DNA from: Schizochytrium sp. TIO01
Lineage: Eukaryota > Protista > Bigyra: Labyrinthulomycetes
DNA length: 64,000 bases
Assembly: GCA_004764695.1 (NCBI GenBank)
Contig: SMSO01000031.1
Span: 100,436-164,435 of the forward strand
Direction of reading: 5' to 3'
The position numbers and the translations under genes were made by a program. Below are positions 1 through 64,000 of the stretch, in pieces. Position 1 is the first letter of the stretch, and each line of letters begins with the position of its first letter. The notes below the pieces were generated by a model. The model saw only the letters and a list, made by a program, of their open reading frames with translations, was not told the DNA's origin and searched no databases.

Positions 1-1976
1 AGTAGCAACGGGTACCTAAAAGAAATAAAAGATTTCCGTTGAAGCATTGCTATTATGTTCCTAATTAATTTAAAAAACAAAAAAAAAAAAAAGAACATAT
101 AAATAGAGGCCTCTTTATATAATATTTAAATATATTGATTTATTTATCAAAAGACAAGAGAAAAAATGGGAACAATAAAATATAAAATATAAGTATAACG
201 AGACATTTCATTCTCTATTTGTCGCTCCCTTTGACTAAACTTCTGATCTAGCTTTTGCTCAACACCATGTACCTTAGTACACTGTCTGATCAGTTCTTTT
301 TTTAGGCCCTTTTCAGCGCTTAGCCCTTTCCAACACTTTCCTGAACCTGAATCTAAATGGGAAGGAATGGAATAAGTAGATTGTTTATTATTAGGACCGC
401 TTATTCGTTTTTTTCATGTCCACAGAAAATATCGGTTCACAATGGGTGGTTCGTTTTCTTTTTCTTCTTTTTTTGAGGGGGGATGCAAACGATCAAATGT
501 TTTTGAAAATCCTGTTCCTGACAAATTACTTCGTTCCCTTTTACCACCTAGGTACTTCGTCAGCGATAGCAAAGTACTTCCTCTTCTCGTTTAATAATAA
601 TACCTAGAAACCAATCCATATACGTTTTTGCTCGGAACTATGCTTTTGTTTGTTTTTACAGATAGAGCCATTTCTCAACTCAGCTGGAGTTAATAGTATG
701 TACCCAGATCACCAAAAGAAACAAAACGAAAATACCAGCAAAACCATCTCAATTTTCTCAAAATCAAAGCCATGGTTTAGCTGTTGGGTCTACTTGATGA
801 AAACAGTTCTCCTTTTATTAAGATGTTTGCTACTCTCGTTCCTTCTCTCCCAGGTAGAAACTTAATTCATCAATACGATACAGAAAGGCCAACGATTCTT
901 TCCTAGAATAATAAAGTAATACGATTGAATGCTTTTCATTAATCAGAGATCTAGTGATCTGGGTTGAAACTAGGTACCCTGCCTACCTACCGACCAACCC
1001 AGTCAGGAGGAGCTCGGAAGTAAAAGGGTGTCCTGACTTGAGGACAAGTCCTCGTAGTAATATTTATCTTCTACTACCCAGGTACTGTCAACTTGAACCG
1101 GCTAAATTAACTTTACCACAAGTACTTGAGGCCCCATTAATTACGACCGCGTAATAAAAGGCGTTGCCTATCGTAACTCAGTCAAAGAGCTTGGGTTATG
1201 ACGTGCTTGCGCTAATGCACGTACCGAATAGCCTATAACTATATCTATACATATACACATATTTACAAGTGTGGAGCATGGAGTGTATATGGATGCAGCA
1301 AATTTCTCTTTCTCTTACTTAGATATGAGTCCAAGTTCTTAAAAAAAAAAAAAAAATTAAAAAAAGAGAGAGAAAAAAAGCGCCGCTTTGTGCTTCGTAA
1401 CCATAGTACCTACATTCTCGAGTTGTAAGACAGCAACGCATGAGAGGTTTCTTTTTGTTCGCCGACATCCTGAAAGAGTCTTTTACGTCGCAGACTTGAG
1501 CATCTAGATAGATATCTAAGATACCTGCCTACCTAGTCACATGAAAGCTTAAAACAAACCTAAGTTAGGATTAGCATGTGGATGCACACCTTCTAAGAGT
1601 GGAATCTTCATGTTATCTAATTATGGAAAACTATCCAATGCCGCACAGACAAGAGGAAGAGACCTGATCTACAGCGCTGCACATCAAGTGTCTTGCACAT
1701 TAACTGGTAACGAAAGTTCGTCCCGAAGGCATGCCTTCTTCCGCACTGGTTTATCTCGAAAGATTGAGAATCCCTAGGTAGTTCCAAGAAGTTTCAAGTT
1801 CACGTGCCATCTGAATTTCTAAAGGTAGAGTACTTCATAGAGAGCCTACTAGCGCAGAAATTGGGATGTGTGTGATGAAAAGGGCTGGGTTGGATTGGAG
1901 TACAACATGCCCCTGACTCCAAACTTGAATGGGTCTGTGCAAAGAGTTTGAGTAGGCTATCGTTTACTTTTACAAG

Positions 1977-2495
1977 ATGAAGCACGCGTGGACTAGCATG
2001 CTTGCTCTCGTATTCACCTTTGCGGCCCTGGCAAAGGGTACAAGAGGCGAGGGGCGGCATCTCAAAGCCGACTCAGAGACGTGCTGGAACGAAGTTGAGA
2101 CGCAGCTCACTACGCCAGGTTCGTGCGTCTACGCGGCCTACACATCCAGTGCAATCAGCGCAGCTAGTAGTGGCTGCTCGCAAAAAGCAGCCATGTTCAA
2201 CGCAATGTACGACTGCTCAAGCTTTGGATGTAAGCTTGTTCTCTGTGATGATTTCGATGAGTGGAAAAAGGAGGAAAATGCCGAGTCTTGCACCAATATG
2301 GAGTGTCGTTGGACACGGGCACTCTTCATTGGTCTGGTAACGGGGCTCGGGTTTGTTGCGCTTACCTTTGTTGCCTTCTTCATATCTTGCCTTTGCTCCA
2401 GAGATCGGGTGGAAACAGTCACCGTGATACAAACGGCTCAACCTGTTCAGGACAACACCAGAAGTACAATCGTCGCCCAAGAGATCAAGTCATAA
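1977..2495 (+). CDS. Small Cys-rich type I membrane protein (8-Cys family, copy 1), 172 aa
   Basis: ATG start. Signal peptide (MLALVFTFAALA), 8-Cys ectodomain with C-x12-C-x4-CKLVLCDD, TM helix (ALFIGLVTGLGFVALTFVAFFI), juxtamembrane SCLC and a short tail. Paralogous to 6105..6581. Confidence 0.8.
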   Translation: MKHAWTSMLALVFTFAALAKGTRGEGRHLKADSETCWNEVETQLTTPGSCVYAAYTSSAISAASSGCSQKAAMFNAMYDCSSFGCKLVLCDDFDEWKKEENAESCTNMECRWTRALFIGLVTGLGFVALTFVAFFISCLCSRDRVETVTVIQTAQPVQDNTRSTIVAQEIKS

Positions 2496-5400
2496 TCTAG
2501 CAAGTATAACAACCACGTTGCCTAGACATGCAATCCAAATGCAGTACGCTGCTTCTTCTCATATCGTCTTACGCATTTACAAAGCCAGCCTAAATAGGCT
2601 AGACTTTTAGTAGGTACTGTATTTATTTGCTTGTCCAGCAGCACGTTTGTCCCTAATTTGTTTTGTTTCTTCTGAATATCCCCATACGTGTTTCGATTAA
2701 AATTAAAAACCAAGTGTTACATCCTTTTCTTATCGTAAACGCTGGCAACCATAAGGACCAAATCAATTCAAAATAAGCTTAACTGGGCTGCTGACGAAAT
2801 AGTCTTTTGTTTTGATGAAATTCCATATAAATTTTGTAAAAGACCACTCATTGTACACTAACTCACGTCTATACCACCACAGCGACCTAAATAAACCCTC
2901 TCTTGTTCTAAATGGAAAAGCATTGTCTTTGTTAAACTCTTTTGCATCGACGATGCGTTCAAAGCGTGACGATTATGCTTGCAACTAGAACTTCGTCATT
3001 TGCCAGTTTGATGTGTTCTAGTTCGTCAAGCAATGTTCTATGAGGTAGTTAGCTGCTATGGTTGAGAAAGTGTGTTTATTCTGTGTAAAGCTGCAAATGC
3101 AACATATGTTTCATTCAGCAGATTTAACAGGCGAATATTGCAACATCTTTGCTGCCCCATGTAATCTCTTAGCATAATGGAGGGTGACAAAACTCGTATG
3201 CTCTTTTCACAATCTTCAGTCGACTTTTGTGAAGGAGAGAGCGAGAGGGAGGCAAATTTAGTTGAATTTTGGAATGTCGCTGTGCACGGATAGAAACTAC
3301 AACATCTCCTTACTTCATATACACGATTCTGGAACGCTGTGAAGGTGATGTTAAGAAATGGTGCAAGCCCAACTAATTTGATAAATTCATACGTCTTTAC
3401 CCATTTCAAGCTAGTGACGCGAAAGAAACAACAACAAAAAGTAAAAGTTTCATTTTGTGCGCACCACTGTTGTTGTTGACTCGCAACTCGCAACCATGTT
3501 GAATTGGGTGGCAAGAGTTAGTGAAATCAAACACAGAAAGCCCACAGATGGGCACTTGTTCATTGTAGTGTAAGGTGTTTCTGGTATACTATTCTGATAT
3601 ATATATAAAGCTATAAGCAACTTTTCACAGACACGATGCTCTGATCTGAAATAATAGGCAAGCCACCTCAAGAGAGCCACTTCAAGAGAATCAACTCGAG
3701 TCAACATTGGCAACATTGTTTCATGAAGACTAATTCCAATCCTGGCGATAAACCCGAAAAATATTGTGCTGTCATGATTTACATTGAATATGTTAAATTG
3801 GATAGAGTATGCAGGAATTAAACTTTTCTTCTACATTGGTTTTTACCAAACGAAAAGAATTGCGCAACACCTCTTCCTTGCGGTACTCTGCCTCTCTCAT
3901 CCATAGCTATGTAGGAGCACAGGAATTACTTTGTTGTTTATAGCTACTGCTATTTTCCTTTAAGTTTTATTTAGGGACAACGCTCATTAGTAATACTTAG
4001 CTATAAACCGATAACCCAGGTTCTCACTGGAAAATTATGATTGACTCTGGGAAAACCATGAGGAACGCTGTAATCTACAGCGTTTCACAGAAAACTCAGC
4101 ACCATACTATCGTAGAGGATAACTTTTCACATGACTTTTATAAAGCTCCATTTTTCGTGTGGATCTTTTCTCTCATGTTTCAAGTTGAAACCCAGAAACA
4201 AAAATCAAACATGCGTCGTCATCCTTCTGAAACCTTTCCGTCTAGTTCTTCGTTACGCTTTGGGTATTTGCTTGCGTGTTGTTGTCCGCTTGCATCATTG
4301 TCATTTGCTGTGATTTGGTAGAAGAGCCTCATTTAGTGGATTCAATAAGAGGGAAAACTGTGCTTTTCATTGACATGACCTCTGAAAGTGGGCAAACTGG
4401 GCGTGTGCCATCTGTAGGTTACATGGAACGACGGCTCGCGAACTAAGCTCATCTCCACACGAGAGCTAGGGTGTGACTTGAGTTTTACCCATCTTGATGA
4501 AAGTTGATTGTTTGAGATAGCTTTTGACTACCGAGTGAGAGTGGCGTGTGCCCTTTTGGCGCAATTTCCAGTCAGTTCTCAGAGAGTATCACGAGGAAGG
4601 TAGCATTCTGAAAGACGTGTATTTTTTAGAACTAGCAAATAGCTGGAAAACAATCTCTCTCAGTCAGTGGCTATGCAACTACAGCCTGTACTACGTACGT
4701 AGGTACTACTACTAGAGCTTGCTGGACGGGCTCTTTGCACCGATGTGCAAGTAAGGACTAGACCAAATAGGCAATGTCTAGTTCAATGGTCCACATCCAG
4801 CGCGCTAGAAGGGATCCCTCGTTCATTTTGAGGGCGTGCGCCTGTTCGCTCGGGACTCAGGTTGTGAGAGGAAAGCCAGGATGACACCCACCTCAGCTTT
4901 CGTCTGCTCTGATTGGTGCACGGTAGAGTACCATGTATTTGATCAGTAGGATCAACAGGATTGTTTTCCCATTGCTTTTTTGATCGACAAGTTAAGCCGG
5001 CTCCTTTTCTTCGTTTTTCTGAACAATTTTTTTTTTGTACTATAAGGGTGGTGCTGGTGCTGGGTTTGCAATCTTATAGTTTGGATCCCACTTTATACCG
5101 AACGCCGCAACGCTTTCATTCCAGCAGCACAAACTGGGATTCCAGCACGAACGCAATCTTGGCGACATTGACTCTGCTACGCGTTTCAATTCAAGCTTAG
5201 TACAGCCTTGACTGTCTATGAGGATGACATATGAAGTATATTAATTTTAGATATCAGGGTAGTCAAGTCATGAAGAACTTTGACGAACAGGCTCGAGGAA
5301 GAATGAATAAAAAGGCAAGCTAAATAAGGTGAAAAGGAAGTTAAAGTTTCCACAACAGCCACCGCATTTTTGAGTGGCTCGTGGGCAATATAACAATATT

Positions 5401-6104
5401 TAACAATGTTTGAGGATCTCTAGTACAACACCTTTCTATCAAAGAAAAAGCCATTAAATGCTGATGACAGCATAATGCTAGCTATAGGAAACGAAACATT
5501 TATCAATCTATGTGATTCTTTGCTATTTATATAACCGAATGTGTGAGAAGAGACTTTCGCGTCTGGATCTCAGTTTGGAAACAATATGGGCCATTCAAGC
5601 ATAAGCTGCTCACTTGTGCTTTATACACATGGTGAAACTTTACCACTACTAGTAAGGTTAAGTGCTACAAAGTAAAATGCTTGTCCAGCGTGCAGAAAAG
5701 GAGTGTTGTTCTGAAAAAACTTTATTCTTAGCAAAACGAACGAGGGATTGCTTTGCTTCGTGTTCCTCTATAACTGTTCCTGGTCAACAAGCTCACACGC
5801 TCCACGAAAAGAGCGCGTGCCTGTTATTCTTCTGCAGCTCATCAAACGACTGATGGTTTTGAAGTTTAGAACTAACCCAAGTACTATATACTAGTTTACG
5901 TAGTATTACTTTTTAGTGTAGAAACGATCCAATATACAAGTGAAGAGACGCATTGCTGGAGGAATAGTATGATATTACACATTGTTTTCAAAATGCCTCA
6001 AATGGCACCAGCAAACCCTCAACCTCAAAACAAGGAGTTTCATTCTGAAGACACAGTCTCTAGACGACTTCTTATAGTAGTAAATAGCAGAATTGAAGAA
6101 AACT

Positions 6105-6581
6105 ATGTCTTGCAAGGTTGTTCTCCTCTTTATGCTCATTGGCAGCAGTTTTGCCAGTGGGGAATTACTTGAGGTGCTGACAGATCCCATGGGCAAGCGC
6201 TCCATGTTTCGCCAGCTTGGGGATTACAGTAGCTTGACAAGCTGTCAAGAAAGCGCAGCAGAATGCTTTGAAGAGAACATGAATTATAATATTACGGGTA
6301 CTTGTGACACTGTGGATGCTGAAGTGAAGACTTATTATCAATGTTTTAATGTCAGATGCAAGCTGCACTTATGTGATGATTTGAAAGACTATGCTGCCAA
6401 AGAAGATAGTTGTGACTTGGAATTCAAGTGCTGGCTGACAACGGGTGCATTTGCTGGACTAATTGTTGGAGTTGGTGTTTTTCTCTTTATTGTTATTGGT
6501 GTCATCGTATTTTTCGTTCTACGCAGACGCCGCAATTCCGACTCTGCAGTCTCAAACCCTAAAACTATGCCAGAACTGTAA
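6105..6581 (+). CDS. Small Cys-rich type I membrane protein (8-Cys family, copy 2), 158 aa
   Basis: First ATG is at 6105 (the ORF track starts at TTG 6093). Signal peptide MSCKVVLLFMLIGSSFASG, C-x12-C-x4-CKLHLCDD, TM helix followed by the stop-transfer RRRR. Confidence 0.8.
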   Translation: MSCKVVLLFMLIGSSFASGELLEVLTDPMGKRSMFRQLGDYSSLTSCQESAAECFEENMNYNITGTCDTVDAEVKTYYQCFNVRCKLHLCDDLKDYAAKEDSCDLEFKCWLTTGAFAGLIVGVGVFLFIVIGVIVFFVLRRRRNSDSAVSNPKTMPEL

Positions 6582-8873
6582 ACTCTTTAGAAAAGCATCT
6601 TCTCTTTCCTTCCTCATTTTTTCTTTCTTTGCAGTGACTGTCTCCAATTTCAGCCTCTTACAATCGTGTAATTGCTGGCAAACTTTGTGAAGGTTTGTGT
6701 ATGGCTCCATCTAGAATTTCAACTCTTATTAGTCTATCGGCATAATCTGACTCGCTAAATATTTTACGACTGCTACGAGACCATTCACGATCAGCATTCA
6801 ATCGTACATACTTGCGAATCATTTTATTTTAATCATGGCGCTTGTTTAACATGTATATTGGTTTCAACTTGGTGTGGTTTACAAGTTTTCCTTGCAACAA
6901 AGCGGTCAACGGAAGAAGGAGCAACTCTTACATAACACATTCAAACTAGAAGCAGCGAGAAATTGGTCTTACTGCTTGAATGTTCTTCCCATTTATTGCT
7001 ATTAACATTGAAACTCGCCGGTGAATTCTACCGCAGGATAGAGCAGACCAGCCTGGAAAGTTGCAAAGTCAAGCAAACTTATTGATGCCTCCACTTACCA
7101 ACTGATCTTGTCTTTATTTTAAGAGTCCTCCATTTTCAAGGGGGGACACGAAACCACAGATACCAGATAATCAATTAGATTGGTGCAGCTTGATTTGTTT
7201 TGATTGCCCTAGTCCTCTTCTTGAACGAGCCAAGTTGTAGTTGAGCTTTTGCGCACTCGGACTTGCATGGAAGGTGTTCCCCTCTCCTAGTTCGAGAGGC
7301 TGAATGCTCCCTCAATCCTTATCTTTTAGTTTAAAAGATAGGTCAAAGCATGTTACTAACTTAGATGTGTTTTGACGACTTCGGTATATCACTCGCTACC
7401 TAATGTGTGCAACATGTGCAACATGCTATGTACACACTACTAGCATAGTAATGAAAATTGACCTGTTTTTTAAAAGAAAAAAATAGAAGGATTGATTTAG
7501 TATCTCCGACTAGTGAGAATTACATTAAATTAAAAAAAAATGTTAAAAGTATAATTTTAAAATTTAAACCATATAGAACCAAGCGGTCTTATTATGTGTG
7601 TGTTTTTTAATCAATTTTAACAAGCTGGCGTCTGTTCACGAAGTTCTTGAAGTTTCAGGGCCAAGTTTTCCACCCAGGGTGAACTTTTCGCAACCTATGT
7701 AACGATTGATTGTTCTAGCTTGAGTCTTAACCCAACTTGCTAAAATATTTCAACCCATTACCTACCGCATGTTGCGCTCTCACTAGCCAGAGGCAGCTCC
7801 TATCAAACCTTACTTACCTTTTCGGTGCGCAAATTGTTGGCCCTCAATGGCTAGTGAAAGTGCGATGTGTTTTGACTCGAGATTTTACCCAAGTAAAACT
7901 CTTGATTGGAAGGGACGGTCTCCAACCAGCGTAGAAGACTCATGCAGGTTCTCCCAGCCTCCGTCTTCACGCCCTGAGCAGATCGGAGAGCCTCGTGTAA
8001 CATAGCACGCGTTTGATCTGAATCAGCAAACAAACACCCCATTGGAGAACTTTTCACACGCAGTGGCTCTACTAATCGTAAGTAGGCCTTGTGCGTACGT
8101 ATCTGCAAGGGAATTAAAACAAACTTACTCGGTAGCCAGGCGCTACACACTGCTACTAGCTCTCTTCATTCACTTTGCTACCTACGAGGTAGCACAACTA
8201 CCCAACGAATCAGACTGCCTATCTGGGAATAAGGCTGTCCGTGCTGATAATTATGCACAACTAGCCATGCTCCTACGTCCTTCAGTAGAAGGCGCTGTAA
8301 TAAAAATATAAATGATCGCAGATGTGCAATCGATGTCCATCGAAGGCTTGAACTTGGCGCAAGGAGCTAGCCAGATACCCAAGGAAAGCAAGCAAATAAC
8401 AGGCAAACTAGAGTTGATGAGCATCGGGGCCGTCGGCGGAGGTGCGCAGACTAGAATATTTCTATTTGGGAGTTGAAAACTGGCGCTGTGGACCCTGGCC
8501 CCGGTTTCTGTGAGCGTGACGATCTCGACAGGGTGATCCGGCCGAGTTGAGACTTCAAGAACTCTTGAACGCGCTCGAGGCCTATACCCTGAAACACAGC
8601 TGCGGCATAACGCTGCAGCACAATATAGAGGTGATCTGAGTGTTACACATTTTCTTGTTGCGGTCGGCTTGCACGAGCACCGGTGAAGGAAGACACCACA
8701 AAAGGCGGCGATAGAGTGGTACTGTGCATAAACAGGCAAACGTTATTCAAATCATGCTTCTAAACAGCCTCGTCATAAAGTCATCGTTTTCTCTACGACA
8801 ATTTACACAGAAAGTACATCCCAATAGGTGCTTCCACAAAGTAGGAAGGAGATGCTCCGCAATTAGTGCTTTA

Positions 8874-9500
8874 ATGCTTCTTCTAGTACTTTTTGCGACG
8901 TTGACTCAGACCAGTGATGCACGATTACCAATTAAGCTTCGTCATTCTGAAATGGGAGATCAAGATAGTAAAAGCTTTTTTCTCAATTTACCCAAAGAAG
9001 ATAACGAAATTTCGCTTCTACATGTGGCATCCAGACGATGGCAGTATGAGAGCGAATGTTGGATTGAAGCAGAGCTTTCAATGTGCTTTGAAGACACAGA
9101 CATATCCCCTGATTCTGTTCTGTTTCACATTGATCGTAGTATGGCATTCCGTAGTTTATACTTAACCCAAATGCAACGCATGAGACATGCATACATTACA
9201 TCCCCCCCCACGATTTCGCCTGAAGCAAATGACCAAACTCGAGAATTTCTATGTGATGCATATTCAAGAGTCATCGCGTGCTCTACTGATAGATGCGCAC
9301 GGAGACTTTGTAGCTCCGTTCTCCTCAAAGAATGTCCAGGTATCGTTTGCACAATTGAAGAATCAAGGAACAGCTCTGTTATTATTTGGCTCTACGGTCT
9401 CATCATTGCAGGCATTGTTATGATAAACGTGTTCAGTATTTTCTGCACCAATGCAGAAGCTTCATCATTTGTAGTCAATAGCAGAACAAAGGGGTCATAG
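8874..9500 (+). CDS. Cys-rich type I membrane protein (8-Cys family, divergent copy 3), about 208 aa
   Basis: ATG at 8874 opens a signal peptide (MLLLVLFATLTQTSDA). CWIEAE matches CWNEVE of copy 1. C-x4-C-x4-C core (CSTDRCARRLC) and C-terminal TM (VIIWLYGLIIAGIVMINVFSIF). The start is uncertain because an upstream in-frame ATG exists. Confidence 0.65.
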   Translation: MLLLVLFATLTQTSDARLPIKLRHSEMGDQDSKSFFLNLPKEDNEISLLHVASRRWQYESECWIEAELSMCFEDTDISPDSVLFHIDRSMAFRSLYLTQMQRMRHAYITSPPTISPEANDQTREFLCDAYSRVIACSTDRCARRLCSSVLLKECPGIVCTIEESRNSSVIIWLYGLIIAGIVMINVFSIFCTNAEASSFVVNSRTKGS

Positions 9501-10334
9501 TTCGATGTCCTCATCCCTCCATTTCACTGTTTAGTTGAGAGGCTTGCCTTTGAGTTTGCTTTATTAAAGTGACTACGATGTATGCCCTATGTTTGTCTAA
9601 GTGTGAGAATTGTAGCAAAAGTGAAAGTTCTTATTAAACTCTAGTTTGTAAAATTGCAAAGTCACTATTGTTATCCTGCTATTGTGAAGTTTGCGAACTA
9701 ATGTCATTCTCGTAAACATATGTATATATATAATTATCTTTCCTCACCCAATCCCCTCTTTAGAAAGGTGTCACTGTTAAATCCTTTCCAAGCAGACGAA
9801 CAAGGAAAGTTGCTTCTGTCAAGAGCTTTACCCTTTCCAAAGAACGAGAAATAGTTTCATACACCGGCGCTAGCTTCGCTCCAGTTGCTTCTTACATCAC
9901 AAGACGACTTTTGGTAAATTGAAACCCGCTATGTTGTAGAAATTATCATCAAATGATTTCTTTAACTCTGTGAGATTCCAGCAGCATTCGTATTTTGTTT
10001 TTGAAATCGTCCTCTATACCACCCCTCTATTTAGTTTTTTTCGTTTTGTGGTTTTTTAAGTTTTAAAAATAACTTAATAGTAGTACTTACTATACACTTA
10101 TTAAATTACTAAGCCTAGTGAGTCGAGTACCAAATGAATCATAGATAGTACATTTTGCTCTTCCTCTTCTCTGAATCTATTCCATGAAAGAATGTTGTAC
10201 TGGAGGTTCCACTATTCATTGAATCCTAACTCGCACTAACCTGCTTGGCTGAGACAAACTCACCATCAAAGAACATCGAGGAGGGGGGCGGTCTGACAGT
10301 GCTCAAAGCTAATTGAAGCAACCTATCGCCGGCA

Positions 10335-11120
10335 ATGTTGAGTAGCCAGGAGAAGCATGACAATGAGGGAGACGAGAACACCAAGCTAAACGTGAGCCCA
10401 GATCTTGCCGATGCCTCACAGAGATTTTCATTTGTGGCGGATATGCAGCAGTCACAAAATCGCCAGGCTGAGGCACAACGCTCCTTAGATAGCGCGTATC
10501 TGCATCCTGAAATCCAGCTTGGAGGCGATTCCCACGAAACTCTATCAGCCAACAAACTCAGTTTCGGTAGATGGGCATTCGTGTTCTTTACAAGTCTCGT
10601 CGTTGGTGCTTTGATTGCTCTTAATGTATTTTCTATCTACATCGGTATTGACCTTTTGCGTGAAGACTGCAACCAGAACCTTGCACCGTGGGCAATAACA
10701 CAAGGATTTCTCGGTCTCTTATCCACCGCACTCGTTCTTGCCGTGTCCATCCCTGATGGTCTTGCAAAATCGTCTTCTGCACGCGCAGCCGGTCATGCTC
10801 TATTGCGTCACCGTATCCAACCCCCGTCGTTTTCAACGGGTACAATCCGCGGTGAGCGGAATCGCAGACTTGTGGGCGTCCTTGGACTAGTACAATTCAT
10901 TATGCTCTCTTGGTTTGTCGTTGGGACAGTTTGGGTCGCCCATGCAGATCGTCAATTATGTCCAAATGGGCTTTACATATTTGTCTTAGTCTATACTATC
11001 ATTGTGTGGATTTTCATCCTTGGCTTGTGCGTTCTGTCTACTTTTGTTGCTGTGTGCAAGCATCCCGGCCTGTCACGTCGTCAATCTGGTAGTGCACCAA
11101 TCCAAGTAAGTATAGATTAA
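10335..11120 (+). CDS. Four-TM protein, TMEM272-like / TM module of plant RING-H2 ligases, without a RING
   Basis: 261-aa ORF with four hydrophobic helices. Motifs C-x3-L-x2-W (CNQNLAPW), WFVVGTVWV and C-P-x2-LY (CPNGLY) resemble this fold family. Confidence 0.7.
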   Translation: MLSSQEKHDNEGDENTKLNVSPDLADASQRFSFVADMQQSQNRQAEAQRSLDSAYLHPEIQLGGDSHETLSANKLSFGRWAFVFFTSLVVGALIALNVFSIYIGIDLLREDCNQNLAPWAITQGFLGLLSTALVLAVSIPDGLAKSSSARAAGHALLRHRIQPPSFSTGTIRGERNRRLVGVLGLVQFIMLSWFVVGTVWVAHADRQLCPNGLYIFVLVYTIIVWIFILGLCVLSTFVAVCKHPGLSRRQSGSAPIQVSID

Positions 11121-11532
11121 ATATTATAGCTCAACAGGTGACGCGCCTCCAGCAGCTTTCTTGGTGTTGTCCTTATCTATCGTATAAGGATTCATGACCA
11201 TCATGATGAGCCGAGGAAAATTGCCCAAAGCATGTTTCATCTAGCTGGTCTTTAAAAAGTGTCGATGTAGCGCTCTACGCATTGTGGGCCATATGCATGG
11301 GCAGATATCCTTTACATGCTCATATTTCCGACGTCTACTCTAATGTCAAACAGAACCATCAGAACATATCTATTTTGATTAAGTCCATCTCTAATGTCGG
11401 TGGTGTGCTATGGAGAGTACCATTTTGTGATTCTTACCTTGCAATCTCTTTTGTAGCTTATAACTATTTTAGAAAAAAATAAATTTTAAAAAATTGCATT
11501 CAATCGGTGAATAGTCTACCAAACCGTTGGGC

Positions 11533-14500
11533 TCAAAAGGATGAAATCTTCCCTCTAGCGTGCTGTGCAATCTGAAGGTTCACAGTCCGAATTTGTGCAT
11601 TTTCTTGCTCCAGAATCTCCGTTATACGACGATCAAAATAAGGATGATGAAGTAAAATTCGACCTGCGGCATCCAGGTAGTTTCGGCCGTCAAACCATGT
11701 TCCAGGTGGAAGAGGTGCAGATGCCAACTCAATGTCTACATTTTGCAACACCAGAGGGGGGAGATCATCCCTTGTCATCAAATTGAATTCCTGCGCTCGA
11801 GTAGACGCCACGAGCATTTCAATCTTTTCAGTATTTCGACTGAGTGCAAATCCTTCAAATAATAAACCCATACTCCATTTCCTAGACCCCTCCTTTTCTG
11901 AGATCTTTTCAAAACGGCACAAGCCACCGACAGCGCCAACAGACCACAAAACTTCTGGAGCTTCCACAAAGGACACCTGCCCTGACACTGAGATTACTTT
12001 TCCTTCGTGAGATAGAGATACAGAATGGATTTCTCGAGTCTTTTCGTGAAATGCAAGGCCTCGATCCACATTCATAGAACCGTTTGCTTCGTTTTCGTTA
12101 TCCTCATCGTCTGAAAACCTCGTTGTTCGGGTAAGAACGTTCAGTAGCTTTTCAAATGCTAAACGGTCCACCACCGCATTGCTTGCAAATACAACACATG
12201 AATCAAGCTCGTGGTGTTCCCAGGGAACCTCCTTCGTAGGCTTTGTAAAATGCCGCAAGTGAACTTGTTCTTGATGAAACCAAAACGCTTCGGGCAGAGC
12301 GATTTTTGTTCGATTAGGAATGCACAGGGATTTAACTCCAAAGAGTTCGGCTTCGGGGTTCCAGAGCCGCAGACGTGACTGTACCAGATCTGAGATAGAC
12401 TCAGAGACAAGGTTTAACCCCGTGAGGATAATGGTATGAACTAATCCAGCTGCAACTTGCGCCTGAACTCCCGGGAGGAAGCTTGTATTTCGCGAGTCGC
12501 GAAATGAATGGTGTGCAGAAACTGCGGCAATCACAGAAATCGATCTTGGAGTTCGGTCATAAAAAGCTTCTATAACAGCACAAGGCCCGAAATCACCTGG
12601 TGTAACAATAACTAAACTATTCGAACTCCCTGCTTTACAAATCATTTTATGAAAACGTTCGACTTCAAAACCATTGCCAAAAAGAAAGGGGTCGCTTTCA
12701 ATGAGGACGCCTTCAAGTTTAGTAGCAATTGTATGAGCTATAGCCTCCTTACCACCGCCAGGAGGACCTGTCACAATGTATATCGAAGGTAAAGTGTGTT
12801 CAGATGCATTTGGAAGCAATTTGCATTTCCGCCCTTGGGCTGTGATGCTCTGAATTTTAACTTCACCATCTCGTTCGCTAGGTCCATCACTTGAAGATTG
12901 CCTTGTTACTTTAGAGGTACGCACCGCGTTCCAAAGCATTTGGGACATATGACTTTCCTGAAAGGCCGAGATGACTTGTGCAGAGCTTTGGGTAAGATCT
13001 TCCATCTCAAAAGAAAGCCCGTCAATCCGAGATTGCCATGCATGAAGCGCATCAAGTAGTTCAGATTGCTCGTAGACAAGCAAACCAATATGTGTGACAA
13101 TACGTGTATAAAACGCCCCCAGGGCTGGATTGATCATCGGTAACTCTTGTTTCCCTTCTTCATCGAGATTCTCCACAGCGACCATTGTACATCCAGTCGG
13201 GGTTTGCACCCACTGCGTGAGTCGACGAGGTACATCACGTAAGTCCACAATCATGCACCCAAATGCTGTGTGATCAAAGACGAAGCCAAACTCGAAAAAT
13301 TGAAGATGTCCTTGTAGCATCAGTGATGACAGTTGCACATCGCTGTTTCCAAAAACGAGCTCGCATGGTGTACGCCGCCGTCCTTTCAGCGGAGCCCCCA
13401 TGTTATCCATCTGCAATGCGATTTCTTCTTCATTTTGACGCGAGGTATCCCACGAAAGAAATGGAGAAATTTGATCTGTGAAGATCAACGCATGGCTGTC
13501 TTGTTCGCTGCCTGAAATCACAAAAGTATCTCCAATCACTAACCGAGAGGTTGCCGTTCCCAATGTTAAAGGTAATGTTACCTCAAGGTAATGTATTAGA
13601 CGGAGTGCCTCGCGAGTTCCATCAATCATCACTGCGTCAACATCCTGTCCTGCAAGATCAAATGAAAGTAGGTTAACTTGGAGACTCTTTGCCAGGGATT
13701 GAGGAAGATGAGGATGCAGCTTTAAGGTGAGTCCTGCAAAAACTTCCTCTGCTATAGCTTGGAGGCGTCGGAGAGCTCTTGGCCTTGAGGGATCCATCAC
13801 AAAGGAAAATGAGTCTTGGCTTATCCGCTCATGAATCCGCCGAAGCAATTCTTGCAATGTAGCAGCAAGCACGTGGTAAGATTCAATTTGTTGCAATCCG
13901 GTTTCATCCTCTGGCACATCCACAAAATACGTCCGCGCGAAACGAATCGCAGTTTCTGGATCTTGTCCTCGTACAATATAACCTGAATCAAACCCAGTGA
14001 GCTCTTGAACACAGGACCCTTGAGCGAATTTGCTTTTGTTGCATGATGAGGGACACCGAATACTACCAAAATCATAATAGCCCACAAGTGGTTCGAAGGC
14101 ATCTTTGAACTTTACAGATGCAGTGTCCCTTATTTGTTTGGATACTAGACGTGTACTTGTCGTCCAATGACTCAACAGTCGTTGTTGCACAGAGTAAGCT
14201 AGATGCAAAGACCATGGGTCTACGTGACTCCAGAGGGATTGCAATGCAGAACCAGAATGAATAATTTTATGAACTGCAGATAGAAAGCCACCTGTGGAAA
14301 ATTCATCTAGACCGTAGGCTTGGATTAATGGCCATTCTTCATGATTCTCAGTTCTCGCGGAACATGTCGGAAGGATCACGGTTTCACGCCCTCGAAGCAT
14401 ACGTACCATGGACTGGATCTTAAATCGCTCCTCTCTAGCTGCATCTCCGAGATCTTCACCTGGGAGTAGATGAAATTCTTCAATGTTTGGCCAGAGGGCT

Positions 14501-14838
14501 ACAATAGGTGCGATACGGGAGATCGCTTTAATGCTGTAGTAGATTTTCACTTGGTCTCGGTATAAAGCAATGACGCTGTCCTCGAGTTCCTCATCTTCCA
14601 TGTTGACAGTGGGTTCAAGAAGTGATTCTCCACTCGCGCCAAGGAGGAGATATTTTAGCATCCTTTGCGAGTTCGCATTGTAGTGGCCGTCAACACCCGG
14701 CACAATCAGAAATACAGCATCGGCATCACCTTGGGCAACACCCGAGAGTACACGTTGTACAAGGCGTACTCTTTGTGCGCTTTCTGCTGCACCCCAGTTC
14801 GAGGTTCCCTGTCCTTGTGTTCTACCCAGCAAACTCAT
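11533..14838 (-). CDS. DNAAF9: Dynein axonemal assembly factor 9 (C20orf194/Shulin) homologue, 1101 aa
   Basis: N-terminal GVDGHYN...KYLLLG and EEWPLIQAYGLD...GGF motifs, a central PH-like segment, a CobW-like P-loop (IVTGPPGGGK) and the terminal LPPGTWFDGRNYLDAAG..HHP, all as recalled for C20orf194. Confidence 0.88.
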   Translation of the reverse strand: MSLLGRTQGQGTSNWGAAESAQRVRLVQRVLSGVAQGDADAVFLIVPGVDGHYNANSQRMLKYLLLGASGESLLEPTVNMEDEELEDSVIALYRDQVKIYYSIKAISRIAPIVALWPNIEEFHLLPGEDLGDAAREERFKIQSMVRMLRGRETVILPTCSARTENHEEWPLIQAYGLDEFSTGGFLSAVHKIIHSGSALQSLWSHVDPWSLHLAYSVQQRLLSHWTTSTRLVSKQIRDTASVKFKDAFEPLVGYYDFGSIRCPSSCNKSKFAQGSCVQELTGFDSGYIVRGQDPETAIRFARTYFVDVPEDETGLQQIESYHVLAATLQELLRRIHERISQDSFSFVMDPSRPRALRRLQAIAEEVFAGLTLKLHPHLPQSLAKSLQVNLLSFDLAGQDVDAVMIDGTREALRLIHYLEVTLPLTLGTATSRLVIGDTFVISGSEQDSHALIFTDQISPFLSWDTSRQNEEEIALQMDNMGAPLKGRRRTPCELVFGNSDVQLSSLMLQGHLQFFEFGFVFDHTAFGCMIVDLRDVPRRLTQWVQTPTGCTMVAVENLDEEGKQELPMINPALGAFYTRIVTHIGLLVYEQSELLDALHAWQSRIDGLSFEMEDLTQSSAQVISAFQESHMSQMLWNAVRTSKVTRQSSSDGPSERDGEVKIQSITAQGRKCKLLPNASEHTLPSIYIVTGPPGGGKEAIAHTIATKLEGVLIESDPFLFGNGFEVERFHKMICKAGSSNSLVIVTPGDFGPCAVIEAFYDRTPRSISVIAAVSAHHSFRDSRNTSFLPGVQAQVAAGLVHTIILTGLNLVSESISDLVQSRLRLWNPEAELFGVKSLCIPNRTKIALPEAFWFHQEQVHLRHFTKPTKEVPWEHHELDSCVVFASNAVVDRLAFEKLLNVLTRTTRFSDDEDNENEANGSMNVDRGLAFHEKTREIHSVSLSHEGKVISVSGQVSFVEAPEVLWSVGAVGGLCRFEKISEKEGSRKWSMGLLFEGFALSRNTEKIEMLVASTRAQEFNLMTRDDLPPLVLQNVDIELASAPLPPGTWFDGRNYLDAAGRILLHHPYFDRRITEILEQENAQIRTVNLQIAQHARGKISSF

Positions 14839-15793
14839 TGCGTGGTCCTTTGTCTCGCCAAACTTAACTATCAGAAGCTGCGGCTTGCTCTTCTGTGCCT
14901 ACTTGCACTGTCGAACGTGGTCACTCCAAGTCACCACGCAACAGCACCGTTTGCCAATTTGTGTAGATCTACAATAGGTGCCTGACTGAAGATTTTGGGC
15001 TGTGAATCTTCAACGGTACCGGTAAGACTCGTATAATATTATTGCCTATCTCACTCTTTTCACATGCACGTTTTCTCTTCGTGGAAAGTTTTCAGAATCA
15101 GACACAGGTGCTCTGGTTATTTATGCCAACCTTGAAGATGCAGCAGCATACACAAACCTTGTGCACTTTAAAATTCAGAGTATCTGCTTGCTTGGTTGTG
15201 ATCACCATGTGGTTTTGGCGAACATTGTGAACTTTTATTATCTATTTCCATTATTATTCTCCTTCAAGTTCTTTTTTAATTTCAATTATACAGAGATAAA
15301 TAGGAGTGAAGGTTTTTGCAGCTGTGAGGCCGAGAATATTTGCAACCCTGCTATTATTTCACAAAACCATAACAGGAGTACCTAGCATAAAGGGATCCCT
15401 TCCTTACGGCGACTTGCACGTGGCCAGAGCGTACAGCTTAGTCTGCCTACTACAGCCAAACACCTCCGTGGATATTTTCTTCTCACGCAAATAATTAACG
15501 CACAAGGAGATTTCTAAGCACCTTAAACGTCCAAAGTTTAAGAGGGGCCGAGAATAAGGTGACGAACAATATTTGCTTCGGTAGCAGTCTTTTCTTCTTG
15601 CCTTTTAATGAAAGAAAGCAGAATATCAACAAACAAGAATCACGTACAAGCCCATTTCGCGGCAGCGAGGTGGAAAGTGCTTCGTGATTGAACTGCGACG
15701 GGTTTGCCGTGCATGAATACGTACCTGGCAGGGTTGTGCTGCGAGTTTTGGTTTTTTTCTCTTTGTTATTTCATGAGCAAAGGAAGATAAGCA

Positions 15794-17743
15794 ATGGCGC
15801 CGGACCCTCAAAAGAACACGGCTGTGCAGGCACAGTCCTTTCTAAGTAACATGGTGATTTTGACTGTGCTTCTTCTCATATGTATGACGATAGAATGCTC
15901 GGCAAAGAATATCCACTCTGACTTGGAGGTCATGGGCAATTATTTAGATTCGTCTTCCTTCCGTGGGAAAATTCCGTCCAGCAGCTCTGGGTCAAGCGAG
16001 CTGCCAACCTCGTTAGTCTCACCTTTAGGAAATGATATTAGACAGTCCAACAACCTCGGTAATGACAAGCCAACGATATTGATAGCCAGCTGCCCTTATT
16101 CAGCATCGGTGGCAGCAACAATCGGCATCATGAACCGCAATGGACCTTACGCGGACTGTCTGCCTTATTGGCCGAAGAAGCTCGGTTTCAAAACGCGATC
16201 CATTTCGCAGAGGGACATGGTCGAACGAGGTCTTCATGCGAACATCTTCAAGGGTCGGGTACTCTTTGATGATGCTGATCCCGTGGCGGAGAATGTAGCT
16301 ATCTCTACCGCAGGACTCTTTGACCTGCTTCCAGTGATGGAAAATGACCGTGCTCTTGTGAACTTGAGTGAGACAATCGAGGCCCTTCCTGTTCGTTTTG
16401 ATTTCCGTCAAAACCGAATCCAAGGTGTTCCCGGAGCTTATTTTACCTCCGTCAGCAAGGCTACTTCATGGACAGTGGAAAATTTGCTTCCGTACGCAAA
16501 CAACCGCACCTTTGTGTATCGGCCACCCGGCACTAAGCTCGTTCCTTACATTATCATGGAGCGAACTGTAGCTACGCATGTAACAGATTTGTCCTCAAAA
16601 TGCACCGCCTACAGCCTTGCTCCTGTGAGCTCCTTGGCAGAGTACATTGCTAAAGAGAATGGCCTAAAACCGTTTCTCGACCTCACGTCTTCCTCGCACT
16701 GGGACGTATCTGAAATGCCTCTGACCATGTATGGCTACAGTGCAGGCATGTTTGAAAGCACCGGTTTCTGTACGCGAAATCGGACAATGGGTGTCTCTGC
16801 AAGCGACATTGCTGATTCTCTGTCTTTCTTTATTGCCGTTCAGCGAAGCAACCCTCAACTTGTGATATCCAAAGAGCAGCCACTCAAGCAGCTGCCCCCT
16901 CGAGATGCTGATATTGTATACAATGCTTCTAAAATTTATGTTACGCACATTGTAAGCGATGGTGATAATCTATCGCAGCTGCAACGTACTGTAATGAATC
17001 TAGAGGCTCACCATAAGAGTTGCCTAAGTAAAACTCGCACGGGCCCTTGCTCCCCGCGTGCATGGACTGTCTCAGGACAAACGAGATCGGTTTCCGCTGT
17101 CATTCGCCTTATCTACGACATTGCTGCTGCCAACAACGGAACAGATAGCTTTATTTTACCGCCCTCTGGTGCAAGTTATTTTTACCCAGCGTCAGCTCTT
17201 GATCAGCATGGTCTCATGCAGCACCGCAATCATACAATTGAGGTTGCCAGAAATCTGAACATTGAGGCTACTGTCTTGTGGGACTTTTTCTTTCACTTTT
17301 TTAGCGAGCAGCATAAAGATTATATTCGCTCCTTCATCAATACCCCAATTAAGGGGATATTTTGGTCGGCAGCTCCATGGCTACTAAGTCCGAATGAAAA
17401 GAACCCTTTTGTTAAACTTGGCTACAAGAGCGACCAAGTCTTTCGCGATGAGCACGATCCTACCAAGGGCGTTATACTGTTCAATGAGCTCACACGATGG
17501 GACAGTGTTTCGTCGAAAGACTCTGTGAACGGCAAAGGTCTTACTTATGAAATGATCACGGCTCTCCTGAAGCGCCAGTCCCGTGGAAGTCTAAACTTCA
17601 TCTACGATATTGCCTGGGGAATTGACCCGCAAACATTTGACCTCTACGGTGAGCACCTTGCTGAGTTTGCGCCGGATGTTCAGATTGTTGACCACCGGAC
17701 GCTTATTCGTTTGGCCTATCAAAAATATGGCCTCAAAGACTAG
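15794..17743 (+). CDS. GxGYxYP-family putative glycoside hydrolase, secreted or membrane-anchored, 649 aa
   Basis: N-terminal hydrophobic segment. YVTHIVSDGDN motif, AWTVS, and PPSGASYFYP as a variant of the GxGYxYP signature. Confidence 0.78.
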   Translation: MAPDPQKNTAVQAQSFLSNMVILTVLLLICMTIECSAKNIHSDLEVMGNYLDSSSFRGKIPSSSSGSSELPTSLVSPLGNDIRQSNNLGNDKPTILIASCPYSASVAATIGIMNRNGPYADCLPYWPKKLGFKTRSISQRDMVERGLHANIFKGRVLFDDADPVAENVAISTAGLFDLLPVMENDRALVNLSETIEALPVRFDFRQNRIQGVPGAYFTSVSKATSWTVENLLPYANNRTFVYRPPGTKLVPYIIMERTVATHVTDLSSKCTAYSLAPVSSLAEYIAKENGLKPFLDLTSSSHWDVSEMPLTMYGYSAGMFESTGFCTRNRTMGVSASDIADSLSFFIAVQRSNPQLVISKEQPLKQLPPRDADIVYNASKIYVTHIVSDGDNLSQLQRTVMNLEAHHKSCLSKTRTGPCSPRAWTVSGQTRSVSAVIRLIYDIAAANNGTDSFILPPSGASYFYPASALDQHGLMQHRNHTIEVARNLNIEATVLWDFFFHFFSEQHKDYIRSFINTPIKGIFWSAAPWLLSPNEKNPFVKLGYKSDQVFRDEHDPTKGVILFNELTRWDSVSSKDSVNGKGLTYEMITALLKRQSRGSLNFIYDIAWGIDPQTFDLYGEHLAEFAPDVQIVDHRTLIRLAYQKYGLKD

Positions 17744-18449
17744 ACTAGTTTCTCTCGACCAAGAGCGGGAGCCCGGGACGATGCTCTTTTCAAATACATT
17801 TAGATAGCTCTTGTCAGATCCTTTGGTGTTTCGAGGACTGTGCCTCGCCTACCTCACCCTTCCAAGTCCAGAGACTCAAATTATTTTATTTTCTAACACT
17901 TAGCATATTTGGCATTTTTATTCACTAAATACTATAATAAATATAGATACAAAAAGAGAACGAGATTTATCTAAACGTAAGGAGCAGGCAGCATTGCATA
18001 TATTTAATTTCTCCCAGCCACCTCTACACATCCTTCGTGAGGAGGCGCCTGGAGAGTCAGAGGCAGACACAGAGAGGGAGACGCTTCGCAGCGCCTTGTG
18101 CCTCCTCTTTTCCCGCAGCCTTTTCCAATTTTCTTCTGCCTTCTCGAAACCAAAAGTTCGAAGAAAGCGAACTTAGTCCAAGTGTTTTGTCTGACTGTCT
18201 GTCTATCTGTCTGACTGACTGCTGCTGCCTATGTCTGCCTGCGTGCCTAGACTTCGTGCACTCTCGGGCTGGTTCTCCACGAAGGCGACCGTCGCCTCTT
18301 GCTCTCCAACTCCGCTCCAGAAACCGTGTCCCCGCTGTGCAAAGGTTGGCCCAGTCGCCAAAGAACCACCTGCGCCTGCTCTGGAATCAAAAAGCCGCGG
18401 CTGCTTCCCTGTAAAACCAGCGCCAGCTCGCCGCATTCGCCTTCTCGGG

Positions 18450-18487
18450 CATCCATCCATCCATCCATCCATCCATCCATCCATCCA
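18450..18487. repeat. (CATC)n microsatellite
   Basis: About 9 perfect copies visible. Confidence 0.95.
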
Positions 18488-18714
18488 GCTCTGCCACGGC
18501 CACTACCAGAACTGAGGCTCTCGCAGACCACCTCTCAGCCCGACCTCCGCCCTACCGTCACCGCCAGCCCTTCGTGCGTCCACCCAAGCCCCTCCACGAG
18601 TCCCGCGCGCCCTTCAGACCCCGTCGCCGCCCTAAGTCCGTACCTGCGGCGCTCTTGTGCGCTGCGCCTTCGACGCTTCGATGACGCAGAATCCCATTTT
18701 GAGAACGACAAAGA

Positions 18715-18719
18715 TAGAA

Positions 18720-18752
<33 letters not shown>

Positions 18753-18765
18753 TAAAGAGAGAGAA
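18715..18765. repeat. (AG)n-rich microsatellite
   Basis: Visible GA run. Confidence 0.9.
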
Positions 18766-18996
18766 AGACCCGGAGTTCCGCTCTCTACTTATCAGCCCCA
18801 CAGTTCCACCGCAAACGTCCACAGTGGGGCACTTGCGGGGCGGGAGCGAATCTAGTTCTAGCGCGCCTAGGCGGGTGGTAGCGGCGGCGCCTGCGACTTC
18901 GCAGGAGAAGACGGCCGCGGTAAGAGCTGCAGAGAGCAACGCGGAGGAGCGCAGTGAGGAGACCTCGCAAGGCGTCGGTATGCGCAGGAGCACGCA

Positions 18997-19020
18997 GGCT
19001 GGCTGGCTGGCTGGCTGGCT
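18997..19020. repeat. (GGCT)6 microsatellite
   Basis: Visible directly. Confidence 0.95.
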
Positions 19021-19611
19021 GACTTGTAAGTAGTAAGGTCTGAGACTCACGGAGGTTTGCCCTCTTCTTCTTCTTCTTCTTCTGCTTTCTACCTGAAACA
19101 CTTTCAGGTCATATGGAAATAGGAAAAAAAGAAAGAAAAAGAAAAAAGAATGTTTTTGCTTCTTTTGTTTCTCTGTTTCTTTCCTTTGAAGTTTGTTTAT
19201 TTATTTGTATGTTTGTTCGTTTGGATGTTTGGATGTTTGTTTCTGTCTCTCAGGCAGGTTCAGGTTCAGGCTCGTGGCGTGGACTTCTCTCCTGGGCGAG
19301 GGCGGGGACGCAGGAGGCAGCAGCGATGAATGCGTACGCGCAGGCGACCTCGCTCTGTATCGACGCATTCTTGGGCGCCGGAAAGCATACCATATCGTTC
19401 ATGATTCTAAGAGAAAAGAAATAGAAAATGAAATGAAGTTAAAAGTGCTTTTGTTATGCATCCTTGCTATTGCTAGTGTTTAGCTTACTTACTTACCTAC
19501 GTGGGTAGAAAAGGTTCTATGCATGAGAAAAGGAAGAACCGAAGATATGAAAAGAAATTCAAAAGGAAAGATAAGGGATGAAAATCTTTTTTCTTTTTAT
19601 CTATTTATTTA

Positions 19612-19657
19612 TTTGTTTGTTTGTTTGTTTGTTTGTTTGTTTGTTTGTTTGTTTGTT
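19612..19657. repeat. (TTTG)n microsatellite
   Basis: About 11 copies visible. Confidence 0.95.
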
Positions 19658-19933
19658 TCTCTGCGGAGTTTGGTTTTGCTGCATTCTGCATGACGATGCG
19701 GACTAGGCAAAACCGGATGCTGGCGAGGCCTGAAGGCGGCAGTCTTCAAGTCGTGCGGCCCAGGGCCATCCCTCAGAGCAGCGCCAGGCAGCCCAAGGCG
19801 CAGTGCCACAGCCTCGACGGCCCGGGTGACCTTGATCTCCGTCGCTGCGGCGACCTGAAGGCTGCTTGAGACCGACCGCTGTTGAAGAAGCGGTTGCTTT
19901 CTGCGAAGGAAGGAATAAGGTCTCGCAAGCACC

Positions 19934-22900
19934 ATGTCGGCTGCCGCGGAGGTGCGCGAGCGTCTGGTGAGATGGATTGAGGAGCACATTGGCAAAGTCC
20001 CTGGCACGTCGAAGGATATGAACAGCCTCAGTCGCGAGGGACAGTCGATTCGCTGGCTGGCGGTCCTCCTGGGCCTCATGCTGTTCTCCTACGAGGCCAT
20101 TATGCCTCTCGTCAACAGCCAGCGCAGCCTGTATATGGACCTCCGTTTCGGCCTTATCGTTTGGCTTTTTGTGGCAGCCATGCTTCACATGCCCATGATG
20201 CCTACAGAACTCGAAGACTACCCGAGCCTGCCCTTCATCTCCTTCTTCATCCTTCTTCTCGTCGTCACCCACATCACACTCGCCGCCTTCACCATGCTCC
20301 ACCATCTCATATGTTGGATGCTCCAACTCTGCTTTCCTCAAATTGCAGAGTTCCTTTGGGTACCCGGCTTGCGATCGGTGCGCTCTTTCAAGGTCATCCT
20401 CAAGGGCAGTATCCTCCTTTCAGCTAGCGTCAGCCTGGTCTTCGCGTACTGTGGAACTATGCCAGAAACCTCCTCCACAGAGTGCATCGTGGACAGCACG
20501 ACGAGTCGTGAGCTGCAGGGAGACGACGCGAATGCCAGTGAGGGCGCAAACAGCTGCAGGACCGGGAACATGGTCCCGCTTGAGGGCATGATTCACGACA
20601 TGACGAGCATGGTGTGCAGGCGAATCATGCCAGAGCTGGACGTGCTCTGGGGCCAGATTGGTGACGACGGTACCTTCAACTTCAGCGTACTAGGCATTGA
20701 CCTGGGGCAGTTCTCGCTACTAGAGAGTCCAGTCGGCTTGCTCTGGCTCAGTGGAGTGGCGATCTGGGCCACGTACTATACACTACGCAGAACAAAACGC
20801 ATCAACCAAACGCTACAGCGCCGGGCGAGGAAACGCCGACTAGAGAAAGAACTCAAGGAAGCAGGAGCAGACGCAGACACCGACACAGATGGCGAGGCGG
20901 AAGATGACAACCAGCAGCCAGCAGAAGAGGGCAGTGCAGACGCCGACAGTGCTAATAACTCCCCCAGAAGCAGTGAGGACGCCAAGAAAAGCGGGACCAA
21001 AGCTAAAACAAAGAAAAATGACAAGAAAAGATCCAAAAAGCTCATTGAGGAAGCTCTCGAAAAGGAAAAAAATATTGAAGATGCGCTCGAGGACGAGCTT
21101 AGTGACGGTGAGTATGAAGAGTACGAAGAGGTCATTGCTCGCGGCCTAGCATCAGATACTAAACGGCGAAAGCGGGAAGCAGCTCCCACCAATTTCATGC
21201 CTATGGCAGAATGGTATTCGCTTGCTCTGACCAGGACCGCTTTTGATCTGTTGATTTCCATGAAACTCTTCCTTGGTCGCTTTGATATGCGTGTAATGCA
21301 AGCTGCAATTGGCGATGGACCTAGTACTTTGCGAGGAAACGAAATGCCACCATCCCATTTCTCGACCAGGAATAATCGCACACCAGGCAGCATTGATGAG
21401 GATGGAGCCTTTGGTTTTGATGATGATGGGTATACCACCGCAAACTCCAGTCGCCGAGGCGTGCGTGATGGCAAACAAGCCTGTGCAGATAGTAAGGCTT
21501 CCCACAAATCACAATGTCAGCCAGGGGAGCCCATTGTTGACGATCGCTATGCGGATATGGATGAGCTCTGGTTTGACTGGCTTGCTGACACAGGTGATGG
21601 AGGAAATTCTACCTATGCAGTAGCGCGTGCAGTTGCACAGCCTTCTCTTACTGTGCCTTTGAATTCTTCTTTGAACGCTGATATCGAGGCAGATAAGTCT
21701 GCCGACGAATCAACAAAGGATAAGAAAAATCAACCAACACCAGTCAAAACACTGAAGCGTGGTGATCTTCTCATTCTTGGAGGTGATTTGGCATACCCTA
21801 CTCCTTCTTTAGAAGAATATGCTTCCCGTCTTTTCCTTCCATTCGAATATGCTATGGAGCCCCCCATTTCCTATCATCGCGACGATATTTCTTTGGCGAA
21901 AAATATTCATGAGGACACTCTGTTTTCAAGCCGTCTCAGTCTATTAGGTTCTCAAGGCATCCAGCCTACGGCTTATTCGCTTCCTGCCACTCGGGAACGG
22001 TCAATGTCAAACGAAAACCTTCATAAATCTGCTAGAGGGTCCCCTTTGGGATCACTCAGCCCAGCCTCCCCTTTAAGTGGCGGTGTCCTGCGTCAACAGA
22101 GTGAAATCTTCCAGCTGGGAGAGCTAAGTGAAGCATCTACCTCCACGATGGGCGGCTCTCAGCGGTCTCTTCTACGCAACACACGAAGTAGTACCAGTGA
22201 CTGCAGTGAGGAAAACAGTGACGAGGATTCCTCCAAGCGTATGTGGAAGGGACCTCCGTGTGCATACGCGATTCCTGGAAACCATGATTGGTTTGATGGC
22301 CTGGGCACTTTTATGCAATGCATTTGCTATCGGGACTGGTTTGGTGGCTGGCGACTTCCACAAACCAAATCTTATTTTGCGCTCAAACTTTCCCATGGAT
22401 GGTGGGTGTTTGGTCTCGACTTTGCCCTTGAAGATGATATTGATGGTCTTCAGTATCAATATTTTGCTTCCGTGGCGCACCATTGTCTGGGCGACCACGA
22501 TCAAGTCATTCTATGTTCGCATGAGCCCACCTGGGTGCTTGACGCGTACTTAAATGATCCACACCCTGAAGACCAGCCAATCTCGAGAACCTCTAAGAAT
22601 CTCAAACAGCTTATGCGGCGTCATTTGCGCGGCCGCGTAGCCATGCGCATTGCTGGAGATGTACACAACTACATGCGTCATGACGCTGAGGAACCTTTGC
22701 GCGAATCTGCTCTTCGTGCTGGTGCTGCCCCTCACGTAATTGTTTCTGGAGGTGGAGGTGCTTTTCTACACCCTACGCACCCTTTCCCTGAGCGCTTCAA
22801 GGAAACAGGTGCATACTACAACCTTCAAAGTGCATACCCCACGTTTTCGGAGTCGCGCATGATTGGTATGAAGAACCTCGGCCAGGGTTTTCGCATGCAA

Positions 22901-24058
22901 AATTGGAAATTTGACATTGTTGGATCTACTGCTTACTTTCTTATGATCTGCAGTTTTTTTCCTCGCTGTAATCTCGACCACATCATCAAAGCACCGAGAT
23001 TCTATCCTGAAGGTCTTCATGCGTTTGGATCAGAAATCTTGCTTGTTTTTGGCGAACTGTTCTCTGATGCTGTGGTGTCCCTGATTGCTACTATTGGTAT
23101 CTTCATTGTGTCATTTTCCTTCGCAGACTACCATTATGGCTTATTCCGCCAAGTGATTATTGCTACTGTGCATACCCTCGCACACGTTTTCTGTGCAGTT
23201 TCGCTGTTCCTTTTACTCGAAATTGTTGCAGAACTGTCCATCCAAGACGGACTCGCAGGTCGTGGCTATGATTCAATCTTCGAAATGTTTCAGAGCTTTG
23301 AGAGACGCACCATGCCTGAAGCATGGTGGACCACTGGTCTTTTGGAGACCTCGCTGCGCTCAATATTGAGAGTCTTTGATCTTCCTGAGAATATGGCCAC
23401 AACTCGCGTTCAGGTATGCCAAGGCAAGGTGCCGCGCCCAGGTGATAGTTGCCCTTTACCCTCACTAGATTCGCTCTCTCGGTTTGATATTTTCAGCTAC
23501 TACCTTGGCAACTATTTGTACATGTACATTGTTGCTGCAGATCTCTGTGCAATGATCTTCGGCCTTTACTTGTACATTTGCGTCACATTTTTCAAGCTGC
23601 ACTGGAATGAGGCCTTTTCAGCAATTCGTTGTGAGGACTACAAGACATTCATGCGCTTTCACATTGACACTAACGGTGACCTACATGTCTACGTTCTCGG
23701 TATTGATCGTGTTCCCCGTAAGTGGCGAGATGACGCGCGCTGGACTTCCACCTGGTCCCGTCTTTTGAGTAAACATCTTACCTCAGGCAAGTCAAGCATT
23801 GATGAGTTTGACCCATCAGTTGCTTCATTTGGAGCAGAGTTTCCAAGTCGCTGGATTCCGGCATACACGCGCAACCGAAAACATCGTAAGAAGCAAGAGC
23901 CTCGTATCGTGGACTACTTTTGCATTCCAAAGAAGAAGAGATGGACTAAATTGCGTCGCGGCCAATCCACCATTGCTAAGCGGGATTGGTGGGAGCCATT
24001 CGATAATCTCGAACAGCGCAAGTTTATCCGTCGGGTTCCGTCAATGGCTGTTTCCTAA
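19934..24058 (+). CDS. Multi-pass membrane calcineurin-like metallophosphoesterase (plant At4g11800/At4g23000-type), 1374 aa
   Basis: Motifs WFDWLADTGDGGNSTYAVAR, GGDLAYP, IPGNHDWFDGL, SHEP, AGDVHNY and SGGGGAFLHPTH. TM bundles on both sides, C-terminal HWNEAFS motif, good start context (gcaccATG). Confidence 0.9.
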   Translation: MSAAAEVRERLVRWIEEHIGKVPGTSKDMNSLSREGQSIRWLAVLLGLMLFSYEAIMPLVNSQRSLYMDLRFGLIVWLFVAAMLHMPMMPTELEDYPSLPFISFFILLLVVTHITLAAFTMLHHLICWMLQLCFPQIAEFLWVPGLRSVRSFKVILKGSILLSASVSLVFAYCGTMPETSSTECIVDSTTSRELQGDDANASEGANSCRTGNMVPLEGMIHDMTSMVCRRIMPELDVLWGQIGDDGTFNFSVLGIDLGQFSLLESPVGLLWLSGVAIWATYYTLRRTKRINQTLQRRARKRRLEKELKEAGADADTDTDGEAEDDNQQPAEEGSADADSANNSPRSSEDAKKSGTKAKTKKNDKKRSKKLIEEALEKEKNIEDALEDELSDGEYEEYEEVIARGLASDTKRRKREAAPTNFMPMAEWYSLALTRTAFDLLISMKLFLGRFDMRVMQAAIGDGPSTLRGNEMPPSHFSTRNNRTPGSIDEDGAFGFDDDGYTTANSSRRGVRDGKQACADSKASHKSQCQPGEPIVDDRYADMDELWFDWLADTGDGGNSTYAVARAVAQPSLTVPLNSSLNADIEADKSADESTKDKKNQPTPVKTLKRGDLLILGGDLAYPTPSLEEYASRLFLPFEYAMEPPISYHRDDISLAKNIHEDTLFSSRLSLLGSQGIQPTAYSLPATRERSMSNENLHKSARGSPLGSLSPASPLSGGVLRQQSEIFQLGELSEASTSTMGGSQRSLLRNTRSSTSDCSEENSDEDSSKRMWKGPPCAYAIPGNHDWFDGLGTFMQCICYRDWFGGWRLPQTKSYFALKLSHGWWVFGLDFALEDDIDGLQYQYFASVAHHCLGDHDQVILCSHEPTWVLDAYLNDPHPEDQPISRTSKNLKQLMRRHLRGRVAMRIAGDVHNYMRHDAEEPLRESALRAGAAPHVIVSGGGGAFLHPTHPFPERFKETGAYYNLQSAYPTFSESRMIGMKNLGQGFRMQNWKFDIVGSTAYFLMICSFFPRCNLDHIIKAPRFYPEGLHAFGSEILLVFGELFSDAVVSLIATIGIFIVSFSFADYHYGLFRQVIIATVHTLAHVFCAVSLFLLLEIVAELSIQDGLAGRGYDSIFEMFQSFERRTMPEAWWTTGLLETSLRSILRVFDLPENMATTRVQVCQGKVPRPGDSCPLPSLDSLSRFDIFSYYLGNYLYMYIVAADLCAMIFGLYLYICVTFFKLHWNEAFSAIRCEDYKTFMRFHIDTNGDLHVYVLGIDRVPRKWRDDARWTSTWSRLLSKHLTSGKSSIDEFDPSVASFGAEFPSRWIPAYTRNRKHRKKQEPRIVDYFCIPKKKRWTKLRRGQSTIAKRDWWEPFDNLEQRKFIRRVPSMAVS

Positions 24059-24324
24059 TAATATAGTCCTTTGATAGCCTTTAGTTTAGTTCAGCGGATC
24101 CCTTTGTATGATATACTCTGACTAGAGACAATATGAAAGCAAAGTCGTGTCTAGTATGAAGAAAGAACGAATGACTTTGTTTCGTTGCTCTTTCTCACAC
24201 ACAAAGTGATTGTTGAAATATATTAAAAATGAAATACTATCTTTTAATTAAGTTGCGCTAGACAGTCGTTTGCTTTATGCTTGCAAAGGCAGAGGTTTTA
24301 TGAGAATAATTTTCAAAGACACAT

Positions 24325-25467
24325 TTAATTTGAGGACAAGGTGCCTCCATCTTGATTTGTTGCTATCGCGTGCTCTAGCATTTCCTTGTACTGTGTAACT
24401 TCCATGTCTTCCCATGTCGGCTGCTCAAGAGGTGCAAAAATTTCCTCTCGAAGTTGAGTGAGCGTGCGTTCCTCAACCTCGGAGAGGTCGTCAAGGTTAG
24501 TTGCTGCGTGGAGATTGACCTTCATCATCTCAACATTTTCTGCGCCTACAAGAGTGCTGGGAATCCGTGGTTCGCGCAACGAAAAGTTGACTGCAAGTTT
24601 TGGCAAAGACACATTATTTTCCGCACATAGAGCTACTGCTTTACGGGCGGCCTCTTTAACAGGGGCGTGGGCAGGGTGCCATTGGGGCGGGCCATTTGGC
24701 GTTAGGAGGCCCATTGAAAGTGCGCTTGCATTCATCCACTCAACATTTTTGGTGCGAAGAAGCTCCATAAGCTCAGCGTCTTCAAAAAGAGTGGTGTCAT
24801 TGAGAGAATAATGGCAATAAAACAAGCACATGTCGATTTCTACTTTGCTCCTCTTGAGAATCTCGCGATGAATTGAAAGAGGATATCCGGTGATACCAAT
24901 CCGCTTAATTTTGCCAGCTTCCTTTGCCTTCTGTAGCGCAGGGAGAGTTTCTTCCAAAATGATATCTAGCGAAGGTGCGTACTCTGGATCATGGATTTGC
25001 ATGACATCGATATACTCGACCCCAAGGTGCTCCAAGGCATCATCCACAGCGCGCAGTGTGCGCTCCGCGGAGAAATCAAACATCTTGCGAACCTCTTTCT
25101 CATAGCGCCCACATTTTGTGTGGAGATAATATGCCTGACGCGGAATATCACGTAGTGCTAAGCCAAGGCGCTTCTCAGACATACCCTGGCCATACCAGTA
25201 CGCTGTGTCGATGACGTTGACTCCGTTACGCAAAGCCGTCTCTACCACGGCATGAACATTATCCTGTGACACCTTGTTATACACGTCTCCAAAAGGACTT
25301 GTACCAAGGCCTAGAATTGATAATAACCGAGGTTTGGTCTTGCCGTCCGCCAAGGTATGCTTCCACGGCGCGGCGCTTCTGTAAACCATACGCTGGCAGG
25401 CCTCCAGGTCATGAAAGCCTTCCACGAAGGTATCCGGAAGCCTCGTTTCTGATGCTGTGGAGGCCAT
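24325..25467 (-). CDS. Aldo-keto reductase, L-galactose dehydrogenase / D-arabinose dehydrogenase-like, 380 aa
   Basis: ATG at 25467. LGLGTSPFG, IDTAYWYG (Asp, Tyr), HTKCGRY (Lys), QIHD (His), IGITGYPL and NASALSMGLLT..GPPQWHPA. The catalytic tetrad is intact. Confidence 0.9.
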   Translation of the reverse strand: MASTASETRLPDTFVEGFHDLEACQRMVYRSAAPWKHTLADGKTKPRLLSILGLGTSPFGDVYNKVSQDNVHAVVETALRNGVNVIDTAYWYGQGMSEKRLGLALRDIPRQAYYLHTKCGRYEKEVRKMFDFSAERTLRAVDDALEHLGVEYIDVMQIHDPEYAPSLDIILEETLPALQKAKEAGKIKRIGITGYPLSIHREILKRSKVEIDMCLFYCHYSLNDTTLFEDAELMELLRTKNVEWMNASALSMGLLTPNGPPQWHPAHAPVKEAARKAVALCAENNVSLPKLAVNFSLREPRIPSTLVGAENVEMMKVNLHAATNLDDLSEVEERTLTQLREEIFAPLEQPTWEDMEVTQYKEMLEHAIATNQDGGTLSSN

Positions 25468-27009
25468 TCTCGCGCGCAAGCCTCTGAGGAACCGTGAGAG
25501 TACCGTCGTGGCAGACTCTACTCCACAATGAAAAGATGCCCCGCTGGCGTCGTACGAGTTTAATAACGAGCCTTCTGTCTCAGAGAATTGAGTTTTGTGG
25601 AATTATTGCTTCACTTTCGATTTTCTTTTGGCAACCCAACAAATGGATATTCTTTTTCTTTTCATCTCCATTTCCTTTCTTTCTTTTAATATTATCCACT
25701 TCTACTTCTAAGGCTCATCCTTAAAAAAACTCGCGGGAGAGAGCATAGGAGAGAAGGGCGAAAATATGGGGGGAAATTCTACTTCTCCTCACAAAAACAT
25801 TGTGTCGGCGAGTTTTCTGATATGCATTTTATAAGATAAATGGCTTTAACTGTGGGGAGTGAAATGACATTCGGCTTTAAATACAAAAGTCTTTATGAAT
25901 TTTGTTACTGGTTTTATAAATAACACACAGTGATGACTCTCCTCTACTTCCACTGAAAACAATTAAGTGCACTGCCACTAGGCCTCCTCACAAGGTATAT
26001 ACAGGAGAGCTTTATAGTTGCACATAAACGACTATGAAGTTTGTATACTTAAATCGCATAGACACTAATACCAGACTATTCTTGCGAACCTTGGCAAAGC
26101 TACCTAGGTTTCTGCGCTTGGACAATCAAAATGACGCAATATTGGACAAGTAAATGAAAGGCATTTTGGATAGAGAACTATTTCCTGGTTTTGAAATATC
26201 GATTTGAAGACTTAATTACTTCATAATTGAACATAATCAATCAAGGAAAGCAAAGCAATTCTGAGCATATTCTCAAAACTTTTGGGAACGAACCACGTAC
26301 AGAACATGGTTCTTACGTGCTCCTGTGAGGTCTCTGTATGCCAATAGAATCGCTGTGGTCTGTGCTCACGTTGTGAATGCAATTGTCCCAAGAACGAAGT
26401 GCCACTTGAACAGCAAGGTTGGTAGACCTAAGAACGCGAGAAAGCAGAGACCCCAACGTCAAGCCTCAACCATGGAGCGCAAGTCGAGTCGAAACCATAG
26501 AATCTTCTAATTCTTCACCAAAACGAAAAGTTCGTAGGCTTTTGCAGTTTGTTACTGTTGACGTACCTGACAATGATACAAACAGGTCCTTAGGTGGAGA
26601 TGCTGGGTCAGAACCAAACCTTTCAGAAAACAATGACGAAGGTGCTGCAAGTATGGAGAACCCAACATCTAATCCGAAGAAACCACAGTCTCTGGAGACC
26701 TGTCTTCGCAAAGCCAAGGCTGAAACCAAGGATATGTCAGAGGGAAACGAGTTGGTCGGCATCCTTGTTCTTTGAAAAGTCTTTATTCTTATGAAGTTAT
26801 TTATTCCTTGGGCTCCATAGGTAAGTTATCTGGAAGATGGTGCAGATCTTGCAATGACCAGAGGCCACGCCAGGGAGTGACCGTACCAACCCCTGTACGA
26901 AAGAGGTGTGCATAGCGCTGGGAAGTCGAAGGAGGCCGGTTTTCATGTCGAATAGCCACAGCAGTGCTTCGTTCACCCGACTCAGGAGAACTTGAAAATA
27001 GGCCTGTCA

Positions 27010-27035
27010 TTATGTTATGTTATGTTATGTTATGT
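27010..27035. repeat. (TTATG)n microsatellite
   Basis: About 5 copies visible. Confidence 0.9.
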
Positions 27036-27820
27036 TCTGTGATTTATTTATTTATTTTAGTTAAAAGTCGGGACAAAAAAGCTCTTTCCCTCTCTCTTTA
27101 CCCAGAAAGATGAAATAATCCAACCCGGGAAAGACCCAAAAGTTTAAACGTTTTAAAATTAAAAATTTAAAATAAATTAAAGTAATAAAGGCGAGATTGA
27201 TTAGATCAGACAAGATCTTGGAGTCCTGACACTCCACTCCTCCTTGGCACCTGCTCTCCCTCGAGGTCGTGATGTATGGCGGCATATGCCAATACAACAG
27301 CACGCCATGCTACTGTTGAAGGCAGAGGAGCCACCTACGCTCGCCTGGCAGGCGCAGAGTATGGAAGCGGAAAGTCTCTGGCAACACAACGGTGTGCGAA
27401 TTTGTTTCTCCAAAGACCAGTAACCAACCCGCGAGGTTCTTGCCTCACGTGCCGCCCCACCCACACGCAAGCAAGGCGCGCTTTCGTCGCACGTGTGCAT
27501 GCATAGCTCAAGCGAAACGAACACCGTCAAGTGCATCGGTCGATGAGCTGATTCGATTGGATAGCTAGTTAGTTAAGTTATCCATCGCCATCTCATCATG
27601 CACAGACACAATCTGTCACCGGCATGGAATCAGTTGCCAGCCTTGAACAAAAGCAGCAACTGCTTCGCAAGCCGTGCTGCCATAGTCCAGAGAAAACTCA
27701 CGAGGCCGGCTATCTCGAGGCGTAGATGGGCTCGTTCGGAGCAAGGCGAAGAACTGAAGAAGTTGTGCGAATACAGCGAAAGTAGAACCTGCATGTGCTA
27801 ATAATTAGTATGAGCAGAAG

Positions 27821-27878
27821 AAGAACAAGAACAAGAACAAGAAGGAGAACAAGAATGAGAACAAGAACAAGAACAAGA
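27821..27878. repeat. (AGAACA)n imperfect hexamer repeat upstream of the PAP2 gene
   Basis: Visible directly. Confidence 0.9.
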
Positions 27879-28103
27879 GCCGTCGTCAAAAACCAGCGCT
27901 CCAACGCAACAAATCAGGAATACGAATCGGCACGGAGATCAGGCCGACCTGGCCTAGATGGCCTCCTGAGCCCACGCCTCGGCACAGTGAACGAAAGGAG
28001 CGATCTGAGCGAGAAGCACCTGCTTGTGGTTGGCGAGCGAGCCAGAGCAGCTTGAGGGGTAAAACAAGGGCCACATTGGCTCAAGGTCAGGTCCAAGGAA
28101 ACG

Positions 28104-29732
28104 ATGGCGTCCGCTGCGACAGGCCTTGCGCCAGGATCGACTGGCGTCACGCCGCCAACATCAAATGCGGCGGCGAAGGAGCGCCGTGCAGAGCTCGGAG
28201 CGCGGTCACATGCCTCGCTAGAGGAAGAGGAAGAGGAAGAGGAAGACTCTTTTCAGGTCCGAGATCTTCTCGTGTGGAGCGCCGAGGATAGTGCCGCACG
28301 AACTCCGCTTCAACCTCGTCGTGGTGAGGCTCGATTTGCGTATCGCGAGGCGAGTTTTGACGCCGTCGGAATTTTTTATACATTCTGTCTCTTCACGCTG
28401 CTCGCTGTCGCTGAGCTGGTCATGAAGCCTCATCTCGAGAAAAACGGCTTGAACTTGATTTTGCAAATGCAGCGCGACGGCACTGGCGCATATGTGAAGT
28501 TTTTTGATCTTTTTGGCTTCCCGCCCGCAATCTGGGGCTTCATGCCTGCTGTGGCTTTGGCTACAGCTCCTGTGTGGCGACCCGTTGCAGCTCGAATCAT
28601 GCTGCTCCACGGTGTAGGCCTCGTATTTCAATGGGCGCTGGACATAGTATTTAGGCAGGGTCGACCCTTCTGGATTGATAAAAAGGTCAAAATGTGGCAT
28701 TGTCCTTACACCTATGGTTTCCCTTCAGGGCACGCATTGCTGCTTTTGCTTGTCGTGGCTCCTATAGTTGAGGAGTTGTGGGCTCGCACGAAGCGCCCAC
28801 ACTCGCCTTGGCACACACGCACAGGTAGCTTACTAGCGTTTGTGGGCTCCAGCTGCCTCGTAACGGCATACACAATCTGTCTTGTGGGTCGACTATACCT
28901 GGGCACGCATTTTCTACACAGCCTTCTCATGGGCATTGTCTGCGGTGTTTTACTACTGAAAATATTTACCAAACATAATACTGCTATTTTAATTGATCGC
29001 ATCGCGCTCTCAGTCGAGCTAGACGGCGCGGCATCGCTACCAATGCGCACATTTGAAATCTTTTTGCGTGCTGTCGGAACTGCGCTTCTACTGCTCTGCC
29101 TCTGCAAGGCCTTGCTCGCATTCTGCGAGCACATCTCAGCGCAGGACCCCGATCCGGTGCACTGGGCTGAGCGCGCCAATCGCGAGTGCAATGTAACTTT
29201 GCACACCATGGAGGGCTCTGATGTCAAGGCCCGCGATGGAATTGCTATAATTGTTGGATGGATTGCAGCTGTTTCACTCGTGGCCCTTCGAGCTGCTGGA
29301 GTATCAACACTGATTGATGAGGATGACGACGATGTGCACAGTCCTTATGACGACGATTACGATGTTGAGGGTATACATCGGCACAACCCTCACTTCAAGA
29401 TGAGCGAGGTGCGAACCCGCCGGGATTCGTACGGCGCCACTCACAGCGCGCGCCGCTCATCGCTCTCACAGATTGATGAAGATGAGGAAGGCATGTCCCC
29501 ACTTTCATCCTCTGAGGCAGGAGGGCTCAATCATGGTCGCCGTAACCGCTACCGCAACCGTGGTTGGTGCAATGCCAACTTCCTCATCGCAACCTCTGCT
29601 CTGTGCTTCCAGGTGGGTGTCAATTACATGCTCGCTTACACATTGCATGCCTCTTCTCTAGGACGGATGATTGCGGTGATCCTCTCTCTCTACGCTTTTC
29701 CACATGTCTTCTTTATTCAGCCGGTGCATTAG
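28104..29732 (+). CDS. PAP2-superfamily integral membrane phosphatase, glucose-6-phosphatase-like, 542 aa
   Basis: RPFW, C..TYGFPSGHA and GRLYLGTHF motifs, with multiple TM helices. Confidence 0.88.
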   Translation: MASAATGLAPGSTGVTPPTSNAAAKERRAELGARSHASLEEEEEEEEDSFQVRDLLVWSAEDSAARTPLQPRRGEARFAYREASFDAVGIFYTFCLFTLLAVAELVMKPHLEKNGLNLILQMQRDGTGAYVKFFDLFGFPPAIWGFMPAVALATAPVWRPVAARIMLLHGVGLVFQWALDIVFRQGRPFWIDKKVKMWHCPYTYGFPSGHALLLLLVVAPIVEELWARTKRPHSPWHTRTGSLLAFVGSSCLVTAYTICLVGRLYLGTHFLHSLLMGIVCGVLLLKIFTKHNTAILIDRIALSVELDGAASLPMRTFEIFLRAVGTALLLLCLCKALLAFCEHISAQDPDPVHWAERANRECNVTLHTMEGSDVKARDGIAIIVGWIAAVSLVALRAAGVSTLIDEDDDDVHSPYDDDYDVEGIHRHNPHFKMSEVRTRRDSYGATHSARRSSLSQIDEDEEGMSPLSSSEAGGLNHGRRNRYRNRGWCNANFLIATSALCFQVGVNYMLAYTLHASSLGRMIAVILSLYAFPHVFFIQPVH

Positions 29733-29851
29733 ACTAGACTCGAAGGCTAGCACTAGGAAAGCCTGCCTACATCAACATCGACTCATCAATCAATCGATCG
29801 ATCGTTGTTTTTCAATATACGGAATAGACTTTCTCTTGCCAATCTTCAGTT

Positions 29852-31312
29852 TTAGTCCTCTCCCGCCGCTGCCTCTTCATCTTTTTCAACTGCTTCAACT
29901 GCTAATGCTAAAGCTGCTGTTGCAGCTGCTGATTTACCCTCTTTGTCCGCAGCCGCAGCAGCAGCTGCTGCCGCCGCTTCTGAAGCCGCTTGCTGGCGAA
30001 CTGCAGCAAGCTCGCTCAAGGGTTGACTTCCTGTAGGTAGCGAAAATGAAAACGCTGGACCAGGGTTAAACTCTACACACGACGTCTGATACAATGAGGC
30101 TGTTGCGAAGAACCCTACCTTATCACTCGCCATGCCTTGAAAGGCGATACCCTGGTCCTCTCCATTCTTATAAAATCGAATGAACGAATCTTGGCCGTCA
30201 ACCTTAATCTCCATTCCAATTACATCACCCTTGCCAAAACCTGACTTTCCATACGGCTCGCGCAGGCCATCATTCACTTTTGAGCCATCTACATCGCGGT
30301 ATCCATACCCACTTTTATGGAATCCCACCGGTGCCTCAATCGGCGATGTGTACTGCATCCAGCCAAGTCGCACATGTCCAGCAATCTTCACGTCCTCAGA
30401 TACTGCCATCTTTTTCACGCGCATTTCGCAAAACCAGTGGCCGCTCATGACGCCATAATTCACACGGCATGACCTAAATCCTTTGTGTCCACTCACCATA
30501 GTTCCGTCACTGCCCAGCGTTAGCTTATTCGCACAATCTGACCTCGAGAAGGTGATCTTTTCCTCCGTCACCGGCCGCAGGTCACCGCCAAACACAATCT
30601 GAGCATAAGGATCTTTTCGACTCCCACCCCGGCGTCTTGTGGGACCATCATCATCATCATCTTCTTCTTCTTCTTCTTCTTCATCGTCATCTTCATCGTC
30701 ATCATCTAGCTCCTCCTCATCAACAAATTCATCATCATCATCATCATCATTCGAAAGACCTTCCTCGCCAGTGTCTTTATCACTTTCAACGTCCATTTCA
30801 TTTTCCTCGTCATCATCAAATCTTGACCGGGACTTCTTGCTCTTTTTCCCTCCAGTCTTTTTCCTGTCACTCTTTTTACTATTGCCGTTTTTACTTTTGT
30901 CGTTATCGATATCGTTATCGTCGTCTACATCGGCATCCTCCAGGTCGTCGATGCGACGGCGCTTGCGACTTGAGGCAGAACTCTTGGAAGTAGACTTAAG
31001 CTTAGGTTTAGACTTGCCGTCAGATTTGATTCTAGCGTCAGACTTGGACCGCGTCGAGCCCGGGCTCAGGTCCACTCCAGCAGCCTCGGCAGCAGCCTTT
31101 TCGAGCGCCTTCTGCAGCTTCGATGGCCTGCCACGCTTACGCCGGGGCCACGTGCCACCAGCAGCAAGAGTTGCTGCCTCTGCTGCTCGTAGGAGGGGCC
31201 CTGAACCCCCAGAAGGAGCTCTACGAGCGCTCTTCATACGGAGCCGGGGCGGCGAGGTAGCGTCGTTGTCAACCTCATGATCTGCGTCGCGGTGGTCCTC
31301 TCCACGCGCCAT
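29852..31312 (-). CDS. ASH2L: ASH2L/Bre2/TRAUCO-like COMPASS subunit with an AT-hook, acidic tract and SPRY domain, 486 aa
   Basis: SPRY with HKGFRSCRVNYGV, GHVRLGW, APVGF..GYGYRDVDGSKV, FYKNGEDQGIAF and FNPGP.F, resembling TRAUCO/ASH2L. AT-hook RRKRGRPSK, NLS-like RKRRR, and a D/E run. Confidence 0.8.
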   Translation of the reverse strand: MARGEDHRDADHEVDNDATSPPRLRMKSARRAPSGGSGPLLRAAEAATLAAGGTWPRRKRGRPSKLQKALEKAAAEAAGVDLSPGSTRSKSDARIKSDGKSKPKLKSTSKSSASSRKRRRIDDLEDADVDDDNDIDNDKSKNGNSKKSDRKKTGGKKSKKSRSRFDDDEENEMDVESDKDTGEEGLSNDDDDDDEFVDEEELDDDDEDDDEEEEEEEDDDDDGPTRRRGGSRKDPYAQIVFGGDLRPVTEEKITFSRSDCANKLTLGSDGTMVSGHKGFRSCRVNYGVMSGHWFCEMRVKKMAVSEDVKIAGHVRLGWMQYTSPIEAPVGFHKSGYGYRDVDGSKVNDGLREPYGKSGFGKGDVIGMEIKVDGQDSFIRFYKNGEDQGIAFQGMASDKVGFFATASLYQTSCVEFNPGPAFSFSLPTGSQPLSELAAVRQQAASEAAAAAAAAAADKEGKSAAATAALALAVEAVEKDEEAAAGED

Positions 31313-33000
31313 GCGGCCTGATTAAAGAAGGAGATAGAAAAAGCAGAGTGACTTTGAATGCGAACAAAATCTAGATTTAGCAGCGGCTGCGGCTCAGCCT
31401 CCTTCACGTGAGGGAGAATCAAGGGGTTCTCCGGTCTGAACGTCTGATTTTTGCTGAGCTCGCCTGCTTTACCGCAAACTTTAAAGACCGCCCTCTATTC
31501 TTTGAGCGCATCGAGACTGAGAATATGCGTAAATACTACTAGGACTAATTTTTTGTGGCTTAACAATAAATCTTTTTGTAAAATTTAACCAATACCAAAA
31601 GGAAACTTCATGAGCATTTGGCAATCAATGTAAACGAAGCAGTACCAAGCATTGTAGTGCTTAATTGAGTAGTTTCTAAACAAGTGCGCTCCTACAAACA
31701 ATTAAAAATAATCCAAATGCTCACCGAACGTAACAGGCAATGAAATGAAGTGTCGAAATGAAAAGTTTCTTGAGTTTGTTAATCAAAAATAATAACAATT
31801 TGATTGAAAAATTAAAATAGAAATAGAAATATTTAGGTCTTCCATACCTGCTACAATCCTTGCAGATGCGAGGCGCCTATTCAAAACTCAGGCTGCAAAC
31901 AATAATAGCGTACTGATATTTAAAACATTGCAACTCTGTGATACAGGGCTGCAATACCACTGGTATTTCTAGATTATCCTATCGGTGTTCGATCATTCCA
32001 AGCAAATAATAACAACAGCTTTCAAACGCAAACGCAAAGAAGAATTCGTACTTCAATTTTTTGCCTCTGGAGGGCAAGCAACAATATGATCTTGAGTGAA
32101 ATGAGCAAGCTCTATAGTGCTGAACCTGCTATTAAACATGCCTTGGTGATGACCATCGTACCGTTGTTAGTGAGAAGTAGATATCTACCTAGGTAGTAGA
32201 ATAGCTCACAAGCAGAACTTGGCTTGATTGCTTATTCGTTATGTGTACAAACTTCGTTTTTGAAGTGTCGACCAGGATCCTCGCGAAAAGGGTTGCTTCA
32301 AAAGCCTGAGTGGGTTCTTCACTTTGTGGAATCAAGTCAAACTCGGATCAGATACGGAGCAAACAAGCCTGAAGGACGTCATCTTCAAGACAATTGCGTA
32401 CCTGTGAACGTGGAGCCCCAGGTATGGCGGTACTTTATAGGTTATGCAAAATTTTTATTTCCAAGGTTAATCACTCGTGGCGATAAATTTACCTTACTTC
32501 ATGTGCGCATGTGCAAGGCAATTCTGGGCGCAACTCAAGCTACAATAAGTTAATTCAATCTTCGTACCGCGATCATTCTTTAATTTAGTGCCCCACTTTT
32601 CATCGATAGAATAAATGTAAGAATCATGAAAAATTAAGAGAGATAATTATTATTGACATCATCCAAAAGCAAAAAAGAAAGGGTCAATTTTCAATAATAT
32701 TGCAGAACCCATTTTGAAGTTCCCCTGGTTCCCACCCTTTCCTTCTCTTGAGAATTGACAACCGCCAAGTTGAAGCCCTGGAATTCTTGAGCCTGCGTTT
32801 ATTTCACGACACGAGAAGAAAGTAGAAAGTGTTTGCCAATCTATTAAGTAGAGTACAAGAACAAAGAAAATAGTGCACGCGCAATATTATTATCGCAATC
32901 ATTCTAAACTACCAATTGGGGGTTTAATGCTGAGAAAAAACAAAATCAAAATCGTAGCACTCGTCCCTTGGCCTTTATTGAAATAATATACAGCTACTGT

Positions 33001-33092
33001 CTAACCTCACCTCCCCTCACCTAACCTCACCTAACCTAACCTAGCTCTCCTGTCCGACACCTCCTGTGTATTGTATTGTATTGTATTGTATT
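33001..33092. repeat. Compound pentamer microsatellites (CTAAC/CTCAC)n and (TGTAT)n
   Basis: Visible directly. Confidence 0.9.
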
Positions 33093-34051
33093 GGCATAAT
33101 ACATTCATCCTGCCTGTATCCAGACCCGAAACCCAATAACTCATATATCATCCTCTTTCTCTTTCTCCTGAGTTCGCCATCCTTGCCAGACTACCTCTGC
33201 ACGCTTTACAGCACAAGCTACTCTGCAATAGCCTTCATCACGAGAAAGAGGCATCATGGTACCAAGTCCATCTTATCTATCATACACTGTGAAAAATGCA
33301 CAACATCGAACTCCGCATAAAGAATCCCGGCAAAGCAACTTGGGCAGTACAAAGACACACAACCACGACGAATCGTGGCCGGAAACGTTAAGCAAAACAA
33401 GCGTTCACTTTTGCAAAATGCAGAGTTGACATTTCTGGCTAGAATTCATGCTCTCAATAAACATATAGAATCCCAACCGGGTTGCCTCTTTGAACCTCGC
33501 CAAGACAAACTTATTGGGATTGTTATGCCGAGGTAGGTATAAGTAGGTATGGACTTAGGGTTAGAGGATTTGGCCAGGTAGATAGGTATAGGTATAGATA
33601 ATGAATATAGGTACCTACCTGCTAGCAGTTCATTGTACTTATATTTGGGTTGATATTCTCAGCCGAATTTCTGCATGGAATTTTGAATTTCCGCTTTCAG
33701 AACTGCAAAAGCTGTCTCACGCTGTGAGACACCGTGAAGGGGCCGCGAGGCAGTGCAGACGTGGGAAGAAGGATACCGGTGGAAGCGGGGCCTGGGTGAC
33801 TGGAGAAAACTCTCAAAGTCAGCAACTTGCAGGAATTCCTCATCGCTGTTGTTCACTTCGTCTTCAGAAGTCTTGATTGACAAGGTCAAGATTGTCAACA
33901 ACTTGAACCAGGCTTCAGGTCAGACTGACTTTGGAATCTACGCGTCGAGAAGATCGTGAACGAATTGAGGAGTTTACATCCATAGAAAGCTTCGCTACAA
34001 GGCAATTTGTATAGTGTAAGGAGCAGCAGCTTTCTCGGTGGTTGGTTAGTT

Positions 34052-35965
34052 ATGGGCAACACAGCCTTCAGCGGACTCCCGCCTCCTGAGCCGACGGGTC
34101 CATCATGGGTCTTTGAAGATGAGCATTTGCAGGCTGCAGATGAAGAACTTTACACACCATCAGCATGTGTACATGAGACGGCTGATGTAAAAGGGAATTC
34201 CACATCTAGCATGACCCATGCAGGTATCTCTCCAGCAGAAACAATGGCTTCGCAAACTCAACCTGACGGCTATATCTTTAATGTTGGAAATTATCGACGA
34301 TCAGATATTATCACGCGTAAGCCAGAAACTGCGGAGTGGTTCCACAGGGGCATGAATTGGATGTTTGGCTTCCATCACGAGCACGCTATCTCTTGCTTTC
34401 GCAAGAGTCTGCAAATCGAGCCTGATTTTTGTATGGCTTGGTGGGCCATTGCACTATGCCATGGACCGAATTATAACGTTCACCAAAACAATGGATATTT
34501 CGAACTCAGCAAACAGGAGGATGGATTTCCCTCTCAAAAACGAGCCTACGAGGCAATCATAAAGGCTCATGAGTTTAGACGCAACGCTAATCGTGAGGGA
34601 CGCGCTCTTATTGAGGCCCTTCGAATCCGATGCATCTGGCCAGCGAGTGATTTTGCACCACTTCTTCTCGAACCGTATAGTCAAGCCATGCGCCTGGTTT
34701 TTCACGATTACCGCAACGATGCCGAGGTTGCCTGTCTCTTCGTTGACTCGCTTATGCAGCTGTCGCCATGGCAGCTTTATGACCGTCATACTGGACAGCA
34801 GGCTCCACAAACTAGCGAAATCAACGATATCCTTCTTGGAGCACTTGATCAATTTCCACGTCATCCAGGTATTCTTCATTTATACATCCACCTCAAGGAA
34901 ATGAGTCCTGACCCAGAGGTCGCACTCCCCATGACAAATATTTTACGAGACCCCAACGAAGTTCCTGATTTGGGTCATCTTAAGCACATGCCCACTCATA
35001 TTGATATGCTAGTGGGTCACTATTTGGAAGCTGTACAGGCCAGCGAACACGCGGTACGTGCCAACCTTCGTTACATCAAGTATGCACATGAAGTTGGCGA
35101 AGACTACTTCTTGTATATTGGTTATGTAGCCCACGATTTTCACATGTATGTTTATGCGGCGATGATGGCTGGCATGGAGGAAGTTTCTCGCAAGCAAGCC
35201 TTAGCCCTGCGTGGCTTTATTGAGGACTCTGTGAGTATTCACCGAACGCGAGCGGTTGACCTTGATCTCTTTCACGCAGTCTTCTTCCATGTTCTCATCC
35301 GCTTTGGTGCTTGGGAGGAAATCCTGCAGCAGGACTTTCATCCCGACGTAGAAGCCTTTTGTGCAAGCAATACAACCTTACGCTATGCTCGAGGGCTTGC
35401 TTTCGCAGCTCTTGGAAAATGCCAAAATGCTCGGGATGAGCAATCCATTTTTGAAAAGATGAGACCTGTTGAATCAGTACGTGTCCGTGTTCTTCACAAC
35501 AACAAATCAGAGCACCTTTTAGCGGTTAACTCCGCCATGCTAGAAGGTGAAATTTTATATCGCGAGGAGAAGTTTGAAAGCGCTTTTTCTCACCTTCGTC
35601 GGGCAGCTCACTTGGAAGAGTCGCTTGCCTACGACGAACCGTGGGGACAAATGCAGCCTATCCGTCATGCCCTTGGCGCGCTTTTACTTGAGCAAAATCG
35701 CATCCAGGAGGCCGAAGAGGTCTATCGGGCAGACCTCGCCAGGTATCCTAACAATATTTGGGCTCTCACAGGTCTTCGGGACTGCTTGCGTAAACAAGTT
35801 AGTAAGTCGTCTGGTCAACTTAATCAAGAAATTGAGTCTATTGAAGCTGCTTTAGAAGAGGGTTTAAAAACTGCTGACGTGAAAGTCGCTCATAGTTGTG
35901 CTTGTGCAGGCCGCTCATCTTGCTCAAGTAGCTCATCTTGCCACGCGCCCAAATCCTCAATTTAA
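34052..35965 (+). CDS. TPR-repeat protein of an uncharacterised bacterial/fungal His-rich family, about 637 aa
   Basis: First ATG is at 34052. WFHRG..W.FGFHHEHA, MAWWAIALCHGPNYN, HPGILHLYIHLKE, GHLKHMPTHID, LAYDEPWGQMQPIRHALGALL, YRADL..YPNNIWAL.GL, and a terminal AD...SCAC. Confidence 0.85.
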   Translation: MGNTAFSGLPPPEPTGPSWVFEDEHLQAADEELYTPSACVHETADVKGNSTSSMTHAGISPAETMASQTQPDGYIFNVGNYRRSDIITRKPETAEWFHRGMNWMFGFHHEHAISCFRKSLQIEPDFCMAWWAIALCHGPNYNVHQNNGYFELSKQEDGFPSQKRAYEAIIKAHEFRRNANREGRALIEALRIRCIWPASDFAPLLLEPYSQAMRLVFHDYRNDAEVACLFVDSLMQLSPWQLYDRHTGQQAPQTSEINDILLGALDQFPRHPGILHLYIHLKEMSPDPEVALPMTNILRDPNEVPDLGHLKHMPTHIDMLVGHYLEAVQASEHAVRANLRYIKYAHEVGEDYFLYIGYVAHDFHMYVYAAMMAGMEEVSRKQALALRGFIEDSVSIHRTRAVDLDLFHAVFFHVLIRFGAWEEILQQDFHPDVEAFCASNTTLRYARGLAFAALGKCQNARDEQSIFEKMRPVESVRVRVLHNNKSEHLLAVNSAMLEGEILYREEKFESAFSHLRRAAHLEESLAYDEPWGQMQPIRHALGALLLEQNRIQEAEEVYRADLARYPNNIWALTGLRDCLRKQVSKSSGQLNQEIESIEAALEEGLKTADVKVAHSCACAGRSSCSSSSSCHAPKSSI

Positions 35966-36556
35966 TAATAAGAAACATTTTTCTTTTCTTTTTAACTAAG
36001 ATAAAGTCAGTTCTTCTTACTGTAACTCATCACCTTGTCTTTTCTACGGATGCACTGGCTTAAATGCACCTGCTACACAATAACGAAATGTATGCTTATT
36101 TCGTATCGAGTTCGACCCGCAGCTCTGTTTCGCTACCACTTATGCTATGCAATCCGAATGCTTTTGTTTGAGTCTGTCTTGCATATCTCAAAAGTAAGAC
36201 GAAGTAGCGTAGGGAAATCTGCCCCAGCACTGCCCAGATTGGACCCATCAGCATCGTAACTGTCTAGCACTCCTCACATAACAATACAGAATCTCTTTTC
36301 CCCAACATGTTTTCAACACGCACATTCAATATCATCCTCATAGTATTCTTCGAAGCAGATGCAGCGACTTGCCACTTTCAGCCACAGTCGTCAGTCCTTG
36401 TAGTCGGGAAGTGTTATCATGTGCCGCACGTGAAAACCAAACTATGAAGACTCTCACAGTTATCAGGAGAGAAACTCGGCGAAAGACCTAGGAGTTGATA
36501 GTAATGGAACTATTGGCGTTTCGCGCACCGTGCACATTCTAAAAATTAGTAAATAA

Positions 36557-39500
36557 ATGTGTGAACAAAACCAAGAAGCAAACGCAAGCATTGCACTCAA
36601 GGTTGAGAAAGCCTGCGGACAACGATCCGCTATGGTGGTGCACGGCGTGCCTGACCTCGTGCGCGGGCAGGCGCGCCGCTGCTCGTGCGTGGTGCCGAAT
36701 GTGTTCGTGCACAGCGCGGCTTCAAGTGGCCTTGACGAACGTGACGTAGAGGTTCAGAATGATGAACAACCTGGGGAAGTCGACGCAGGCCTACGCGAGG
36801 AGCAACAAAAAAACAGTAAATTTGCAGACCATTGGCAGAAAAAGACTCCTGTCAGCGCGGACTCGAGATCCTTCAAACTGGGAATGGAAATGTTTGCAAG
36901 AAGACCTCAAGAGGCTGTGCATTACTGGGCCGAGACTGGTGTCTTGGGAGTTGAGAACCCTTGTGATGCAGCAATTGCAAAATTTCTTTATGAACACCGT
37001 GAACTTGACCGAGCAGCGCTTTGGGAGTTTCTGGCGCCTTCAAAGCCGGTCCTTGAAGCATTTGTACGTCTTTTTGATATTCGGGACCGACCTCTTGACG
37101 AAGCCATGCGCGAGGTGTTTGGCACGATGGGATTATTTGCACATCGCAGAGATGGCGCTGCCGATGAGCTCGGTATCGGTTCACCAGGGGTCAGTGGAAG
37201 CTCGTGGGGTCATCGCGCCGGGCCAAAGTCTATCGGATCCCTTTCTAAGAGATCGTCACAGCAATCCAAACGCACGAACAGACGATTCTCGGTTAGCCTA
37301 TCCCGCCGCGCATCCTTTTCTACCTGCTCGCGAAGCTTGGACGATGCCACGAGCACCGCATTTGGCTCTGAAAATGGAAATTCTATGGACGGAGACTTTG
37401 ACTTTGACGGGGAAGATACGTGGCGAACTCCTGACCGAACCCTGCAAGAAAATCGTCGTGTTGCCTTTCGCGTCTTCTCAAATTGGTATTGGGCTTTGAA
37501 CGAAGATATCATCAGCGCTTGGTACATGGATGCAAATGTCATCTTTGCTGTAGTCCTGCAGCTCGCAAGTGTTAGTGAGAGTCGCATCGCTCATGTGGAT
37601 CGTCGCCGGGCCACACGAGGCCACGCTACACATGATGCAGACCTAGAGGCTGCTGGTCTAGATTTTATAGAGACATGCCAAAACATCATGATGTCCCTTG
37701 GGGCGCCTCGTCTCAGAGAAGAAATGTTGTGGTCCATCTTTGAGCGTGTCTATACCCAGCCTTTCACTCCCCTACCCTGTATCTCATATACATTACATGA
37801 TTCACTACCGTCTTCGCCCAGGGCTTCTGTTGACGAAGGCCCTGACGAACCTGATAATCCATCCACAGGCGCATGCAAAGGCTATCTTTGGTTACCTGCA
37901 CTCAATTTCTTGCCGAACCCGTCAACCCGGCGCTGGGTTGTGCTTGTTGACTGGGTTCTTTACGTGTATAGCACTACTAGTGAACCAAAAGAGCTATTAT
38001 TCATTGCACCTCTTAATAACGTTGAGCCGGAATTGTTCCTCCCTAGTGGCGTGAGTTTAAATGGTACCATTAAACTTGCTCTCGCAAAAGGAATTAAGGA
38101 GGAGGCAGCAGCGGCCTCTACAACACAGACTTCTCGTCGCAAAAAAACGCATAATTGGCTTTCGAAAATGCGTCTTCCACTAAATAGTAGCAAACGCAAC
38201 ATGCAAAAGGATCGCGAGCGAGCCTGTCAACTGGATGGACCAACGCTCATGTCTCCATCACATGCCCCCTTTTCTAAAGCACATGGTCCCACAACTAAAT
38301 CGACTTCATCAGGCTCTCCAACGACGTCTTCGAATAGAAAAGCAGCAGCGCCGGTCATGATGCACGAGCTAAAGCTTGAAGCAGCTACTCCCTCTGATGC
38401 ACAACGCTGGTTAGATGCTTTTCGTGGGGGGCTACATTCCTCAACTGGTGCTCAAAGTGCAGAGTTCGCTGCTAACATGGAGCGGTATTGCCAAGAAGAT
38501 GCCGCAGCAGCTGCTGGGGCTTCCAAGTCTACTTCCCCAGCCAAAACAAAGATTCTTCACGAGCTGGAATGGGCAAAGAGACGCGGGGATTTGGTGCAAG
38601 GAAAGTTGTGGATAAAAAAGCCCGCATTTAAAAACAAAGAAGTAGCTCAAGGTAAAGAGCTCAAGGCACTAGATGAGCTATACACTTCCAGATTTACTGA
38701 ACGGTATTGCTCGCTGTTAGGTAATCAATTTGTGGTGTCCCACGATGCAACCGCGCTTGACCACCATGGTGTTATTGACCTTAGTAAATTACGTATGCTA
38801 GTGCCTACCAACAATAAGTGGGCAAAAGAAAAAGAACTGTTTCCCTTCGAGCTTGTGGATAGTAACCTCCATGTCTTGTGCGCTTGCGCCGCAAGTTCAC
38901 TGAAAGACTATGTGCTTTGGTTTAATGCGTTTACTCCACTTCTCCCATCCAAAGGTCGAGCAAAGCAGAACCCACAAGAGAACGATGCTGCGGTGGGTAA
39001 AGAACCAAGACAAAGTTACCAAGACAATGCAGTTGCTGTGCTATTGGATGAAACAGGGAATAGGAACATTATTACTCAAGACGTAGATTATTTGGACCAG
39101 AATTCTGATCAAGATGAACAAGACTCGGTTTATAGCGGGCTAAGTAGCAATAATGAGGAAGAAGAAGACAATGACCAACACGGATATCAACATGATCAAG
39201 CTAAAGACTGTGTTGTACCCCAAGATTTCCTTGCGTCTGACGAACCACCCGCCCCAGCACGCCCCAGTGCAAGAGCTCCATCCCCACGTGATCCTCCCAT
39301 GCACTCCTCGTATCCTCGCGAAGCGCAAACTTCCTCACATTCTCGCACTTCCATGTCTCTTCGGGACGGTGCTGCTGCGTACTTTCATCAGGAAGAAGAG
39401 GAAATGAAAGAAGTTGATGACTTAAACTCATCGAAAGAAAGCCAAGCACCGTCACGGGTAGCGCAAATGTCAACACGCTCATTACAGCAAACCACATATC

Positions 39501-40240
39501 AATCACTGTATCAAGAACAACCCCAACAAGAAACGCAGTCTTCCCAATGCGCTGCAGACGAAGTGATAGGAACGAATGATAGTGAATCTGTTGTCTCAGA
39601 AGTTGACTCTGGCAGTAACGGATTAGCTAGTCTTCCGCAAACAATTGATGACATAACATCTGCGTATGCAAATATAATTGGCAAGGCTACGGCTCTCTTG
39701 AATCGTGAGATCGAAAGTTCTCAGGATTATACCTCAGTCTCTTTCACCGCACCGTTACCTTCTCTAAACCCTGATTTGTACCCTGACGATGCCTTTTCTG
39801 AAGACACGAGAACTCCTGATAATAGAGATGCCTACTTTCCTTCAGAAACACCCCCGTTTTCGGAACAAGCATCGTTTGATTCTCTTCCTAAACAAGAAAA
39901 GAAACGGCGTCGAGAAAACACTCCCCAGGCTATGCTCAATGGATCATCGTTTGCATCCGTTGCCTCTTCAGCTACCTTTGCATCAAGCAAAACTGCTCCG
40001 TCTTCTTTGGGAACTTCTCAGAGAACTGTGTACAATGTTGACGAGGTTCCCACCTCACCTACTGAATATTCGTATTACTTGCCAAGATACGGTACTCCTC
40101 AAACGGAAGACGACTCAAGTTCGCTACAATCATCATATTTAAGATACCCAGACCCATCACTACAAGAATATGACTCTGGATATAATTCTCGCCCCCCTAT
40201 GCGTGCAACACCACCTGCGCCACCATACAGTTATCGCTAG
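36557..40240 (+). CDS. Cytohesin-like protein: degenerate Sec7 domain, two PH domains and a long disordered tail, 1227 aa
   Basis: Sec7 N-half (IAKFL...LDRAALWEFL...VLEAFVRLFD..PLDEAMREVF). PH1 (KGYLW..RRWVVLVDWVLYVY..IAPLNNV..LEAATPSDAQRWLDAF) and PH2 (QGKLWIK..ERYCSL..HGVIDLS..AASS..DYVLWFNAF). Confidence 0.8.
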   Translation: MCEQNQEANASIALKVEKACGQRSAMVVHGVPDLVRGQARRCSCVVPNVFVHSAASSGLDERDVEVQNDEQPGEVDAGLREEQQKNSKFADHWQKKTPVSADSRSFKLGMEMFARRPQEAVHYWAETGVLGVENPCDAAIAKFLYEHRELDRAALWEFLAPSKPVLEAFVRLFDIRDRPLDEAMREVFGTMGLFAHRRDGAADELGIGSPGVSGSSWGHRAGPKSIGSLSKRSSQQSKRTNRRFSVSLSRRASFSTCSRSLDDATSTAFGSENGNSMDGDFDFDGEDTWRTPDRTLQENRRVAFRVFSNWYWALNEDIISAWYMDANVIFAVVLQLASVSESRIAHVDRRRATRGHATHDADLEAAGLDFIETCQNIMMSLGAPRLREEMLWSIFERVYTQPFTPLPCISYTLHDSLPSSPRASVDEGPDEPDNPSTGACKGYLWLPALNFLPNPSTRRWVVLVDWVLYVYSTTSEPKELLFIAPLNNVEPELFLPSGVSLNGTIKLALAKGIKEEAAAASTTQTSRRKKTHNWLSKMRLPLNSSKRNMQKDRERACQLDGPTLMSPSHAPFSKAHGPTTKSTSSGSPTTSSNRKAAAPVMMHELKLEAATPSDAQRWLDAFRGGLHSSTGAQSAEFAANMERYCQEDAAAAAGASKSTSPAKTKILHELEWAKRRGDLVQGKLWIKKPAFKNKEVAQGKELKALDELYTSRFTERYCSLLGNQFVVSHDATALDHHGVIDLSKLRMLVPTNNKWAKEKELFPFELVDSNLHVLCACAASSLKDYVLWFNAFTPLLPSKGRAKQNPQENDAAVGKEPRQSYQDNAVAVLLDETGNRNIITQDVDYLDQNSDQDEQDSVYSGLSSNNEEEEDNDQHGYQHDQAKDCVVPQDFLASDEPPAPARPSARAPSPRDPPMHSSYPREAQTSSHSRTSMSLRDGAAAYFHQEEEEMKEVDDLNSSKESQAPSRVAQMSTRSLQQTTYQSLYQEQPQQETQSSQCAADEVIGTNDSESVVSEVDSGSNGLASLPQTIDDITSAYANIIGKATALLNREIESSQDYTSVSFTAPLPSLNPDLYPDDAFSEDTRTPDNRDAYFPSETPPFSEQASFDSLPKQEKKRRRENTPQAMLNGSSFASVASSATFASSKTAPSSLGTSQRTVYNVDEVPTSPTEYSYYLPRYGTPQTEDDSSSLQSSYLRYPDPSLQEYDSGYNSRPPMRATPPAPPYSYR

Positions 40241-41153
40241 GTTTTATGCTAATATGCCCTTCCCGCAAGAACGAATGGCAAACCTGCATCTGTATATTTC
40301 CGATCAAAGGTTCTAGCAGTATTAGTCTTTCTTGCAAACGATTCGGTTTGCCTCCCTAAACTTTGACGGATTAACAGCACACCAACGATTTTTTGATAAA
40401 ACATGAAGCAACTTTCACTGAGTTTCTGTTGTAAAAGGCGTGCCATGACCCTCCTGCTCTCAGATTCTACATAACTCAAAGGAGAATATTAAGTCCAACC
40501 AGTAGCTGCTCCCGCTTCTATGAGAAGAAATAACAAGTAGCAATAGTGAAGGAGGCACAAGCCAAAAAAACTAATATTATTCAGACAAGGAAAAGCCATC
40601 TCAGAACATGTCAAGTTCCTCCCTTATGGTAACGATTTTTTCACAACCGCTCTCAGAATTTTAAAATCATTACCTCAATGTAAATTTCACCCCAACTGAG
40701 ACTGCTTAATATCTCTGCAAATTCCTTAAGAGCTCAGGTTCTAGTAGCTATTGCTAGAAGGTGGAAGGAAACAACCATATTCCTATTCCACCATATGTTA
40801 CCTAATTAAAAAATTTAATTAAAATTTCATTCCCCAAACATAGTAAGTAGTGCTACGATCCTCCTTTTTCTTTTCTTTTTCTTGTGCATTCCCAACGGTC
40901 ATTAAAAATTGCACTGCCTAAGAGTGAGCTTTTGGGCTTTAATGACGCCACGTGAAATGAAATGAATGTTGGACTTGGGCCACTGCAATCAATCTCTTGC
41001 AAGAACAGAACTTGCCGAGTGGGGGTTGCTCGGCGGCGTGCGGGCGGGAACTTGGCCTTCTGCCCGAGGTGGAGAACGAGGCAATTCTAAATACTACTGG
41101 CCGAGAAGAAGGCCAGGCCAGAAGAGGTATAGCGTTAAGACGACGGCTCCATA

Positions 41154-44100
41154 ATGAGCCAAAGGGGAAGCGCACGCAATTCGCTTTCAGAAGGCGATCG
41201 TGTGCTGGCACATTTTAGAGGAAACGTGGACGCCAAGGAATATCCTGGAGTGGTGAAGAGAGTCCATAATAATGGGGCTATCGATGTAGCTTATGATGAT
41301 GGTGACTTCGACAAAGCACTGCCAGCTTCCGTGGTACGACCTGCAAACCAGGGCAAAACAAGTCCTCGACGTGCACGCACTCAAAGTCGAGAACCCGACT
41401 CATCGTCAGCTGATGATACAACAGGAAATGTATCTCTTGCTAAAGGTGATCGGGTTCTGTGCAGGTTTCGAGGCAAAGGTGATGAGTACCCGGGTACAAT
41501 CACACATGTGTACACCCGCACAGGGTCTATTGACGTGGCCTATGACGATGGAGATAAGGACATCCGCATTCCTATATCTGCTGCTCGTCCTTTAGAACAG
41601 CGAGCAAAACCGAGATCAGGGAGATCTCCACGGCAACATGATGGAATTGAGGAGGAGGTACTAAGTGAAGAAACTAGAGCACCAAAAAGCAGATCGCCAC
41701 GTCGTAGCAGAACTACTAGCTCTTCACGAGGGCGCTGGAAAGTTGGGACCCCTGTTCTAGCCCGATTCCGAGGAAAACCAAATGCGAAAGAATATCCGGG
41801 AAAGATTGCAAAAGTACACGGTGATGGAACCCTAGATATTCATTACGATGATGGAGATGTAGATCAGCACATGGACCCTCAATTTGTCACAATGAGGAAT
41901 AGCTCAGATGTGTCACAAAGTGAAGAAGAGGAGGAAGGTGAAGATTCAAACAACGAGGAGAATCAGAATAGGCACAATCACGCAAACTCTGGTGAAAAGG
42001 ACAAACCATGCAAGTTAGTAGAGAGACTAGCTCAGGCAATCTTACAATCAGAGACGTTTGCACCAGGTGCCCAGGTTATTGTGATGCAAGCAGGGCAGTC
42101 TCGATCAGGTGGAAGGCGGCGATCTCAATCGGGAGTCATTGACGGTGTAGATAAACGAGGCAGCTCATTAACAGTGACACTTGAAGATGGAACAACTTTA
42201 AACAATGTGCCGACATCAGACGTTCAACTTGATAATGCAAGTGCAGTTTCTTGGCAACGTCTTCGAACTCTTCTTAAAAATTCTTGTGAGGATGATCGTG
42301 GATCTACCTTGCCTCGTACGGGTCTCGTTGCTGCTCTCAGTGATGCGCTAAACATGCGCATCTCCAAGCGTGAGTCACTCCAGGCCGTAGAATGCTTCCC
42401 GAGCTCAGATCGAAATTCAAAAGATTCTATTAATTTGCGTGGATTCCTCGCAGCGATCAAAAATGCTCTTGATGATCTTAAAAGGGCAACAGAGCACACT
42501 GGCAGAGGAGATGACCGAAGTGAAGAGTCCGAGGTTACCACCCCTGCATCGCCGGCCCTACGATACGCGTTGAGTGCACTCATTTTGCAAGGTACAGACC
42601 AAAGTAAAACCTTGAAGAAGCTTCTTGGAAAGCGCTTCACCATTTCCGAGTTCCGAGATATTTTAGAAAGCATTGGGGCAAAAAAATCTCTCATTAACGC
42701 AGCAGGTTTAGCATGGATTCATCAAGGATTAGATGTGCGTGGCGATGGAACTGTGTCTGGTGAAGACTTTCTGTACTTCGCTAGTTGCATGAATGTAAGA
42801 GTAAACCAAAGTAGCTATGAAGCTTTGGATCGAGCGCGAACAAGGTTGCAGGCTAAAAATGGGACCGAAAAGATTCTACGTAATCTTTACAAAGAGTTTG
42901 AAAGAGCTGACTCAAACAATTCTCAATCACTTGACATCAAAGCGGCGAGAGCAATCTTGCTTACGGCAGGAATCGAGAAAAGGGATGTGGAGGGTATTCT
43001 TAAAATTGATTTTACCACTGCGAAGGATGTTCTCTCAAAGGCTCAGAAAAAACGTGGAAAAGGAGGACAATCTTCAGAGGAAGACTCAGACGACTCAAGT
43101 GGTTCAGATGACGCCACGGGCACTGCTCAGCTCAACAAAACAAACACACTGCGTGGAAGCAAAATGTCAATTAATAACTGGCGTCTCATGAAGAGAAGCG
43201 GGCCAAGTACTTTCGATTATAATCCTTTCATTGGAGCCATGGCGGTGCCTGGAATGAGCGAAACCCAACTCCAAGCGACTATCCAGCCCATTTTTAAGAC
43301 GCCTAACTCTTCAGAATGGTTATCAAAGCTCGCTAAAAAGAAAGTATTACCTGAAGCAACTTGTATCGAACAGCTGACCAATCGATTTGGTCTGATATGC
43401 ACTCCTGAGGTACTTTCCCGTTGCGCATATCACGCCAAAGCACTCCAAGCAAAGTCGCAAGATGGATCACAAATTGATACAGGGATTCTGCGAAAATGGC
43501 TTGTAAAAATGGATGTATGCACTGCCAAAAGTGGGCGTGTGAAGAAGTCTGTGCTTGCCCATTACCGAAAGTATCTGGGAAACGATGCCAAGAAGATCAA
43601 TGCGTTGCTTCAGAAATATCGCAAAAATGGGCAAGGCAAAGATGAAGACGAGACGAAAAATAGCGATAGTGAAAGTGATAGTGATGCAGGCCGTTCTAGC
43701 CCAAAGGCATGGCTAGCGCGTGCAGAATTTATGAAAATGGTGGAAACTGAGAAACCAAAAATGATGAAGGAGCCCGCGCTTGTCCGTGGCGGACTTGAAC
43801 TTTTTGGCATTGGCCCGGAAGGTAGTGTAGATGTACGTTCATTAACACGAGCACTCAGCTCTGGGGACTCAGGAGAAGAATCAGATGTTTCAGATGATGG
43901 TGATAAGAAATCTGAGGAAGATGCAACAAGCAGTGAGGGCGATTCTGAAAGCTCCGAGGACTCTGGTTCGGATTCAGATACCCAAGGCAGCAGCAAAGGG
44001 GAAGTTTTCTTGGCTACACAGGCACGAAAGCACATTCTCAAAGCAACACAGAAAAAGCTGCCAAAGGGATCCAAGGATCCAGCAAAGGCTTTAGCTAAGG

Positions 44101-47100
44101 CACTTCGATCTCGAGGTCTCGTCGAAAACGAAGAAAGTGACCCAGAGGGGCTACGCAAATTCCTATCAGGAGAACTTGAGCTTGATGATAAAATCGTTGA
44201 TGTTCTTGAATTCTCATTTGAGAAGAACATAGTGGGGTTTATTTCATTTGTAGATGGACTTATGACCCCGAACATCCCAAAACCCTCTAGCACATCGGCA
44301 GGTGCCCTCACCAAACTGCGGCTTGCTGCACTCTCTCAAGAGCAAGCAGCGCTGGCAGGCAAACATTATGGGCTTTTAAATAGCGACAAGCCTCTAAAGA
44401 CTCGAGTTCGTCAGCTACTCAAAGCGAAGGCGCCTAAACTTGCGACCAAAGACAGAATCCAGGCTCTGCTAGAAGAGGCATCTGATGAGGACAGTCTTAT
44501 TCAAATGCTTGCAAAGAAATACCGCATTAAGATTCCACCAAACCTGCGTCTCGAACTTGAAAAGCAAGATTCTGCGAAGTCGGGAAATGTTAATGCCAAA
44601 AAGGCTATAACTATTGCATCCAAGCTCTTCTCTGCAAAGCTGGATAAGTCCCAGATTGAAGCTTGCTCTGCGCACTTTGCTCAGGGCGAGAATCTTTCTT
44701 TGCGTGCGCTAGTAGCATGTATTCAGCCGAAAATCTCTAGGGGGGAGCTTCTGCAGAAATTAGCAACTGCAAATAATCTAGCTCTCGACTTTGCTCAAAA
44801 GAGCCTCTTTGATCTGGTCACTGAGCAGCTCGGAGGAAAAGCGAAGGCTGCAGAGGAAGCCAAATTTGTCTATGCTTTGTACTCCTTAGGTACTTGTCTT
44901 ACAGTGGAAGATATATATGCTATTGCGAGTGCACTCTCTGGAAAGACTAGTGATGGGCGTGTGCGTCTCATGGGATTAATAAAGCTTATATCTGTAGGAT
45001 CTAAAATGACAAAGAGCTCAAATGGGGACAGTGACCAGTCATCTAATGATGAAGATAGCGATAAAGATGGAAGTGGTAGCGAGACATCAGAAAGTGGAAG
45101 CTCTAGCGACTCTGATAACGGTAGCAAATCTGACGAGGATAGTAGCAGTGGCTCAGATGAAGATGATAAAAAGTCTAACAAAGGCACCGGGTCACGATGG
45201 TTCTCAAGTATTCGCAACAAGAGTCGAGAACTCTTAAAAAGGTCTGCAGATGCGGGTAGAGATGATGCTCAATCAGATTCTGAGGGAGAAAGTAGTAAAA
45301 GTGGAAATGATTCCGAGGGAGAAAGTGATGAGGAAAGTATAGATGATTCCGAAGAAGAAAGAGCCACATCACCTCGACGCCGAGGAATCAAGAGCTTGAT
45401 GTCTAAAGAGTTTCAACAGCGTCTTCTTGCTATTGAACCCAAAACACGTCAAACCATAATGCAACATCTTCAAAAGGCAAGTAAAACTAATGAAGGCAAG
45501 GTGCCCGCTAAGTTACTACTCAAAGAACTTTCATTGAAAGCAGAAAAACTCAGTAAAGAGGATCTAGCTCTAATAAAGGCAATGTTTACCTATGATTCAG
45601 GTGGAGACGTTTACCTGGATGATGCAGCTCTAGTGCTACAAAGTATACCTACCAAGGGGCAAAGACGGGTTCTGTCTAAATTTGTTGAAGAATTTCATCA
45701 ATTAGAAAGCAAGAAACAAACAATGCTTCTACGGGATCTTCAACAAAAAGGCAAAACAAGAACAATGAAGCACGGTCGATTCATAAAATTGCTGAAAACA
45801 CATGGATTCAAGACTATTGGTAGCAAAAAATCATTAGAGGCATGTTTGAAAATTGTCCAGAGCCCTGCGTCTCTAGGAACAGTGGACACCATTTATTTTG
45901 CCAAGATCATGATGGGTTCGTGTGACCACCAGAGGCTAGCTTTAAAACTGCGGCACTCCTGCACACTTTTACAGGATCTTCGTGGCGTGGATCTTCGTGC
46001 TATTTGCAAATCCCGAAGGAATGATAAAATGAAGCTGGACGACTTCATAGATTTCATAGGGCTACTTGGGATTCCACTAGCAGAAAACGAACTGCGTTGC
46101 TTCACAAACGAGTCGCAAAGTTCACGAACTTCAGCAAAAGATGGTGAAAGTGACGGAGAAGATGCAGAAGATGATGAAGAAGATGGAAAGGGCTTCCCAT
46201 ACTACACTTTGCATCTACTCGGGGAATTTGCCAAAGGCAAAGGAAAATTCCACGGTAAGAATCGACAAGGGAAGCAAGGTGTCACCAATGAACCAGCATT
46301 CTCGGAGTCTGAAGAGTCAGCTTCCTCAAATGAATCTGAGAACGAGGATTCCAGTGACGATGGTGATTCCAGTGAAGAAGACGGTGAAAAAAAGAAACGA
46401 AGAAATCGTCAACGCTCTAAATCCGGTACAAACAAGACGAGTCAACGAAAGAATAGACGCAAGTCAAATATGGGTAGTGATAGCGAAGATTCAGAAGATG
46501 ACTCAGATGAATCTGACGGTTCTCATGATAGTGAAGATAATTCGTCCTTCTCTGGAGAATCATCTGGATCTAGCAGCGGTAGTGAGAGTAGAAGTGGGAA
46601 GTCGTCTGCTTACTCGAGCAAAGGTTCAAGCGAGTCGGATGATGAATTAGCGAGTATTGGCTATAGCGAAAGTGAGTCAAGTAGGTCATCGGGAGATGAA
46701 AGTTGGGGTTCATCTCGACACCGACGTGCGTCGCGATCACGCTCTCGTTCGCGTTCACAATCGACAATCCGTCGAGCGACAAAAGCAAAGATGGACCAAC
46801 GCTTCAAACGTGCACTGGAACACTCCCTCCGCCGTGCATTTGAGGTTCTCGATGATGAAAATAACCGTGCACTAGATCCCAGAGAGTTAGGACGAGCTAT
46901 GCTTGCAATGGGCCGTGAGTGCTCTGAGCTAGAAATCCGACAGACTGGTCAAGATTTAGGCTTCGAAGGAAAGCTCACGAAACATAGCTTTGTTAAGATG
47001 GGGGTAGCACTTGTCCATGCACAAGCGGGTAAATTATCGTCTCAACGTGAACAAGAGATGCGCAACGTCATGGAGCGCATGGACCAGACTGCATCAGGAA

Positions 47101-48800
47101 CACTTTCGATCCGAGAGTTTCTTAGAGCATTGTATATTCTGTACAAAGAGGGAATGACAAAAGAAGAGGCAAAGTTAATTGTCAAGCTTGCTGACATCGA
47201 TCGAGATGGAACTATCCAATATGCTCGATTCATTGCAATGTTGAAGCTAGGAACTTGGTCTAGCTTTGATAAAAAGGTTTGTGCTGCGACTCTCAAACTT
47301 ATACAAGGCCCTGTATACGATCCATCAGCGTATTTAAAAAAGTACGTTCGTACACCAAGTAACTACCGTCCTCCAGTCATGCAAGAACTTGACAAAACTG
47401 AGACAAATGCTACTGCTTCGGTGCTTGTGGAGCCTTTGGCCCGAGACTCGCGAGTGACAGAGGCACGGGCTATGGCAAAAGCTCGAATTTCAGAAAGTAC
47501 TCAGACGTTGCAAGTCCAGCTCCGGGTGGCTCGCGGTATCCCTGTAATTGCCGACGAGAAACTTGCGCAGCGCGTTCTTGAGCGTCGTGCACGTGTTTGT
47601 CTTTGGAGAAAGCCCATGTCACTTAGTACCGAGAAACAGGAAGGCGGAAACGCAGATAGCTCAGATGACGAGGACAATGCCAACTCTAGCGGGGAAGAGG
47701 GGGACGACATTTTTGCGTTGAAGAAGGATTTACAGAAAATTCCTGATACTCATCTTAAGTATGCCGGCAATCCACATGTACTAAAGGCAAACTGGGATCG
47801 CTCTGAAGAAGACAAATGGTACTTTGTACACACACGCCCTACAATAGGAGCCGGGGCTTTGGATGAGCTTTTGGTGCGCATCCCTGAAGGTCTAACTGAT
47901 TTGTGTCAACTACGAGACGAAACCTTGGTGCTTCTGGTGGAGCTATCCGTCATGCTCGAAACTGGGCCCGACGAGCGAGCACCTCCAATTGAAATGAGTT
48001 GTGGTTGGTGTGTTTTTGAAATTCCTGATCTTGACCGTGCAAGTTATGATGGCCACGAGCTACGCAGTCGTGTGATGGGAGGTTCTCCTCTTAACCCTTT
48101 TGACATTGCCAAAGATGACATCCTTGCGCGGCGCCATGGCTGGAGAGCACTGCGGCGATCTCTTAGCTCCGTCGAAACTGTTCCAGAAATTCGTCTTCGC
48201 TGCCAAAACATGCATCGAGCCAGTCGATATCGCAAGAATGCCTTGCGCCTTCTCCCGGCACCATTCATCACACCAAGAGCAGCCCTTCCCCTCCTTAAAA
48301 TTTATATGCAGTTACGCGCGGCATTGGAGGCTACGAGAGACGAAAATCGTCATCTGACAGCTCTATCAACGTCTAAGCGTGACAAGCAATATGCCAAAGC
48401 TCGTGCAGATGGCGATGCAGTGAAATTTGCTCCAGTACTTCGAATCTTTCCTCAAATTCTCCAAGACCCAGATCTACTTGCACTTATTGCTAAACGCTGG
48501 TATGCTCTTAGCACTAGCTCGCGCCGTGGTAGAAAGCGAAAGCATGCCGCTTTCCAACGTACGGTTCTCAGTATCTGGCCTATGTTGTGCGCAGTTGAGC
48601 GTAAAGGCGATGCAAACCTCATGTCTCCAACAGCACGAAAAACTCGCAAAATGGTCAAGCCAACTGCAGATTTTTTCTTCTCTTCTATCCCATCGGCTTC
48701 CGCAGTGCACAACGGTAAGACCTCTACTAGCACTACAACTCGTGACGATGCCTCAACATTGCTCTTTCGACCTTTTAACATTCGCGAAGCCACCATATAG
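41154..48800 (+). CDS. Giant protein: 3-4 Tudor-like repeats, EF-hands, S/D/E tracts and a C-terminal nephrocystin-1-like region, 2548 aa
   Basis: Three repeats of GDRVLA.FRG...YPG.I..V...G.IDV.YDDGD.D. EF loops DVRGDGTV, DQTASGTLS and DIDRDGTIQ. The C-terminus LLVELSV...EMSCGW...GGSP...LRLLP...PVLRIFPQILQDPDL...W matches the NPHP1 C-terminal region as recalled. Confidence 0.85.
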   Translation: MSQRGSARNSLSEGDRVLAHFRGNVDAKEYPGVVKRVHNNGAIDVAYDDGDFDKALPASVVRPANQGKTSPRRARTQSREPDSSSADDTTGNVSLAKGDRVLCRFRGKGDEYPGTITHVYTRTGSIDVAYDDGDKDIRIPISAARPLEQRAKPRSGRSPRQHDGIEEEVLSEETRAPKSRSPRRSRTTSSSRGRWKVGTPVLARFRGKPNAKEYPGKIAKVHGDGTLDIHYDDGDVDQHMDPQFVTMRNSSDVSQSEEEEEGEDSNNEENQNRHNHANSGEKDKPCKLVERLAQAILQSETFAPGAQVIVMQAGQSRSGGRRRSQSGVIDGVDKRGSSLTVTLEDGTTLNNVPTSDVQLDNASAVSWQRLRTLLKNSCEDDRGSTLPRTGLVAALSDALNMRISKRESLQAVECFPSSDRNSKDSINLRGFLAAIKNALDDLKRATEHTGRGDDRSEESEVTTPASPALRYALSALILQGTDQSKTLKKLLGKRFTISEFRDILESIGAKKSLINAAGLAWIHQGLDVRGDGTVSGEDFLYFASCMNVRVNQSSYEALDRARTRLQAKNGTEKILRNLYKEFERADSNNSQSLDIKAARAILLTAGIEKRDVEGILKIDFTTAKDVLSKAQKKRGKGGQSSEEDSDDSSGSDDATGTAQLNKTNTLRGSKMSINNWRLMKRSGPSTFDYNPFIGAMAVPGMSETQLQATIQPIFKTPNSSEWLSKLAKKKVLPEATCIEQLTNRFGLICTPEVLSRCAYHAKALQAKSQDGSQIDTGILRKWLVKMDVCTAKSGRVKKSVLAHYRKYLGNDAKKINALLQKYRKNGQGKDEDETKNSDSESDSDAGRSSPKAWLARAEFMKMVETEKPKMMKEPALVRGGLELFGIGPEGSVDVRSLTRALSSGDSGEESDVSDDGDKKSEEDATSSEGDSESSEDSGSDSDTQGSSKGEVFLATQARKHILKATQKKLPKGSKDPAKALAKALRSRGLVENEESDPEGLRKFLSGELELDDKIVDVLEFSFEKNIVGFISFVDGLMTPNIPKPSSTSAGALTKLRLAALSQEQAALAGKHYGLLNSDKPLKTRVRQLLKAKAPKLATKDRIQALLEEASDEDSLIQMLAKKYRIKIPPNLRLELEKQDSAKSGNVNAKKAITIASKLFSAKLDKSQIEACSAHFAQGENLSLRALVACIQPKISRGELLQKLATANNLALDFAQKSLFDLVTEQLGGKAKAAEEAKFVYALYSLGTCLTVEDIYAIASALSGKTSDGRVRLMGLIKLISVGSKMTKSSNGDSDQSSNDEDSDKDGSGSETSESGSSSDSDNGSKSDEDSSSGSDEDDKKSNKGTGSRWFSSIRNKSRELLKRSADAGRDDAQSDSEGESSKSGNDSEGESDEESIDDSEEERATSPRRRGIKSLMSKEFQQRLLAIEPKTRQTIMQHLQKASKTNEGKVPAKLLLKELSLKAEKLSKEDLALIKAMFTYDSGGDVYLDDAALVLQSIPTKGQRRVLSKFVEEFHQLESKKQTMLLRDLQQKGKTRTMKHGRFIKLLKTHGFKTIGSKKSLEACLKIVQSPASLGTVDTIYFAKIMMGSCDHQRLALKLRHSCTLLQDLRGVDLRAICKSRRNDKMKLDDFIDFIGLLGIPLAENELRCFTNESQSSRTSAKDGESDGEDAEDDEEDGKGFPYYTLHLLGEFAKGKGKFHGKNRQGKQGVTNEPAFSESEESASSNESENEDSSDDGDSSEEDGEKKKRRNRQRSKSGTNKTSQRKNRRKSNMGSDSEDSEDDSDESDGSHDSEDNSSFSGESSGSSSGSESRSGKSSAYSSKGSSESDDELASIGYSESESSRSSGDESWGSSRHRRASRSRSRSRSQSTIRRATKAKMDQRFKRALEHSLRRAFEVLDDENNRALDPRELGRAMLAMGRECSELEIRQTGQDLGFEGKLTKHSFVKMGVALVHAQAGKLSSQREQEMRNVMERMDQTASGTLSIREFLRALYILYKEGMTKEEAKLIVKLADIDRDGTIQYARFIAMLKLGTWSSFDKKVCAATLKLIQGPVYDPSAYLKKYVRTPSNYRPPVMQELDKTETNATASVLVEPLARDSRVTEARAMAKARISESTQTLQVQLRVARGIPVIADEKLAQRVLERRARVCLWRKPMSLSTEKQEGGNADSSDDEDNANSSGEEGDDIFALKKDLQKIPDTHLKYAGNPHVLKANWDRSEEDKWYFVHTRPTIGAGALDELLVRIPEGLTDLCQLRDETLVLLVELSVMLETGPDERAPPIEMSCGWCVFEIPDLDRASYDGHELRSRVMGGSPLNPFDIAKDDILARRHGWRALRRSLSSVETVPEIRLRCQNMHRASRYRKNALRLLPAPFITPRAALPLLKIYMQLRAALEATRDENRHLTALSTSKRDKQYAKARADGDAVKFAPVLRIFPQILQDPDLLALIAKRWYALSTSSRRGRKRKHAAFQRTVLSIWPMLCAVERKGDANLMSPTARKTRKMVKPTADFFFSSIPSASAVHNGKTSTSTTTRDDASTLLFRPFNIREATI

Positions 48801-49975
48801 TTTTCTACACCAAATCTCAGCTTGAGCAGTAACATTATTTTCTTTCCCTGTCGTTTCATCTAACTGCAGAGTATTGTTCTATATCCTTGACTCAAGCATG
48901 CAGGAATGCGTACATGTACTCATCATCGTTGATCTCCCTACCCCGTTGTCAGGTCTTGCATAATCGTCGACACAAAACAGTCATGATATTTCACTACCCG
49001 CCATAGCATCACCACCTAGCGCGCTTTCACATTTTCCCTTCATATCCATAGCACCACCCAAATCCTACAACCTAGTTTGCTTTTTTTGCAGCAAGCTAAA
49101 ACATCTAGTTCAAGCACAAAAGAACAAGCCAAATCTCCCCTGATTCATCTTAATTGATCACAATTAATCTCATCGTCCCAGTCACCGACGACCCGACCCC
49201 GCTCCCGTTCCAGATGTTCTAGATTTGGTACCAGATTTCAGCTCGGTACTACTTTGAGCGAAGTAGGAAGAAAAGGCAGAGATAGAAGATATTTGGGCAA
49301 ACACGAATCAACTATTTGACAACTCTCGACTCATTCCCACCAGGCTCCGCCAGCTTTGCGAGAGCGCTTCCGCGCCTCTAAGCCCCCCCCGCCTCCGCTG
49401 GACCTGCTGCCGTGCTCGCGAGAGAGCTGAGTCCACGGTGGGTTCCGCGAGGCCGAGCTTCGTTCGGAGTTCGTTGTAATTTGTCATTATAATCGTTGCT
49501 GATTCATTCGCTCTTCGGTCCTCATCTCCGAATCCTTAACGTGAGGTCTATCGAGCTCACTCTCCCGGACCGCTCCACTGCCTTCTGCGAGGCGCTTGGA
49601 TCCCGAGTCGACGCTTGGATTAAGCGAGCAAGTGCCGCTGCTTAAGTTGCCAAAGTAGCGGAGAGTCGGCCTGGAGAACTGGAGAACGTGTGAATCGACC
49701 GTACTACTGCTGTCGGTTAACGTGGGTTTCAAAAGAGGACCGCTTTTTGGCGACCAAATCCGTTTCTCTGCTCCGCACCTGCACTCTGGACCTCGCTTTC
49801 CGCACACCCATTGTATTTCCACTAGCAAGAGGCCCAACTCAGCTTTGGTCCAACGCCGCGACAGTTCTGCCTTCCAGAGTGGTCTCTAGCTGCTTGAAAA
49901 TTCTAAACCCTTCCTTATCTTAGCTGCTGAAGAGTTCTTGAGCTTGGACTTAAAGGAGAACTTCTCTAGCCCACG

Positions 49976-52900
49976 ATGCCCGGCAACGATGGTTTGCCGC
50001 CTGGCTGGGAGATGTCAATTGACGAAGAGACGGGACGCACGTTTTACATCAATCACAACACCATGCAAACCAGCTGGACACCCCCCGTAGAAGAGCCACT
50101 CCCACCTGGGTGGGAGCAACAACGTGATGGAGAAGGCCGCATCTTCTTCATCAACCACAACACCCAGCAAACTCAGTGGGAGGACCCTCGCCTGTCATTT
50201 GAGGATGCGCCGTCGATCTCGTACCCTTCATTTGATAATGATAACGCACAAAGTAGCGGCCCTGGTTATGATTCTGGCTACTATTCGCAGTCTATGAACA
50301 GTAGCTATGGGGCAGGGGGCAATGTGTCGAGCAACGGCAGTGGCAAGGTGTCCTGCTCTGCATGCACATTTGAGAACTCTCCTTCGGATACCGCTTGCTC
50401 CGTTTGTGGCACAGATCTTCCTAAGACAAATGCCAATAGTGGAGGTAGTAGCTACGAATCTGGCGCAAGAGCTGGCGGTTCCGATGAAATTGATGCTGCC
50501 ACAGCCGCAGCCATCGCTGCTGCACAAGCTGAGGATGAGGCGTACATGTCTCAAACTGGGAGCGCTAACGAGTATATTGAGGTAACAGACCCTCGGGAAT
50601 TGGAGCCCTTTGCTGTACCGGATGAATATTCGATGATTTGTACACTCTGTGCCAAGCCATTTGACTGGAAGAATCGCAAACATCATTGCCGCTGCTCAGG
50701 TGGTCTGTATTGCCAAGACTGTAGCTCACACAAGGTTCGCTTTGCTGTTCGTGGCGAAGACGTCAAGGAGCGCCGTGTGTGCGATATTTGCTTTGAACAC
50801 CAAAATGCTGGTGACCGTCACTGTTATTTGCGGTATATAGGTATTTTACGCGATGCTGGAGGTGCACGCCGCAAAGATCGTTTTCTAGCATTTAAGGGTG
50901 TTGCTCAGATGGTAGAAAGACTTCCCAATGCCATGCAGCCTCACGCTAGCGTTGAGGATCAAGCTATGGCTAGCCGCACGCTACACCAGATTGAGCGTTG
51001 TGGTGGCGCAGCAGCATTTTGCGAGCTTGTGTCCCCGGATAATGAGCGCGAAGCACAGATCGAAAGCTGTCGTGCGGTAGCATGCATGGCCGAGGTCGCA
51101 GCAAGCTCACCAAGCGGAAGTGAGGCATCTCTTTCAAGATCACGCTTGCGTAATGATCTCTCCGAAGGTTCCGTTGCAATGTCTTCAATCGCGAGCATGC
51201 TGCGCCCAGACACACCATGGGAGGCACATATGCATTTGGCCAAAGCATTTTACCTTTTAGGAGATATGTCTGAAATTCAGCTTTCTGTACGCAAAATGAA
51301 TGTGATCGGGCCTCTTTGTGAAGATCTGCTTGCCTCTGAAGAGCAACTGCAAAGCTGGACAGTGCGCGCCATATCGCGTCTCATTGATAACAATGCTGAT
51401 AACGTCGAAGCTATGCTTGAGGCAAACGGCATGCAAGCCCTAGTTCTCTTGCTGACATCCAATGATGACCTTGTCAAGGAGCACGCCACAGCAGCGATTT
51501 GCTCTGGTCTTCAGCTGGAAGTAACTAATCCTGGCCGAGGTGGTATGCTTGCATCTCGAATCCGGGATGCTATAGTAAATTTGGGCGGTACCAGTGCCTC
51601 TGTCGCGCTTCTAGGGTCAAACAATGCAACTGTTGCCCGAAGCGGCTTGCGTTTGATTATGCACCTTTCCAATGGCCAAGCTGAGGTTGTGCGAGCTGCT
51701 GGTGCAGTCCCACTTGTGGTAGCGCTACTTGCAAGTCGTGATAGCGAAATTCAAGCAAGCGCTGCTCAGTTATTGCGAAATATTGCGCAATGCAGTATGG
51801 CAGGCAGTGCTGAGGTTTTGGAGAGCGGTGGCCTTTCAATGACAATTCCACTCTTGGGAGCTCCAGATTCTCAAACACGTAGCAATGCCGCATCCTTGTG
51901 TGAAATCTTCGCTGCTGATGAGCAGGGGTCAACAAACATTATTGAAGCCCATGCGGTGCCGGCTTTAGTTAATCTTGTGCGGGATAGTGACAACTCTGTG
52001 CGAGGACCAGCTGCAGGGACTCTGGTTCAGCTTTTGCAATGCGGATCCCACGAAAAGCAGATTGTAGTTAATGCTGGTGGTGTAGAGGCTCTTCTCGGAC
52101 TTGAGAATAGTTCTGATCCCATGGTTTTGCGCCAGCTCGTTGGCGCAGTGTATTCATTTGTTTCGGACGCCTCGCTGCTGGAAAGTTTATCACGACGCAT
52201 TGCCCCTCCTACTATGGCAATGAAACTTTTAGGCCTTCTTGGAGGACAACACGCACGTTCCTTGGACATGCACACCATCGAGATGCTTCTTCTAGTTGTT
52301 GCAGTTCTTTGTGGCGCTCGCGATGGAGACCAATTGAAGACTGATGCAGAGCTTGCCGAAGCTACACCTACTGAGACTCAGACACGGGACTTGGTTGCAA
52401 GCAATGGCTCACAACTAATCCTTCCCTTGCTTTCATCTTCGCGCGATCAGCCTGCCCTCGTCCTCGCTGTTTTCCGCCTGCTTCTCTCAGTATGCAGCTC
52501 CATGAACGGCGCCACCGCTGTCGCTAAAGCAGGAGGTATCACTGCAGTTGTACGGGCACTTGACGATTCTCTTCATGTCGAGGCCTCCGACGCCGACGCT
52601 GGCAACCTCGTTACACAGCTTCGCCAATATGGAATTGCGCTCTTTGGTCGTTTATGCAGTGGTGGAAACGCCTCCGGGGGTCGTTCTGATACAATCTCCA
52701 CAGCAACTGCTGACGATGTGCGCTATGGTGTCCGTGCCATCACGCGTGTGCTGGATCAACCAAACCATGCTGCATCTGACCACGAGCGTCTCGCGATGCA
52801 ACTGTCAGCTGTACGTGCACTTCGAAGCCTGTCTTTTCACAGTGGAAATTGGGAAGCCATTGCCTCTGTTGCACTGCCTCAGCTGATTGAAATGCTACTG

Positions 52901-55900
52901 AGTAATGACTCTCAATCAACTTTGCTGGCAGACATTGCTTCAGTAATTTCTAACCTTGCTAAATTAGAGAAGCACTCAGACATGGTCCTTGATGCAGGTG
53001 CGGTTTTTGCTCTTCTTGGTTTGCTCTCCGAGAAGGAAGGGGAAGCCGTGGAAGCAGGCTTGCGGACGCTGATTGCCTTAGCGGAATCATCTAAGCGTTG
53101 CCGGTTAGCTATTGTTGACCAAGGTGCTGCACCAAAGCTTTTGCATCTCGCCGAACAACGCGAGTCGCCAATCCCGGAGCTTGCTCTCAAATGTCTTTCC
53201 ACTCTTGCCAAAGAACCTGCTAATGCACCAAAGATCACTGCAGAAACTGGCGCCACAGACTCGCTCTTACGTCTACTTAAATCACCGGACTCCAATGTTT
53301 CAGAACAGGCGATGGAGATTCTGCTTGCCGTTGCTAAAGACAGTGATACACTGTGGCAGCAACTTGTGGTCAATGCGGATATCGAGTCTGCAGTTGCGTT
53401 GCTGAAGCTAGGCCCTCCGCGAGTTCAAGGTCAGGCGTGTTCTACGATTGCAGCTTTGTGTGGAGACTCTCCTGGGTATGCTCTGTGTGCGTCGCCCACA
53501 ATCCTTGAAGTTCTCCCTGTGATCGTGCAGCTTCTGACTCCTCCTGAACACTTCGGTGCAGACAAGTCCGAGTCACCTGCCAAGGAGGCTGCTGCGGCCT
53601 GTGCTCTGCTCTCTGGATCTTCTGTAGCCCGTGAAGCGCTCGTAGCTGCTGGGGTTATCCCGAGTCTGGTGGCGTTGCTTCTGCGTGAGCGTCGCCTAGG
53701 CCGGCCCCGCTCGGCAACATCCGAGCATACTCTTCGTGCTTTGTTTTCTTTGAGTTCGTCTGCTGCTTCTGAGGAAACTTCAGAGCAAGATAGTCCTAAT
53801 CTTTCACTCTGGACAGGTATTCAAAAACTTGGTAAGCGCCGTGATGCTATTGACGCAGTCATCACAATTTTGGATGCTCATATTCGAGACACCACTCCGA
53901 CGCCAAGTGGATGCGACCGCATGGATATATGCGAAGAGGCAGTCGTGTTGCTCGGACGCCTTCCAGGAGCCCTGACTCCGAACGAGGTCACACTTATCGG
54001 ACGATCTGCGCGTTCCATTAACTTGGTGATGGGCGAGGTATGCCCTGAGTCTCTTATGAAGGCATGCTTGCAAACCTTGGGACGCCTCTCAAAGGAACCT
54101 TCGTTAGTGCAGGTTTTGACGGCAGCAGGCACAATCCGTACGGTTTCGCGTCTCTTGGAACCACTTCTTAGCAGCGAAGATACGAGCCAGGATATTCATG
54201 TGGAAGCCAGTGTTACACTTCAAGCGGCCAAACTCATCGCTTCTATCGTACATGATGCCCATGATCGAAGTGTGGATGATGCCATCATCGGTACCAAGGC
54301 CATTCCTGCTTTGGCTGCCCTTCTTACTCGTACTGATGAGTTGTTTCCTGCTCATGAGCATGCTGAAGCTGCTCTTTCTGCAGGGCTTGAAGCCATTGCT
54401 TCACTAGCTCGAGGTGGTCCTGCTGTGCAAAAGGCTATTATGAAAAGTGGTGATAGTGTACTGCCAGCCTTGGCCCAGGTTGTGGATCGTTTTGACCATG
54501 ATGGAGACGAAAGTTTGCCCCGCGCTACATACGCTTTTGTTACGCTATCGCGCCTGGCTACTCTTGGCGAGCATCGGCACGCTATTGTTTCAGCAAAGCC
54601 GAGCTTGACGAATATTGCGTGTCGCGTGTTTGAGTCTACCGAAGATGCAAAACTTGTGCAAGCAGCCACTCAGTTCGTGGCGGATCTCGGTCCGTCAGTG
54701 CTAGATGGCCAAGTTGTTGAGGCGCTTGTATGTAAGGTTATCTCAAATGAGACCTTTTCGAACTCCCGAGGCCCTGCTCTACAGGCGCTGGGAGTTTATG
54801 CAATGGACCCGGCCCTTGGTGAGCAAATGCTAGACCTCGGTATCCTTGACACAGTAATTGATCTTTTGCAAGAGGACAGTCCCGAAGGAAAGCCTGGAGT
54901 CCATGTACGTAGTGCAGCAACTCTCTTGCGTCTTTTGTGTAGCCTTTCTGCAATACGTGGTGTCCAGCCAAAGCAGCCCCATGATTTGAGTAAACCTGCT
55001 GCAAACGGTGCAACAACCGTCAATGGTCAAGACGAAGATTGTGAAAAGGAAGGCGATATGGATGATGAAGCTACTGAGTCTGAGTTGCCAAGCCCTAGTG
55101 CCCCCGAGTCTAACGGAGACAATGAAGCTGCTGCCATGAAAAACCTAGAGCGATCTGTTGATGCCTGCAGCGCTGTAATTCTTGGTGAGAAGAACTACCC
55201 TCCCAGCGTTGTTACTGAAGCACTTCTAGGTTTAAATATGTTGGTGCTGACCAAGGAGGCTCGTGAGCGTGTAGCAAAATTGCCCAAGCTCCTGCAGATG
55301 CTGAAGAGCATAGCAATTAGCGCAGCCTCTGAAACCTTTGCTGCTCAAACGGCTGCGAATGTGGTCCGCTTTATTGGTACAGGCGAGGTTCTAGAACAGG
55401 AAAGGTCTCGTCCTCGTGGTCCTCCGCCCCCGCTTGCTGCAGGAGCTGGTCCTAAATCATCACCTACGTCACCACCACCGCCTGCACCCGGGTCAGTGTC
55501 TTCAAGCGTGTCCTCGCCAGTCTTGAAACCTACGAATGGGTATGCAACTAAGCCTCCTGCACAAGCTTCGACTTTCGCGAGCTCAGCTAGTGTGGCAAGC
55601 AGCAGCAGCTCTAGGCCTGCACCACCGCCTATGATGTCATCCCAAAGTTCCCTTCCCCGTTCTTCACCTCTGATGGCGCCCCGGCAGCCACCATCTGGCC
55701 CTCCTCCACCCATCAGTGGAAGTGCCAACTCAGGTACCTTGCTTCCCACATACAGCAATACTTCTATGAACTCTTCATTCAGGCGCACTCCATCGTCATC
55801 CCAATATACGTCTGGTGGTGGTAACGGTGGTCGCTCGCTATCATCATCCTCATCAACCGCAATGTCTGACGAACAGTATGCCATGCGTCTTCAAGCAGAA

Positions 55901-56218
55901 GAGGATCGCCGTGCTCGTGAGCAACAGGCAAAACGGCCGGCCTCAACTCCTGCACCAGCTGCTCAGCCCAAGGCCTGGTCTTGCAGCAAATGCACATTTG
56001 AAAATGGTTCTGACAAGGCTAAATGCGAAATGTGCGATACAGCACGACCGGGAGGTGCAGGGTCATCGTCGAATGCAGGTGGAGGCGGTTCTACTAGCAA
56101 CTTGGTGCGCGTAAAGTGTCCAAACTGTGGTACTGTACTTGGTGCTCCTTCTGGTGCTCAAATGTTTCAATGTATGCAGTGTCACACTACATCAGCGGTG
56201 AGTGCTCATCGATGTTAG
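49976..56218 (+). CDS. 2xWW - NZF - FYVE - ARM repeats - Pro-rich - MIU - NZF - LSD1-type Zn-finger protein, 2080 aa
   Basis: Two canonical WW domains (LPPGWE...FYINH...W..P), CSACTFEN..C.VC, FYVE RKHHCR...RVCDIC, a long ARM solenoid, SDEQYAMRLQAEE, WSCSKCTFEN...CEMC and CPNCGTVLGAPSGA..FQCMQC. Confidence 0.92.
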   Translation: MPGNDGLPPGWEMSIDEETGRTFYINHNTMQTSWTPPVEEPLPPGWEQQRDGEGRIFFINHNTQQTQWEDPRLSFEDAPSISYPSFDNDNAQSSGPGYDSGYYSQSMNSSYGAGGNVSSNGSGKVSCSACTFENSPSDTACSVCGTDLPKTNANSGGSSYESGARAGGSDEIDAATAAAIAAAQAEDEAYMSQTGSANEYIEVTDPRELEPFAVPDEYSMICTLCAKPFDWKNRKHHCRCSGGLYCQDCSSHKVRFAVRGEDVKERRVCDICFEHQNAGDRHCYLRYIGILRDAGGARRKDRFLAFKGVAQMVERLPNAMQPHASVEDQAMASRTLHQIERCGGAAAFCELVSPDNEREAQIESCRAVACMAEVAASSPSGSEASLSRSRLRNDLSEGSVAMSSIASMLRPDTPWEAHMHLAKAFYLLGDMSEIQLSVRKMNVIGPLCEDLLASEEQLQSWTVRAISRLIDNNADNVEAMLEANGMQALVLLLTSNDDLVKEHATAAICSGLQLEVTNPGRGGMLASRIRDAIVNLGGTSASVALLGSNNATVARSGLRLIMHLSNGQAEVVRAAGAVPLVVALLASRDSEIQASAAQLLRNIAQCSMAGSAEVLESGGLSMTIPLLGAPDSQTRSNAASLCEIFAADEQGSTNIIEAHAVPALVNLVRDSDNSVRGPAAGTLVQLLQCGSHEKQIVVNAGGVEALLGLENSSDPMVLRQLVGAVYSFVSDASLLESLSRRIAPPTMAMKLLGLLGGQHARSLDMHTIEMLLLVVAVLCGARDGDQLKTDAELAEATPTETQTRDLVASNGSQLILPLLSSSRDQPALVLAVFRLLLSVCSSMNGATAVAKAGGITAVVRALDDSLHVEASDADAGNLVTQLRQYGIALFGRLCSGGNASGGRSDTISTATADDVRYGVRAITRVLDQPNHAASDHERLAMQLSAVRALRSLSFHSGNWEAIASVALPQLIEMLLSNDSQSTLLADIASVISNLAKLEKHSDMVLDAGAVFALLGLLSEKEGEAVEAGLRTLIALAESSKRCRLAIVDQGAAPKLLHLAEQRESPIPELALKCLSTLAKEPANAPKITAETGATDSLLRLLKSPDSNVSEQAMEILLAVAKDSDTLWQQLVVNADIESAVALLKLGPPRVQGQACSTIAALCGDSPGYALCASPTILEVLPVIVQLLTPPEHFGADKSESPAKEAAAACALLSGSSVAREALVAAGVIPSLVALLLRERRLGRPRSATSEHTLRALFSLSSSAASEETSEQDSPNLSLWTGIQKLGKRRDAIDAVITILDAHIRDTTPTPSGCDRMDICEEAVVLLGRLPGALTPNEVTLIGRSARSINLVMGEVCPESLMKACLQTLGRLSKEPSLVQVLTAAGTIRTVSRLLEPLLSSEDTSQDIHVEASVTLQAAKLIASIVHDAHDRSVDDAIIGTKAIPALAALLTRTDELFPAHEHAEAALSAGLEAIASLARGGPAVQKAIMKSGDSVLPALAQVVDRFDHDGDESLPRATYAFVTLSRLATLGEHRHAIVSAKPSLTNIACRVFESTEDAKLVQAATQFVADLGPSVLDGQVVEALVCKVISNETFSNSRGPALQALGVYAMDPALGEQMLDLGILDTVIDLLQEDSPEGKPGVHVRSAATLLRLLCSLSAIRGVQPKQPHDLSKPAANGATTVNGQDEDCEKEGDMDDEATESELPSPSAPESNGDNEAAAMKNLERSVDACSAVILGEKNYPPSVVTEALLGLNMLVLTKEARERVAKLPKLLQMLKSIAISAASETFAAQTAANVVRFIGTGEVLEQERSRPRGPPPPLAAGAGPKSSPTSPPPPAPGSVSSSVSSPVLKPTNGYATKPPAQASTFASSASVASSSSSRPAPPPMMSSQSSLPRSSPLMAPRQPPSGPPPPISGSANSGTLLPTYSNTSMNSSFRRTPSSSQYTSGGGNGGRSLSSSSSTAMSDEQYAMRLQAEEDRRAREQQAKRPASTPAPAAQPKAWSCSKCTFENGSDKAKCEMCDTARPGGAGSSSNAGGGGSTSNLVRVKCPNCGTVLGAPSGAQMFQCMQCHTTSAVSAHRC

Positions 56219-56346
56219 TTTCTACAACATCTACAATTATAAACTTGCGAGCTTTATAAACAAAAGAACACGTTTTCTTAACCCAAGTCGTGCTCTTTAT
56301 TACTAGCTTTTGAAAAAGTCTAGAAAAAATAAAATGCAAAAAGTTA

Positions 56347-56374
56347 TTATCTTATCTTATCTTATCTTATCTTA
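56347..56374. repeat. (TTATC)n microsatellite
   Basis: Visible directly. Confidence 0.9.
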
Positions 56375-57102
56375 TATATATATAGATATATATCATCGTT
56401 CCTGTAACATTGAGAAAAGTAAACTCACAATCTCGGGAAGCGTTTTATCTTCCGAATGTATAAAGAATAAAATGTCATCTCAAGAAACCAACATTCCTCC
56501 CTCGCAGAGTATCGTGTTCCACAAGAAGGTAGTAAAGTCCTTGCAGAGGTTGATGACCAGCTCAAATTTGCAGGTGAGCGTGATGCAGCATGGCTTGAAG
56601 CCTTAGCTACTCTTCAATATTTTTTGAATAATATTTTTTGAACAAAGAACAAGATTCTGCCACGATGACTTGGGCAATCTGAAGATTTCCCAAAAGAAGA
56701 GCCTGCAACGAGTACGACTAGTCAGTCTTAAGTAAAGCAAGCGTAGGAACTTTAATCAGGCCAAGCGATAGAAAGGATCAATTTAGAGTAAAAGAGAAAT
56801 ATACTAATTTCATTGACAACAAAACGAAGAAACAGAGATTATATGTTGGAACTCCTTTTAAAGAGTTTCATAGGAAGTGGGTGTGATAAAAGCTTTTCTT
56901 TGAGCCGGTGTGTGTTGTTGTTGTTGTTGGTATTTTCATTGCATGCAAACGTCAAGACAACGACTCAAAACGATTCCAAAGAGAAATGCGGTAGCACTAG
57001 CAGTAGGCATAAAATCTATACAGGCAAGCAAACAACACATGACCAAACTAGAAGGTTGCGAACATGCTTGCGATGACACAGGTTGCACATCTCTCTCAAT
57101 TT

Positions 57103-59919
57103 TTAGGCAATCACACAGCAGCCTTCCGCCTGAGGAGCACCTCCGTTACCAATGGTGGGAAGGTTAAGCGCGCCTTGGCCAATTAGCTTGAGGTTTGCCT
57201 TGTAGGCGGCGCCGTCCACAGCATCGATTGGGTATGAAGAGGAGGTGGTGAGGGGGAGGTCGACACCGACATTTGACAGAACCTCAATCCAATTACGAAC
57301 CTCTGAGATATGAATGTTCTCCATGAGGTAGGTCACCTGGACATTCGGGTCTTCTGGTTTTTTGCCAGGGTACGTGGAAAGTGCAGCAATCCAACCGTCG
57401 TGCTCATTGTATGCAATACTCTCCACCTCTTCGTAGTTAACAAAGTGCTCAGTCTGACGACCCATGGGGTCGTACAGGTAAAGACCCTTGCTACCAACGA
57501 CAAGGAGCAGGGGCACACGCTGGGCCTTGGAGTTGAAGGCGACAACGCGGTCAGCGCCGATGAGACCGTCGTCGGGCGGGAGATACTCAGCTGCACGTTC
57601 CAAGAACTCACGACGAGCATCCTCGATACGCAACAGGTCACGGGCATCCTTGATGAAAACCTTGGTCTTACCCATCTCGTACTTCTTGACACCGCCCTGC
57701 GAGAGAATATAAGTTGTCGCCTTGCGGGTGTCAGGCTGCCAGTGGTCCGTGCCCTGAACGGCGCACTTGAATTTAGCAGCAAACTCATCATAGGTCATGC
57801 GGAAGGCGTATCCGGCACGACGCACAATCAAGTTCTCAGCAATGCCCAAGTAGCGGACCTGGGAAATCACCATGTCGCGTTCAAACATACCAGCGCGCTT
57901 CATTTCGTTGGGCTTGATACAACGAATGTAGTGCTGGTTGTTCTTCTTGAGGGTCTCCATAAGGGCGGCCACAGACTTTTTGTACTGCATGCAGGTCGTA
58001 GGCGGCCGCTTGTTCGTCGTGCGGCTGTCGTCCACAGCTGGGTGACCCTTGAACAACGACTTGGCAACCGGGTTGCGCGAGGTGTGGTAGACCACTTGCA
58101 CAAGATCAGGGAAGAGGGTATCCTTGTTGGAGTCAAGCATACCGTGGGTGTTATATTGGACGACACCAGCATAGTGATGAATCTCAAAGACGCCCGGCTC
58201 AGCACGAGCAGGGACGGAAAACTCGTTCGTGCGAATGTTAGACTGGAACTTCTGGTACAGTGTAGAGTCGTTCGCCTGCGGGAAGATGCTCTGCTCGTCA
58301 ATGAGGGAGAACATACCGCCACGACGGTCGATCAGCTCGACAATAGGGCTGTTATCGAAGAAGTTCACGGGGACCCATGAGATGTTTTCGCGCGCGTACT
58401 CAGCCTGCTCTCCCTTGAGGGTGAGCTCGATGAAGAGCGCATGGAGCTTCTCGTTGGTGTAGTTGATGCAAAGCTGCTCAAAGCCGTTCACACCAAGGAT
58501 CTCAAAACCATAAATATCCAAGACACCAATGCACGTGGAGAACTGATCTGTGTGGATGGTCTCGTTACAGCGAGTTACAATATAGTCAAAAAGACGACCG
58601 TAGAGGGATTTAGCTAGCGAGTCGCGAGCAAAGGCGGCCTTTTCGGCATTGAGGCCAGTCCGCACGCTCTCAGAGGCGGACTTTACGGTACGGTGCGTAA
58701 GCGCAGTCTGAAGATCCTGCTCGTTGACGCCGAGTAGAGATGCGGCTTGGGAAAGGGCCTGGTGATTGTCAACCTGAGAAGTGTCGCGTCCCTTAGGGCT
58801 GAAGGTGACGTTACCGAGGTGCAAGATACCACCGAGGATGGAGAAGATGGCGGCCTGCTCCTCGCCCTTCATGCCGATAAACTCCATCGCCTTGCTTGTG
58901 TCAGAAAAGTCACTGCCATCATCGATGCTACGCACAGAAGCTGAGGAGGGGTCTGAAAGGTAGTTGAAGTCGCCAGCGCTGGAGGATAAGCCAAGTTGAG
59001 AGCGAGCACGGCTGTCACTCAAAAGCTGGTAGAAAATATGAAAGTTGCGCTCACCCTCTTGCTGCAAAGTCACACGGGTCTTCTCCAGAAGATAAGTGGA
59101 GATGGAACCACCACTGGGGTCACCATACAGAAAGTTAATGGCGAAGTATTTACCGAAACGAGAAGAGTTATCATTTCGGCGAGTCTTGGCGTTACCAAAG
59201 GCCTCGAGAAGCTGTATTGTTTAGAATTCATATGAATTAAAGTAAGGACACGTATAAGTTAGTTCGATGATCATGCGTCTCTCCATTCTCCTTGGCATGG
59301 AGTGTTGTATTCTTAAGCCCCTTGCCCCCAACACTGCACCTGCCACCTCCACAGTTCCTATTTCCTTAGCCTGTGCTTGTTTGTAGCAGCGCCCCGTTTC
59401 CTGCAACTCGCCGATATAGTTTATTTGGCTTTTCTTTAATACAGAATTCAACTGTCCGTCTGTACATCTATTTTTATGTAGTCTTTAACGTACCGGGTTG
59501 GTCTGGAGTAGCTCCTCCTTAATGTGCTGTACCTGCTTGGATTTGCTGGCCATGGCCGCGACGTACTCCATGACGGTCTTGGATGCCTCCGTCTTACCGG
59601 CACCAGACTCACCAGTAATGATAACACACTCGTTGGAGGTGTTGAGCATCATCGAGCGGTAAGCCATTTCTGCGATTCCGTATACATGTGGAGAGCGCTC
59701 GTAAAGCTTCTTGGACACATAGGAGCGGATCTTGCTTTGGCCGTAGAGCCCATTGATCATGTGATACGGGTTCACCACCAGGAGCACCTCTCCGATATAG
59801 GTGTAAATTTCATCGGCACGGTGCCTTGCTGCGAGGGCCTCAACGATCTCATCCTCCGTCGACCCGTCGAGGAGAACGAGATCATTCACAACTCCACTCT
59901 TGGCGCCACGGTACGACAT
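57103..59919 (-). CDS. Class I-type myosin with a short TH1/PH-like tail and C-terminal CaaX. Exon 1 59919..59494, exon 2 59211..57103, 844 aa
   Basis: IYTYIG.VL.VVNPY, P-loop GESGAGKT, spliced TNP|[63 protein letters not shown]...RRAGYA (class I style), GKTKVFI. Ends GCCVIA-stop. Confidence 0.95.
59212..59493 (-). other. Spliceosomal GT-AG intron (282 nt, phase 0) in the myosin gene
   Basis: Donor CCG|GTACGT, branch-like ACTAAC near 59250, acceptor TACAG|CTT. Removing it restores the conserved [12 protein letters not shown]. Confidence 0.93.
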
Positions 59920-59947
59920 TCTGCTCTCTCCGTTGGTACCCCGTCAA

Positions 59948-59987
59948 CGTCCTGTTAATGCTCTGATCGTCCTGTCAATGCTCTGAT
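59948..59987. repeat. 20-bp tandem duplication (2 copies, 1 mismatch) just upstream of the myosin ATG
   Basis: cgtcctgttaatgctctgat / cgtcctgtcaatgctctgat. Confidence 0.9.
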
Positions 59988-60169
59988 CCCTGCCCCTGTA
60001 GCAGCCGCAGTAAACCCGGCACCAGGCGGGAGCACGCACGAGCAGTCAATTGACTCTTCCCTGCTTCGCAACCTGGGAGGACCTGCACAACCTGCCTTAC
60101 GCAGACTTAGCCAGCAAGCCAGCCAGCCAGCTCGCCCGTCGACCGACTGACCGACCGACTGTCAGGGTC

Positions 60170-60170
<1 letters not shown>

Positions 60171-60210
<40 letters not shown>
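60171..60210. repeat. (GCAA)10 microsatellite
   Basis: Visible directly. Confidence 0.95.
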
Positions 60211-60394
60211 TTAGTTAGTTAAGTTAGCTCTTTGCTGATGCCAGAAGTCGCCCATGTGCAAACCTCATCACCGCTCGACTTACACTTTATGCCAAAGTTA
60301 AACCCAACTCGACAGCTTCTTCTTCTAAACCTGCCTAGCAAACCACCACCGCCACCTGGAAGTCAGCCATTCAGCCCTAGAGTGTGTGTCAGTG

Positions 60395-60469
60395 GAGAGA
60401 GAGAGTGAGCGAGTGAGTGAGTGAGCGAGTGTGAGTGAGAGTGAGTGAGAGTGAATGAGTGAGCGAGTG
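60395..60469. repeat. (GAGT/GAGC)n degenerate microsatellite
   Basis: Visible directly; a similar tract lies at 62516..62600. Confidence 0.85.
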
Positions 60470-62515
60470 CGATCGACGGTCAGAGCACCTCAGAGTGGAC
60501 GGAAAACAAGCACGCACGCTCCTCATTTCGCCTATCTGACTCCTACGTGCACGTGTTTTGCAAGCGCTTGCTTCCTCATCAATCATTATAAACAACCAAG
60601 AATAAAAAAACGTTTTAGCGTGGAAAAGGGGCAAAAGCAGAAGAGAATATGATTATGCATGTACACGTTCAACTTGCAACACGCAGGCGAAGCGAAGGAC
60701 TGGGCTTTCTTTCACCTCAGGCAGACAGCCAACAAAGAAACAAAGAAACAAACGAAGAAAGCAAGAGACAGACGCAAGCCAGGAAAGAGGGCTCCCGCGA
60801 GTCAGAGGCAACTTCTGCCGACCTTTCATTGAGTAACAACTCGGGTGAAAACGCAAGTTGAAGCAATTGCCCGCCCATAAAAAAAACAATTAAAAATGCA
60901 ATAAATGGTCAAGCGCGTTCAGGTTTCATGAAATGATACCTTCAAGCTGCTCAATATTCCAAAGCGAGTGGGGAGAACTCGGCCGCAAGAGCTCAGGCCT
61001 TGGCAGGTGCTGAGGTCTGCACGAATGGCGAGAGCTGCAGCAGAAGAGACCTCGAGGAACTTGAAGAAGACTTACTTGGAGGTCCAAGTTGAGACGAAGC
61101 AGAAGTCGGAGAGGAAATAGGTTTTCCAACACTTTTCACTTTCTTTTTCTTTTCTTTTTTTCTTCTTTTGGGATGAAAATAGTATAAGTTGTTGAACGAG
61201 AGATTGAAGCAAACATCATCATCAATTCAAGTTTGCACAGAAAGGCTTTGTTCAAGAAACGGCTGGGCTTGGAGAGCTCAAGGTGCGTGGGAGGAAACTG
61301 CTGTGGTTGTTGGCTGCTGGTAGACAGCTAGCTATCAGAGGCCTGGGAAACGAATCGAATGAAGGTACCTGCGAAGCAGACCTTGTTTTTTTAACCCGAG
61401 ATAGATTGAACATCATCGTGAAAGTTTCCAAACTAATGGTAGTTTTTAAGAGAAAGGCGAAAGGGAATGTACCTACAATTCATCGCATTACTACCCACGC
61501 CAGATCCTTTCGACGGAGGCTTTCAAGCTTAAGTTGCTCTGGATCATACTGCAAAGCGGTTTGGCCTTCGTGGCAGCAGATAGCCATCCTCGTGAGACCT
61601 GCGTTTCCCCTTCATTCCTTAGAAGCAGTTTCCCTCCATTCTGCCCAAGAGAGAAACTTTCATCGATCAAGTTTCCTCATTCGTCAACCTGAGCTTGAAC
61701 TGGCAAAGAAGATAAACTAAAGTACTGTCTTATGCAAAGAAACAAACTCGAACAAACACTTTTGAGGCAGAAAATTATAATATACCTAATAAACAACTTG
61801 GACGTCGAGAAAAGCTCCTACGAAAGTGAACAAGACAGATTTAGACCTTGAAATGCGAGCTGCTTGCCGCAGTCTCAGGCAAGCGCTGCAAAGCCGTCGT
61901 CGGATCAAACAATGGGTGCTTGGCGGTGCACATTGTTCCAGTAGCTGCACCAAGGCCACGCAAAGATGCATCCGTCGCCACCGATGAGTTCGAGCTTATT
62001 ATTTATTGCCAGTGCTGCTTTAAAGATGGGCGAGATCGCCAAGCGCGTGCAGCTGGGCGTGCGCCACTGTCTCGCGCAGGATGAACGGTTAATGACAGAA
62101 CCAACGCAGGAACGGAGAGCCACCACGACCATCGATGCATACCCACCCATCCACCATATCTGGGCCGCACGCATCATCGCGCACGAAGGAGCTAGCTCAC
62201 ATTGACATGGAGTAGTTGGCTGCGCACGTGAATCAGGGCCAGAAGCACCGTTGTTGTGATGCCAATGGCGGTTCTCCGCTCTCGACGGACTCGACCCCGT
62301 ACCGCGAGCTCGATACAAACTTGGGCGACTGATGCGGTGCTCGGTTTCTTCGAAGGATCGATGCGAGCCCAAATTGGGTGCCAAGCCACAGCTCTGCAGC
62401 AAACTCGTCGAGGGGGGATGCAAATGCAAGGGAGATCAAATGACGACGGCGATTCAACGGAGATCCCATGAAGCAGAAAGCGCCAGATTGGGGCGTGCGT
62501 AGGTACCCACTGCCA

Positions 62516-62600
62516 CGAGCGAGTGAGTGACTCAGAGTGAGCGAGCGAGCGAGCGAGTGAGTGACGTAGAGTGAGTAAATGAGAGAATGAGCGCGTGAGC
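62516..62600. repeat. (GAGT/GAGC)n degenerate microsatellite
   Basis: Visible directly. Confidence 0.85.
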
Positions 62601-64000
62601 GCACTCTGTTCTAGGAGGGAAATGGTCTTGAACTTGGAGGCTGGCAAAATCGCGAGCCTGATTCGCACACGTCATGTTCGCTACCAGAAGCCCCTGGGTC
62701 TCGCGTCTAGCAGTATCAGCATGAGCTGCTTCTTGTCAAGCTTAAGACTTGAAGGTAAACCAAACACCTTCAGCAGGCCCGAAATCTTCGACAAGCTCAA
62801 AGTTCAAGCTGAGAAAAAGAAAACTGCACAAGATGTCGATTCTGACCTTTTTGATTGGGAACGACTCAAGAGGAACAAAAGACGCCTTTCTTGCCCAATA
62901 AGAGCTTTTCTAACTCGCGCACAGCAAGCAGTTTACGCAACTTGCTCAAACTGGGGGGCAATCTTTAAAGATATTCGAGAGCTCTAAGCGATGCAACAGG
63001 CTAAATTGTAACCAATTTAATTCTTTTGACGATTTGATAGCCTTGTGCTCAGCGCAGCCGGCAAACTGTGTGTAAATACCTAACTCGTAATATACCCACT
63101 CCAGGCACGTGCGAGCCGGGACATTAGCAAAGAAATATAATCTAGGGGGAGTACTTGGGGAAGGGACAAGTAAAAACTCAAAAAGTCGAAAATAGGCCTC
63201 TTCCACAGAATAGACCGCCTTGAGGAGGCGCGTGCACACTTTATAGGAATCCATTTATCCTCCAAGTTTTATGAATCCAAAACGAGCTTTAAAGCCTGAT
63301 GTTGGAAACTATCTGCATAAGGACAACTATATCAAGACCTGTGACGAGACGTGGCCTGTTATGCGCGTCGCTCGGAAGGCAGGAACCTCGGTTCTCCTTA
63401 TAATGTTTTGCATATCACAGTAGGAATGATGCGTGGTACTTATTGGAGAACTGGATGGGATGGTGCAAACCTGGCGGACTATTATGGCGGCAAACATTCA
63501 AGTCTGAGTCGGTTCCTGGAAATCTCTTCTTTTGCAGTCTAAGGATCAAACCGTTGCTGAAGAATGGAATTAAACGAATAACTGTGGAGGTGCCTGGGAC
63601 TTGTAATGGTGTTTGGGAGCAAAGGCGGCGAATGGAAAGCCGCCCAGAAATCGAATTGAGCGTTCAAGCTGTCTACCCTTCACAGTGGTCACGAATAATC
63701 AAGTATAAAATGTCCTCTAGGAACCAATTAGTTAATGCAGCGAAAAACTTCAAATTATAAACTCAAGAAGATCAAACTTTTGAATTAAAAAAAAAATACA
63801 GTTCATAAGTGAAGGATAAAGATACCAATATAACGATCAGAACAACTTCAACATCTTGAGTGAGCACCTACGTAGCATGATCTTCTCTTCAACAATCAAG
63901 AGTGCTGGTAACTGTTGTATAGCATAGTTTGACCAATTTGAGGTTTGAACACTCGAGAAGAGCTGGAGCATAGCACTCAATTGACTTTGAGTGTGAAGCA

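Follow-up and report, generated by a model that had tools for sequence, protein, structure and literature searches.

The locus carries a myosin gene on the minus strand of the window (the whole 64,000-nucleotide stretch analysed). It consists of two exons, 59919-59494 and 59211-57103, and its product of 844 amino acids is referred to here as the CCVIA myosin, after its last five residues. The annotated open reading frame was exon 2 of this gene. Reading through the intron met an in-frame stop. The splice, placed after the residues NP, was the same in a transcriptome protein from Aurantiochytrium (P0001) and in a Hondaea protein (P0002), and the Myosin_head profile (Pfam PF00063) ran unbroken over it (133|134). 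The motor domain is complete and spans the splice, and position 57660 is the V of GKTKVFIKD at its end. The features are collected in Table 1.

Table 1. Features of the CCVIA myosin gene, with positions in the window.
Feature	Position	Strand	Basis
Exon 1, 142 aa, N-terminal motor part	59494..59919	-	Start codon 59919; Pfam Myosin_head profile 1-133, E 1.1e-44
P-loop GESGAGKT	59590-59613	-	In exon 1
Loop 1, ASKSKQVQH, 9 residues	59524-59550	-	In exon 1
Intron, 282 nt, GTACGT...ACAG	59212..59493	-	GT..AG; GC 0.42
Exon 2 motor part, residues 143-663, to converter GKTKVFIK	57649..59211	-	Pfam Myosin_head 134-679, E 2.3e-172
TEDS-rule site Glu-323	58669-58671	-	16 residues before DSLAK
Post-converter helix, residues 665-684 (20)	57586..57645	-	Helix 16-35 of model mf8154f088a9b; motif comparison
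YLPPDDG, residues 685-691	57565..57585	-	Alignment; tail-model helix ends at residue 35
PH-like domain, residues 692-789	57271..57564	-	AlphaFold, Foldseek/VIA, clade-tail HMM
PH-like domain's short ordered C-terminal extension, residues 790-826	57160..57270	-	Model strand 147-149, helices 155-168
Flexible Gly-rich linker, residues 827-839	57121..57159	-	pLDDT of the two final blocks down to 49 and next 39
CCVIA and TAA stop; CaaX Cys-841, adjacent Cys-840	57103..57120	-	Sequence; CaaX Cys conserved in 90% or more of the aligned rows

The two exons were searched separately, and P0001 (843 aa) served as the database stand-in for the full-length product. It was identical to exon 2 at 702 of 702 residues, the GCCVIA ending included, and differed from exon 1 only in lacking one Val. 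The gene is real and transcribed. The codons tgc tgt gtg att gcc taa were read exactly where the preliminary description had placed CCVIA and the stop, and P0001 provided the transcript check of the 3' end that it had proposed. Eukaryotic genes may hide introns, and that description had worked from one open reading frame; an overlooked intron, or a fault in the assembly, could have concealed a longer tail with IQ motifs or other domains. We consider such an error hardly conceivable. The independent transcriptome protein stopped at the same residue, about 20 homologues from other organisms agreed with it in length (811-862 aa) and in how they end, and a search for paralogues of the tail in the same genome gave no second copy.

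A strong C/G bias at third positions had been reported earlier and taken as a sign of high expression. With the two exons summed, for codon counts only, GC3 was 0.65, compared with 0.38-0.55 in ten other long open reading frames of the window and 0.76-0.82 in actin and tubulin. The bias was real but moderate. Codon usage of this intermediate kind and the presence of a transcript in a transcriptome hint faintly at high expression.

Loop 1 was short and had no insert, as first described. The class-1 position at the lever's base was occupied without deletion, in the order FIK-D-A-R, with Ala instead of Pro. The Pro was present in all canonical rows checked and in 12 of the 25 members, among those in which the motif was found, of the clade that holds the CCVIA myosin.

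In canonical myosin I, the IQ motif (IQxxxRGxxxR) begins exactly 30 residues past the G of GKTKxFI. In the CCVIA myosin this place was occupied by YLPPDDG, a helix-breaking stretch with the clade-wide conserved form LPxxDG. The protein gave no match to the Pfam IQ profile (PF00612), and its tail contained no IQ-like pattern. Comparison at position +30 detected no IQ in any of the 26 full-length clade members. The lack of an IQ neck, claimed at the outset, was thus borne out. A light-chain-independent motor is plausible from these sequences; a light chain could instead bind to the non-IQ helix.

The tail after this break folded, in the AlphaFold model (mean pLDDT 86.9, mostly above 90 in the PH-like part), into seven strands and a C-terminal helix (128-140). 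The ordered extension behind it is conserved as SSS-YPxDAxD..YK. Foldseek and VIA returned matches with the PH superfold, among them 4R8G, the tail of Myo1c (E 2.5e-5; Z 8.8). These structural matches covered the PH superfold in general and were all tied (Z 8.5-10), so the link to TH1 rests on sequence profiles. A profile built from the clade tails matched canonical myosin I TH1 regions in a 162-protein set, with a best E of 5e-11. Pfam TH1 (PF06017) on the CCVIA myosin alone reached 13.5 bits (E 0.057) against a cut-off of 31.1 bits, and precomputed Pfam TH1 matches were present in clade members P0019, P0023 and P0025. The fold and the profile match upheld the earlier recognition of a PH-like piece resembling the TH1 core. 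We interpreted this domain as a truncated TH1 core from which about 60 N-terminal TH1 residues are gone.

The phosphoinositide signature K-Xn-(K/R)-X-R was incomplete in the PH-like core, with only K55 and R58 present (tail-model numbering). A protein-atlas feature search with the tail gave TH1 clusters as best matches (0.78-0.83), below evidence level and a lead only.

The Gly-rich linker ahead of CCVIA was disordered over about 15-20 residues and varied among orthologues in both length and sequence. After it, C-V-I-A formed a CaaX box at the true C-terminus, with TAA next. An X residue of A, S, M, Q or C directs farnesylation. Cys-841 is the predicted farnesyl acceptor and Cys-840 the predicted palmitoyl acceptor.

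The survey of CaaX endings in relatives, proposed earlier, detected one in 27 of the 29 clade sequences, fragments included. The two without it were a gene prediction (P0022) and a partial record (P0037). In these boxes a1 and a2 were aliphatic or small, and X was nearly always compatible with prenyltransferases. The extra Cys (CC-aaX) was present in all 19 close relatives (CC-type) and in none of the eight distant members, all of which had a polybasic stretch in its place (polybasic-type). Mean net charge upstream of the CaaX box was +1.3 in the former and +3.1 in the latter. Ras proteins also have a second membrane signal, either a Cys close by or, as known from K-Ras, a polybasic stretch. 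The alternation of Cys and polybasic stretch therefore argues for membrane anchoring as the selected function of the C-terminus.

Pfam searches of the genome revealed prenyltransferase beta subunits (PF00432) at three loci, alpha-subunit repeats (PF01239) at three loci, ICMT (PF04140) at one locus and DHHC enzymes (PF01529) at no fewer than 13 loci. It is plausible that the CCVIA myosin is both prenylated and palmitoylated.

The ending might, on the other hand, be unused. The protein would then be a short-tailed, soluble myosin I, brought to the membrane by its PH-like domain alone, with incidental terminal Cys residues; in other class I myosins, TH1/PH domains bind acidic phospholipids unaided (PMC3708727). 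We regard this as improbable. An incidental Cys is not expected in a C-a-a-X arrangement at the exact C-terminus across three eukaryotic supergroups, nor with the restricted a1, a2 and X residues. The last five residues were conserved, whereas the disordered linker before them was variable. The alternation of Cys and polybasic stretch also has no obvious explanation besides membrane anchoring.

Four SH3-ended myosins (P0143, P0149, P0159 and P0161) end in sequences such as ...CVEV and ...CQEI. These were rejected as CaaX boxes and attributed to chance C-x-x-x.

A maximum-likelihood tree of 60 motors was built, in which the outgroup was limited to two motors of other classes, both from this genome. 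All class-I-like rows split from these two with 100/99 support. The CCVIA myosin was nested inside, in an IQ-less clade with 100/100 support, which joined the myosins P0029, P0030 and P0042, with IQ and TH1, at 100/99. By its motor, the CCVIA myosin is a class I myosin, as had been proposed. Named sources of the clade include Aurantiochytrium, Hondaea, Aplanochytrium, Thecamoeba (P0021), Stygamoeba and Paulinella; several members came from metagenome or transcriptome contigs, and two had doubtful organism labels. Members labelled Durusdinium and Batrachochytrium are also in the clade.

The clade is an old, conserved and apparently undescribed class I subfamily. Its membership indicates that the IQ-less CaaX architecture is ancestral to the clade, Amoebozoa and Rhizaria included. 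The CCVIA myosin was not a one-off invention, because the subfamily is common to labyrinthulomycetes, amoebae and Paulinella. The preliminary description had called lipid-anchored neckless myosins very rare; a rare, lineage-specific invention was not supported, given the reach of the clade into Amoebozoa and Rhizaria. The same genome also contains a tail-less MyoK-type myosin ending in CCIIS. Literature searches on CaaX, prenylated or thraustochytrid/ectoplasmic-net myosins gave nothing on the IQ-less clade, lipidation of its members included. The main texts of the myosin classification papers PMC3942036, PMC2375034, PMC5583752 and PMC1634994 contain neither CaaX nor farnesyl. Specialist databases may already hold sequences of the clade.

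'Myosin Ik' (Sebe-Pedros et al. 2014) was considered as a home for the clade and rejected; its definition is that of a subclass of Holozoa, to which Thecamonas is linked with weaker support. Capsaspora P0029, a sister of the IQ-less clade, may belong to Myosin Ik. The name Myosin Ik is unrelated to that of MyoK. A third CaaX myosin I, P0057, has an IQ.

A close known parallel was Dictyostelium MyoK (Myo1G of Kollmar 2006), which is likewise a class I myosin without IQ and with a C-terminal CaaX (CVIA in the CCVIA myosin). For both, the proposed attachment is by a lipid anchor that either replaces lipid binding or supplements it. MyoK is farnesylated (PMC3022777). These likenesses would be expected if the CCVIA myosin were the thraustochytrid orthologue of MyoK, both descending from one ancestral farnesylated neckless myosin with no convergence. 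D. discoideum MyoK was absent among the best 120 word-search matches to exon 2, and likewise among those to Thecamoeba P0021. A MyoK-type protein of D. purpureum (P0293), taken from a profile search of representatives, served as its stand-in.

In the motor tree, P0293 grouped at 100/99 with a different gene of the same genome (L009, identical to P0343), located on another contig, C34. This second gene encodes a tail-less MyoK-type protein of 735 aa that ends in CCIIS. The short tails of P0293 and P0343 also aligned (IDPIGY and LDPVGY). The MyoK-type and IQ-less clades were separate, each with support of 100/99 or better. Forcing them into a joint clade cost 108.8 lnL units, and the AU test rejected it (p-AU 1.05e-6).

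The proteins differed in architecture as well. MyoK has a TH2-like loop-1 insert of about 134-140 aa, which in P0293 was 134 aa of Gly, Pro and Arg, in contrast to the short loop 1 of the CCVIA myosin. MyoK is virtually tail-less, and the tail of P0293 was about 50 aa long and ended in CIIQ; the CCVIA myosin has about 189-190 residues after the converter G, a folded PH-like domain included. The TEDS site was Thr in P0293 and Ser in P0308 and P0343, as opposed to Glu in the CCVIA myosin. The Thr of MyoK is regulated by PakB (PMC3708727). With Glu at this site, the CCVIA myosin would presumably need no PAK-type heavy-chain phosphorylation, unlike MyoK. Descent of the two from one farnesylated neckless ancestor is thus very improbable.

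The phylogeny of the motor domains, one of the checks first suggested, thus placed the CCVIA myosin apart from the MyoK type. Most simply, its CaaX end was acquired independently of MyoK. The convergence suggested in the preliminary description was retained as a lineage separate from MyoK, but not as a lineage-specific invention, since the features are clade-wide. The observations in that description were confirmed in full, and its interpretation was partly supported.

The product is an 844-aa, IQ-less class I myosin with a PH-like TH1-core domain, and we interpreted its CCVIA end as probably a two-signal membrane anchor. Farnesyltransferase would farnesylate Cys-841, because X is Ala. The -VIA tripeptide would then be cut off and the Cys methylated by the ICMT of the genome, and a DHHC enzyme would palmitoylate the neighboring Cys-840. 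The resulting Ras-like two-signal anchor would fix the tail to a membrane, most likely plasma or endocytic membranes. The lever with which the motor would pull on cortical actin would be very short and free of light chains, made of the helix and the packed PH-like domain. With its short working stroke, such a motor would serve to tether or to generate tension, and not to transport. A function peculiar to the ectoplasmic net, named earlier as an example, is unlikely because of the range of the clade, whose members also occur in Thecamoeba, Stygamoeba and Paulinella.

Short-tailed class I myosins (vertebrate Myo1a-d/g/h; Dictyostelium MyoA/E/F) share with the CCVIA myosin a motor nested in class I, a homologous PH-like TH1 core (Myo1c 4R8G) and the presumed job of linking the membrane to cortical actin. 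The CCVIA myosin differs from them in having no IQ or light-chain site, in missing the N-terminal part of TH1, in the added CaaX signal and in the change from Pro to Ala at the lever base. Its end resembles the hypervariable-region anchors of the Ras family, in which Cys-CaaX comes after a disordered linker and the second signal, as across the subfamily, is either one more Cys or a cluster of basic residues. H-Ras, N-Ras and yeast Ras2 (CCIIS) carry farnesyl and palmitoyl, and K-Ras4B carries farnesyl and a polybasic stretch. The CCVIA myosin is a motor and not a GTPase, and its anchor is predicted from sequence. Farnesylation has been shown for KinesinCaaX of Trypanosoma brucei, a cytoskeletal motor that ends in CaaX, which makes it a precedent for lipid-anchored motors (PMC3206815). 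It differs in working on microtubules, in having an unrelated sequence and in being confined to kinetoplastids.

A wider reading, to which we give slightly less than an even chance, is that these proteins form an ancient, so far unrecognised subclass of class I in Stramenopiles, Rhizaria and Amoebozoa, which would have lost the calmodulin-binding neck and would work free of light chains, combining a Ras-type anchor with a PH-like module. Such anchors would have been gained at least twice independently, in the clade and in the MyoK type, with a palmitoyl second signal in both in labyrinthulomycetes. Class I myosins are textbook linkers of membranes to actin; in the usual view their lever needs calmodulin-type light chains and their attachment needs electrostatic binding of TH1/PH to lipids. 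Because Aurantiochytrium is open to genetic work and is used in industry, the predictions are directly testable. MyoK is no oddity: thraustochytrids have MyoK-type genes, and another CaaX lineage, of independent origin, stands next to these. If true, the subfamily would be a natural experiment on the shortest lever of a working myosin I, and on permanent versus reversible anchoring.

The profile for the myosin head (Pfam Myosin_head) ran from 1 to 133 in exon 1 and from 134 to 679 in exon 2 of the myosin gene, so the splice was exact (see the table). The exons were searched separately, and P0001, an 843-aa Aurantiochytrium protein from the MMETSP transcriptome found by word search, was used as the full-length product in place of the spliced window protein. 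All 702 residues of exon 2 were identical in P0001. The terminal GCCVIA and its stop were where the preliminary description had placed them, and the same GCCVIA end in P0001 supported it at the level of a transcriptome assembly. Exon 1 differed from P0001 by a single Val, absent from P0001. At this site (Val-10/11), the only difference over 844 residues, the genome read SGVVNDL and the MMETSP protein SGVNDL; Hondaea had VV, like the genome.

Positions of the myosin gene, its surroundings and related loci (window positions, unless a contig of this genome assembly, G000, is named)
Feature	Position	Strand	Description
Exon 1	59919-59494	minus	142 aa, N-terminus MSYRGAKSG... (sequence and ORF listing, 56900-60800)
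Intron	59493-59212	minus	282 nt, GT..AG
Exon 2	59211-57103	minus	702 aa and TAA
Last codons	57120-57103	minus	tgc tgt gtg att gcc taa, direct sequence
Val-10/11	59890-59892		Val absent from P0001
Repeats upstream of start codon	60160-60215, 60385-60470	minus (reading)	microsatellite-like (TTGC)n and CTCACTCA-type; presumed promoter/5' UTR
Convergent neighbour	49976-56218	plus	single 2080-aa ORF, GC3 0.43
MyoK-type gene	C34:~1305925-1308133 (locus L009, 842-3133)	plus	single-exon 735-aa class I motor ORF
Actin loci	C36:63614-64732, C31:7107315-7108433, C30:5328134-5329252, C30:1633472-1634590, C8:31573-32691		Pfam score 487.8 bits at each

The window is G000:C30:100436-164435 in an assembly of 64 Mb and 37 contigs, which gave 67 Myosin_head matches at about 50 places; many matches were exons belonging to a single gene. 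In the convergent neighbour, inspection by eye showed two N-terminal WW-like motifs, a long ARM/HEAT-like central part and, close to either end, zinc-finger-like segments rich in Cys.

In canonical class I myosins of the hit set, the first IQ (IQKAYRAFKAR or IQKTWRGYVAR, for example) lay exactly 30 residues past the G of GKTKxFI. At this position the window's myosin, which has YLPPDDG here, and every close relative carried (A)(A/S)xxLPxxDGLIxADKV. Motif comparison found no IQ-like pattern anywhere in its tail, and the Pfam IQ domain had no match in the protein. The helix after the converter, tail residues 16-35 of the AlphaFold model, ended at a Pro-Pro turn replacing the IQ. The lack of an IQ after the converter, as first read, was thus confirmed.

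The tail was modeled from an alignment (A1) of its 195 residues with 27 homologues. The model was confident (mean pLDDT 86.9, pTM 0.80) and contained a helix and seven strands, together with a helix at the C-terminal side (128-140) and a short extension; pLDDT fell below 50 over the final 18 residues or so. Foldseek against the PDB returned PH-superfold matches, among them hSac2 (E 1.6e-6), the Myosin-1c tail (4R8G, E 2.5e-5) and the PH domains of dynamin and FAPP1. VIA-align placed many PH, PTB and FERM-F3 domains at Z 8.5-10, and the Myo1c tail at Z 8.8 (rmsd 3.2 over 114 residues). With these scores tied, structure alone said only 'PH-like'. An HMM of the clade tails matched TH1 regions in canonical myosin I proteins, with E values as low as 5e-11 (162-protein set). 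Precomputed Pfam TH1 matches were present in the clade members P0019, P0023 and P0025, and the window's tail alone scored 13.5 bits. Since the match began some 60-150 residues past the IQ in canonical proteins, we interpreted the tail domain as a PH-like, truncated TH1 core, the link to TH1 coming from sequence profiles. This agreed with the resemblance to a TH1 core reported earlier. In the beta1-beta2 hairpin only K55 and R58 of the model were conserved, which falls short of the full phosphoinositide signature.

Word searches and a scan of C-termini found the missing IQ together with a C-a-a-X end in 27 sequences (P0001-P0019, P0021, P0023-P0028 and P0040). By database label they came from Labyrinthulomycetes (Aurantiochytrium, Hondaea fermentalgiana, Aplanochytrium), Amoebozoa (Thecamoeba quadrilineata, Stygamoeba) and Rhizaria (Paulinella chromatophora and P. 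micropora, with an additional FYVE domain), besides many metagenome and transcriptome contigs. The CaaX end was therefore kept in relatives, and the architecture was not as rare as had been supposed. When 1.84 billion representatives (50% identity) were searched by profile, only about six matched motor and tail. In sequence space the family is small, but its taxonomic range is wide. The labels of P0004 (Durusdinium trenchii; it shares 60% identity with exon 2 of the window's gene) and P0018 (Batrachochytrium salamandrivorans BASA81) were doubtful. Both fell within the CC-aaX subclade of otherwise labyrinthulomycete and taxonomically unlabelled sequences. Contamination, wrong labels or a broader host range of the family could account for this.

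A maximum-likelihood tree was built from 60 motor domains (646 columns, LG+C20 PMSF), omitting the fragments P0006, P0007, P0020, P0033 and P0040, near-duplicates, the long-branch own_L008 and most vertebrate isoforms. The IQ-less clade was supported at 100/100 and joined at 100/99 to myosins with IQ and TH1, P0029 (Capsaspora), P0030 and P0042. All these groups fell inside class I when two motors of other classes from this genome served as reference.

The 19 closer clade sequences (subclade 100/100) carried a further Cys, placed one to three positions ahead of the CaaX Cys (CC, CQC, CNC or CANC). The eight distant ones had no extra Cys and a more basic run instead, such as KKRSKCSIM; over the 12 upstream positions, net charge averaged +3.1, versus +1.3 in the closer group. 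In Ras proteins, farnesylation works together with a 'second signal', which can be either an extra Cys or a basic run. In most members position X was A, S, Q, T, C, M or N; three had L, for which geranylgeranylation would be expected. The genome encoded three prenyltransferase beta subunits and a single ICMT, besides alpha-subunit repeats and no fewer than 13 DHHC loci. The linker ahead of CaaX was disordered in the model and variable in the alignment. Together, the second-signal pattern, the host enzymes and this linker made a good comparative case for reading the C-terminus as a putative lipid anchor.

In the literature, Dictyostelium MyoK has a TH2-like insert without a tail, its TEDS site is phosphorylated by PakB (PMC3708727), and it is farnesylated (PMC3022777). 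P0293, labelled Dictyostelium purpureum and found by profile search of representatives (852 aa, loop 1 enlarged by a Gly/Pro/Arg insert of 134 residues, end KPKCIIQ), was taken as its counterpart, standing in for the D. discoideum protein. The MyoK-type gene at L009 encoded a TEDS Ser (RRAS*VV), no IQ, about 50 residues past the converter and the end GGGCCIIS. P0293 grouped at 100/99 with the tail-less thraustochytrid P0308 (Hondaea) and P0343 (Aurantiochytrium, the L009 gene), so the MyoK type is not confined to Amoebozoa. Together with long-tailed Myo1e/f-like myosins, this group was nested in a set supported at 100/99, apart from the window's clade. The TEDS site was Thr/Ser in the MyoK type, versus Glu in the window's myosin and most of its clade. 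Joining both CaaX groups by constraint cost 108.8 log-likelihood units (p-AU 1e-6), and a single CaaX group was rejected by this test. The suggested convergence with MyoK therefore stood as to lineage; as a local invention it did not. This genome has both types. A third, separate CaaX myosin I was P0057 (964 aa, Logan contig), with a normal IQ, Pfam TH1 and a polybasic end, SKARRGCVIS, outside both CaaX clades of the tree.

The window's myosin had GC3 0.654 and 7.6% A-ending codons, compared with 0.38-0.55 for GC3 in ten other ORFs of at least 350 aa in the window and 0.44-0.63 (7.3-20.1% A-ending) in seven further motors of the myosin type from this genome. Actin reached 0.82 (1.3%) and beta-tubulin 0.76-0.80 (0.7-1.4%). 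The C/G bias was thus real and exceeded that of all other myosins in this sample of eight, yet it was intermediate overall. This suggested, without proving, fairly good expression. The five actin loci had equal Pfam scores, which suggested several identical or near-identical copies in the assembly.

The myosin is already in public data as a Hondaea 'Unconventional myosin-Ia' prediction and the MMETSP transcript. The main texts of myosin classifications (PMC3942036, PMC2375034, PMC5583752 and PMC1634994) did not mention CaaX or farnesyl, apart from a methods line in PMC1634994 on prediction of prenyl-group binding motifs. No description of the IQ-less CaaX clade came up in searches of the literature on CaaX or prenylated myosins and on thraustochytrid or ectoplasmic-net myosins.

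The best-supported reading is a putative membrane-anchored class I motor with a very short lever that acts at the membrane-cortex interface and is constitutively activatable because of its TEDS Glu. The PH-like domain may form the rigid end of the lever, bind lipid or protein in an accessory capacity, or do both. The occurrence of the clade in Thecamoeba, Stygamoeba and Paulinella argues against a function specific to the labyrinthulomycete ectoplasmic net, which had been given as an example; the motor may still have some role there. These predictions are readily testable in Aurantiochytrium.
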